From NCBI RefSeq assembly GCF_006345805.1, contig NC_042999.1:115692001-115756000 (forward strand): a stretch of DNA of 64,000 nt, read 5' to 3'. The translations under genes and the position numbers were made by a program. The DNA is from Octopus sinensis (taxonomy: Eukaryota). Below, piece after piece: positions 1 through 64,000 of the stretch (the stretch's first letter is position 1; each line of letters starts with the position of its first letter). Under the pieces are notes generated by a model. That model was not told the DNA's origin. It did not search any database and worked only from the letters and a program-made list of their open reading frames with translations.

Positions 1-561
1 TTGTTAACAATCAACACAGAAAAAATATGTAAATTGTTACCAGGGTAGCAAAAAAATTCACAAGTAAAAAGGTTGTAACTCCTTGTTTTTAAAGATAGAA
101 ACTTCGGGTTTACGCGAAATATTTTGTATAATGTATATAAATAGATAAATGGAGTTAAACGCAGGTGTTATTCAAATTCATTTACTTCCGACACATGTTT
201 CGAAGATATCCCTGGTATTATTCCAAAGGAATACATTGGTGTAAAACAATGAGTTCCAGATTATCTTTGCAATTTCGGTTGGTTATACTCGAGATTGCTC
301 CAATCTGGCCAGCCCCAAGGAAAAGCTATGCTAAGCGCATTAGATTCCTTGGAAGATAGCAGCGAATGTATACGAAAAGAAGGACGAAAAAAAAACGGAG
401 GACAAACACACCACAAACAAAAAAATACACACATACAGACTTAGACAGACAGACAGACGTGTATATTATTGATGTGGAACGAATGAGAACTGCTGTAATC
501 ATACTGGCGTGAAACTCAAGTCGGGAGAGAAACTCTCAGCTTCAATTTTAATCAAAAACTT

Positions 562-608
<47 letters not shown>

Positions 609-645
609 GTATACGTGTATGTGTATATATGTATATATCTATATG

Positions 646-693
<48 letters not shown>

Positions 694-1082
694 AATTTAA
701 TTCACAATATATGGATTCAACTAATCCGGTGGTACTTATAAAAATGCTCCTTAACGTAGCATTCTACAAAACATATAGAATACATGGTATGATACAAGAG
801 CAAAAAAGTGTATAAAGTTATAAATAGAGAATATGGGCTTTGCATTCTTGAAACGTTGTTGAGGGATCATTTTTTAACATGGATTTCTTTAAACCCGAAG
901 AGTTAATGCAGACATGTAAGTAATTTATTACTTATTACAAAATACAAAATAAAATAAATACAAAATATAATAAAATAAACTATTTATATATGTTTTATTA
1001 AGCTGTGAAACAATTGTTGTTACATACGAATTGCCAATGGTTTAATCATTTTTATTACACCATATTTCTCTCGCTATTTATA

Positions 1083-1140
1083 ACTACACACACACACACA
1101 CTAACTGCGTATTTTAGCCTATGGAGCTCCTCAGTGTAGT
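1083..1140 (-). ncRNA. Decayed type I hammerhead-like motif
   Basis: Minus strand: ACTACA-CTGAGGA-GCTCCATAGGCT-AAAA(for GAAA)-TACGCA..(GT)n..-TGTAGT. Stem I ACTACA/TGTAGT pairs; GAAA is mutated and loop III holds a (GT)n tract. Confidence 0.4.
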
Positions 1141-1329
1141 TCCAAACTTTAAGAGAATTAAAGTAAGACTTCTTTTTTTCTTTTGCTGCTTTTGAATAGC
1201 AGGGAGACAGAAAAATTATAAGAATGAAGTAATGTAGTGAACGTACACATCACCACTTTTTTTTATAACCAGAAATATATTTAAATACAGAGAGGGGGAG
1301 AGAAAGATAGAGGAAAGAGAAATAAAGAG

Positions 1330-1637
1330 TGAGAGAGAAAGAAGGGGAGAGAGAGAGCGAGAAAGAAAGAGGTGAAAGAGTAAGTGAGAGAGAGAGAGAG
1401 AAAGAGAGTGTGAGCGTGTGAGAGAGAGGGAGAGAGAGAGAGAGAGAGAAAAAGCGGTAGGAGGTAGATATAATTGCTTGAATGGAAAAAGTTTCCGAAT
1501 ACATTTAATTTCGTGAGAAATCGCCATGAAAGCCGTTGGCACGAATTTAATTTTATCTGTCTACCTTTCTATCTACATAACTATCTGCCTGCCTGTCGCT
1601 CTGTCTATCTCACCCTCTCTGTTTATCTATCTATCTG

Positions 1638-1721
<84 letters not shown>

Positions 1722-2140
1722 AATCTCTATCTATCTGTTTGTCTGTTTGTCTATTTCTGTGTATGTATGTACGTAGGTGTGTATGCATGTATGTATGTAT
1801 GTATGTATGTATGTATGTATGTATGTATGTATGTATGTATGTATGTATGTATGTATCTATTTTTTGGTTGTCTTTCCGACTTTCCGCCTGTTTGTCTATC
1901 TCTGTCCGTCCGTCAGTCAGTCTGTCTGTCTGTCTGATTGTCTGTCTCTTTCTCACTCACACACTCTCTCTCTCTCTTTCTCTCTCTCTCGTTATCTATC
2001 TAGCTATCTACCTGTCGTTCTGTCCGCCTGTCTGTCTATCTCTCTGGCTATCTTTGTCTTTCTCCCTCTGCTTGCCTCTCTGGCTGTCTATTTGTCTATC
2101 TGTTTTTCTCTCTTTATTTCTTCCTTGCTTCTCTCCCTAA
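1330..2140. repeat. Compound microsatellite block: (AG)n, (TCTA)n, (TGTA)n, (TCTG)n
   Basis: Visible tandem repeats; source of the spurious ORFs at 1216-2157. Confidence 0.95.
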
Positions 2141-2814
2141 TTATCTTTCTGGTTTGAATAACAAATCGAATCAAAAGAAATTCTGAGTACATTCATTACC
2201 TTAATTTATTCTTGTAAATTAACCTATATCACTCGTCATTCTAACAAAGAGAGAACAGCAATAACAGCAACAACAACATCTACAACAGTATCTACCTTAG
2301 TTCTACACTGCATTGTTGAACGAAGACCATTGACCGAAATGTGTATTTGTAATTGGAAATGTATGATTTTCAAACATTTTCTTCATTACTGTAAACTAAG
2401 CAGATTAAATGTAAACCTACAGTACAACTGAAATTATGATTACTTTGAAATAACTACACGCAGAAAAATTTTTCCCGTTTACAGAAGTTAAACGAATTGA
2501 TCAATTAAATCAAAGCTTTTCGAAAGATAGAACTTTCAACCTATTTAACATCTACAGTTCTGAGTTCATTAGTGGGTGACGAAAGTTGCCACATGTTCGT
2601 AAGTGCTGCTTGAAGCCAGAAGAATATGATGAACCAAGAGTATAGTTTTCCTTTACCTTAATAGATATGCTCGTTAGTATACACACACACACATACAAAC
2701 GCACACATTTCAATGGAATTTGTGTGTGTATAAAAATTAAAACAAAACAACAAAAGTCAATAGGACGTACATAGTGAATATAGGTTAACGCTCAGTTTAA
2801 GATGAAAAAAGGAT

Positions 2815-2852
2815 AACTGTAACGTTTCGAGCATAGCTCTTCGTCAGAAAGA
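2815..2852 (-). ncRNA. Minimal hammerhead ribozyme motif
   Basis: Minus strand: CTGACGA-A-GAGC-TAT-GCTC-GAAAC-GTTA. Intact core, 4-bp stem II, palindromic AACGTT stem III; stem I is poor. Confidence 0.6.
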
Positions 2853-2929
2853 GGTAAGAGGAAAAGCCCGGAGAGAAGGAAAAAATTAATTCAAGAAAAG
2901 CACTTGTGTCAGCTTAGATCCTAACCTAG

Positions 2930-3065
2930 CTGTTGGGGTGTTAAAGTAACGTTCATAAGGTAGTGGGTTCTGTTCTATTCCTGGACCAGGCGGTACGTTG
3001 TGCCTTGCCTTGACCAAGTCACGTCATTTCAAGTTGACCCAGTATACTCAGATGAAAACGAGAAT
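2930..3065 (+). mobile_element. tRNA-derived SINE fragment (family A)
   Basis: Degenerate tRNA-like head followed by ttgtgcctt..gaccaagtcac; similar to the copies at 23571 and 50287. Confidence 0.5.
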
Positions 3066-3288
3066 CGTATCGGTTCATTCCTTTCTTCCTCTAACTTCCA
3101 CATACGCGGTCTCCCACTGAATCAAGGGTCAGAAAGGCCGAGAGAGTATTTGTAATTGTTTGCGATTACATAGGTGCCTAAAATAGTGAAAGTATGGTAC
3201 ATGCTACGAGATCACACTCAAATGATTTTGGATACATATCACAATATCACTGTATCAACCAAATTATCTTATGCTATTATACACCGCT

Positions 3289-3512
3289 AGTCCCATGAAG
3301 GGAATCACTCTGCTGCTATTTAGCCTTAGGAAGCAGCAACGTTTCCTGTCGGCCTTGACACATTTCCTGTGTCCTTATGTTTACAAGGAGGAGATAAGCA
3401 CCTCTACCCAGCTAAATCTGCACCCAGAGACTAGTTTCTGAGTTTTTGCTCGTCATCAGTCTGGAGTAGCATGGCTTACTAGTTGAAGATGCCTATTTAG
3501 CTCTTGTAAACA
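3289..3512 (-). mobile_element. Partial copy of the 305-nt HHR-bearing retrozyme-like element
   Basis: Near-identical to ~9078-9296 (agtcccatgaagggaatca...ctcttgtaaaca); abuts (TA)n. Confidence 0.85.
3424..3464 (-). ncRNA. Minimal type I hammerhead ribozyme
   Basis: Minus strand: CCAGA-CTGATGA-CGAG-CAAAAA-CTCA-GAAA-CTAG-TC^TCTGG. Perfect 5-bp stem I, intact core, palindromic ACTAGT stem III, GUC cleavage triplet. Confidence 0.9.
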
Positions 3513-3517
3513 TATAT

Positions 3518-3566
<49 letters not shown>

Positions 3567-3599
3567 CAATGTGCTTCTTTGTACTGTTGTAGCTTTTAA

Positions 3600-3775
3600 A
3601 TGTTGCCACCCGGCTGGCTAGGCAAGCAGGCCAACATCCACCCTGAATGAAACGCCAGTCCACCGACCGCAGTGGTTGCTGCTGAGTGAACTGGAGCAGC
3701 ACACCACCAGTGTGAGAGTCGTGATCACGATCTTGTGATCCTGAGTGCAACACCATGATCACTTGACCACGCGCA
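3600..3775 (-). mobile_element. tRNA-derived SINE, degenerate (family A-like)
   Basis: Reverse complement starts gcgcgtggtcaagtgatc.. and contains ctccagttcactcagcag; tail ggctggcta..gcaggcca is shared with 8380-8495. Confidence 0.55.
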
Positions 3776-4934
3776 TATGGTTGGACACATGCCTACTAAT
3801 GCTATCAACTAATTGATGGATGATGATGGCTAATGGGAGCTCGGCATTACCGAAAAACTAAATGTCATAGTATCAACAGTCAATATTAGGGAGGAAACCT
3901 CCTCTTCCAGAATGCATAGGCAACAATTCATACTTGGAAACTTCAATCATGACCCCACTACCCACTTTGTCACTCCTCTAACCTGCATAAGACTTCTGCA
4001 CATCAAATATATGCATTACATGAATATTATGCATGAAAGACACATTCCCGTAAACTTATTCGGGATTCTCTTGTAACAGAGATGTATGTACATTATACAT
4101 ATTCATGGTATCATGTAACTCACAGAATATATTACAACTCCATGAATTTACAACCCTAGAGACCAAGTTTGGTGTCAAAATGTGAAATTCCACAATTTTG
4201 GACACATACTCAAATACGAACAAATCACATAATGCAGATGTGTGTCTATACATATGTCTGTAGGTATATATGTATATATGTGTGTGTTTGGTGTGTGTAT
4301 GTGTACATATATTTTGTATGGATGTGCATGTGCACGTACGTATATACTTATATTTATAAATTTGAATACGAATGTTCTCACGTGAAATGATTAATCCATT
4401 CATGGCGAGCGAAAATCCTAACTCGAGTCTACTTAATTCATGGTGAACACAACTCCTTAGAAAGATTCCAAGGGAGACGATAATTAGGATTTTCTCATAA
4501 ATTACCGTTTATAATCTATGTTTATTTATCCCTCCCCATATCCTGTAAAGTCTCGTATAGCTTCGTGTATTCTCATTACCAACGTTCCATGTAACAAACT
4601 TGATAATTGTTGAGCGATTTCTCTTGGCATGGAACGAATGGTAACCTTGTTAACCCACAAATAAACTACGGACACACACACACATGTACATATACACAAA
4701 CATACATACACACACACACAAGCAAGCTCTCTCCCACACACACGAACGCATGCATACACATACACACACATGCACATACACATGCACACACATGCATATA
4801 CGCCTAAATATAGTTCTAGATATTCATGTGTGCAACTTGTATATATATATATATATATGTCGGTGGGTATATAGGCATGTGCGTGTGTATTTGCACGGAT
4901 GTATATATGTATGCATATGTATATATTTGTGGTA

Positions 4935-5036
<102 letters not shown>

Positions 5037-5894
5037 CATATATATATATGTATGTATGTATACATGTATACATGTATATGTATGTGTGTATGTATATATA
5101 TATGTATTATGTGTACATAAGTATGTATATGATTATACACTGTGATGTGTATCCCCATTATATAACCAAGGATTGGATTGATTGATTGATCGATTAATTA
5201 ATTAATTTATTAATTAGTTAATTATTGGGTTAGCTATTTGATAAGTTATTGGAGCTATTTAATCGATCCCTTCGTTTTTGTATTTAGTTATAAATTTAAA
5301 AAAAACCTAACTCCCTTCGCTCCCTTTGTTTTATTTATTTACAAATAACAAGAAACCCACAACTCCACCACATCTCTTAAATAAATAAATGAATGGATAG
5401 ATATTTTTAAGGACTAAATAACTAAGGAGTTATTGACTTAACAATATCACATGGAATCTTGCATTTTAGGCATTTGGAAGATGGCGTCTTGCATTTGAAA
5501 CGATTTGTCAGATATAATAGATATTGAAAATATTTTTAACGATAATGACTACAATTTGGTAATATGTACGTATAGTTATATATAGAAGAGAATATGTGAG
5601 GATTTGGAGATTAAATACTGGGCGTAAGTTTAGCGATTAAGAACATGTTGAGACGATATATACAGTCTCTTTTGGTGTTTTGTCCCTTATTTGAGTTTGG
5701 TCCAACTGGTTTCCGGCATGTATTTTAACCATATAGTACCCATTTAAGTTTGTAAATATATTAATGATTCACATAGTTAGACTTATACATATAATATTAT
5801 ATATTGTATTTTTAAAAATAAATTTGTAATAAATTATCTCTCATATGTATTATATTAAAATAATATCCCCTTAGCATATCACTTTAACCCTAAA

Positions 5895-5975
<81 letters not shown>

Positions 5976-6368
5976 ATATTATATGTATATGTATATATGA
6001 ATTCACCTATGAATTCAATTACATTCTGTTTTGTTTCTAATTTGTTTTATTTCATCGGTTATCAATTAACCAACCATAACTGAGGCAAACAATTCAAAAC
6101 AATTGATGACCAATTAGATTAAGTAACTGAACAAAAATAACCCCTCCCCACTTCCCGCAAGATTTCAACTACTGGAGAAAGAAAAAATAACGGAGAAATA
6201 AACAAAACACGTTTATATGTAAATATATATATAAGTCTGTTTATTATTGTTATAATTATATTATATAATTATAATGATACAAACTACTGCACTGATCCTC
6301 CCTTCTAAACATATATAATACGTATGTATATATGAGTATGTTTGAGCGGAAATATATATATATATATC

Positions 6369-6404
<36 letters not shown>

Positions 6405-6577
6405 TTCCTCATGTATATGCAGTTTCCTTCTTGCATAACTGAAATAACTTTAAGATATATTGATTTTATAAATTACAATATTACGCCTCTTATAACTTTC
6501 TCATACCTCTGTTTGTATTTTTATCTAATATGAATAATATAATGCATTTAATAATAATAATAATAATAATAATAATG

Positions 6578-6648
<71 letters not shown>

Positions 6649-6649
<1 letters not shown>

Positions 6650-7106
6650 GGTCACAGAAAACGAGAAAGCAACCATACTCTGGGATATGCCGATACACAC
6701 AGATAGAGAAATTAAGGCCAACAGACCAGATATAGTTGTCAGAGATCATGAAGAAAAAAAATGCTTTCTAATTGATGTATCAATACCGGCAGATGACAAC
6801 GTGTCTCTAAAAGAAATGGAGAAACTCTCAAAATACAAAGACCTGGAAATAGAGGTAACTAGAATGTGGAATCTGAAAACAGAAACAATTCCTATCATAA
6901 TAGGTGCATTGGGCATGATTAAAAAAATATTCAGACAAATACATATAACATACAGAAAATTGCACTACTAGGCACTGCACACATCCTACGCAGAACACTT
7001 TCCATACAATAACCATCAGAGCATCACAACAGATCACAACACATACCCAAGTCACACAGAGCTGCGCTCGGTAGTGAAGTGAAAGCACGCTATAAAAATA
7101 AAACTA

Positions 7107-7110
<4 letters not shown>
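6649..7110 (+). mobile_element. 5'-truncated R4/Dong-like non-LTR retrotransposon (RLE end), family 1
   Basis: ORF 6687-6971 carries NRPDIVV, IDVSIP, KLSKYKDL and IPIIIGALG, then (frameshift) QKIALLGTAHILRR*; flanked on both sides by (AAT)n. Confidence 0.9.
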
Positions 7111-7137
<27 letters not shown>

Positions 7138-7330
7138 TAATAATAATAATAATATAATAATAATAATAATAATAATAATTGATTCTTGTGTATGCTTATG
7201 CATGCAAATATGCATGTACATTTAAGTGTAGGTATATGTATTTATATATGTATGTATATTATATGTATATGTATAAGTATGTAAATGTGTGTGTATTTTT
7301 ATATTTATAATTTAACCTTATGTACTTTCT

Positions 7331-7460
7331 AATATCTCCGACGAAGCCTAATGATACACCCCAGTACCTCAATTTCATCTACTAGTTACTTCAGTCTACT
7401 GGAGGGATAAAGGTAGAATGAGGTATTTTTGCCACTTGGCTGAAACAGCTGTAACATATT
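7331..7460 (+). ncRNA. Hammerhead motif with long stem II insertion (one core substitution)
   Basis: AATATCT-CCGACGA-AGCC..~89 nt..GGCT-GAAA-CAGCTG-TA^ACATATT. Palindromic ACAGCTGT stem III, stem I 6/7 bp, core U>C change. Confidence 0.7.
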
Positions 7461-7547
7461 TTCCCAATTTCTATTCCTGTATGTTATATATTTTAATAAT
7501 TACTGGTATCTTTATATATTTTATATCTATTATATATATTTTATAAG

Positions 7548-7630
<83 letters not shown>

Positions 7631-7819
7631 TATGCATTTTATATGTAAGGTATAATATGTTATACATGTATGTATATTCTTGTAATTGTCATTTTAGTAA
7701 ATAAATAAATTGACATAATATAATGTCTAGAAGTTGATGAACCACCTATTGATCCCCTCCATTTTCTATTGCTCTCTCTCTCTCTCTATATATATATGGG
7801 TATATATATATATATATAT

Positions 7820-7892
<73 letters not shown>

Positions 7893-8518
7893 TATATATA
7901 CATATATATAGGCAAACATACACAAGTACACACACATTTAAACACGAGGACAAATCTCTTAATTGCATTAGCTCCTTGTTTATGACTATGTTGGACACAT
8001 CGGGACTTGTTTGTTACTAATTTTTATAGTCACTTCCTTCAACAGCTGCTTTGGGCGAATAAGTGGTTTTATACAACTTATATATGTATTTCTTCCTATG
8101 ACGTAAGCTTATTTCGGATCTCATTAAAATATCCAGACGTTTTTTTAATACAATTATATTCACTTCATGCGGCTCAAGTTTTTTCAACCTGGATATTGAA
8201 ATGTTGCGGGTCCTTGAACCGTAAAGTCTTTAGTATCTGGTATCTACACTAGAAAGGAAGGATGGTACTTTTTGTCGCAATTCATTGGCATAAATTCCGT
8301 AAATTGGCATAATTCTTAATGTTTGTTGCTAGCCCTTCCAGGATCTTCCATATATATATATAATATATATATATATATCACGTGATCACGTGACCGACCA
8401 GATCATCAGATGTTGTTACACATCGCTGGTCACAATGCGTTCGCATTGTTTTAGCCTTCGAATGACGCCAACCCGCTGGCTAAGCGAGCAGGCCATATAT
8501 ATATATATATTATTATAT

Positions 8519-8552
<34 letters not shown>

Positions 8553-8689
8553 AATATTTAAAAATTGAGGGAGATAAATTAATATTAATTTTAATATCAA
8601 TTTAAAACCAGTAGTCCAGCATTCAAAAAATCTGAGGAGTCAGAGAAAATTCAAATATATGTGTATATTGGCAGGGCTGGCCTGCTAGG

Positions 8690-8993
8690 TAGCCGGCCAG
8701 AATGCTAGAAAAAGATCAACAACGATCAAACTACAAGGGAAATTCTCTAGAGGAAGAATTCAGCGAACACCAGAACCAAATTTGGCGGGCAGGACATATG
8801 AAAAATTAAATAAAAAACAGACTTAAATGCATACCTCGGTTTCGGTCTTAACAAAAGAATTACTTGCATAATTCAAGTGTCCGTGACTTCTTCAGTACAT
8901 TCGGTCCTCGAGATGCAAACTGCAAGACCAACCCCAAGAGAATTTCCCTTGTAGTTTGATCGTTGTTGATCTTTTTCTAGCATTCTGGCCGGC

Positions 8994-8995
<2 letters not shown>
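8690..8995. mobile_element. Fold-back cassette with perfect 59-bp inverted arms enclosing an HHR
   Basis: 8690-8748 is the exact reverse complement of 8937-8995; followed by (TA)n. Confidence 0.85.
8827..8900 (-). ncRNA. Type I hammerhead ribozyme with extended stem II
   Basis: Minus strand: ATGTA-CTGAAGA-AGTC..ACTTG/CAAGT hairpin..GACC-GAAA-CCGAGG-TA^TGCAT. Stem I 5 bp including one G-U; intact core. Confidence 0.8.
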
Positions 8996-9054
<59 letters not shown>

Positions 9055-9212
9055 GTATACAGTCAACTTAATGTGACAGTCCCATGAAGGGAATCATACT
9101 ACTGCTATTTAACCTTAAGAAGCAGCAACGCTTTCTGTCGGCCTTGACACATTTCCTGTGTTCTTATGTTTAAAAGGGGGAGATAAGTACCTCCACCCAG
9201 CTAAGTCTGCAC

Positions 9213-9253
9213 CCAGAGAATAGTTTCTGAGTCTTTGCTCGTCATCAGTCTGG
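9213..9253 (-). ncRNA. Minimal type I hammerhead ribozyme
   Basis: Minus strand: CCAGA-CTGATGA-CGAG-CAAAGA-CTCA-GAAA-CTAT-TC^TCTGG. Same as 3424-3464 with one change in the stem III palindrome. Confidence 0.85.
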
Positions 9254-9512
9254 AGTAGCATGCAAGTTGGAGATGCCTATCTAGCTCTTGTAAACATAAC
9301 AATTCCAGTGAAATAAATCCACTGAGAGATATATGCAGTAGCGGTACGATAGAGTAGTTGTAGACTGTCAAATTAATGTGACAGTCCCATGTAAGGAATC
9401 ACACTACTGCTATTTAGCCCTAGGAAGCAGCAACGCTTCCTGTCGGCCTTGACACATTTCCTGTGTCCTTATGTTTACAAGGGGGGAGATATGCACCTCC
9501 ACCCAGCTAAGC

Positions 9513-9548
9513 CTGATGACGAGCAAAGACTCAGAAACTAGTCTCTGG
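9513..9548 (+). ncRNA. Hammerhead core in the loop of the ~190-bp fold-back
   Basis: CTGATGA-CGAG-CAAAGA-CTCA-GAAA-CTAG-TC^TCTGG; the 5' strand of stem I is replaced at the inversion junction. Confidence 0.8.
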
Positions 9549-10015
9549 ATGCAAGCTTAGCTGGGTGGAGATGCTTATCTCCCCCTTGTAAACATTAGGA
9601 CACAGGAAATGTGTAAAGGCCGACAGAAAGCGTTGCTGCTTCCTAGAGCTAAATAGCAGTAGTGTGATTCCCTTCATGGGACTGTCACACTACGTTGACA
9701 GTATACAACTACTCTATCGTACCACTACTGCATATATCTCTCTGAGATATTTAGAAATGTAATATATATATATATTATAATTATTAGGGAATAACAAGTA
9801 TTCTAGGTTATTTGTAATGAAATGTAAAAAGTATATTTTAAAATATTATTACAAATTGTGGATATTTACCAATAGATAAGCAACTCCTATTTTAGGATAA
9901 CCTCATGGTATGGTATACACAGAGAAAATTACCTCAAATAAAATAATTGAAATAACATACAATAAAATTAGCTAAATGAATATATCTTACCTATTATTAA
10001 TCTGGGGGGAAAGTA

Positions 10016-10099
10016 ATCGTTACACGTATTTCTACGCTGGTGGGGTGTGTATTAAGGCTATCCTTAATACATAAGTCCACCTGTGCATCCTCAGACTAT
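10016..10099 (-). ncRNA. Type I hammerhead ribozyme with extended stem II
   Basis: Minus strand: ATAGT-CTGAGGA-TGC..GGTGG..TGTATTAAGG-ATAG-CCTTAATACA..CCACC..GTA-GAAA-TACGTG-TA^ACGAT. Its 3' half recurs inverted at 10340-10407. Confidence 0.8.
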
Positions 10100-10407
10100 G
10101 TATATTATTATTATTATGTACGGTTAAAAGTTAAAAATTAAAAACTAAAAATCATATTAAAAATAAAAATTACAAATATATTTTTAAAATATTACATACC
10201 TAAAGTACAATTAAAACATATATTGAAAATGCTCTACCTAAGGAAATTATTAACGATTGAATTAGAGACATATCAAATCGTACAAAGATATCTAAATAAA
10301 TAATATAGAAATTAATTATTTAGTATAAAATATACCCCTGAAACACGTGTAGCGATTACTTGTACTACATTCTTTCCCCACAGATTAATAACAGGTAAGA
10401 TATATTC

Positions 10408-11830
10408 CCAAGTAACAGATCTAGTAGGAATATACCTAATATCTGAAATTGAGTTAGAACACCTTAACATAGAGGGAGGTCTATATAGGGACGACCTACT
10501 CCTTATAACTAGAAACTGCACCAATAAATCATTAGAAAACAAAGAAAAAATATACACATTTTTTACGAATAATGGTTTGATATCTCTATAGAGAAAGAAC
10601 ATTCTGCGGTTAACTACCTAGATCCAAACCTAAACTTAGTAACTAATAAAACCCACCCATTCCATAAGTTAAACGAGCACCTTAAGTACGCTAATGCCCA
10701 TAGTAACCATCCTAACTCAGTTAAAAAAGTATTAATAGACAATAAAAATAAAAGAATTTCTATGTTATACTCGGATATTGATACTTTCAATAAACATGCC
10801 TCTTACTATAACAGTGTATTAAAAGAAGCAGGCTATAATTCAAAAATTTAATTCTTTAATAATTACAGACCAAATAATAATACTAGTAATCATCCTAACT
10901 CTCAAACCAACTATAGAAATAATAACAATGGTAATAATAAACAATATAAGGAAATAAATAAAGATAAATATAATATACGTCTAAATATAAAAATAATAAT
11001 AATAATTATAGTAAGGATAATACTAAAAATATTTCGAATAAAAATGATAAGAATTATTATTATATACCCACGAAGAATACACTGACAACGATGAAAAAAT
11101 AAATAAAATAAGGAAATTATATGGCTAAAATGGGGCTCAAATTAAGACTAATATTATTAAAGATATTTTGAACATAATAAAAACATCCTTTAAAAAGAAC
11201 AATACGTACTCGAAATTATTCTCCAATAAAACCATTACAGTGGGATATTCTATAACAAGGAATGTAAGTAATATTATATCCTCAATAAACAATTTCAAAT
11301 CAAACAAATTTTTTAATAATAATTTGACTAATATTAACTATAGCTACAGCAGAACTATCACAAACAATAAACATAACCGTATTTTAAATAAATGCACATG
11401 TAAAGACAAATCTAAATGTATGAGTAATAATAATTGCAATCTAGATAACGTAATTTATAAATGGATAATAACCTCTAATAACCATAATAACATTAATAAT
11501 AAAGAATATATTGGATTCATAGCGAACGAAATTAAAAGAAGAATTTCCCAGCATTATCAGTCTTTCAAAAATCCCAAATTAAAAAATTCGACAGGTCTAA
11601 GTAAATACATATGAGAGTTAAAATCTAATAAAATAGAATACACCCTTAATTGGTATATTATTTGTAGAGGGAACTCATATAAAATAGGTAACAAAACATG
11701 CTTATCATGTACAACAGAGATAATGAAAATACTCCAGTCGAGGGAGTTATTATTAAACAGTAATGAAGAGGGAGGAACAAAGTGTCGATATAGGAATAGC
11801 TTTACGTATAATAAAATGAAAAATATATAA
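10408..11830 (+). pseudogene. 5'-truncated Penelope-like retroelement: RT C-half plus GIY-YIG endonuclease, with stops and frameshifts
   Basis: Hand translation: VTDLVGIYL..GGLYRDDLL, VNYLD, YANAHSNHP, KRIS, LKEAGY; then CTCKDKSKC..NVIYK..KEYIG..KRRISQH..STGLSKYI, LNW, CLSCTTE, LLNSNEE..KCRY. Confidence 0.9.
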
Positions 11831-12636
11831 AATAATACCCCCCCCCAGCATATCATCTCCACATACTTATGATGAATATAGTTACTAGAAGTTTTAATAG
11901 TATTATATGCGTATATACTAAGAATTTATTAAACCTTTAAATGAATAGGCAGGCCACATATATGTAACATAAATTTTTAACTTCTACTTTTCTGTCTTTA
12001 TGGGAAGAGTATATTATGCGTTTTAAAACGTTTTGGTGCGTTTAAAACTTACAAACTTTGCTGAATTACATATTTTCAAGAGAGATGCTTGGGACCCATC
12101 AAAGGGTGTTGTTGAGCTTGAATTCATTTAATCTACAGCTGTTAATACATCTTTTATGTTGATGTAATCAATGGTTGCTGCTTCTCTATCAGGTTCTATT
12201 AAAATACCCACCTTACTTGTTCATTTGCATAAGTTACATTCGTGAGATGAAAACAATTTTGAATTATTTATTCAGTCTTTCATAGATCATTTGCGGAGTC
12301 GGCGGACAGTGAGCTATTTCCTTGGGACAAAGGTTCTCTTCTATAATGAACTAAATCTGATACTTTTTCAAAATTATAGGAAACTTTAGGCTTTGGTTTA
12401 GTACTTTCTGGAGCGCCTCTATCTCCCTTTCGTTTTAAATTATTTTTTCCCGATTTTTACGAGTATCTTTTTAAGTGGAACTTTGACGCTATATTTGAGA
12501 TCTAAAGTATTGTTACCACTGTAAGAGTAGAATATTATTTGTTCCATGAACAGCATACAAAAAAGTTAGATTCTACTGGCCTTTCTTCATGCAGTGACAT
12601 TCCTGATAGAATTGAAGTCTCTGAAGAAAAGGACAG

Positions 12637-13121
12637 CGTACAAACACACATACGTACACACACACACACGCACATACATACATAGATACATACATAGATA
12701 AATACGTACGTACATACATACATACATACATACATACATACATACATACATACATGCATACGCGCCGCTTACTTTCAAAGTAAAATACCGTGTAATTTTT
12801 TCTTTCTCATTTCCTTTACGTTTCAATTTATTAGAATTTTAACAGTTCGTTTTCTATTTTTCTTTCGAAACTATTACTGTATTACTTCATGTTATTGTAT
12901 TTGGGTGTTCATAATGTCTGCGGGCAGTTGAGTTAAGCTAAAAATATTCTTAGAATTTAAAATAAATCCTTCTCACCGATCAGAATGACTGCAATTTGTC
13001 GTACCCCACTACTAGTTTTGCGATACGTACACACACTAACACACAAACCCGCACTCACACACATACACATATAGAATACGTACATATATATATAATATAT
13101 ATATAATATATATATATATAT

Positions 13122-13171
<50 letters not shown>

Positions 13172-13181
13172 TGTGTGTATG

Positions 13182-13217
<36 letters not shown>

Positions 13218-13310
13218 CGTATATAATATATTATATATATATATATATTATATATATATATATATATACATATATACATAGACGTTTATATACATATATA
13301 CGTTATATAT

Positions 13311-13348
<38 letters not shown>

Positions 13349-13367
13349 TCACACACAAACACACACG

Positions 13368-13418
<51 letters not shown>

Positions 13419-13420
13419 GG
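12637..13420 (+). repeat. ~780-bp direct duplication, copy 1
   Basis: Near-identical to 16085-16880, including the unique sequence gcatacgcgccgcttactttc..atagaatacg. Confidence 0.9.
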
Positions 13421-13958
13421 TCCAGTTTAGTTAATATCTCTTGTATCATTTGGAGGCTATCTTCTGACATACCATGATGATTTTTAGGCATTTGAAAAGC
13501 GATATGTTAATGCACATAACTACATTAGTTTCTTTTATAATATTGGCGTGTCACATACAGTATTTGAGTGTAACAGATGAACTAAGAGTATGACGTTTTC
13601 ATGGATGTATGTGGCGATTCCAATATGACATCTTTCTTTTCTGATAGTGTGAACTATATAGTATGTGTATTTAGGTATGTATATTTCTGCATTTACCATG
13701 GTTGTTGTCAAATGTGTTTATGTAAGAGATGCATATTACTTCACTGCATGTATTAAGGTATCCTGAATAGAGAGATAGTGTGTGTGTGTATGTGTGTGTG
13801 ATGTGATGTTCTTAAATGTGTATGTCTTTCTGTGTAATCGATGTGCTCTGTTTATCAGATATGTACGCAAAACTGTAAACCAGAAAATTGCGTTCACCGA
13901 CAATATATTGAATGATATGTATGTAAGTATTATGTATGTATGTTTGCATGTATGTATG

Positions 13959-13989
<31 letters not shown>

Positions 13990-14865
13990 GTATGTATGTA
14001 TGTATGTATGTATGTATGTATGTATGTATGTATGTATGTATGTATGTCTGTATGTATGTATGTACATGTACGTATGTATGTATGTATGTATGTATGTATG
14101 TATGCATGTATGTATGTATGTATGTATGTATGTATGTATGTGTGTGTGTGTGTGTGCGCGCGCGCGCGCGCGCGCGTGTGTGTGTATGTGTATATCTATA
14201 TATGTATGTGTGTATTTATGCATGCACTGGCACTCCGTCGGAATAATCACAATCGTCTTTACTAGTTTTTATAACTGTCATTAGTAATCGCTAAACGAAC
14301 TTCGGAAAAATCCTACAATCCCTAAAATCTAATTACTGATTCAGTAACCACCTAAAGACACCACTGAATCCATATACATACACACATATACGTACATACA
14401 CACATATACGTACATACATACATACATACATACATACATACATACATACATACATACATACATACATACGTATAGTCTCTCTCAGACTGCATTTGCTAAA
14501 CAACAGCAGTAAAGATTTAGTGCTGGAAACTGAAGAGAACAATATTCTACATGTCGGTATGGAAGCTCCTCGGGTAGCTCTCGCTTCCCGGTGACCTCCT
14601 ACACAACTCAAAACAGCCAGACTAACATACTTCAAAAAACAAACAAACAAAAAAAAACAAAAAAAATATGTGAAACCAAAAAAATACTGCATAGGTATGT
14701 TTCCCGAAGACTTGAAGAAGATATTCTGTTGTGTCTGGGGAGAGTCATTTTCTTTTTGTGCCTTATAATGTAACATACTCACCGGTAAAATTTCCACTTA
14801 TTTGCTATTTTTATTTTCCTAAAATTTTCGTTGCGTCTTGCAACCTTTTCAATAGTCTTGACTCT

Positions 14866-14942
14866 CAGAATATGTTTCAGACACAACAGAATATGCTTCA
14901 GACACAACAGAATATGCTTCAGACACAGCAGAATATGCTTCA
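14866..14942 (+). repeat. 21-bp tandem repeat, ~3.5 copies
   Basis: Unit cagaatatgcttcagacacaa. Confidence 0.9.
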
Positions 14943-15206
14943 ACATACGAACTCATATAAAGAATCTTGCAAACCAAATCCAAAAACGAAATATTGAAGA
15001 AGATAATAATATTGAAATGTAGCGAAGCCTCTCTTGGACTCGTGACAGCGACACCACACACTTCGAAGGTTATGCATTTGCAATCCAAGAAAAGGAAATT
15101 GCTATTAGACACTTAATAAACAACACATGCGATTAGAAGCTCCGCAAAAATGTCATCAAAGTACTGCTACCCTATACAACATGGCGTTGTTGCGTAAAGC
15201 AATATA

Positions 15207-15344
15207 TTAGGTTGTCCCAAAAGTTCGTAAATCTGGAATATAAAGATGAAGGTAACTATAACAATATAAACCCAAACAAACAATTAAAAATTGCATAAAA
15301 ATTCAAATTTTCGCAAGTGTTTACGAACTTTTGGGACAACCTTA
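15207..15344. mobile_element. Tc1/mariner-type MITE
   Basis: 25-bp TIRs ttaggttgtcccaaaagttcgtaaa / tttacgaacttttgggacaacctta with TA on both sides; inserted in the LINE. Confidence 0.85.
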
Positions 15345-16084
15345 TACAAAGCCACTTGGCAAAAAGAATGTCTTGGAATAAAAATATAGAATTTCCCTGT
15401 TATTGAATACGTACGCAAACATGAGCACAAAGAATACTGGCAGAACATTGCCATCAAACATCTGTCAAGTGTACGCATAACGGCCGGATATTGTTTGGAA
15501 CAGACAAGAAAAAGTATATACCATCATAGAGGTCAGCTGTCCGGCTATGTGAATATCTCTTTGAAAATCAAAGAGAAGATAACTATGGACAGCTGCTTCG
15601 AAATGTCAGCTTCTGTATCCAAATTACAAAGTTAAATTTATGTCAATGATAGCTGGTGGGCTTGGTGCTGTGAGCAAGTTCCTAAGTGATAATCTGGGCA
15701 AGCTTGGATTTTCAGAAAAAGAAATCAACCAACTAACGCGCACATTACAACTACAATCTCTAAATGAAACTACAAATACGCAAGCCTTTTTTCAAATTTA
15801 AAATGTAACATTGTTTTTCATTGTCTACATTCCAATGGTGGAACTTTGTATCGTTGTTCAATAAACAGTTTATTTGTCAGAGGAAGAATTTAAGCAATTA
15901 AAATCAGAAGAGAACATACGTGCGTACCCCCACCCCCACCCACACACGCGCGCACACACACACACAGGCACGCACACACAAACATACATAGATACAAACA
16001 TATATACAACCATACATACAAGCATTCATACATACATACATACAAAGATACACGCACACACCTACACATATACATACAAACATA

Positions 16085-16656
16085 CGTACAAACACACATA
16101 CGTACACACACACACACGCACATACATACATAGATACATACATAGATAAATACGTACGTACATACATACATACATACATACATACATACATACATACATA
16201 CATGCATACGCGCCGCTTACTTTCAAAGTAAAATACCGTGTAATTTTTCTTTCTCATTTCCTTTACGTTTCAATTTATTAGAATTTTAACAGTTCGTTTT
16301 CTATTTTTCTTTCGAAACTATTACTGTATTACTTCATGTTATTGTATTGGGTGTTCATAATGTCTGCGGGCAGTGAGGTAAGCTAAAAATATTCTTAGAA
16401 TTTAAAATAAATCCTTCTCACCGATCAGAATGACTGCAATTTGTCGTACCCCACTACTAGTTTTGCGATACGTACACACACTAACACACAAACCCGCACT
16501 CACACACATACACATATAGAATACGTACATATATATATATAATATATAATATGTGGGTGGTTGTGTGGTGTGTGTGTGTGTGGTGGTGTGTGTGTGTGTG
16601 TTTGTGTGTGTATGTATTATATATATATATTTATATATTTACGTATAATATATAAG

Positions 16657-16693
<37 letters not shown>

Positions 16694-16741
16694 ACATATA
16701 TACATAGACGTTTATATACATATATACGTTTATATATAATG

Positions 16742-16785
<44 letters not shown>

Positions 16786-16832
16786 TCACACACAAACACA
16801 CACGCACGCACGCACGCACACACACACACACA

Positions 16833-16879
<47 letters not shown>

Positions 16880-16880
16880 G
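16085..16880 (+). repeat. ~780-bp direct duplication, copy 2
   Basis: Near-identical to 12637-13420. Confidence 0.9.
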
Positions 16881-18305
16881 TATGTAAATTATGGGATTCG
16901 AATACAACAAAGCTATAAAATATAGCTAATTTTGGTTAGAAAAACTCTTTAGAATGAAAGAAAAAAAAATCGAAGCCTACCCGAAAAATTAAAAGATTTA
17001 CATGTTTTTTTTAATTTATTTTTTTATATATGCTTCGAGATCGAGTTCCAAAGAAAATTTCTTCGGAAACATACGCATATTAATTATTAGCCTCAAGAAT
17101 AGAATCAGTACCAAAAGGCAATCAAAAATCAAATTAAGGTGGATGCCTTATTAGAACGCAGAATATATATATATTATCGGTATTCACTTGCTTTATGCGT
17201 GAATACCGATAATTATGTGGATTTTGAATGCGAGGAGAGGATTTGTTTTTGGTTTTGCGAGTTTGCTTCCCATGTGAAAAACTACACTGGACAATATTCT
17301 TTCCTCTCGCCTCTAACCTTCACTCACCACGCACGCTTGTATGTATTTGTCTGTGTATGAGTATGTGCGTGCGCTTGTGCATATGTATGCACGAGTAATG
17401 GAAGTGTGCGAGTGTGTGTACCTGTGTTGTGTGATCGGTTGGCAGACGATAGAGAAGTTGAAATGTAACTAGTTAACTTGGTTGATTGAAAAGGATCGTC
17501 CGAGCGTTCACTATTCGCTCGTTTATTCCTTCCTTCACTCGATCGTTCTTTACGCTCACAACCAGCTATTAGTGAGAATAAGCCAATGAATGGATAATTG
17601 AATAGATAGAAAAAAATAAATAACGAAGAAATAAGTGAATGAACAAGGGGACTCTAATTTCAATTTTATAGCATCTTCACACTCATTTCTTCGTCGCTAC
17701 CTCTCTATTTATCTCAACCTCTCTCATCTAACTCTGTTTCTTTCTTACTTTTTATTCTCGCTCTTTTAATTTCTCACACCGTTCCACGCTTTACGTCTGC
17801 TATCACTGCACATGATTATTTCTGTTGTTGCTCGCTCTCCTTTCTCATCTCACCCGAATCTCACCCTTTTTCTTCCTCCCACGCCTTCTCTTCCTCTCTT
17901 TCTCTGTTTCCTTTCCTTCGCTCTCCCTCTTTTCTACTTTTCTGTTTCCTCTAGCCATGTGACTCTCATCTTTCGGTTTCTATATATAAACAACTGTCTT
18001 CTTCTTGTCATTCTTCTCGCTGTTTCCCCCTCTCTCTCCTTCTTTTTCTGATCATCACTCAATTCCTATCTCTCTCTCTCTCTCTCTCCCTCCCCCTCTC
18101 TCTCTCTCATTTTGTTATAATCATCTTTTCACAACTTATTGTAAACAGGACAAATTATTTATGTCATTCATCAAAAACAATTAATACTTTTCTTTTACAT
18201 TTTATCCCATTTGATATTTCGCTTGTCTGGTTTGAAGAGAAATTAAGAAGAAGAGAGAGAAAGGAAATATATTAGTGTATACTACACCATATACATATTC
18301 ATGTG

Positions 18306-18683
18306 GAGGTACAATGACCCAGTGGTTAGGGTAGCGGACTCGAGGTCGTAGGATTGCGTTTTCGATTCTCAGACAGGGCGTTGTGAGTGTTTATTGAGCG
18401 AAAACACCTAAAGCTCCACGAAGCTCCGGCAGAGGGTGGTGGCGAACCCTGCTGTACTCTTTCACCACAACTTTCTCTTACTCTTTCTTCATCTTTCTGT
18501 TGTACCTGTATTTCAAAGGCCCAACCTTGTCACACTCTGTGTCATGCTGAATCTCCCCGAGAACTACATTAAGGGTACACGTGTCTGAGGAGTGCTCAGC
18601 CACTTGCACGTTAATTTCACGAGCAGGCTGTTCCATTGATTGGATTAACTGGAACCCTCGTCGTCGTAACCGACGGAGTGCCA
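18306..18683 (+). mobile_element. tRNA-derived SINE (family A tail)
   Basis: A/B-box-like head (cagtggttaggg..ttcgattc); tail gtacctgtatttcaaagg..gtaaccgacggagtgcc is shared with 23571 and 52848. Confidence 0.85.
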
Positions 18684-18741
18684 CGGCATATTCATACAAG
18701 CATATATTTATATACATATATATACATACATACACCACACA

Positions 18742-18774
<33 letters not shown>

Positions 18775-18927
18775 CACATATTTACACATATATATATATA
18801 ATATATATATATATATATAATATATATATATACACACAAATATTTACTTACATATATATGTAAAGATAACTATCTATAAACACGTTGATACATACACACA
18901 CACGCACTCGCGAACACACAGTGAGAA

Positions 18928-18958
<31 letters not shown>

Positions 18959-19153
18959 AGGGGGGAAAGAGAGGAGGAGAGAGTTGTAGGAATAAAGGGG
19001 AGTGGAGAATTAGAGTTTACACATATTAAACTCTTATAGAGATGTTGATATGTTGATGTAACAGGAAATACAAGAGAGACGAATTAGCAAACAACGACAA
19101 CAACAACAAAAACAAAAGAACAGCAACAACAGCTAAAGAACAAATTGCAAAGG

Positions 19154-19708
19154 AAAAAAGAAGAACAGAAAAAAAAACTATAGCTGAAACAAAAAAAAAA
19201 ACAAGATAATTTGAGAGAAAAAAATTTTTTTTTCAGATGGAAGAAATGAATATCTAGGAATATATATAACATAAACATTATCTAGTGAGAATATGTATTT
19301 TGTTTATATTTTGTTCTGTTTCCTTATAAGCAACAACAACAAAAATAACAACAACAAAAACAACGACTACGACGACAGCAATAACAAAACAGCAGCAGCA
19401 GCGCAGCAGCAACAACAAGGAAATCCAGCAGTTTCTACATTGATGCTGAAGCTATATCAAACATTATTATATGACTTTAATGTTTAACTGTATAAATATA
19501 ATAAGGAAAGAGATAAAAACAAAACCAAAAAAAAGGGACCATAAAAATTCCAGAAAATTTTTGTTAACAATTTAAGAAAAGGTAAATATAAATTCATTAT
19601 TTTTTTGTTTGTGTATGTGTGTGTGCGTGTGTGTGTGATTTATGGAGAGGCCGTGTGAATGTGAATGTCTACGGGCTTGTATACAAGAGAGTATGCGTGT
19701 ATATATAT

Positions 19709-19756
<48 letters not shown>

Positions 19757-20758
19757 TGTGTGTGTGTGCGAACATGGTATATATTCATATATGTATGTAT
19801 GTACATGTGTGAGTGTTATGTATATATATCATTGATATAATATAAAATATAATATAATATAATATAATTATATATATATATATATTCGAACTAAAGTGTA
19901 AATTTTATATTACTAAAAAATAAAAAAATAAAGTAAACTAATTTGAACACACACACACACACGCTCACTAACTGTACCAAAGATCTCACACATTTTCCAA
20001 TATATTTAAGTATATTATATGTGTATTTTTATATATATATATATACATGTATGTATATATATATATATGTTGTATGTATATATGTATGTATACTTATTAT
20101 ATATATATATATATATATATNNNNNNNNNNNNNNNNNNNNNNNNNNNNNNNNNNNNNNNNNNNNNNNNNNNNNNNNNNNNNNNNNNNNNNNNNNNNNNNN
20201 NNNNNNNNNNNNNNNNNNNNAAAAAAGAAGAACAGAAAAAAAACTATAGCTGAAACAAAAAAAAAAACAAGATAATTTGAGAGAAAAAAATTTTTTTTTC
20301 AGATGGAAGAAATGAATATCTAGGAATATATATAACATAAACATTATCTAGTGAGAATATGTATTTTGTTTATATTTTGTTCTGTTTCCTTATAAGCAAC
20401 AACAACAACAATAACAACAACAAAAACAACGACTACGACGACAGCAATAACAAAAACAGCAGCAGCAGCAGCAGCAGCAACAACAAGGAAATCCAGCAGT
20501 TTCTACATTGATGCTGAAGCTATATCAAACATTATTATATGACTTTAATGTTTAACTGTATAAATATAATAAGGAAAGAGATAAAAACAAAACCAAAAAA
20601 AGGAACATAAAAATTCCAGAAAATTTTTGTACAATTTAAGAAAGGTAATTAAATTCATTATTTTTTTGTTTGTGTATTTGTGTGTGCGTGTGTGTGTGTA
20701 TTTATGTAGAGGCCGTGTGAATGTGAATGTCTACGGGCTTGTATACAAGAGAGTATGC

Positions 20759-20820
<62 letters not shown>

Positions 20821-21144
20821 GTGTGTTGGCGAACATGTATATATATTCATATATGTATGTATGTAAATGTGTGAGTGTGTATGTATATATATCATTGATA
20901 TAAATAATATAATATAATATAATATATATATATTATATATATTCGAACTAAAGTGTAATTTTTATTACTAAAAAATAAAAATAAAGTAAACTAATTTGAA
21001 CACACACCACACACGCTCACTAACTGTACCAAAGATCTCACACATTTTCCAATATATATTTAAGTAATATATATGTGTATTTTATATATATATATATACA
21101 TGTATGTATAATATATATAGTATGTATGTATATATGTATGTATA

Positions 21145-21160
<16 letters not shown>
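19154..21160 (+). repeat. ~950-bp duplication on either side of a 100-N gap
   Basis: 19154-20120 is repeated from 20221 with microsatellite-length differences; probably an unmerged contig overlap. Confidence 0.85.
20121..20220. other. Assembly gap
   Basis: 100 N. Confidence 1.
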
Positions 21161-21201
<41 letters not shown>

Positions 21202-21375
21202 TATATATGTACATACATACATACATACATAACATACATACATACATGCATATATATATATATATATGTATGGTATGTATGTATGTATACTCGTATAGGA
21301 TTTTTTAAAGAACGTTATAAGGTATTACCTAGATGATATTAAATATATGAATATATGTTTGTATATATCTAAATC

Positions 21376-21429
<54 letters not shown>

Positions 21430-21494
21430 ATCTATCTATCTATCTATCTATCTATCTGTCTGTCTGTCTGTCTGTCTATCTGTCAGTCTGTCAA

Positions 21495-21528
<34 letters not shown>

Positions 21529-21879
21529 CATATACATATATTTATACATACGCACACACACACACATACATATATATATACACACGCTGGTTGAGGTAAG
21601 GTTTCATCAAGTAGTATAATACTCGATCAGTTAAGAGAGCAAAGATATTGTTATAAGAAAAACAAGCGTTGTGGTATTTCACAAAGCTTGCGGTTTTTAT
21701 CCCTATACAAGTCTACAAGTCTTTATTGAACTCTTTCCGGTCCTCTCATTATGGCGATATTTAGTGTTGATCCGCAGGATCATCTCTTTTTCTGTGCGTT
21801 TGTCTCCAGTTTTTAGAGTTTTCAGCTATTTTTTGCCCCCATTTTTTTTATTGCACACTTGTTAGATTAGATACTGATT

Positions 21880-22140
21880 AGGATGTGATCTTGATGGAAT
21901 CCAGAAAGCATTTTTTTGGTGCACCCCTTGAGCGGTCAGCTTCCTTAAGCACCGAGCCTGTGGCAGTTGAGACCGGCATTCTTGGCCTCATGCACCATAT
22001 TCCTTTCTCTCTGCTATCGGGTCGGAGATTGTTGCCCGCAAGTGCGAGCCCTGTGAGTCAGAGCGGCTGTTCCAGCGCATCTCCTTCGTTATCCTCCAGG
22101 GGCAACACCTTTTCCATTTTGTGTACTGGTACCATAAGAA
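21880..22140 (-). mobile_element. Possible RTE-type LINE 3' fragment
   Basis: Minus strand reads ..RMP..DRSRGAPKKCFLDSIK, resembling the RTE C-terminal RxRGxPKKRxxD motif; very decayed. Confidence 0.3.
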
Positions 22141-22578
22141 ACATTGAACTATGATAGAAGAAAGTTGCCTTTACTTAGACTATCTGTTATTCTATTGTTA
22201 TGTCTTTCTCATTTAATACTCAGGACTTAGCTTCAAGCTGTGAGCTAAGATCGTTACACAGAGCACAGAGCAGCTTAGCATTTTAATACGGCCTGGATAT
22301 CAGAGGTGATTATTAATGAACGCTTTGTATTCTCACAAGATTTGGTTCTACCAGTACACTTTGGTTGACATCTCGCTGACCTTAAGGGTCGAATGCAGCT
22401 CTGCTTGATGAAATGTCTTGCGTTGAGAAACTTATGTTCGTTTAAAGTTCAAATGTTAGACTCGTTGAGCATGAGTGTGGCGAGCATGGTTATAACTATA
22501 AGTGTAAATATATTCACATGCGAAAGCCGAATAAACATATATTTAATCTCTCTCTCTCACAGTACACATACGAACGCA

Positions 22579-22632
<54 letters not shown>

Positions 22633-23009
22633 TAGATACATGCATACATGCATACATACATACACACACACAAACTCAAATACATACATGCAGTATAATA
22701 GTTGGACTTTAATAAGTTTCCACTAATTAAATTCCCGTCATTAGGTAATTGTCAACTCGAACTTATTGTTGAAAATACAAAGCCAAAGGTGCGGCGTAAT
22801 GGGATCGAACCCAGAACCACGTGGATGGAAAGCTAACTTATATGTATGAGTTTCTGTGTGTGTCTGTGAATATATATATGTACGTGTACATGTATATGCG
22901 TGTGCATACACACACATACAAGTTCACTACACACAACACACACACACACACACACATATATACATACACACGCACACACACACACACAGAGATATATAGT
23001 GGCAGAAAT

Positions 23010-23040
<31 letters not shown>

Positions 23041-23570
23041 AAGAAAAGACAGGGGAAGGAGTATAAATGTATTCACCCATATCAAACCTTATTAACTAGA
23101 TCTACACTAAAAGCATACTAGCTGCGATCATTACTAAGCATACCACTTTCCTATTTTTCACGATGGGCACGGTGATGTGAAGTAGATTTGACTTCTATTT
23201 TTAACCAGCCAAGTGACCACGCTGAGTATGTGTGTGTATATGTGAAACTGTGTCCATATGTCGATGGGTATGTGAACGCACGTGCTGTTTTAGATCCTAT
23301 TAGCACTGTTTGAGCTTATCTATAATAAAAGATATTCCATCAGAAACCATCACGTCTTTCTATAAATATATTACACTTAGATCTTCATTGTTTAATGCAT
23401 TCTTCGTTTATATTTCAAAATGCATTATGTAATATCAGAAAGATTTGGCTGCTATTTCTAGTAGATCGAACGCTAGCTATGCTTGCGTTTGTGTGTGATG
23501 ACATTTTTTTTCTTTTTTAGAAATTCCAGTATGTTGCTGTCTTGAAGTGTGTGGGTGTATATGTACTGAT

Positions 23571-23889
23571 GGCGTGCGGCTTAGTGGTTAGGGTTTTCGG
23601 CTCATGATCGTAAGATTGTGAGATCAAATGCCGGCGACGGTTTGTGTCTTTGAGCAGGATACTTTATACCACGTTCCTCCAGTCCACTCAGCTGGCAAAA
23701 ATGAGTAGTACCTGTAATTTCAAAGGGTTAGCCTTGTCACATTCTGTATCACGCTGAATCTCCTTGAGAACTACGTTAAGGGTACATGTGTCTGTGGAAT
23801 GCTGAGCCACTTGCACGCTGATTTCACGAGCAGGCTGTTTTGTTGATCACATCAACTGGAACGCTCATCGCCGTAACCGACGGAGTGCC
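23571..23889 (+). mobile_element. tRNA-derived SINE, full length (family A)
   Basis: Head ggcgtgcggcttagtggttaggg..gatcaaatgcc, central tgtgtctttgagcaggatactt, shared tail. Confidence 0.9.
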
Positions 23890-23944
23890 GGTGGGTGTTT
23901 ATGTATGTAAGTTAATATTTATGGATGCATTTATATACACACAG

Positions 23945-24155
23945 ACATCGGTTGCTTTTGCCGAACCGCTAGATACGGTGACGTGAACCAACCAACACCG
24001 GTTGTCAAGTGGTAGTGGGGGACAAATACAGTCACTAGGTGTGTATACGACGGGTTTCCGTCTACCGAATTCACTCACAAGGCTTTTGTTGGTCATGGGC
24101 TATAGTGGAAAGATTTAGCTCAAGCTGCCACGCAGTGAGACTGAACTCGGAACCA
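23945..24155 (-). mobile_element. SINE fragment (family C)
   Basis: Reverse complement matches 54820-55170 (ccttgtgagtg..ggtagacggaaac..cttgacaaccggtgttgg). Confidence 0.8.
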
Positions 24156-24187
24156 TACAAACACACACACACACACACACACACACA

Positions 24188-24508
24188 TGGCGTACGTGCA
24201 TGTGTCGGGCTCACAACCATGAGGTAGTGAGTTCGATTCTTGGACCGGACTGTGTGTTGTGTTCTTGAGCAAGACACTTTATTTTACACTGTTCCTGTTC
24301 ATTCAGCTGTAGAAATGAGTTGCGACGTCAGCGGTGCCAAGCTGTATCGGCTTTTTCCTTGGATAACATCAGTGGCTTGGAGAGGGAAGCTGGTATGCAT
24401 GGTCAACTGCTGGTCTTCTATAAACAACTGTACCCAGACTTGTGCTTAGGAGGGGAACTTCCTAGCTGCAATCCCATGGTCATTCATATCTCAAGGGGTC
24501 TTTACTCT

Positions 24509-24510
<2 letters not shown>
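24188..24510 (+). mobile_element. tRNA-derived SINE (family A head, different tail)
   Basis: gagttcgattc B-box, then ttgtgttcttgagcaagacactttattt. Confidence 0.75.
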
Positions 24511-24583
<73 letters not shown>

Positions 24584-24829
24584 TATATATATAGGATAAT
24601 CATTTATGGACGTCGAAGTTCAATAGTTCAATAAGCTGAAAAAAAAAGGAAAAGTCTACAAACTTTGACGCCAATAACTATTGCTCCTGAACGTTGTTTT
24701 ATAAACCTACCACGGACTGCTGGTAGCTTACAAACTTTGCCACTCTCAGATCCTTGGATCTTACAATTACGCGCGCGCGCACACACAGAGACACAGACAC
24801 AGACAGACACAGACAGACACAGACAGACA

Positions 24830-24899
<70 letters not shown>

Positions 24900-25631
24900 G
24901 TAAAGAATGGGGAATTATACTTCTTCATAAGTTCTCTATTAAAGTATTCTTCACATGACATTCACGTTAGATTTCAGTCCCGACACGTGTCTCTGCTGCA
25001 TAAGTATCCTAATATCTCTTGATATAATATATCAAGTTGTTACAGTTTCAGTATATATTCATCCAGAATAGACATACCTACGCAGTTTTATTCAAGGTTG
25101 TACCCATGCACGTGGATGAAGCGAACTGAATAATTCAGTCTTTGATAGTCCTCCTCAGAACATAATTCAGGTGGAAGGGGAGGGATGTGGGTCGGCGGAT
25201 AAAAGCTCAATTTTATATGACTGTAGAGATTGCTGTGAAATACGATATGGCTATATATTCTGGTTTCATTTAGATCTAGAGTAACCCTTTAGAATTAAAG
25301 GGAATAGACGAATTATATAATTAGTAGTCGAAGAACCATTAGCTACTCATAATGTTCCCTATCATTCGATGTAGTTAACTAGAACCTGGTTTATATCCGA
25401 GTACTAACAAGGTACCTACCTGTCCGATTATATATACATACATAAATACATATGTACAAACTTATATACATACATAAATGTATATATATATATGTATGTA
25501 TGTATATATATATATAATATATAATATATATATATATAATAATAATAAATATTAGGGTATAAATCCAAATTTACAGGGAAAAATCAGATTTAGGATAAAT
25601 CCAATTTTATAGTAAAATATTATATAATATA

Positions 25632-25792
25632 ATTCGAGACAAAACCACTGTTTTGCAAAACAAACAAGGAAAGACTTAATCAATACATAAAAATTTTAAT
25701 ATAAAGAAATAAATTTTTCTTTTATTAAAATTTTTATGTATTGATTAAGTCTTTCCTTGTTTGTTTTGCAAAATAGTGGTTTTGTCTCGAAT
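25632..25792. repeat. Near-perfect ~160-bp palindrome
   Basis: attcgagacaaaaccac..aaagaaa followed by tttcttt..gtggttttgtctcgaat, with a minimal loop; inside (TA)n. Confidence 0.9.
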
Positions 25793-25799
25793 ATATTAT

Positions 25800-25837
<38 letters not shown>

Positions 25838-25841
<4 letters not shown>

Positions 25842-26059
25842 TAATTAAGGGTGTCTAAGAGATACCACCATGCTAGATATAGCAACCAAAATTTGACTCT
25901 AAGATCACATTAAGTGTTCATACAGCACCAGTTGGTAGTTTATTTTGTCTCTTTGTCTTCTTTCTTGGTGCTGTATGGAACATTTAATGTCGCTTTAAAG
26001 TCAAGTTTTGGCTGCTATATCTAGCATGGTGGTATCTCTTAGATACCCTTACTTATAAT
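25838..26059. repeat. Fold-back with ~90-bp arms and ~35-nt loop
   Basis: 25838-25930 is the reverse complement of 25966-26059 (aagggtgtctaagagataccaccatgctagatatagc / gctatatctagcatggtggtatctcttagataccctt). Confidence 0.9.
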
Positions 26060-26158
26060 TTTAATAATAATTATTGCCTATGAGGTTTTTATTCCCATGC
26101 TAGCCACCTGATATGATCAGTATTTTAAATAACGATCTCATCCTTATATATATGTATG

Positions 26159-27022
26159 CAGTGTGTGGTGAATAGGTCAAAATAACGCAAAAAAGAATAT
26201 AACACTTGACATCTCATTTTAGCGGATATATTTACCAAAATTACATAAAAATATCTTGAAATACTAAAGAGTAAATTTATTCAATAAAATCGCCATTGGC
26301 CTCAACCACGGCCTCCAGACAACTTCGGAATCTCCTGCAACTCTTCTAGACGGTCTCCTTGTTTAAGTTGGTGAATGCTGCTATAATCGTTGCATTCAGT
26401 TCATCTTTGATGTTACCCGGAGTTTTGTTGGTCTCTCGCTCAACTGTGCCCCACACATAATAATGAAGGGGGTTGCAGCCTGGGGAAATAGGTGGCCAGA
26501 TGTTAGGTGTGATGTGATCGCAGAAATTGTCTGACAGTCATGACTGGGTTCTCCTGCTTGTGTGGCATGGTGCAGAATCCTATTACCAGACATAGGGTCT
26601 TCAAGCAGCCACCCTCTTTATCCAGGGCAGCACTTTCTCCCCCGTGCACTTGATGGAGGCCACCGTGTTGAGTTTGAGGCCGTATCGGAAGATGAATGGA
26701 AGTATACCGTCACCATCATTAGTGATCACTTCAGACACCATGATGTTGACTGGATGTTTCATTTATAGCACTCTTGATACGTGTCCTCAGATTGACACCC
26801 AAAAACTCTGAAATGTTCGTATTGGAGCTTCCAGTGCGAATGTCAAGCAGCAGAGCATGTTTCCGAATTTCTGGTAGAGTGAATTGTGCCATCGTGCTGT
26901 TTTCCTCACTGACGGTGCCCAACTCAACTTACTATACTGTTTAGTCGACAAAATCAAAAACAAACGATACGCCTACGTGACATTAAAAGTATAAAATGGT
27001 GACATTTTACCCATCGCACCCT

Positions 27023-27023
<1 letters not shown>
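26159..27023 (-). mobile_element. Internally deleted maT-like (DD37D) Tc1/mariner transposon
   Basis: Minus strand: DSAPCHT..WPPISPGCNPL(H)YYVWG..LEAVVEANGDFIE*, with 37 residues between the second D and the third catalytic position; degenerate cag.gtg TIRs. Confidence 0.85.
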
Positions 27024-27075
<52 letters not shown>

Positions 27076-27148
27076 AAAAACAAAGTCAAATATAATAGTA
27101 AAAATATTTTAACTATGCTTACTGCATTTTCAACTTCCATATTTTGTA

Positions 27149-27199
<51 letters not shown>

Positions 27200-27207
<8 letters not shown>

Positions 27208-27529
27208 ATATTTCGGAATGGTCATTTTGCCAGTTTAGCCGATAAAACACACGCACATATATTTGGTGTTACTTGCTTCAGTGTTATTTATTTTTTACAT
27301 TAATCTTAATCTTATTTCGGCCAGAGTTCTTTCGTAACACTCCTGTGACCGCATCAGTGGTCCTTAGTTTTCTTCTTTCTTATTTGTGTCTCTCCTTACT
27401 AACCGTCAGCCATTTTGTATTTCTATTATATGTCTTCATTTGCGCATGCTTATATCGCTATGTGCGTCTATGTTTATTTAGTGTGTGTGGCTAAACTGGC
27501 AAAATGACCATTCCGAAATATAACAATAT
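27200..27529. mobile_element. Fold-back cassette with 41-bp inverted arms
   Basis: 27200-27240 is the exact reverse complement of 27489-27529; within (TA)n-rich DNA; encloses an HHR-like variant. Confidence 0.8.
27301..27360 (-). ncRNA. Hammerhead-like variant (CUGAUGC core)
   Basis: Minus strand: CTGATGC-GGTCA-CAG-GAGT..ACTC-TGGCC-GAAA-TAAGATTA. Good stem II, weak stems I and III. Confidence 0.4.
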
Positions 27530-27580
27530 CTGTTTCAACACACGACTTCACATAAAAAATCTTGCACAACAAATATATAA

Positions 27581-27630
<50 letters not shown>

Positions 27631-27756
27631 GTTTATATATATATATATAACGGATATATTGCCTTCCAAACGAAATATAACGGAGGAATAAAGGATATTA
27701 AAAAAAATCTTGCACGAGAAAAGCTGGAATGTGTCTCTGCTTATATATGTGTACCT

Positions 27757-27808
<52 letters not shown>

Positions 27809-27932
27809 GTGTGTGTGTTGTGTAGAAAGATAGATAGATACGGGCATATATACATACGAATATATATGCTCACACACGTATGTATGTATGTATATACATA
27901 TAAATATATACATATACACATATAAATATACA

Positions 27933-28011
<79 letters not shown>

Positions 28012-28028
28012 GATATATATATATACAC

Positions 28029-28062
<34 letters not shown>

Positions 28063-28178
28063 CGTATATAAATAAAATATATATATATATATATGTAGGT
28101 CCCGGTTGAGTCGGGGTTAACCACAGTAAATAAGGTACTCAATACATAGCAGAGTAAAGTAATTTATTTTATAGAAGG

Positions 28179-28229
28179 AGCTTCTACAGGACTAGAACTG
28201 TTTCATTCAGATGAAATCTTCAGGAAGCT
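28179..28229 (-). ncRNA. Type I hammerhead ribozyme with a looped (non-palindromic) stem III
   Basis: Minus strand: AGCTTC-CTGAAGA-TTTC-ATCT-GAAT-GAAA-CAG-TTCTAGTC-CTG-TA^GAAGCT. 6-bp stem I, intact core, AATAAA just downstream. Confidence 0.85.
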
Positions 28230-28433
28230 GGCTGTCAAAATAAGTTCTGGTATTTACGCATATATAAGCATATATACGCATATAAATACATATATGTATA
28301 TATAAATACACACATGCATACACATACATACACACATATACATACATGCACATACATACACATGCATACACGTACATACATATACAAATCTATACACATA
28401 CACATATATATACCCATACATAAATCTACATGT

Positions 28434-28468
<35 letters not shown>

Positions 28469-28788
28469 CATGCATACACAAATATACATGCATACACACA
28501 TACATTTATATACAAATACACATGTATATATAAATACACATACGCATACACAAATATGTACATGCATATACACATACATACACATACACACACACATATA
28601 TATATACATAAATACATACATGTATATATATATACACATATACACATATACATACATACACACATATAAAACACATATATGCATACACACATATACATAC
28701 ATAAACATATATACATGTATATACATACATATAAATATATACACATGTACACACGTACATACATAAATACGTACACACACATACAACC

Positions 28789-28855
<67 letters not shown>

Positions 28856-29111
28856 CACGCGTATACATACATAGTACATATATACACATACACACATATA
28901 CACGCACACACATACATATGTACATATACATATGCACACATACATATATATACACACACACCTCATAATACGTATATAATCTTTATACATATGTTTATAT
29001 TTGAGTAAAAATGAATAAGAATGACTTGTCTGATAATTATTTTCCGCTTTATTGATTCGATGTTTACAAATCGTATGTTTACAAAGGCATATGTACATTC
29101 GTATGTATAAA

Positions 29112-29157
<46 letters not shown>

Positions 29158-29260
29158 CGTGTATGTCTGTTTGTGTGTGAGTACATAGATACTTGCATAC
29201 ATGATTATAGGAGTGTCGCAGCTTATAGAAATATATATTTATTGTTTACTATTAGATAGA

Positions 29261-30085
29261 GGCAGCGAGCTGGTAGAGAGGTTAGCGACATTTCTTCCGT
29301 ATTTACGTGTCCAAATTCCGTTGAAGTCGACTTTGCCTTTCATCCTTTTGGAGTCGATAAAATAAGTACCAATTGAGCACATGGGTCGATGTAATCGACT
29401 TTACTTCTACCCCGAAATTGCTGGCCTTGTGCCGATATTTGAAATTACTTTTAAGGCGGCGAGTTGGCAGAATAGTTAGCACGCCGGGCGAAATACTAAA
29501 CGGATTTCGACCGTCTTCACGTTCTGAGTTCAAATTCCGCCTTTCCTCTTTTCGGAGTCGATAAGATAAGTACCAGTTTAGCACTGGGGTCGACGTAATC
29601 GACTTACCCGTACCCTGAAATTGCTGGTCTTGTGTTAAAATTTGAAATTCATATTGAGGCGGCGAGCTGGCAGAATCGTTAGCACGCCGGGAAAAATGTT
29701 TGGCAGCATTTCGACCGTCTTTAGGTTCTGATTTCAAATTCTGTGGAAGTCGAGTTCGCCTTTCGTCCTTTCGGGGTAGATAAAATAGGTACCAGTTGAA
29801 CACTGGGATCGATAAATCGACTTACACACTCCTTCGAACTTGCTGGCATTGTGTCAAAATATGAAAGTATTATTTAATATCACATTAAGGTGGCGAACTG
29901 GCACAATCTTTAGCACACCAGACAAAAAAACTAAGCGACATTTCGCCCGTCTCTACACCTTGCGTTCAGATTCCGTCTTACATCCCTTCGGGGTCGATGA
30001 AATAAGTACCAGTTACGCACTGAGGTTGATGCAATCGGCTAGCTCCCGCCTCGAAAATATGTCCTTGCACCTATTGTAGAAAGGA
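29261..30085 (+). mobile_element. Head-to-tail array of four tRNA-derived SINEs (family B)
   Basis: Heads gg(c/t)(a/g)gcga.(c/t)tgg at 29261, 29455, 29658 and 29889; each unit has a cctt..g.gt.gata...aagtaccag core. Confidence 0.9.
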
Positions 30086-30173
30086 TGAATTATTCTTACA
30101 TTAAATATGCAAATTGTTTATCATTAAATCTTCTAACAAATTCAATAAAGTGGCATTGTGTCAGCTAATGTGA

Positions 30174-30217
<44 letters not shown>

Positions 30218-30789
30218 TATGTGGTCACATGTGTATGTGTGCAGCACATACATACGCACACATACGCGCACATATTGTATACATTTGAAAGTCGTAGTTG
30301 TGCAGTTATGATGTATAAAAGTGTTTACATATTCGGTCAATGAATCCTTGGGGCATTTGTTGTCAACAATCCTTTGCTGTACAAGAAAGTCGAATGTCTA
30401 CATACTATTTTAATTCGAACATCTCCTGTTATGCTTTGTGCTTCGATAGGAAGCAATTCAGATGTTTGTATCTCATTTCCATCTTATTTTCTTCTCTATT
30501 CTACTTTTATTTTTGATGGGGACACCCTCAGGTCGAAAACTGAGAAGTTCGCGCGCACTCATACACATATTCATATATGCATATCCGTACACACATGCGT
30601 GGGTACACACACACACACGACAGAGCACACACAAACATACACATGAACGCGCGCGCGCACACACACACACATTCGGTTTGAATTTCACACTTTGACACTT
30701 TGACAATTTGCACAAAAGTAAAAGGAAATACAATATATAATCCAAAAATAAAAGTATTCTAAGAAAATCAAAAAATATCAACTAGTTTA

Positions 30790-31200
30790 TGGCTGGGAGA
30801 TAACAGTCTAATGAAAGTAACCGCACTCAGAATCCACCACGGCCTCAAAACTGCTCCCGAACTTAGGGCGTGCGTTCTTCATTGTGTCTTTCGGAAGATT
30901 TTCAAAACACCTTCATGATCTTGACTACCAGTTCGGCCTTGATGTTGCAGATAGAGCGGTTGGTCTCTTTGTCACCCGCGTACGGTACACAATAATCCAT
31001 ACGATTACAATCGGAGCAATTAGGAACCTAGAGATTGGGGGCACCGAAGTTGCATTCATTTTCTGACAGCCACTTCTGACATTGAATCCTGCTGCCACGC
31101 ATATGACTTTCCAGCAAACAACCCGCTCTAGTCATGGTTTGACCACAGTCTTCAATAACCTTACATAGCAGTCTAAATTAAGCCTAAATATCTGTTCATC
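30790..31200 (-). mobile_element. maT-like transposase fragment
   Basis: Minus strand: YVRLLKTVVKP, YAWQQDS, PNCSDCNRMDY, FEAVVDSECGYF*; homologous to 26159-27023. Confidence 0.75.
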
Positions 31201-31336
31201 ACTTGTTGAATGAATCCCGGCGTGCGGACGTTGTCAGAACAACTTGAGTGTCCCTTTCTGCTGGTCACGGCTTCGTAGTCTCTGTTGCAGCTATCCATGT
31301 CACGTCTTACAGTGTTCACAGAGCAGTGAGCAGCAG

Positions 31337-31403
<67 letters not shown>

Positions 31404-31447
31404 TATTATTATTATTATCATCATCATCATCATCATCATCATTATTA

Positions 31448-31565
31448 TTCAGGTCACTGTCTGGAATCGAACTCGGAATCCTGGAGTTAGTGGCCCGCAC
31501 TCTTAACCACTTAACTACTATGGCGTAGTAGTTAAGAGCGCGGGCTACTAACTTCAAGATTCCGA
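31448..31565. mobile_element. Inverted pair of tRNA-SINE heads inside (TAA)n
   Basis: tcggaatcctggagttagtggcccgcactcttaac versus gttaagagcgcgggctactaacttcaagattccga. Confidence 0.7.
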
Positions 31566-31722
31566 CTAATAATAATAATAATAATAATACTAATACTAAT
31601 AATAATAATAATAATAATAATAATGATAATAATAATAATAATAATAATGATAATAATAATAATAATAATAATAATATAATAATAATGATAATGATGATAA
31701 TAATAATAATAATAATAATATA

Positions 31723-31773
<51 letters not shown>

Positions 31774-31862
31774 TGATGATGATGATGATAATAATAACAA
31801 CAAGAACAACAACATCGAAAAATATCTTAGGAATGAGAATCCAGGTTCAAATTTTCCCCAAG

Positions 31863-31907
31863 ACACCTGATGAAGTCTGGAGAATATATCAGCCGAAACG
31901 TTACGTT
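31863..31907 (+). ncRNA. Minimal hammerhead motif
   Basis: ACAC-CTGATGA-A-GTCTGG-AGAATATA-TCAGCC-GAAA-CGTT-A. Intact core and AACGTT palindrome; stem I degraded. Confidence 0.6.
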
Positions 31908-32469
31908 AACAACAAACAAGATGCCTTTCATTCTTCGGGGTCGTTAAAATAAGTACCAGTTGTGCAAGAAATATAAGTGGTACTTGTAATACTCCTATCA
32001 ATACATGAATCAAATACAAACACAACAAGCTTGTTATGGTTGCTTGGGACAAAATTCTGCTCTTATAGAAGTCAGCTGCCCAGCAGACAAAGGAAATTAA
32101 TTTAAAGTCTGTGGGAACTTATGAACAAATCCTTCGATATTCTAATTAGAAATTCCCATCTTTACCAGTAATTAAGTGGCACACTTGACTATGTTATAAA
32201 ACGTCCAATAATCTTTCAAAGTTAGGTTTTCAGGTAAAGAAAAGATCCAATTAATATTTTCTCATAATTCATTCTATTAGAAGACTAATGAATATCTATA
32301 AAGTTTTATATGAAATGTATCGTGTTGTACTTTCCGTCTAAACTTCAGCGATAGAGCTTTGATTGTTAGTTAAGGAAGTTTCCATCTTATAGGATGATTT
32401 AAGAGAATAAATAGAGGCAAGGAAATCAGCAAAATAGATAAAGATGTAGGTAAAAGCCTGGATGTGACA

Positions 32470-33500
32470 ACCGATGCAGAATGCGGAACTTACACTGAAT
32501 ATTTTAGCTGACATTATAACCAGCTTTCTGAAAATGTCATTGCAAAACTATTTACCTAAGAGGCATGGTGCCATTGTTAATGCATCATGCATTGCAATCC
32601 GTGGAAAGGATAATTCTGAAGACCAATTCTGGCATATAAGATGTAGTCTTACATTCTCATAATATGAAAGAATATTGGAATTATATTTCCCGTTTAAACC
32701 TCTCTAAAATACTACCACAACGAATCTAGCATGATAATTCGGAGCACAAAGGAAAGTGTACTTTGTAGAAATAAGATATTAAAGGTGAAAGACAAAGAAA
32801 TCATCTTTGGTGAACTAATAAGAAATCTGCTGATACTACATTCAAACAATAACTTTATATTTATATATGTGATCATTGAGGCACTTGGCTATGTAACTTA
32901 ATCTTGAGAATCTGGACTTCACCAAACCTGATAAGATATGGCTGATTGTGAAATTACAATTGCAACCGATTAATGAAACTGAAAATGTGGGAAACATTCG
33001 AGGAACTACCTATGATAGTTATACATAGAAACATGATTATAAGCACATAAGTCAAAAGATACACATTCATATGATATGGCTAATAAATGCGCCGAAGTAA
33101 CGCACACCATATCGAATTATTACATATGTTTTACAGCTAACTTTGTGAAGTGGCGTATTTCTATGCATCATTACTTGTATAATAATGAAAAGCGTTGACT
33201 TTCTACCTCGTTAGCTGAGTACATCTTTAATTTAAGGCCGAAAGGAAACAAATTCAAACTCCTTTGGTCTAGTATCGATTCTGTTACTCTTTATGAAGCT
33301 GGTGTATAAGGTTATACGCGAGGCTATGGTTATCATTATAACTGATAGTCAGCATCTGCTTAATAAGCGTAATGAATTGATTGTCAGTCGTAGACATCGA
33401 TTAAAACACTTTTTCTACAACTATATTTCTCAGACGTTGCAGAGTGTAAGAAATATTAGCCATTCAAAAGCAAAGAAAAATACTGTCAACTTCACTTAAA
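32470..33500 (+). pseudogene. Old Penelope-like RT/GIY-YIG relic
   Basis: Fragments YICFTANFVKWRISMH, STSLAEYIFNL, KLLW and LLNKRNELIVSRRH match the GIY-YIG C-terminus at 11400-11830. Confidence 0.65.
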
Positions 33501-33588
33501 CATTTATTTCTTGATGTCAAAGTTTTGTGATTACTGATAAATTTTCGTGATCCCACTGGAACTCTGATTATATGATGCAGTGGAATTA

Positions 33589-33631
33589 TGTCAGTGACGA
33601 GTTCGCAGTTGGTGTGACGAAAGTTTTGACA
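33589..33631 (+). ncRNA. Decayed hammerhead 3' of the Penelope relic
   Basis: TGTCA-GTGACGA-GTTCGC-AGTTG-GTGTGAC-GAAA-GTTT-TGACA. Perfect 5-bp stem I; first core C>G. Confidence 0.6.
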
Positions 33632-34329
33632 CCAACTGATACATGTTTAAGTGAATTTAATCTATGTGTTTGTTGAATGACTAATACGCATCTTCCACGA
33701 TGAAGTCCTTTTAGCTTCAACACATAGTCTCAGATCAAAACTCTTGCCAGACAAGTACATCTCCGAAATATATTTTTCCGGAGTGATATCTGTCTCTTTC
33801 ACTATTCATTGGATCCTCTGGTCTTTTTTCTCAAGAATATTTATGATTATGCTGCATTTGGTTTCCAATGATTTCCATTATTCTGCTTATGCACTCCTTA
33901 CGTAACACCTGGTACCCGAATCTTGTTGGTTTACCAAACTGTATATCACCACTTAACCTACTTTTTTCTTTACTTGCATATCTCCTCTTTCTTTGAACCA
34001 CTCATTTCTTTTATTTATTTTTTGTTCATTATTATTCTTAGTATTAATATTATAAAATAATTATTATTGGCGTTGCTGTTGATACCATTGTTATTATTCT
34101 CATTACTATGATGGAAGATTTTTTTAGCTATTATTATTTTCTATTGTATTTTAATGTCTTGCCAAGTATCATTCCGATACCAAGGATAAAGAAACTCACT
34201 GTATACATTTATAAACCATTAAGCTAAACACACCAGCTTGTTCACTTTCAAAATGAATTGAAGTTATTCGAAGAAAAATCAAACATACATGGGTGATAAT
34301 CGTCTTAACATCTCCCAACGTGTGACGTA

Positions 34330-34680
34330 ACAGTTAAAATAAATCTTTTGCACTTCTTGCATAGATGGTAAGCCAAGGATCATTCTCAAATAACCTTCAG
34401 TTCCATTTTTTGGTAATTCTTAGTACTCCTGCAGTCACTGTGTTATTGTAACTGCCTTGAGATGCAACATATTTTCAATTTCAATGGGAAAATCTTTATA
34501 TCTTCTGAGCTTGTCAAATTGTTTTGCCGAGATATTATGATCACAAGGAATACTCACTTCGATCAATAAACAAACTTAATTATTTTAGTCTTTCACAACA
34601 ATGTTCAGTTTATTAACGGTGGTGGTTCGGCCTCTATTTACTGGAAAGTCCCAAAGAATCGTTACATTTCTCCATCAGTT
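34330..34680 (-). mobile_element. R4/Dong-like RLE 3' fragment
   Basis: Minus strand: ILWDFPV, NIVVKD, LIEVSIPCDHNI, KLRRYKD. Confidence 0.75.
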
Positions 34681-34706
34681 ACATCCTTAGGGTGGTGGTA
34701 ATTATA

Positions 34707-34707
<1 letters not shown>

Positions 34708-34739
<32 letters not shown>

Positions 34740-34864
34740 CTTCTTCTTCTTCTTCTTCTTCTTCTTCTTCTTCTTCTTCTTCTTCTTCTTCTTCTTCTTC
34801 TTCTTCTTCTTCTTCTTCTTCTTCTTCTTCTTCTTCTTCTTCTTCTTCTTCTTCTTCTTCTTCT
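34708..34864. repeat. (GTT)n followed by a long pure (CTT)n tract
   Basis: Visible tandem repeats. Confidence 0.95.
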
Positions 34865-34866
34865 TT

Positions 34867-37126
34867 TTATTGTCTGGCCTATTCGCATCTATCTTTCTGT
34901 CAGTTCGAATGGTGAAGTTCCAGAGGAGTGAGATGTAATCCTTTTCAAGCACTGGAGGTGGTTTGTGTTCCCACCAGTTTTTATCATAGGACATGTCCAG
35001 GTTTTTGCAAATTACCCAGTGAATATATTGTGCAGCTCTATCATGCCTGTTGGGATACTCTGTACGCGCAAGAAGACTGCACTTGGAGACAACATGATCA
35101 ATGGTTTTATTTTGTTGTTGACATACGCGACAGGTTGTGCTTTGCCGTTTTTTAATGTGTTGGCCTAGTAGTTCTTTGTAGGTAGGCATTGATCTTGGGC
35201 TGCTATGATAAACCCTTCTGTTTCAGATTTTAAGCCAGAGGCCATTAGCCATTGATGGATAAGGCTTTGTCAACATCGGCACTATTCGCTCTCTTTGGGT
35301 ATTTGCCATTGAGAGGTTTTACTTGCCATTTATCATTCAGAATATCTAAGGCAGCAGTTTTAGCACGGATTTACATGTGCTTAGCTTTTTCTGCGCCTGT
35401 TTCTCGTATGTCTAATTCCGGAATTTGTTGTATTTGGAATTCACTTAGATATTTTTTTTACCTGTTTTGTTACTGAGCATGATGCTTTCTTGTTTTCATG
35501 TTTTGAGACAAGATTTAACATCCAGTCCTCAGAGTTTTTCAGGTAGGTGTCTAGGCCAATTGTGGCAATCTTCATTGTTATTGCCAGTTGTAAAAGTCCA
35601 TGGCCTCCCTCTTTTCTTGGCATATAGAGTCGTTCTATATCTGCCTTAGGGTGGTGCTTTCTATACATTGTCAAAAGTTTTCATATTTTTCTGTCAAGAT
35701 TAGATATTTCCGTAATTGACCAGTTATCGATATTGAAACTGTAAGTCACGACTGGTATAGCTAAAGCGTTGATCGCTTCGATCCTGTTTCTCGCATTCAG
35801 CTCTATCTTGAGTATTGTTCTTACTCTGCGATAACATTCTCTCCTGATCCTTTCCTTCATCACTGAATGCCTGATTCCGTCCCCTTCAGTTACCCCTAAG
35901 AAGTTGTATCTCTCCGCTGGGTCTAACTCTTTTATGACATTCTGTTGGTCATGGTTAACGTTAGATGTTTCTGTCATTTTTCCTTTGATAAAGGTAGCTT
36001 TTGCACATTTATCGAGGCCATATTGCATTCTGATGTCATCACTGAATTGTTTAACAATCGCTAGTAAGCTCTTGAGATGTTGGTCATTTTTTGCAAAGAG
36101 CTTTAAATCATCCTTGTAAATGAGATGATTTATATTTTTATCAAACATTTTATAACCGTACTGTGCATCATTGAGCAATTTTGAGAGAGGTATTAAAGCT
36201 AAACAAAAGAGGGGTAGTGATAGTCACCACTGGAAAATGCCACATGAAATTTTTACATCTCCAGCATTTAGAGATTCATTGTCATGATCTCATACTTGCA
36301 AACAAAAAGTTTTGCAGAGTAGGCGCTATTTTATACATTTCCAGACATTTCTTAATCCAGCTATGTGGTAGGGTATCAAAAGCTTTTTTATAGTCTATCC
36401 AGGTTATTGACAAGTTTTTGGTGTCGTTTGTGACAATCTTCTAAGATCATCTTATTGATGAGTAGCTGATCATTACAACCATAGGATCCACGTTTACATC
36501 CTTTTTGCTCCTTAGGGAATATGCTGCTTTCTATTAAAAAACTATACATATATTTAATCAGGATAGATGCTAGCGTTTTATACATTGTTGTTAAGCAGGT
36601 TATGACTCTATAATTTTTTGGTTCATTTGTTTTTTCATTTTTTGGAAGCAGGAATGTTAAACCATTAACTAGCCAAGAGAGCATCATGCTAGCGTTGTAA
36701 AGTTCTGTTAGCAGTTCATGGCTCTCTGGGAAAACATTGAACCAGAAGTTAGGAATTTTATCCTTTCCTGGAGACTTCCATTTGGTTGACCTCCACTTTT
36801 GCTCCTCTAAGTAGTCCAAGTCTGTAGATATTCTATTAATCCAAAGGGCCTTTTCGTTGTGTGTTTTTCTTCTACCCAAATTTTATTCCAAAATCCCTGC
36901 ACTTCTTCTTTTGATGGGACAGACTTTACAGTAACTGTTTTCCCTATCTTCCGTAAAACATTTTGGGGTTATTTTTGAACATGTTGTCCTTGAAAAATCT
37001 AACACGCTTTTCATACCTCGCTAAGCGGGCAGCTTTAGCACATACCTTTTGCTTGATGGTTTCTATGGTGGCATCAATGTCAAGTATGGTTTTCATATAT
37101 TTTTTCTTTACTTTTCGGGTTTTTGT
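34867..37126 (-). pseudogene. R4/Dong-like LINE (family 1): RT, CCHC knuckle and start of RLE, frameshifted
   Basis: ORFs 36388-36879 (KSPGKD, PKNYRVITCL, EQKG, QLLINK), 35681-36178 (YKDDLKL, LDKC, YNFLG), 35441-35674 (RLYMPRKEGGHGL) and 34662-35189 (CRVC..H..C, RHD, NRPD); bordered by (TAA)n at 37127. Confidence 0.92.
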
Positions 37127-37140
37127 AGTTATTATTATTA

Positions 37141-37219
<79 letters not shown>

Positions 37220-38890
37220 CATTATTATTATTGTTATTATTATAAACTAGCAAATTCATGCTAGTTAGTACTGCAGCAGTTGGTGCATATCTGTGTTACT
37301 AAGGTGTATACAGTATTGTGTTCTTATTTTGCAGAGATCGAAGAGAGTACACACTCCTCTTGCTGGGGGGGGGGTCAATCTTGTAGGGTATATGTTGTGG
37401 GTGTTGTGTGGTTTTAGATTGTTAGGTACTTATTGTATAGTCTGTGTGTTGTGGGTGAATATTGTTCTGAGTTATTCTACTGAATCAACAGTTTGTTGCG
37501 CTAGATGTGGGCTGTTTCTAGCAGAGTTAGGAAAAGTCCAAACTATTGTATTATTTTATTCTTCTAATTGTTTGTCGCCAAATATTGGGCTTGTGCAGCG
37601 AGAATAAGTCCTGTTTCTACTTTTGAGCCTGCGCTTTTGAGCCTGCGCTTTTGAGCCATTTTAAACTTTCACTTTGGCTCACATCTAGTTTAACATGCCT
37701 TGCAGAGTATTAGCCTTGGAGTGGTTTTCTTCCCCATTTCTTCTTGAGTGTGTTTGGTAATTTTGTTTTCGTGTGTTTTGTCTCTTTAACCGTTTCTGGT
37801 GTGTTGCTATTTAAATTTATTGCTCTAGTATCGGCAATTTGTTTTGTATTTTATCGTTTCTTTGTGTATAGAGAAATGTTTGTTTTCTCATGAATCTATT
37901 GCATTTATGAGTCTTTCATTATTTTTTTGTAAGTATTTATCCAGTTCTCCTGTTTATATTTTACAGAAGTTTTGTATTTATTTGTCTCAGGCCACGTCCT
38001 TCTTATATGCAGGTTAGGTATATTTTGTCTATATGTGCTTTAATGCGGTGGCTTCGGTATGGTGTCAGTAGTTTCTTGGTTTTTCTATCCAAATTTTTTT
38101 ACATAGATTCTAGTTTATTACAGTGAAATTGTATTTTATAAAGTGTATGGTTAGCGTATTTATGCCTATTATCATATTTCTAGCATTGGATTCGGTATTT
38201 TGATATTCTTTTAGTATACTTTCCTTAATTGTCTCTTCCAATTCCATGTGTTGTGTTTCAGCAGTTTCATTTCTTTGGTGATTATGATCTGATACTCTAA
38301 TTTCAGTGTCTCTGTCGAGAGTAATATTCTCAGTGCTGGTTAATTTGCTCCTCCATCATATCGCTTTGGCGCATGTGTTTAGTCCCATAATTATCATTAT
38401 GCTTTTGCTGAAAACTATGGAGTATTTTAAAGTTTTCTAATTCATTTTTATTGTAAAAGATTTTTCAGTCATCCATATACAGCAAATGATGCGTAATACA
38501 TGAGAGTTACATTCAGCTCATTATTATTTTTGTCATTGTCACTATTATCTTTTGAGCAGTACTATGGACATTGATATCATTAGTGATGTCACTAATATTA
38601 TTATCATCACTATTATTATTTAAAAAATGGTTATTATTGTTGTTGTTGCTGTTATTACTATTATTGTAGTTGCTGTTCTTGTTATTTGAGCAGTACTATC
38701 GTCATTGCTGCTATCTTTGGCATTATATCCAACTGTTTTATGTGTTTGTATATATGTATATTTGAGCATATGTATATATGTTTCTGAATGTGCATGTAAG
38801 TATATATGTGTGTGTGTGCGTGTGTGTGTATGTGCGTGTGTGTGTGTGTGAGTGTGTGTATACGTGCCTGTATATGTATATGTTTCTATA

Positions 38891-38939
<49 letters not shown>

Positions 38940-38982
38940 TATTATATATATATATATGCATGTGTATCTATGTATGTATATA

Positions 38983-40192
38983 TTAGGTTGTTTCACATGA
39001 AAAGTCGTACTTGAAAGGTAACAATAAAATGTTTCAGAAGTGTTAGAGAAATGATTTATTTAATCAAAGTATGATCGATGTTCATTTACGACGTTTACCC
39101 AACGTTTCTCTATATCATATATTCCATCTTTAAAAAAAAAATCATCTTTTGCCGTGATAAACTGTCCGAATGCTTCAATACCTCTTCTCTATTTAAGAAT
39201 GTCTTATTGCTTATAAAAAGCTTAAAATGCTTAAATAAGTGATGATCAATAGGGGAAATATCTGGGGAATAGGGAGCCTCTTGCAAAATCTCATAATTCA
39301 GGCTTTACAACTTTTGAACCATAGCTTGAGAAGTGTGAGGACGTGCATTGTCGTGGAGCAAAAATGGGCCATCTCTTTTCACTAGTCTGGGTTGCTTCCT
39401 TTTCAAATTCTCATGTATTCAATCAATTTCCTGGCAATACGATATTACTGTTACCGTTTTTTCTTGTTGCACAAATGAATAATGAATAACTCTCTTCGCA
39501 GACCACCATACAGTGGCCACTAACTTTTTAGGGTGCGATGGTTGGTTGGGTAGTGTTTAGGTGACTCTTCTGCATCTAATCACTGTCCTGTTATTCTGCT
39601 GTTGTCAAAGAGTATTAATTTCTCATCACAAGTAATGATTTGATACAAAAATTGTCTTTTTCCAGCCGAGAAAGCAATAAGGCGTCTGTTTTTTTAAATC
39701 TCGTTCAGTTGATGTGGAACAAACCTACCCGTTTTCTTGACTTTTCCAATTTTTTACAGGTGTCCAAAAACAGTTGTACAAGATGTTTGGGGCTCTGATA
39801 AAAGTTTACGAACCTTTGTTCTCGGATTTTGTTCAACCAAAGCATTTAACCTATCATGTTGAATAACTAATTTTGGCCTACCCCTTGGTTTACTTTCTCC
39901 TGAATGAGAGCTTTAGAACCATCTCTGAATAGTCAATAAAACAATTATCAAAGGCCCGCTTGATATTCCATTGAGGTTTTGCGGCAGAATGACCCAGTTT
40001 GTACTCATACGAGAAAATTACTCAACAAAGTTTGGCTGTTATCGTTTTCATAAAGACTGTGGGTACGAATTTTGTATAACAATATTGTTGGGGAGAAAAA
40101 AAGAGTCAAGATTAAATGCAAGGTATACATAATTGAGTTTTTAAATGACTGAAATAACAAGTAATTAAAAATGCGACATTTCATGTGAAACA

Positions 40193-40198
<6 letters not shown>
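38983..40198 (-). mobile_element. Near full-length decayed mariner (DD34D) transposon
   Basis: TIRs ttaggttgtttcacatgaaa / tttcatgtgaaacaacctta with TA flanks; minus-strand FVPHQL, ITCDEK, HDNARPH, YSPDISPIDHHLF. Confidence 0.9.
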
Positions 40199-40279
<81 letters not shown>

Positions 40280-40327
40280 TATATATATATGTGTGTGTGT
40301 GTATATATATAATATATATATATAATA

Positions 40328-40367
<40 letters not shown>

Positions 40368-40942
40368 GTGTGTGTATATATATGTGTGTGTGTGTGTGTG
40401 TATGCGTGTGTGTGTGTGTGTATTTATACCTACGTATGGGTATGCGTATACATATATATGTACGTATCTCTGCTGTTTGAAAACACCGAGTGTATAAGTA
40501 TGTGTTGCCTCTCTGTGTGTATTTGTATGTGTGTGTGTAGGAAGGCCAGTCAGCACTCAACCTTAACCCTTGTACGTTTTAGGGTGTGGATGCCATAAAT
40601 TTCCTTCAACCCAGACAAACACAATTAGCAATGCGAACTTTCTGTCTAGCCTCTCATATTCCTAACTATTCTTTTTTACTTTTGCAACTTGCGTCCTTTT
40701 ATACGCCCCGCCTTTGCTTTATCTCGTCCCTCTTAATCCTTTAAATTTATTTGTTTTTCCTTCAGGATTCGGGTCACTCTATCTCGAAGACCCACTCTTA
40801 GTCGAACCGGCTTGACTTCACAGCCACCTATCTATACTGAGTTATGTTTCCTTAATCATGTTTTTATATACTTTTAATTACTTGTGTTACCCTTTCTTTT
40901 TTCGTTTTTTCTTTCTCCCTTTCTTTCATTGTTTGAACTAAG

Positions 40943-41052
<110 letters not shown>

Positions 41053-41070
41053 GTGTGTGTGTGTGGTGTG

Positions 41071-41105
<35 letters not shown>

Positions 41106-41502
41106 GGGAGAAAATAGATTCCACACGTTGAATTTCAACATATCTGACGGTTTGGTTGATGATCGATTTAATATGTAATAATTATTAATCATGGATTACC
41201 AACTAATAATACGATCGTAACGAATTATTTACAATACCAACTATTTGTATTCTGCTTATTCTTTTAAACTCTGTCTCCCTCACTCTCCCTCTGTCATATA
41301 TGTATCCATGTATGTATCTGTGTATGTGTTTATGTATGTATATGCGCATGTGTACGTGTGTGTGTATGTTAGTGTGTATGTATGTGTGGTGTAAGAATCC
41401 ATGAGTATTGACAGAAGAAATACTGTTAAGCATTTTGTCCGATTAACAAACGATTCTGCCAGATCGCCGCTTCAGTTACATTATTAATATTAATCGTTGA
41501 CA

Positions 41503-41890
41503 AATCGGGCAAAATGCTTAGCGGCATTTCATCCGTCTTTACTTTCTGAGTTTAAATTCCGCTGAAGTGGACTTTGACTTTCTTCCTTTCGAGAGTCGAT
41601 AAAATAAGTACCAGTCAAGCACTGTAATTGATTAGCCCTAGAAACTGTTGTCCTTGTGTCAAAATTTGAAACCAATATTAATTCAAAGAATAAGGCAACA
41701 GCTGGCAGAATCGTTACCACGCCGGTGGCATGTCCACTTTTATATTCTGAGTTCAAATTCCGCCAAAGATGTCTTTGCCTTTCATTCTTTCTGGGTCGAT
41801 AAAATAAGTACCAATCAAGCACTGGGTTTGAAGTAATCGACTTATCACCTCTGGAATTGCTGATCTTGTGCTAACTTTTGAAATCTATAT
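41503..41890 (+). mobile_element. Two tandem family B SINEs
   Basis: gagtt.aaattccgc and gtcgataaaataagtacca occur twice; an inverted head fragment lies at ~41435-41470. Confidence 0.8.
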
Positions 41891-42647
41891 TAATTCAATG
41901 AATGTTACTAATAATATATGGGTAAAGTTTTAAAATATGTGTTTTTAAAAAAGACGCTTTGTTCTTATATTTTTCTTTATTATTCCAGTTATTGTATATT
42001 TCATTATTTCTACTATAGAAATCACTTGAAATCTGTGAAGTAAAGTGGGGCTCCACACTCCTAAATACATATGAGCCAACATCGCAATCTTAATGCCGCG
42101 ATTAGAGAGCCCATTGTCCACATTCTAATCTGAAACCACCACCGTCGCCGCCGCCGCCGCCGCCACCACCACCACCACCAACCATACTACCATCCTCATC
42201 CCTTCCATCACTCACAACAACAACGTCTAAACTTAAGTAATACTTTGTTCTATGCAAGATGGTGGACAGCTTATTGCTTCAATGTAGACCAATTTAAAGA
42301 CAATTGTATTTTGTGATTTTAAATTTCTCGAGGGTCGTCCACAGATGTCGTCGTTCTCTTGGGAATATTTTTTTCTTTTATAGCATTGTCATGAAATAGG
42401 CAGCTGTCTTGTATCTTGTAAGTCTCAGTCGTGTATTTCAATCTATATTCTATGCCATCAGATATCACTATTTTTCTGAAAGCTCATCAATATCGTTATG
42501 TATCTCCAGATGGATTAATTATGTACTACCTTGATATTCTGTGAATGTTCTATTACGTAGCATTTTTTGGTATTTTTATTGACAGCATCAACCAAATATT
42601 TCTGTTGTTTGATGAATCTTCTGTACAGCAACTATATTTTTGGCATG

Positions 42648-42995
<348 letters not shown>

Positions 42996-42999
42996 AAGT

Positions 43000-44155
43000 A
43001 GTTAACGTCTGTCTCTTGAACATGCGCACTGGTTAGATACATTTCAACGTAGTTCGATTCGAATTTGCGACGACACTGGTTGTATTCTGTGTGCTTTGGA
43101 TCACCCTGAAAATGAAGAATCTTGACGAAAATTATCGACGCCACATGCTATTTTTTTATTCTTAAAAAGGCAAGAAAGCAGCGGAAACCTGCAGGAAGAT
43201 ATGTGGTGTGTATGGTGAGGATGTTGTTACGAATGTGTGTGCCAGAAGTGTGTTTGAGATTTCACTTGGGAAATTTATCGCACTACAACCTGGCCGGCTG
43301 ACTGATATTAACAGCAACACCAGCCCCGTTATACAACCAAAATGAACGTAGATATTCCCCAAATGTCCAAATCTAGTGTTGAAAACCAACTCGTTTATGT
43401 CAGCAGGTTCGATGCTTGGGTCCCTCAATTATGAAGCTAACCCTGCTTAACGGATTTCTATCTGCGATTTGTTGCAGAAACGCCAAGAAAACAGTCCTTT
43501 TTTATTTTGACGAGAGTGGTGACAGAAGACGAAATATAGATCGTCTATAGCAATGTGAAGGGTAAACAATGATGGAAGAAGCGCAACAAGCTACCACAAA
43601 TATTCTCCAAAGCAGGACTTCACCCGAAGAAAACTATGCTTTCAATTTGATGGGTTTGGAAAGGTGTTGTACTATACGAACTTTTTCCCACGGACAGGAC
43701 CATCAATTCGGATATGTAATATGTACTCTGGCCAGCTGGACAAATTAAACGCAGCGATCCACCAGGAACGTGCAGTACTTATTAATCTTTCGTCCCGACA
43801 GCGTCAGATTGCACACTTCTTTGCAGAAGCGGCAAAAGTTGTTGAGACTTGTCCGGGAAGTTTTGCTGTGTCCTCCATATTTACCTCACCTTGCGGCTTC
43901 AGATTTCCACCTGTTTCAGTCTCTTCAAATTTCATTGAAAAGACAGACTTTCGCATTTGACGGGAATGTAAAAATTCATCTGGAAAAGTTTATCGCCCGT
44001 AAAGACAGGAAATTGTTTGAGTAGGAGACAAAGGATCTATCTACAAGATCACAGAAGACACTGGAATGAAACAAAAATTATCTCAATGTTTGAATAAATC
44101 GCAATGTTTGAATATTTTTGCTTAAAAATGAATGGAATTTTTGGTCACACAATAT
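43000..44155 (+). mobile_element. Decayed mariner transposon
   Basis: KGKKAAETCRKICGVYG, AWVP, VTEDE, GLHPKKTML, PPYLPHLAASDFHLFQSLQ; many stops. Confidence 0.85.
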
Positions 44156-44399
44156 ACATATGTGATGGCGTGCGTGACTTTTTGTGAGTGTATGTATATG
44201 CGCGCGCGCGTGACGGACTCAAAGATCTTCGACAGGGCAACACATTATTGCAATAAGCTGTTTTGCTAATAAATATTTGGAGGATCCCCCAAAACACCAT
44301 CAAACAAAGAAAGTTTGAAACAAAAAAAAACCATCTGATTTGATCCTCTATTCAACTGAAAGGAAAAGGTGACTCCTGAACATTGTTGTCCCGAGTCTT

Positions 44400-44612
44400 A
44401 GAATTGATAAGGTTGGTTATCTGGTTTCCTGGTGTAAAATTCACCGAGGACACGGCGTTTTCCCTGAACGGGATGCCAGCCTTTTGTCGGGTTACTCAGT
44501 TATAGCTGTGTGAACTTGAGTAACATGAAATGAAGTGAATTGCTCAAGAAGATATCGCACCGAGTAGTTCGGGAACCGACACCGCGATCTTGCAATCACC
44601 AGGTCACGCCCG
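44400..44612 (-). mobile_element. Degenerate tRNA SINE (family A-like)
   Basis: Reverse complement contains ttcttgagcaattcacttcatttcatgttactcaagttcac. Confidence 0.55.
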
Positions 44613-44919
44613 TTCACATGTTTAATCTAGGTTTCTTCACTAATATAGCACGGAACTTTCTGACATGAACTGAAAATAGCCTATAAAAGATACAAACAGG
44701 ATGCTAGAACAAGAGCAATCACGGGGGAAAACGAGAAGAGGGTGTATGCAAGAAGAGCCAGGGTGGAAATAAAACGGAAGAAGAAAATAAATTAGAAACA
44801 ATTAGAGTTATATCCCCTTAGACCGTAAAACCATAATATATTTAGCTGTAGAATGAATCAACGGAGAGGGTTCCAACGATTGTGATGCAGCTGCTCAATT
44901 CGAAGAAGGTGGTGTCCTG

Positions 44920-45090
44920 AAGAGATTTGTCCATGTGCTTGCATTTACAGAAAATTTCTGATCTGAATCTCAGTAGTGCGGAGAAATTCTTAGAACTAAA
45001 GAAGATATGCGACGTTTCAGCTACGCATAAGTTGCATTTCTTACATCCATTAACATATGGCATAGATTTTTCTACGATTTCCACTTGACT
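44920..45090 (-). pseudogene. Penelope GIY-YIG C-terminal fragment
   Basis: ORF 44842-45150: EIVEKSMPYVNGCKKCNLCVAE..LRFRSEIFCKCKHMDK. Confidence 0.75.
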
Positions 45091-45130
45091 GTATGTGGCG
45101 TAGAATTGGTCTTCAGTTGAGAGCGCCATC

Positions 45131-45246
45131 ATCATCAGGCAAGATTTCAAGCAGGTGAGATTTCTTACATCGATCTAGAAAACTCCAACATCTGACGTCA
45201 AGATCGATGTAAGAAATCTCATCTGTTTGAAATATTGCCTGATGAT
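45131..45246. repeat. Hairpin with 46-bp arms
   Basis: 45131-45176 is the reverse complement of 45201-45246 with few mismatches; each arm carries a CTGATGA at its outer end. Confidence 0.85.
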
Positions 45247-45335
45247 TGTGTATATTCTGTTATGAGGTAATCTATGAATACATTGTTAGAATTATACCGA
45301 AACAACAATCGTAAATTTTAAACGACATTTGTGTT

Positions 45336-45383
<48 letters not shown>

Positions 45384-45825
45384 ATGTATACACCCACCCT
45401 CTTTTTCGTCTTAAACTGAGCGTCAATCTGATAATTCACTCTGTACGTCTATTGATTTTTATTGTTTTTGTTTTTATGTTTGTTTTACTTTTGAGTTGCC
45501 AATGTATATACGTACAGATGCATACACACACACTCAAACACGCACTCACACACACACACACACACGCGCGCGCGCACGCGCACATATCCCTGGTTGGTTG
45601 CAAACTGCAGCATGTTTTAATCTATTGACCTCGTCAAGTTAGAGACTAAATAGTTATGTGGTGAGTCTGTGAAAGATTTGGGAGAAAATACTAAATGCAA
45701 AGAGCGATGGAAGTTAGGGCCACGAGTTTCATTAATATGGTATTTTCTATCCGTATGTTTCAATTAAAAATGATTGTATTTGAAAGAATTATATTTGTAG
45801 AAATGGGAACGTACTGATAAAAGAA

Positions 45826-46026
<201 letters not shown>

Positions 46027-46417
46027 TTGAGAAAGACGAATAGGACGAAAGCAAAACGTATCCGAGACAGAAAGCAGAAGATCATTACTTTAGGCAAGGG
46101 ATTTAGCCATAAATTTTGTTTGAAAAAGTATGTAGGTGGATCTATAATGAGATAAAAAGGTAAGCAAGAAAAGAGAAAGAATGTGGGTGTCCGAATAGTA
46201 TAAAATTGTGAATATGAAATAGAAAAGTGAATAGAATGAAGAGATCTGATTAGTCGTAATGCATGAAAGTGCCATCTAGACATTAGGAACTCATTGTTGC
46301 AATAAGTATATTAAGGAATGGCTGTTGATTAGGTAGATGCATAGCAGAGCAATAGCGAGTTTATTATTAGAAAATATTTGCAATAAGTTATAAGAGAGTA
46401 CAACTATCATGTTCTCG

Positions 46418-46752
46418 AGGTGTGGTTGTGTGGTAAGAATCTTGCTTCCCAATGACATGGTTCCCGGGTTCAGTCTCACTGTGTGACACCTTCTACTATA
46501 GCTTCGCGCCGACTAAAGCCTTGTGAGTTGATTTGGTAGACGGAAACTGTGTGTGTCTGTGTTTGTCTCCCCACTACCGCTTGACAACCGGTGTTGGTAT
46601 GTTTATGTCCCTGTAACTTAGTAGTTCGGCAAGAGATATCGATAGAATAAATGCCTGGCTTTAAAAAGTACTGGAGTTATTCATTTGATTAAAAATTTTC
46701 CAAGGCGGTGCTCCAGCATGGCTGCAGTCTAATAACTGAAACAAGTTAAAGA
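46418..46752 (+). mobile_element. tRNA-derived SINE (family C)
   Basis: gtggttgtgtggtaag..gggttcagtc..ggtagacggaaactg..actgaaacaag; matches 54820-55275. Confidence 0.85.
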
Positions 46753-47659
46753 CAAAATATACAATAATTTTGACTAAATATTGACAATATTTAACTAAAT
46801 AATTTGCTTTGAGAGAGAGAGAGAGAGAGAAAGAAAAAAGAGAGCTAGTGAATATATATACAGAGAGAGAGAGAGACGGGGAAGAAAAAGAGAGAGAGAG
46901 AGTAAGAAAGAAAGAAAGAAAAAAAGAAAGAAGAGGTTAGGGATACGGTATGTTTAATTCTGTACTTTTTCTTTCAAACAAATTTCATTTGAAAAATATA
47001 AGTGGAAATGTAGGATAGAAAACTGGCGAGAAAGAAGGAGCGAAATATTTTATTGTTGCTATGCTATGTGCTTATAAAGTTAACAACCTTTTCCTAATAT
47101 ACTTAAGAGTTTCTAATATATCATAAATTTCTGATGTTTACACATTTCCAAAGCCTGAACATATTTCGTATTATGCATTTGTTTTTCACTCATACGACTA
47201 ATTTTTCCTCTTCGTTTCACTCAGATATTTTCTTTTATTCACTTTCTTCACTACATTTTATTCCCAGCTATATACTACTCATACTCCGTTTTCTTCCTTC
47301 TCTCCATCTTCCCAACGCAGTATGCATTTCTTCAAATAAAATCCGTTAGGAAAATCTATATAGCTAAAATCCTTGCCTAGAGTAACACTCTTTTCTTCTC
47401 ACTACGTTTTCCCTTCGTCTCTCTCTACTTCCTATTGTTTGCGCTGTTTTCATTGCATTCTTTCTGTCTCTCCTTATTCTTTCTTCCTTCTTTTATTACT
47501 ACCTCTCCTTTCTCTATATGAATATGCACATACATGAATACACACACACACACACAAAAACATGCACACACACATACACACATACACACACACACACACA
47601 CACATACAAACACATGCACACATGCACACAAACAGATGTATGGATGTATGTATTTCATT

Positions 47660-49570
47660 ATTCATTTTTATTTCAAGATTTCTTGCTAATAGTGAAAGAG
47701 CCGGTTTCTAACCTAAATCCGAGGCTCTTTCACTGGAATTTCAACAATACGAATAGGTTATTTTTTTTATTTATGTATGTATATGTGCAGATTTGTGCGT
47801 TTTCTTTATGTATGTACTTTCATGCATATAGCTGTATCTCTAAACATGCTCATATATACTTAAATGATAAACTTCTGGAAAGTTTTACAGATTGTTACAG
47901 TTCCTGTGATGGTTTGGATCTTAGTCTTCGAATCAGCTTTCTCATTTCTGATTTTGAGGAGCCTAATTTCTCAAGATAGGTATTTAGGCAATGTGTTACA
48001 TACCCCAGTGCCCCAATAATTACTGGTATAAACCTGAACTTGTAATCTGAATAGAGTAGCTGTAGATTCCTCAATAGTTAAGAGTAGGTATTTTCTTTTT
48101 CACTGATATTTAGCTTTATGTTAACATCCACTGGGCAGCTGATTTCCACACATGTACACAGTTTCTTTTCTCTATCCCAAATTACTACGTCAGGTATTTT
48201 TGTGCTTACATTTTATTGAGGTTTTCACTGGGACATTCCACCAGTACTCCTTTTTGTTATGACTGCTATGGCTTCCACTATTCTATAGGTTCTTATTTCT
48301 CTGGCCTCGGGGTTATCCCCCCGACGGATCTCATTATACAGTGTCCTAGCTACAACATCATGTCTCAACAGTAGGTAATATCGTCATGATATTTACAGAC
48401 ATCTGTTATCAGCCTCATGAATGATAACAGTTGTCAATTGATGCTATTCGACACTTGGTTAAGAGATGTTTCTGAAGGGATATGACACGGCATTCAAAGG
48501 CAGTCTGGATTGATGTTAAGCCTCTTCCTCCTTGTTTTCGTTTTAGGTAGAGGCGGTCTACGTCACTGCTGATGTGGAAATTATGTGTACTGTTTAGCAT
48601 CTTCAGGGTTTTCATATCAATGGCTCGGATCTCATCAAACGTCCAATTAAGTAGCCTAAATGTTGGCATGAATATAGGCATTGCAAGCACATTGTGGGAC
48701 ACAATCTTATTGAATGCAGAGAGTTTCGAGGTCCATATTTTCTTTACTCGGCTGTAATATTCTTTAGTGACACTCGTGTTCTTATGTCTTCATCCACTCC
48801 AAGGTACCTGTAATATTTCTCGTCAGATACAGGCAAAACAGTTAAGTCATTGATGGAGATGTCTGTTTTACAGTTTTTCCTCTTTTCACAAAGATATAGC
48901 GACATTTATCCTGACCAAATTCCTACCCTATATCCTTTCAGAATGTTGTAACCCGGTTAAGGTTCATTTTTTTTTTCTCACGCATATTCTTTGCATACAG
49001 TTTCAACTCACCCACAAAAGAATAGTGTATATTTGGTATTTCTGTTTCATTGTGAACCAATGAGATATCCTTCAGACTTCCTTAACATGAATGATAATGA
49101 GTTTACAGAAAGTATAAACAACAACACAGAAAGGCTGTCCCCTTAGAACACATGACCTAAATACCTATCTTGAGAAATTAGGCTTCTCAAAATCAGAAAG
49201 GAGAAAGCTGATTCGAAGACTTAGAAAGGCTGTGATACTGTATTCTATCAGTGATAATACAATCACTCCTTGTATTTAAGTTCAAGATGATGACCCACGA
49301 TGAAATCAGGTCAGCTATGGCTTTGAATAAGCTCACTGGAACTTTAGCGAGTCGAAGGGCTTCTAGCATCCATGAGTGGAGGACTGTGTCAAAGGATTTC
49401 TTGTAGCCCAGCTACATTGAAATGAGGTTCCTCCTATGGTCCCGCACCTCTGACATTATAGTTTTGTTCATTAGCAGTTGCTCGGCACATCCCCAGACTC
49501 CAAGTTGATTCTTTTTCACATTCGTTTGATGGGACAAGTAGAGTGAAACATGCTGCAGTTTGTCAACAAT
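47660..49570 (-). pseudogene. R4-clade LINE (family 2): RT through RLE, decayed
   Basis: Minus strand: QLLMNK..YKKSFDTVLHSW, GDSLS, GQDKC, YLG, ORF 48415-48702 (DRLYLKRKQGGRGL), RHDVVA, EISCP; 3' end runs into TACA repeats. Confidence 0.88.
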
Positions 49571-49599
49571 CATTAAAATAAATAAATAAATATTAATTT

Positions 49600-49698
49600 A
49601 CAATTTTGGCACATGGCCAGCAAGTTAGGGGAAGCGGGTAAGTCGATTACATCCAGTGTTCAACTGGCACTTATTTGATCGACCCTGAAAGGATGACA
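49600..49698 (-). mobile_element. Family B SINE fragment
   Basis: Reverse complement: tcatcctttcagggtcgatcaaataagtgccag..gtaatcgactt. Confidence 0.75.
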
Positions 49699-49820
49699 TG
49701 TAAATAGTTAATGAACAAATAATCTCGGCGATATTATGTCGTGAGCTCCTTATTTGACAGTGGCTAATTGTGATATTATAGCTCTTCGAAAGCAAACACA
49801 CACACATACGTGCGCGCACG

Positions 49821-49877
<57 letters not shown>

Positions 49878-50286
49878 GTATTTACATGTGAATATTTGGA
49901 CATATACGAGTAAGTGAGGAAATATTTATAGAGGAGCAATGCATAGACTGTTTTAGATAAACCTCGCATTTATTGGGAAAAGGGCATGGTTAGATGAAAT
50001 CGGTATATTTAATTTTAATTCCTACACAGCAGGTATTTACATGAAAACATTTGTGAGCAGGCCTAGAAAGAAAAGAAGGGCCAAACTCATTAAGATGAGT
50101 CTTATTCGAGGATTTACTTAGAAGTACATCCAGTAAATTCTGAGTAGTCATTGTAATAGTGGCAAGAGAAGACACAAGACAGGCTCAGCTTGTTAGAAAA
50201 GGAGGTGGAACTGGTGGTTTTAAATTATTGGTTAATGAATATCTGTTGGATGGCTTTAGTTTCGGTACCGTCCACGTTGTGAGTGG

Positions 50287-50530
50287 ATGCGCGTGGCTTA
50301 GTGGTTAGGGTATTGAACTCATGATCGTAAGATTGTGGTTTCGATTCCTGGAACGAGTGACGCGTTGTGCTCTTGAGCAAAGCACCTCACTTCACGTTAC
50401 TCCAGTCTACTCAGCTGGCAAAAGGGAATAACCCTGTGACGAAACAACTTCCCGTCCAGGTGGGAAATATATACGCCACGGAAACTGGGAAACTGGCTCT
50501 GTAAGTCTATGTGAATCGGGAGGATCTTTA
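50287..50530 (+). mobile_element. tRNA-derived SINE (family A head)
   Basis: gcgcgtggcttagtggttaggg..ttcgattcc..ttgtgctcttgagcaaagcac..ctcagctggcaaaa. Confidence 0.85.
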
Positions 50531-50549
50531 TCTCCCACATTGTATGTGC

Positions 50550-50597
<48 letters not shown>

Positions 50598-50611
50598 TCA
50601 TTACCGTTTAA

Positions 50612-50810
50612 CCCTATCGTTATCATATTTATGAATTAATTTTGAAAAGAATGACGTATTTAGTTAAAATTGCTTTATTTCCTTTAAGCCAGTGTTTAGA
50701 ACAAAACATCTGCATGGAAATTTGATGGGTGCTCTATTTCAGATCACTTCAAAACGGGAAGTTTGTATTCTAGAACCGAAGTGATCTCAAGCGGTTTTGT
50801 ATTAAAAGGG
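50612..50810. mobile_element. Possible piggyBac-type MITE
   Basis: TTAA|CCCT ... AGGG|TTAA ends, with only imperfect inverted similarity beyond. Confidence 0.5.
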
Positions 50811-51393
50811 TTAAGTTAGATTTAATACACTCGAACAGAACATATTTGTATTCTGGCGAGATTTAAGAACCACTCAAAATGAAAGTAATTTCTATAATTT
50901 TCACTCTTTTACTGGTTACTCATCTTCAATAGTTTTGTGGAGTACACCATTCTAGTACATTGGTACATATTTTATTGATCACATAAGTAACTAAAGGTAC
51001 ATTAACTTTGACATAAAGAATCATTATCCCCCCAGCCCCCAAAAAACTAAATACAAAATATTTCACTTCGCCACACAAATTTTGCTCTACCCCACCGCCC
51101 CAACAATGCACATCCTCGCACACACTTACACACACACAAACATGCAAGCGCACACTCATCAGTGCACGCTTCGGACCAAGGTTAAAACACACTCGTCTAA
51201 GACGTTGCGCTCCAATATCGGACTCAGATGCCCCCTGATTAACTTCGCAACCATACAGTCATTCTTGTGCAAATGTAATTGGAAAGAAATTTTCGCTGTG
51301 TTAAAAACATCTGACTGTCAAGAAAATTCATCCGATAATTTTAAACAATGTAAAATGTTAAGCTCACAAGTTATTCTCAACGGAAATGATATA

Positions 51394-52681
51394 CGAGGGG
51401 CGTTCAATAAGTAACACCCCTGACCCACTTCCCATAGCAGTAGAGCAACGAAACTTGGCACAGTTATTAGTCTTTTTCTACATAGGAACCACCCAGAGTT
51501 ACGCATTTCTCCCATCGTTTGATGCGGCTCTGGAGACCGTTTTTGTAGAAGAACCCAACTTGGTCCTCCAACCTCAACGTGACTGCAGAAATCAAGGCTG
51601 CATCATCTGGGAAACGCTTTCCTTTCAAAAAAAACTTCATGATTGGGAAGAGGTGAAAATCAGAGGGTACAAGGTCAGGAAAGTAGGGGGATGGGGAGGA
51701 GTTCATAGCCATACGCCTGTGCTTCTGATCTGGCGACAAGCGAGTTGTGGACCGGAGCGTTGTCCTGCAGGAGGAGGATGCCTTTGCTGATCTTGCCCTG
51801 CCTCTTGATTTTGATAACTTCTCTTAATTTCTTCAAAAGTGAAGCATAATAGGCTCCTGCAATTGTGGTACCCTTTGCCAGGAAATCTGTCATCACTACT
51901 CCGTCCTGGTCCCAGAAGACTGTGAGCATGACCTTGCCAGCGGAGGGCTGCACCCTTGCCTTCTTTGGAGGGGGTGAGTCACGGTGCTTCCACTGCATTG
52001 ACTGGGCTTTGGTCTCTGGATCATCGTGATGGACCCAGGTTTCATCCTGTGTAATCAGTCTTTTGAAAAATGTTGACTCATCTTCTTGGCACATCTCCAA
52101 ATTCATCCTCGAGCACTCGACGCGTTCTTGCTTCTGGAAAGGCGTGAGCAACCTGGGAATCCATCTGGCAGACACCTTTTGCATATGCAAATGGTCATGA
52201 ATGATAGTTTCCACAGACCCGGTACTAATCTTGACCTCATGGGCTATTTGGCGAATAGTTATGCGTCGATCTTCCAAAATGGCAGCCTCAACTTGACGGA
52301 CAGATGCCTCATCAATGGCAGAAGGGGGCGACCAGATCTGGGAGCTGTTTCCACAGAGTTCCGACCATGTTTGAATTCACGATGCCAGCGTTTTACAAGG
52401 TCATATGATGGGGCATCATCACCATAAGTTACTTTCATTTCATCAAAAGTCTCCCGTGGTGTGCGTCCTTTCAAATACAAAAACCGGATCACTGCTTGAC
52501 ACTCAACAGGCTCCATTTCACACTTGACTCGGTTCAAACACCTGTAAATCAGAAACCACAATTAATTCAGAGCTGTAATTTGCCACTTACTCTATAGAGA
52601 TATAAATGATTGCACATGCAATTTCAGCTAGATCAAACAACTGCAAGTGGGTCAGAGGCATTACTTATTGAACGTCCCTCG
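51394..52681 (-). mobile_element. Full-length mariner transposon (1288 bp)
   Basis: TIRs cgaggggcgttcaataagtaa / ttacttattgaacgtccctcg with TA on both sides. Confidence 0.95.
51467..52516 (-). pseudogene. Mariner DD34D transposase split by two frameshifts
   Basis: ORFs 52259-52561 (HTH, RSGRP), 51675-52277 (WIPRLL, ITQDETWV, QDNAPVH) and 51467-51739 (PYFPDLVPSDFHLF). Confidence 0.93.
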
Positions 52682-52847
52682 TATTTTTTTTCATATACAG
52701 AGTCAACAATTTGTTATTGAACTGAATGAGGTTGTTAACTTTCCATTTCAGGTGGGGGTTTTTTTCTGATTCCTGTTCATGGAAATAAACAAAGAGGTTA
52801 ATATGTTGTAGTTGTATTTGTTGTTGTTGTTTTTGCTGTTGTTTTGG

Positions 52848-53140
52848 TGGTACTCCGTCAGTTACGATGACGGGGGTTCCGTTTAATCCGATCAACGGAA
52901 CAGCCCGTTCGTGAAATTAACATGCAACCGGCTGAGCACTTCACAGACACTCTTCTCCTTAATATAGTTCTCAGGGTGATTCAGCGTGACACAGAATGTG
53001 ACTAGGCTGGCCCTTTGAATAACATGTACTGCTCATTTTTGCCAGCTGAGTGGACTGGAACAATGTGAAATAGTGTGTTGTTCAAGGACACAATGCATCA
53101 CCGGTTTTCGAACTCACCTTAACCACTAAGCCATGCGCGT
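52848..53140 (-). mobile_element. tRNA-derived SINE (family A)
   Basis: Reverse complement of the 23571-23889 type. Confidence 0.88.
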
Positions 53141-53155
53141 TTACAGCCCTGAACA

Positions 53156-53736
53156 GACGGCGGCGAACTGGCATAATCGTTAGTACGCCGGGCGAGATTC
53201 TTAGCGGTATATCGTCTGCCGCTACGTTCTGAGTTCAAATTCTGTCGAGGTCGGCTTCGCCTTTCATCCTTTCGGGGTCGATTAAAATAAGTACCAGTTA
53301 CGCACTGGGGTGGATGTAATCGACTTAATCCGTTTGTCTGTCCTTGTTCGTCCCCTCTGTGTTTAGCCCCTTGTGGGTAGTAAAGAAATAGAAATAGGTA
53401 TATCGTCTGCCTTTACGTTCTGAGTTCAAATTCCACCCAGGTCGTCTTTGCCTTTCATTCTTTCGGGGTCGATTAAATAAGTACCAGTTACGCAGTGGGG
53501 TCGATATAATCGACTTAATCCGTTTGTCTGTCCTTGTTTGTCCTCTCTGTGTTTAGCCCCTTGTGGGTAGTAAAGAAATAGGTATTTCATCTACCGTTAG
53601 GTTTTGTGTTAGAATTGTGTCGAGGTCGACTTTGCCTTTCATCCTTTCGGGGGTCGATAAAATTAGTACCAATTATGTATTGGGGTCTTAATCCCTTCCA
53701 CAACATGAGACCTTGTGCTTCTAGTAGAAAAGATAT
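53156..53736 (+). mobile_element. Trimeric family B SINE with TSD
   Basis: One head, three body units; flanked by agccctgaaca at 53145-53155 and 53737-53747. Confidence 0.9.
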
Positions 53737-53954
53737 AGCCCTGAACAATCAGACTAATGAGGCATTGCAAGCGTGACTATCCCTTCTTTGTCCTACGTGC
53801 AGAGTTTCTTGCAGGTTGAGCGACCTCCTAGAAATAGCAGATATTTTCACTTGCTCAAGAAGGGAGTGATTGTATATGGAGGAGAGGAGTCTTGACTGTG
53901 TCTAGCGTAGTATCGGCTGGGTAGGTACACATTGCTTTCATTATTACTACAATG

Positions 53955-54385
53955 AACTCCTTCTTCTGCTCCTCCTCTTCTTTCTTCTCGACCTCCGCCT
54001 CTTCCTTCATGTTTTTCTTATTCTCCCTCTTCCCACTTACTCCTCCTCTTCCGCCTTGTTTTTCTCCTCCCTTTTCCTATTCTTCTTCCTCCTCCCTATT
54101 TTTCTTCTTTTCCCTCTTCCCCTTCCCCCTCCTCCATCTTGTTTTTCTTCTTCTCCCTCTTCCCCTCCTTCCCCTCCTCCTTGGTCTTGTTTTTCTTACC
54201 CCTCTTCTCCTATTTCTTCTCTCTCCTCTTTGTTTTTCTTCTTCTCCCACTACCTCTTCTCCCTCCTCTCCTTCTTCCGCCTTCTCTTATCCCTTTCTTT
54301 CTTCATCCCCTTCTTCTTCCTCCTCTTCCTCTTATCCCTTCTCTTCTTCTCCTCCCCCCCGTTTCTCCCCCTTCCCTTCTTCATC
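53955..54385. repeat. CT-rich low-complexity tract
   Basis: Nearly pure polypyrimidine strand. Confidence 0.9.
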
Positions 54386-54819
54386 GGCCATGCTGGATGT
54401 TGCGTACATTGTTAAATTTCAGCATTGTGCATTTGTGCTTACGTTAGAAGAGACGTAATACAAAGTAGTGCACGCGTGTGTGTACACACCGATGATGATG
54501 AAATGAAATCTCTTTGGATAATTATACGATATTCCGTCATATAAGAGGACTTAATAAGGAAATCAACTGAGAAAAAATATTCAGTTCAGTTCCGGAGTTT
54601 CAAAGGTAGTGCTTAGTGTTTGTATATGCGAACTGATAGATGTAACTGTTTATAATTCTAACGCTAATCTGATTTCAGTTGGTGAAGAAATCTCAAAATC
54701 CAGAATTGCTCATATTATTAGTTACATTCTATCAAGTCTTACAGTAATCTTCTGTGATTGCTTTGAAGACAAAAAAGTAAAAAAAAAAAAAAAATTCAGT
54801 AGTGGTGGCTGTGTGGATA

Positions 54820-54984
54820 GGCGTAGGAGTGGGTGTGTGGTAAGTAGCTTGCTCACCAACCACATGGTTCCGGGTTTAGTCCCACTGCGTGGTACCTTGG
54901 GCAAGTGTCTTCTACTATAGCCTCGGGCCGACCAAAGCCTTGTGAGTGGATTTGGTAGACGGAAACTGAAAGAAGCCCGTCGTG

Positions 54985-55068
<84 letters not shown>

Positions 55069-55275
55069 ATATGTTTGTGTGTCTGTGCTTGTCCCCCAAC
55101 ATCGCTTGACAACCGATGCTGGTGTGTTTAGGTCCCCGTAACTTAGTGGTTCGGCAAAAGAGACCGACAGAATAAGTACTAGGCGTACAAAGAATAAGTC
55201 CTGGGGTCGATTTGCTCGACTAAAGGCGGTACTCCAGTATGGCCACAGTCAAATGACTGAAACAAGTAAAAGAGA
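54820..55275 (+). mobile_element. Full-length tRNA-derived SINE (family C, CORE-like) with internal (TA)n/(TG)n
   Basis: Head ggcgtaggagtggg.tgtgtggtaag, CORE-like accttgggcaagtgtctt, tail tgactgaaacaagtaaaagag. Confidence 0.88.
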
Positions 55276-55805
55276 GTAGTAAGAATTTCTTCTTCATACA
55301 AAGTACAAGTCTAAACACTTTTGATTTTTCGTTTTGCGCTTATAACATTTGTGTATTTCTGTACATTTTCAACAAGACATAATATGCTCTACTTTCAAAA
55401 GAGATTTTATTTCAAAACTTTCAGTATTATGGTGATGTTTTGTAAATTGAACTTCAGATTAACTTTTATTTGTGGCTTCGCTCAATACCTATCTTTTGTT
55501 AAGCTCTTTAACACTCGAAAAAGACTGTAAAAGATTTCCAAGGAACACCAGCTTCTGTTGCACCTTTGTGCCATTTCAGAAAAACGTAGATAATATGTAG
55601 AAGCACAGTCTAATGCATCTTTACTTTGTTTTAGTTCCGTGAAGACGTTGTCATGGACATAGATCACCCCTGCTGTTAAATTTACTATTGGAAATACGTA
55701 TTTGCCCCTGTACCGGGAAGTTAATAAGGTAGTGATTGCATATATGGATTTATATGTATAACATCGTTCCTATTTCTCGTGTTAATTAGATTTTTGCTGG
55801 GGATG

Positions 55806-55905
<100 letters not shown>

Positions 55906-56289
55906 CACACATACATCAATATGTGTGTGTGTTTAAATTAATAATTGACTGACAAAAAGAACAGGAGTTATGCAATCCTTTTCATTAGTTTACAGTTGTT
56001 CCTTCTATCATGAACCCTCTACTCTACGTCATTCTAAACAACAACCACGATAGCTTTCTGTATACTTTATTAAAAAATCAACTGCTTATTGGTACCAATA
56101 TGGCCAAACAGAATCATAATGTATGTGTGTGTGTGTGTAATGAAAAAGTGGTCATAAATTGTTAACTGACAAAGGTAATTCAAATCACATTCATTACTAT
56201 AGTAACTCATCCTCTATAGTAACTCTTCTTCCTGTTCTTCATTAGAAGCATATAATGGGACCCGAGCAAAAAGCAACGTGCCGAGATTG

Positions 56290-56795
56290 AGTTCTTGGCG
56301 AAAGATGGATACATGCTATCCGATATCTACAGAAAGCTGTAGGTTGTCTACGAATATGATAGTATTGTGCACAGATCAGTTGCGATCATTGTCATGAATC
56401 GTCAGTGAATGGACGAAATGATTCGTGCGGGCAGATGAGTCACAACTCTTGAGCTTGTTGCACAAATGACCTCTGGTCACAATACATTATAGATGATGTA
56501 AGACTTTCGATAAATGGATACTGCAGTAGTTAACATAAAATTTGTAAGAGAGAAGAGCAGATTTCTGCTAGAATCATTTGAAGCCAATGAAAACACGTTT
56601 TTTTCTTCCCTAATTGATGATTGGAGACGAAACGTGGGCGTATCTTTATCATCTGGAAACGGAGGTTCAGTCCATAGAATGGCGTCTCACCTCTTCTCGG
56701 ATGTGTAAAAAGTTCGAGAGCCAGCGGTCAGTACAGAAAGCCTTAGTGGATGTTGTTTAGACTGACAACGGTGTTATTCTCCAAATTTGGTGATG
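56290..56795 (+). mobile_element. Highly decayed mariner fragment
   Basis: IGDETWA, then SIEWR..KKF. Confidence 0.55.
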
Positions 56796-56799
56796 TAGT

Positions 56800-57678
56800 A
56801 CCCCTTGGAAGACCTTCGGACACCTCCATGAGCTAGGCCACCAGTTCGGCCTTGGTGTTTCAAGCAGAGCAGTTGTATTTTTTAATCGCACCCCACATAC
56901 AGTAATCCATGGGATGGCAATCAGAGAAATTAGGAGGTCAGAAATTGGTGCAGGTGAAGTCGTAGAAATTCTCCGACAACCGCTGCTGACTCTTTCCGGG
57001 GGAATAGCAAGGAACCTAACCCGACTGTTACATATATGGTCATATAGCAGCAAACCTCTGCGCAGCAGCTCTACATAACCTCTGATTTAAGCCGAAGACT
57101 CTATTCAAATGTGTGGGACGGCATGATGTTCTACTCAAAACACCTATATCCCTTCCTGCTGTCCACAGCTTCTTAGTCTTCGTTGCAGCTGTCCTTGTCA
57201 TATCTTACAGCCTTTACAGTGTAAACAGAGCATTGAACAGCTATCATGATGTTAGTGTTTGGATACCCGGCGCGAATTATCATGATAAAGGTAACTCTTT
57301 CTTAATATTCAGATGGCTTGAGGCGGTGAGCTAGGAGAATCGTTAGGGTTCCGGAAAATGCTTAGCGGTATTTCGTCCGTTTTCACATTCTGTATTCAAA
57401 TTCCACTGAGGGCGACTATAGATTTCATCCTTTCAGGGTCAGTAAAATAAGTACCGGTCGAACACTGGGATGATGTAATCGATCTAACCCCTCCCCCAAA
57501 ATAGCAGGCCTTGTCCGAAAAAATTTGAAACCACTATTCCCGTCCTCCATATCAACTAATTTTTTCTGAACTAGAGCTAATCTTTTTGCTCTCCAACGCC
57601 ATTCACTGTTCACCAATACATCAGCCGTTTCTGTAAAAAGGAAACCTAAAAATCGTCAAATTTAGTTTGAACACCCTA
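56800..57678 (-). mobile_element. Decayed maT-like element interrupted by a family B SINE (57320-57530)
   Basis: Minus strand PPNFSDCHPMDY..WGAI..TKAELV; end acaccctata resembles the caccctg end of 26159-27023. Confidence 0.55.
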
Positions 57679-58409
57679 TATATGTATGTGTGTGTGTGCG
57701 TGCGTGTGTGTGTGCGCACATATGCATGTATATATTTATATTGATACACACAAAAAATAGACAAAGTCGGCATGACTACGGAAACTACACGACGTGCTAA
57801 AGGGCAAAAGCTCGCTCGATCTCGATTTTCAGTATGAAATTCAATATGATGCTCAAGTTAAGAAAGGAATGTTTTCAGTTAGCAAGTAACACAATTTAAG
57901 AAACTAGTTGTGTGTACTTATTCCTAAGCTCATAAATATTTATTCCGAATGCATTGAATATCAATACAAAATGCCATTTATCTAATTTAATAAAAACGTA
58001 AATATAGTTACATATTTAAAGGGCACCTAACTTCTTATCTTCTTGAATAAATGCGCCCTTCAGAAAATTTTATCAAGCAAGGAGCAGAACAATGGCGCAC
58101 ATCTTATAACATAATACATACAGACACACAGACACATATATCGTATTTGATATATATCATACGCACACATGCAAATACACGTGCACGCGTACGCACGTAC
58201 ATACACACACACACGCGCACGCACATATATTAGTGGTCCTAATTACCTGCAGGCGATTAGCATTCATTCTTAGGGTGGAGGGAATAATTTCAATAAATCG
58301 CGAATTTACGTTGCGTGGCATTTAATATAACCTCATTCACCTTTGTTGTTCAAATACATGCCATGAGCTATTTTCATTTTCGTTTGCATCACTTGTACGC
58401 GCGCACGCA

Positions 58410-58440
<31 letters not shown>

Positions 58441-58932
58441 TCATATGTATGTGCATTCACACAAATACAGGCACTCATGCATAAACGAATACACACACAC
58501 ATACATACAAATATGTACAACCAAGCCCAGAGCGGAACTGAGTAGATAGTCAATTTTTGATGTAATAAACATTTCAATCTACTCTCCCCAACATACTGAG
58601 TTCTATATCAGATAATGTTTGGGCTACATAAAATATGTGATCGTGGTTTCAATTCCTGTTTCAATTCCTCGTTCAGTTCCTTGGTGTGTTGTGTTCTTGA
58701 GCACAACACTATATCTCACATTGCTCTGCGATCACTTCAACACTTGACATGTGGTACATCGTACACTTGTTCAGGCAACGTCTATTCGATAGATGGAGTG
58801 AGCATACATCCGATCACAATAAACAAATCATTTCTGCAGGTTGTCCAGCAAGAAATTGCAGAACCGTCTTTTTCGGACTAGGAAAGACTACCATCAAAAA
58901 CAAAGTATGTTTTTAATATATTTTACAACTAA

Positions 58933-59450
58933 GTCGGTGAGCTGACAGAAACGTTAACACGCCGGGCGAAATGCTTAGCGGTATTTCGTCTGTCTTTACG
59001 TTCTGAGTTCAAATTCCGCCGAGGTCGACTTTGCCTTTCATCCTTTCGGGGTAGATAAATTAAGTATCAGTTACGACTTAATCCGTTTGTCTGTCCTTGT
59101 TTGTTCTCTCTGTGTTTAGCCCCTTGTGGGTAGTAAAAAATAGGTATTTCGTCTGACGCTACGTTCTGAGTTCAAATTCCGCCAAGGTCGACTTTGCTTT
59201 TCATCCTTTCGGGGTCGATTAAATAAGTACCAGTTACGCACTGGGGTCGATATAATCGACTTAAACCGTTTGTCTGTTCTTGTTTGTTCCCTCTGTGTGT
59301 AGCCCCTTGTGGGTAATAAAGAAATAGGTATTTCGTGTCTTTACGTTCTGAGTTCAAATTCCGCCATGGTCGACTTTGTCTTTCGGGGTTGATAGATTTA
59401 GTACCACTTACGTACTGGGGTCGATGTAATAGACTGCCCCCTTCCCCCAA
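58933..59450 (+). mobile_element. Trimeric family B SINE
   Basis: Same head plus three body units as 53156-53736. Confidence 0.88.
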
Positions 59451-59979
59451 AAGTAGGGAAGAATATATTTTACAACTCTTACATTACGACAGGTGTGTAT
59501 GTATGTATAAATAATTTATTGTCAAGAAAAACATTTTAAACTACTGTTTGTATTAAAAACGCAGGTGCATTTTCAACCCCCAAACCGTTTGTGTGCGTGT
59601 GTACGTATATGTGTGTGCGCGCGCGTGTGTTATTGTCTCTATACACACATATTTATTATGCATACATACATATATTTATGCGTACAGACGTATATATATA
59701 CAAATACAACGTTCCATCAATCCACCCGTGAATACATCATAGATACATAAATATATTTTGCGATTCATTCTTTGGTTATTTGACTTTATTAATTACATGG
59801 CAGTCAAACAATATATCGACACATGTTGCTGGCTTGATAATGATTTCGTTTCATATGGAAGTTAGCAAATGTGAAGGCTCGAGGTGATTACGAGACAGAG
59901 CATTAATGAATTAAAGTGATGAAACAAAATAAAAATATAAAAATTTATAAAGAAAAACAGAAAAAGAAAATGTTCATTT

Positions 59980-60880
59980 TCCGAGGATACAAGATTTATT
60001 TATCCCTATGCCAACCGGGAATGGAAGTGGGGGTGGAACTGCAGTATTGTTTCGGAAAGGTTTGGGTCTAAAGATAAGGGCTATCTTCTTGGACCCAGAA
60101 AGTAAATTGGTGATTTTTGATGTGAACAGTAGCGACGGGTATGCTTTCAGATTAGTGGCTGTTTATGCTCCGGCATGGACCAGTCACCCGGATTTCTTCA
60201 GATCTCTGGAAGTTATCCTGTGAACGTCTCAACCTTTAGAGCTAATGGGTAACTTGAATGCCAGCTTCAAAGGATGCACCTGTGGGGCTAGCTGTTAGAA
60301 TAGGGGATGCAAAAGCGTCGCAAACCTGCTCAGACGTTTTCAACTATTTGACAGGTACTGACTGGATTTCCTGAAAGTGCCTGTGGACGAACCGCATCGG
60401 GTTATCTAAGTCATATCTAGATTTAGTACTCTTTAGGCCAATAGATAAAGGTAGCATAAATTGTTAACTTTTTAAAATCGTCGGCTACACAAACTTGTTA
60501 TCTGCGCTGACGACTTAGATAAAATTTTTAAGTAGGGACCCGGCTACCGGAAGCTGAACTTGTCACTCCCAGCATGCGAGGCTTACAAAGACCGGATTAC
60601 ATAATTAGATAAGCGGGCGTTGATGGGATCAAGCGTTAACAACAAATGGAAGATTGGTCTGAAAAAAGCAACTGGAATAGAATCCATTAGGCTAAGTAAG
60701 ACAGAAAGAAAAAGAAAGAAAATAGAGGCCCGTAAGAAAGACATCGCAACTGACGTACACGCGGTGAGATTGGCCCTTGACCAATTATTCAAAGCTAAAA
60801 ACGTAGGATGTAATGTGAGAGCTAAAACTCGGGCTCTAAGAAACGAGGGAACTAAAGCCGCTCGATGGGCCGAATCGTGC
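59980..60880 (+). pseudogene. L1/Tx1-type LINE ORF2 fragment (APE endonuclease)
   Basis: GGGTAVLF..RLVAVYAP..DFF (ORF 60008-60223), LMGNLN, SYLD, GPGYRKLN. Confidence 0.75.
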
Positions 60881-60935
60881 CTTTTCCAGTACAGTCCCCA
60901 TGGTTTTTTGGTGAAGCCTTAGTGGTAAATAAAAA

Positions 60936-60993
<58 letters not shown>

Positions 60994-60996
<3 letters not shown>

Positions 60997-61370
60997 TAGT
61001 CTTATTTTTATCACGTGCTTTCACTCCACTACCGAGAGCAGCTCTGTGTACCTTGGGTATGTGCTGTGGTTTGTTATGATGCTCTTATTGTTACTGTACT
61101 GAAAGTGTTTTTCGAAGGATGTGTGCTGTGCTTATTAGTGCTATTTTCTGTTTGTTATGTATATTTGCAAGACCTGGTGTATTTGTTATGCAGTTATGTA
61201 TTTGTCTGAATTTTTTTTTATCATACCTAATGCGCCTACTACGATAAGAATTGTTTCTGTTTCTAAACTCCACATTTGAATATTTTGTCTTGTGAAAGTT
61301 TCTCTGTTTCTTTTAGAGAAACATAGCCATCTGTTAAAAGTTTCTCCATTTCTTTAAGAGAAACACTGCT
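60994..61370 (-). mobile_element. R4/Dong family 1 3' fragment
   Basis: VSLKEMEKL, QKIALISTAHILRKTLSVQ*; same 3' UTR as 6649-7110; (TAA)n on both sides. Confidence 0.88.
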
Positions 61371-61371
61371 A

Positions 61372-61453
<82 letters not shown>

Positions 61454-62385
61454 ATAATCTTATTCTTATTATGCCTTCACTGCACTACCGAACGCAGCTG
61501 TGTGTACCTTGGGTATTTTCTTTGGTTTGTTTTGGTGTTGTTATTTTTACTGTACTGAAAGTGCTTTGCGTAGGATGTGTGCAGTGCCAGGTAGAGCTAT
61601 CTTCTGTATGTTATATATATATATATATATATATATTCCTAAGTCCTGGTGTTTTGGTTATGCGTTTGTCTGTATGTTTTTTAATCATATCTAATGCACT
61701 TATCATTATAAGGATTGTTACTATTTTTAATCCCCACATTTGGGTTATTTCTATTTCTAGATCTTTGTATTTTGAGAGTTTCTTCACTTCTTTTAGAGAT
61801 ACATCATTATCTGTTGGAATTGGCACGTCGATTAGAAGGTATGCTTTTCTTGATGATCTTTGACAACTATATCCGGTCTATTAACTTTGATCTTTCTATC
61901 TTTGTGTATTGGCATAGCCCAGAGTATGGTTGCTTTGTCATTTTCTGAGATCTTTTCTGGGATATGCTTGTACCATCTTTCTTCTGTGGTCATTCCATCA
62001 TGTTGGCATAGCTTCCAGCGTATATAGGTCCCAACTCTGTGGATATATTCCTTCTTAGCTATAACTGGACAACCAGAGTCAATATGATTTCTTTCTTTCT
62101 TCCCCATCACATATTCTGCAGCTACTTGTATTTTTCTTCATTATATGTTTCTGGTGGGGAGGCTTTGGCCTTGTGCCGCAATTAAAATCCTTCAGCATCT
62201 CAACCTTTGTTGGGATTTTACTTTGTCTATTTCTTTTCTGTTTAGCTTATCCTAGTATTGTTCTGTAAGTGGTTTCTTGCCATCGTTTTATCATGGTAGT
62301 TTGTTGTACCAGTTTAGATTTCAGGTGCTTTGCAGCTTTTGTTGTTTGCCCTTTATCTTCATAGTTGTCAGGTACAATCATCTCT

Positions 62386-63015
62386 GTAGTAAAGATTGTT
62401 TGCCAACATAACATAGCAGTCCTGGTTTAGGACTAATGTTGCTGTAATTTTAGCCGTAGGAGACATCGTCTCCAGCTGGCTATACGACACAATCTCTGTC
62501 CTTATATTTTTGAACAAGGGAATCTAGTATCCCCTCCTAGCTCATAACAATATCTGTATATCGCGATTTCTGGGTTATTTCTCATGATCAGTACAGAATA
62601 ATTGCTCAGCTAATTCCCGTTCGAAATATATAGTTTTCAGTGACAACTAATCACTGATTTATAAATTAGAAAATTACTATTTTTAAAATCTCACAACGTG
62701 AGATATTCAGCAACAGTACTTTGTAGTAAAGATTGTTTGCCAATATAACTTAGCAGACCAGGTTTAGAACTAATGTTGCTGTAATTTTAAATATTGTTTT
62801 GAGCTGAGTGGAGATGCTAGATTCCCTTGTTCGAAAATGTAAGGACACAGATCATGTCGTATAGCCAGCTGGAGAGGATGTCCCCTGCGGCTAAAATTAC
62901 AGCAACATTAGTCCTAAACCAGGACTGCCATGTTATGTTGGCAAACAATCTTTGCTACTAAGTACTGTTGCTGAATATCTCACGTTGTGAGATTTTAAAA
63001 ATAGTAATTTTCTAA
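62386..63015. mobile_element. Non-coding retrozyme/Penelope-pLTR-like insertion: 337-nt unit, partial tandem copy and inverted copy, with TSD
   Basis: gtagtaaagattgtttgcc occurs at 62386 and 62723; 62791-63015 is inverted; TSD acaatcatctct (62374-62385) / actatcatctct (63016-63027). Confidence 0.88.
62553..62597 (-). ncRNA. Minimal type I hammerhead (one core substitution)
   Basis: Minus strand: TCTGTA-CTGATCA-TGAG-AAATAA-CCCA-GAAA-TCGCGA-TA^TACAGA. 6-bp stem I, palindromic ATCGCGAT stem III. Confidence 0.8.
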
Positions 63016-64000
63016 ACTATCATCTCTTTCTTGTAGTTTTTGGCTAGCATTAATTTTGTTTTGCTCTTGTTTTGTGGTAATTTTACCAGTTTTCCTTGGT
63101 TCTGAGTTATTTCTGTAATCCTGTAGTAGTTATTTTATAGTATTTTTTTAGTTGTATAAGGCCTCTACCACCTGCAATTCGTTGTATATATAACCTTTCT
63201 GTAACAAGCTTAGGATGGTGTATTCTAAATTCCATCATTCCTTTTCTTGTTTTCTTGTCAAGTTTAGTTAGTTCATTTAGTGTCCAATGAAGAATATTTG
63301 CCTACTAATTTCGTTAAGGATTGACAGATTCTTTTCTTTTCTTTTTTTTTTTGGTGGGGGGGGGGATATTATTTTTCCATAGCGGTTTTTTGTGACACTC
63401 CTATTCGGATGGGTTTGAGGGAACATCAAGTTATTTTTTGTGGTCTCAGAGGCTGCTGCATATATTATTTCATTTAGTCTGGTCATATTGTCGTTATTTG
63501 TTTCTGTTGTGATTAGTTCTGTGACAGCCGGGTTTATGCTTTCTATTATTGTTGCTGTTTTGTTATCAACTTGAATGTTTGGCAGGTACAGTCGGTGTTC
63601 CGTATTGTGTTCTGTGGTCTTTAATTCCTTGATTATACTCATTTTTAAAGAATCATAATCACGGTTTTCGCCTTCATTGTTTTCAATTTTTAGTTTTGTT
63701 CCACATTCCTACCCGTTTATATTTTTGGCTGTGGTGTTCTTGTTTGGTGCATTTTGATTATCATTATGCATTCCTAGGGTTTGGGTTTGTTGTGTTTCGT
63801 TACTTCATTTTTGCTGTACATGTTACGTCTATTTTCGTGTTTTTCAACCTCAGTACTTATATTATTGATAGGTTGTTGATCTATGGGCACTATTTGCGTT
63901 TTCGTGGAGTATTTTTCCTTTTAAGTTCTCTATTTCGATTTCTGATATCTTTTTTGTTTTGGGAATGTATCTCCTTATGTTGACTAGTTTGTTAGGGTTT

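Follow-up and report, generated by a model that had tools for sequence, protein, structure and literature searches.

A hammerhead retrozyme family of Octopus sinensis with two fixed insertion ends, likely inserted in trans by a PLE enzyme

The window analysed here is a 64,000-nt stretch of Octopus sinensis contig NC_042999.1 (assembly GCF_006345805.1, positions 115,692,001 to 115,756,000 of the forward strand). At its right-hand end lies a broken non-LTR retrotransposon, which is the host of the insertion described below (Table 1). An RT-bearing ORF in another locus (L045) shared 74% identity with the host element over 69 aa, and from the RT motifs in L045 and the (TAA)n end the host is a putative Dong/R4-like LINE. 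A Pfam search of six ORF fragments of the window gave nothing above the cut-off. By eye, another 3' end of this (TAA)n LINE family, 5'-truncated and in the same orientation, appears to lie at 60935-61370, directly to the left of the host copy. Other RT fragments related to the host LINE were found at 35516-36271, 37979-38412 and 48454-49154 (-). The broken ORF fragments at 59951-60922 (+), which had no Pfam hit above the cut-off, resemble the N-terminal endonuclease region of another LINE in their motifs.

The original prediction placed a discrete, TSD-bounded insertion at 62386-63015, and this was borne out by the 12-bp flanking repeat and by the empty site. The TSD word was single in 18 of the 19 other copies of the host LINE, with both flanks aligned; in the remaining one, L037, the right flank aligned alone. 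Since the empty site holds one TSD word, and the word was not doubled in any of the 18 uninterrupted host copies aligned on both flanks, the duplication is a true TSD. The inserted cassette had frequent stops in all six frames of a six-frame translation, in agreement with the proposed absence of an ORF, and the 337-nt period was confirmed by the partial tandem copy (Table 1). The part first described as inverted, 62791-63015, pairs with 62386-62553 (168 nt, 90%) and with 62661-62789. In this copy it does start about 5 nt past the predicted ribozyme cut, as had been claimed. The choice of which arm to call inverted is arbitrary, as the cassette consists of two sense arms in head-to-head orientation, with one fixed end each. 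Positions on the unit are given relative to the natural 359-nt unit L019, which was used as the mapping reference, with r1 as the first base past the cut.

Table 1. Features of the window and locations of the sibling families (r, position on the L019 unit; E1 and E2, the two fixed 3' ends)
Feature	Coordinates	Strand	Remarks
Host, broken non-LTR retrotransposon ending in (TAA)n	61374-64000	-	Runs on past the window end
Left TSD	62374-62385		12 bp; best flanking direct-repeat match
Right TSD	63016-63027		1 mismatch against the left copy
Long sense arm, 1.2 units	62386-62789	-	Starts at about r106-110 of the previous unit, runs through the HHR to E1 (r173, tail-less)
Short sense arm, opposite orientation	62791-63015	+	r4-6 to E2 (r236, with tail)
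Tail between the two fixed ends	62959-63015	+	57 nt here, 64 nt in L019 coordinates; arm pairing stops at 62958
Partial tandem copy, 5'-truncated upstream unit	62719-62789	-	Repeats 62382-62452 at 92%, period 337 nt
Minimal type-I hammerhead	62553-62597	-	Stem I TCTGTA/TACAGA; palindromic loop 3 ATCGCGAT; predicted cut AUA^ at 62559/62558; G8>C at 62586
Imperfect rod with the HHR at its tip, predicted	62505-62632 (approximate)	-	From folds of A (L015, L006), B and C; partly present in the window copy
Two hairpins downstream of the rod	62452-62501	-	Best-conserved block across A, B and C
Second copy of the two hairpins	62843-62892	+	
Family B loci	L124:1416-2269, L114:5543-6094, part of L121-L149		
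Family C loci	L105:5950-6270, L211-L235		Arrays up to 3.2 units (L220); arms up to 1136 nt

A single hammerhead ribozyme (HHR) was located in the cassette by reading the sequence and by family alignment. It belongs to the minimal class with a palindromic loop and an extra base after A9, as PLE HHRs have been described. Rfam searches returned no ribozyme family in 62300-63100 (E<=10), nor in the whole window (E<=1) among the best 150 of 182 matches. The claim of one minimal HHR stood, but a core mutation had been overlooked. The core of the window HHR reads CTGATCA, while CTGATGA was found in 55 of 71 family HHR copies; core, GAAA and triplet were all kept in 44 of 71 family-A HHRs. Since the G8C change kills cleavage of the anole PLE ribozyme (PMC11167929), the window HHR is likely inactive as well. 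Both sides of the first stem-I pair (window 62558-62593) were altered from G-C to A-T, the sole such case in 71 copies, despite the loss of G8. Excerpts of PMC4209133 describe minimal HHRs with palindromic loops as acting as dimers; when two HHR copies were cofolded, with an L019 HHR whose palindrome is imperfect, the palindromic dimer was not the minimum-energy form. At least two complete HHRs in tandem were present in some family-A copies, such as L019, L016 and L028, and the window copy had one, mutated; long tandem arrays were absent among the sampled family-A copies. The window cassette is an old, decayed and probably inactive copy of a dispersed, protein-free hammerhead repeat family, called family A here.

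A genome-wide search with the family-A unit gave 2,915 first-look candidates, of which 40 were scored. A 21-nt motif common to family A and a sibling family had 1,596 exact matches, compared to 0 for its reversed control, and the copy number of this non-coding family of about 350 nt is probably in the thousands. The units were 337-361 nt long, the median identity of the arms was 89%, and the L006 stretch had a GC content of 38%. Judged by eye, family A had no clear preference for microsatellite targets, in contrast to the sampled PLEs. Two samples were mapped. Sample 1 consisted of 95 copies from 118 loci, the window's own two loci being set aside; 18 sibling-family loci were excluded, together with L012, L023, L151 and L178 as duplicates and L157 as a supposed duplicate. 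No other sampled locus covers L157, which is a non-inverted copy ending at r169. Sample 2 consisted of 27 of 30 loci after three duplicates were removed.

As mapped on the reference unit, the outer 3' ends of the copies were concentrated at two sites. In sample 1, 140 of 162 outer 3' ends fell into two intervals that make up 14% of the unit, 67 of them in r160-185 (E1) and 73 in r222-246 (E2), and in sample 2 the same was true of 38 of 48. Over both samples, 178 of 210 ends lay at these two sites, about 57-64 nt apart; the samples are best BLAST or pattern hits and not random draws, some of the queries spanned the end regions, and small-contig haplotype duplicates were left unscreened. The inverted copies mostly carried one arm at each site. 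Among the 67 inverted copies of sample 1, 47 paired E1 with E2, 3 used the same site twice and 17 had an end elsewhere; the corresponding numbers for the 21 inverted copies of sample 2 were 12, 0 and 9. Pooled, 59 of 88 inverted copies were of the E1+E2 type and 3 were same-site, and in 26 of 88 at least one end lay outside both intervals (decay, nested insertion or alignment drop-off). The window copy obeyed this two-end rule, its long arm ending at r173 and its short arm at r236. Furthermore, a partial tandem and an inverted 5'-truncated copy inside one TSD were present in the window copy and in mapped family copies. TSD-like repeats (score at least 8), mostly of 11-14 bp, were found at 46 of 95 copies compared to 5 of 285 control boundary pairs. 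The variable TSDs foreseen in the original prediction were thus seen, whereas the circularly permuted ends were not, the 3' ends being fixed at two sites. Fixed ends together with the lack of a conserved HHR had been named as evidence against that prediction; the ends proved to be fixed, and the HHR is conserved in the family.

This end structure bears on whether a SINE-like RNA was moved by a LINE, either the Dong/R4-like host or another one, with the inversion produced by L1-type twin priming on a linear RNA that begins at the ribozyme cut. Insertions target-primed by LINEs can likewise have TSDs of 9-14 bp and 5' inversions, and the short arm of the window copy begins about 5 nt from the cut. 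However, neither fixed end carried a poly(A) or (TAA)n tail in the mapped copies, and there were two fixed ends rather than one fixed end and a variable internal primer. Twin priming yields near-abutting segments, whereas the arms here overlap by 168 nt of the same sequence, and family-A copies occupy many unrelated flanks. The E1+E2 pairing largely refutes this explanation, and we consider it extremely improbable.

The inversion junctions were then compared with the ribozyme cut. In sample 1, 118 junction ends were available from 59 clean two-arm copies; 14 lay within -8 to +12 of the cut (null mean 8.0, p=0.03), 14 in r310-330 (p=0.008) and 26 in r28-60 (p=0.001), the three intervals having been picked after looking at the data. 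In sample 2, which was selected for an intact r310-330 region, 3 of 30 junction ends lay near the cut, 0 in r310-330 and 7 in r28-60. Junction ends at the cut were weakly enriched overall (17 of 148), and the clustering of breakpoints at the cleavage site that had been expected did not hold as a rule (14 of 118 and 3 of 30). Some cut-ended templates are possible, but the family as a whole does not follow the window copy in starting 5 nt from the cut, and the inversion point is probably set by something other than self-cleavage. The base of the predicted rod falls at the r28-60 cluster, and this may be where a reverse transcriptase moving 5'-ward would first hit stable structure.

The two 5' ends that meet at a junction were usually far apart on the unit (r110/r4, r84/r189, r57/r126, r157/r32), and the second arm often contained sequence missing from the first. 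Both observations count against formation of the inverted arm by self-priming of a single cDNA, or of an antisense template, that folds back on itself, as modelled by Arkhipova et al. 2013, since simple fold-back copying cannot give sequence that is absent from the first arm. According to excerpts of PMC3846280, such a route was put forward for PLEs whose inverted junction has palindromes, whereas the sampled family-C copies, described below, suggest junctions without palindromes and arms with independent 5' ends. In its favour, the two arms of one family-A copy were slightly more alike than arms of different copies (90.2 compared to 89.3%, n=30, p=0.03). We regard fold-back as very unlikely.

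Two sibling families had the same organisation. Family B has a period of 361 nt, is about 60% identical to A over the whole unit, carries an HHR with a U3-A8 core and a GUC triplet, and ends at b106 and b163, about 57 nt apart. Family C, with 1,938 candidates, has a period of 352 nt and ends at c170-173 and c216-219, about 45 nt apart; its copies are 96-98% identical, by which measure it is a young family. The two-end pattern was therefore common to all three families, and inverted B and C copies again mostly paired both ends. In family C, the arms within a copy were more alike in 9 of 11 cases. Copies of B and C were found beside PLE loci, and by eye most of them sit in (TA)n. The A, B and C units are colinear and the HHR core was retained across all three, and pairing is maintained in stem I, stem II and the loop-3 palindrome despite sequence differences among the families.

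Compared with 40 shuffles, the fold z-score was -4.9 for the window unit and -5.3 to -10.6 for other A, B and C copies, the family-C stretch having been folded with (TA)n flanks that inflate its z-score. The predicted rod rests on single-sequence folds. In an RNAalifold consensus of an 8-sequence cross-family alignment, stem II and the downstream hairpins were recovered, with two-sided changes in 10 of 42 pairs. The rod and stem I were not recovered in this consensus of eight A, B and C sequences because their registers differ between families. The downstream hairpin block may be regarded as a candidate protein-binding site.

The genome contains ORFs of 775-781 aa that combine RT and GIY-YIG. 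In the 781-aa type, PLE copies terminate in (TA)n and may or may not have an extension of about 30 nt; their HHR-like motif has the same core and loop-3 words as family B. We examined 40 PLE loci, namely 20 search loci and 20 stretches of 7 kb round GIY-YIG hits, taken from the 147 GIY-YIG matches listed of 5029 candidates. With blastn and an nhmmer profile, no unit-like terminal repeat was found on an autonomous PLE in these 40 loci, just separate B and C copies. Candidate unit-like pLTRs at L105 and at L114/L097 turned out to be separate sibling-family insertions. An apparent fusion of family B with a PLE at L123 was a rearranged B copy (L123:1338-1963) lying within an inverted duplication of 139 bp (99%) of the DNA that encodes a PLE N-terminus, in the opposite sense to it. 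PLE families with a C-terminal GIY-YIG were represented by L101-L104, L107, L108 and L112, by L105, L109 and L115, and by L110 and L113, some of them with intact frames of 775-883 aa. Two of these families had distinct HHR-like motifs in the 3' repeat, and L113 had a 1.7-kb inverted repeat. A GIY-YIG retroelement unlike the main PLE families, with a cysteine-rich linker and no unit similarity downstream, was noted at L098:1282-1791 (minus-strand coordinates).

No ORF with RT and GIY-YIG was present in any of the six frames of the window cassette, which is therefore not an autonomous PLE. A PLE ORF attached in sense was found at none of the 148 A/B loci and none of 22 C loci; PLE-protein hits adjoin 3 of the 148 unit loci and look like neighbouring or target DNA. 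These results bear on whether the unit is the pLTR of an autonomous PLE outside our sample of 40 loci, so that the copies would be 5'-truncated stumps and not an independent family. Most PLE insertions are indeed 5'-truncated and keep one terminal repeat, and of 22 TEs matched in Xenopus, 21 were PLEs (excerpts of bioRxiv 2026.07.22.740005). However, a stump should not behave as the mapped A, B and C loci do, where the long arms run 5' into another unit and not into coding sequence, and with no sense-attached PLE ORF at the loci counted above we think it unlikely.

The explanation that we favour, with a probability of roughly 0.8, is that family A is an animal non-LTR retrozyme family likely inserted in trans by a PLE reverse transcriptase/GIY-YIG endonuclease. 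We infer the enzyme, the order of its steps and the role of the fold as follows. A multimeric or circular sense RNA would fold into the rod and hairpins, to which the PLE protein would bind, and the PLE endonuclease would nick both strands about 12 bp apart. From each nick, reverse transcription would then start at an internal position of the RNA, for one nick at E1, about 173 nt past the HHR cut, and for the other at E2, about 60 nt beyond. Both cDNAs would terminate early, often at the rod, and their head-to-head joining would give inverted arms of which one carries the tail; retention of a single cDNA would give a plain or partial-tandem copy. In support are the fixed ends and their pairing in the three families, the type of HHR, the RT and GIY-YIG ORFs of the genome, the (TA)n found with PLE, B and C copies alike, the HHR words that B shares with a PLE, and the slightly greater likeness of the arms of one copy. 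Against it count the unsuccessful search of 40 loci for an autonomous partner, the lack of clear microsatellite targeting in family A, the length of the tail and the inverted copies with an end outside both intervals.

Published PLE insertions show partial tandems together with a 5'-truncated copy in inverted orientation, and the tail is present at one end only, according to excerpts of bioRxiv 2021.04.23.441226 and PMC3846280, the latter giving TSDs of 8-10 bp. In the in vitro assay of PMC11167929, both strands were nicked and extended by a PLE protein, which began synthesis at two internal positions of the RNA that bound the tail; HHR cleavage was dispensable for the protein, and RNA-seq was without ends at the cut. 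By comparison with PMC3846280, bioRxiv 2021.04.23.441226 and PMC11167929, the Octopus copies share with EN+ PLEs the partial tandems, head-to-head arms, one-arm tail and variable TSD, as well as a minimal HHR upstream of two RT start sites. They differ in having no ORF, in a tail of 43-64 nt compared to the published 30-40 nt, and in a first fixed end about 173 nt past the cut in all three families.

Within this PLE-based explanation, the template may be a self-cleaved, re-ligated circular monomer that the same enzyme rereads, with the circle as the main intermediate. Of the arm segments, 48 of 231 were longer than one unit, with arms reaching 778 nt in family A and 1136 nt in family C. Tandem units within an arm were more alike than units of different copies in 24 of 27 cases in A and, for C, more alike in 10 of 12, and they shared departures with no overall 5'/3' polarity (250 and 235). 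The HHR core is kept, in 55 of 71 copies and across the three families, and excerpts of PMC7229834 report related mussel repeats of 350-390 bp as circRNAs. A homogeneous linear multimer, however, accounts for the same DNA data. The original prediction had proposed integration by reverse transcription of a self-cleaved multimeric or circular RNA. What stands of it is a mobile non-autonomous retroelement whose template exceeds one unit or is reread; permuted ends, and an inversion set by the cut as a rule, were not supported.

The RNA data speak weakly against the circular template. About 6% of each of three raw RNA-seq runs from one study was searched for reads matching L006:1480-1836 at a likeness of at least 82%, which gave 2,201, 1,962 and 1,733 reads. 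The two directions were about equally represented, 54-62% of the reads continued into unlike sequence, and the depth over the HHR was about 1/8 of the peak (r90-120). No pile-up of read starts or ends was seen anywhere on the L006 unit in the three runs. The reads look like passenger transcription of dispersed copies, with no sign of a cut or circular species, although the library may miss circles. As such libraries can lose small circles, the argument against the circle is a weak one, and we hold the circular template as a tentative refinement, leaning somewhat against it.

The same reads differed from the genomic copies in their base changes. On the L006 unit, A>G was found at 24-27 places in RNA compared to 7 among genomic copies, and T>C at 11-15 compared to 3, so that A>G exceeds T>C in RNA, while RNA and genomic copies agree in their counts of C>T and G>A. 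G was present at 11 A sites in 26-36% of reads compared to 0-6% of genomic copies. These differences between RNA and genomic copies are likely due to heavy A-to-I editing within the inverted arms.

A bolder proposal, which we put forward as speculative and rather doubtful, is that A, B and C are an old viroid-like RNA lineage that no longer resembles any PLE terminal repeat. The period of about 355 nt, the HHR-tipped rod and the docking hairpins would have been kept by structural selection, the RNA would be circularised via dimeric self-cleavage, and a dimeric PLE RT would prime both nicks at two fixed sites of the circle.

By its sequence, the family is a non-LTR retrozyme as defined in the excerpts used of Cervera & de la Pena 2020 (PMC7229834), with a non-coding repeat of 150-450 bp, a type-I HHR, low GC and a TSD of >4 bp, and its unit size is like that of the mussel retrozyme repeats given there (350-390 bp). 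Unlike those retrozymes, the Octopus copies are mostly dispersed insertions of 0.4-2 units with inverted arms and two fixed ends; inverted arms are not mentioned in the retrozyme descriptions of these excerpts. In the excerpts used of Li, Clavereau, Pollet (bioRxiv 10.64898/2026.07.22.740005), retrozymes are non-autonomous PLE derivatives, those in tandem with at least two complete HHRs being termed 'active'. The same mobilising partner is thus concluded there, on the basis of co-occurrence and pLTR homology in vertebrates and with the mechanism left open, whereas the basis here is insertion-end structure and no pLTR homology was found to the sampled PLEs. Chlamys non-autonomous elements such as MRC1 are similar in being PLE-dependent units with pLTRs and head-to-tail insertions; they differ in being green-algal, in generally resembling autonomous families at the 3' end and in belonging to a clade mostly without HHRs (excerpts of bioRxiv 2021.04.23.441226). 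Retrozymes and the proposal of a PLE origin for them are already in the literature; no earlier report was found of the insertion-end evidence or of the fold shared by the three families. Our search of the literature, supplements and repeat databases aside, found no account of families A, B and C or of end-pairing in retrozymes.

The integration route of retrozymes is stated as open in excerpts of the 2026 preprint (bioRxiv 2026.07.22.740005), and PLE transposition is poorly understood. The short, ORF-free Octopus copies record both priming events within one TSD. In three related families the two ends are strongly paired as E1+E2, which is direct genomic evidence that retrozymes use PLE two-site priming and that the cut does not fix the ends. 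The shared fold points to the hairpin block of about 60 nt and the two start sites, which are testable in the published in vitro PLE assay, and the young family C would be the best substrate for experiments. If the viroid-like reading were true, the three families would serve as minimal natural substrates from which recognition by the PLE enzyme could be defined.
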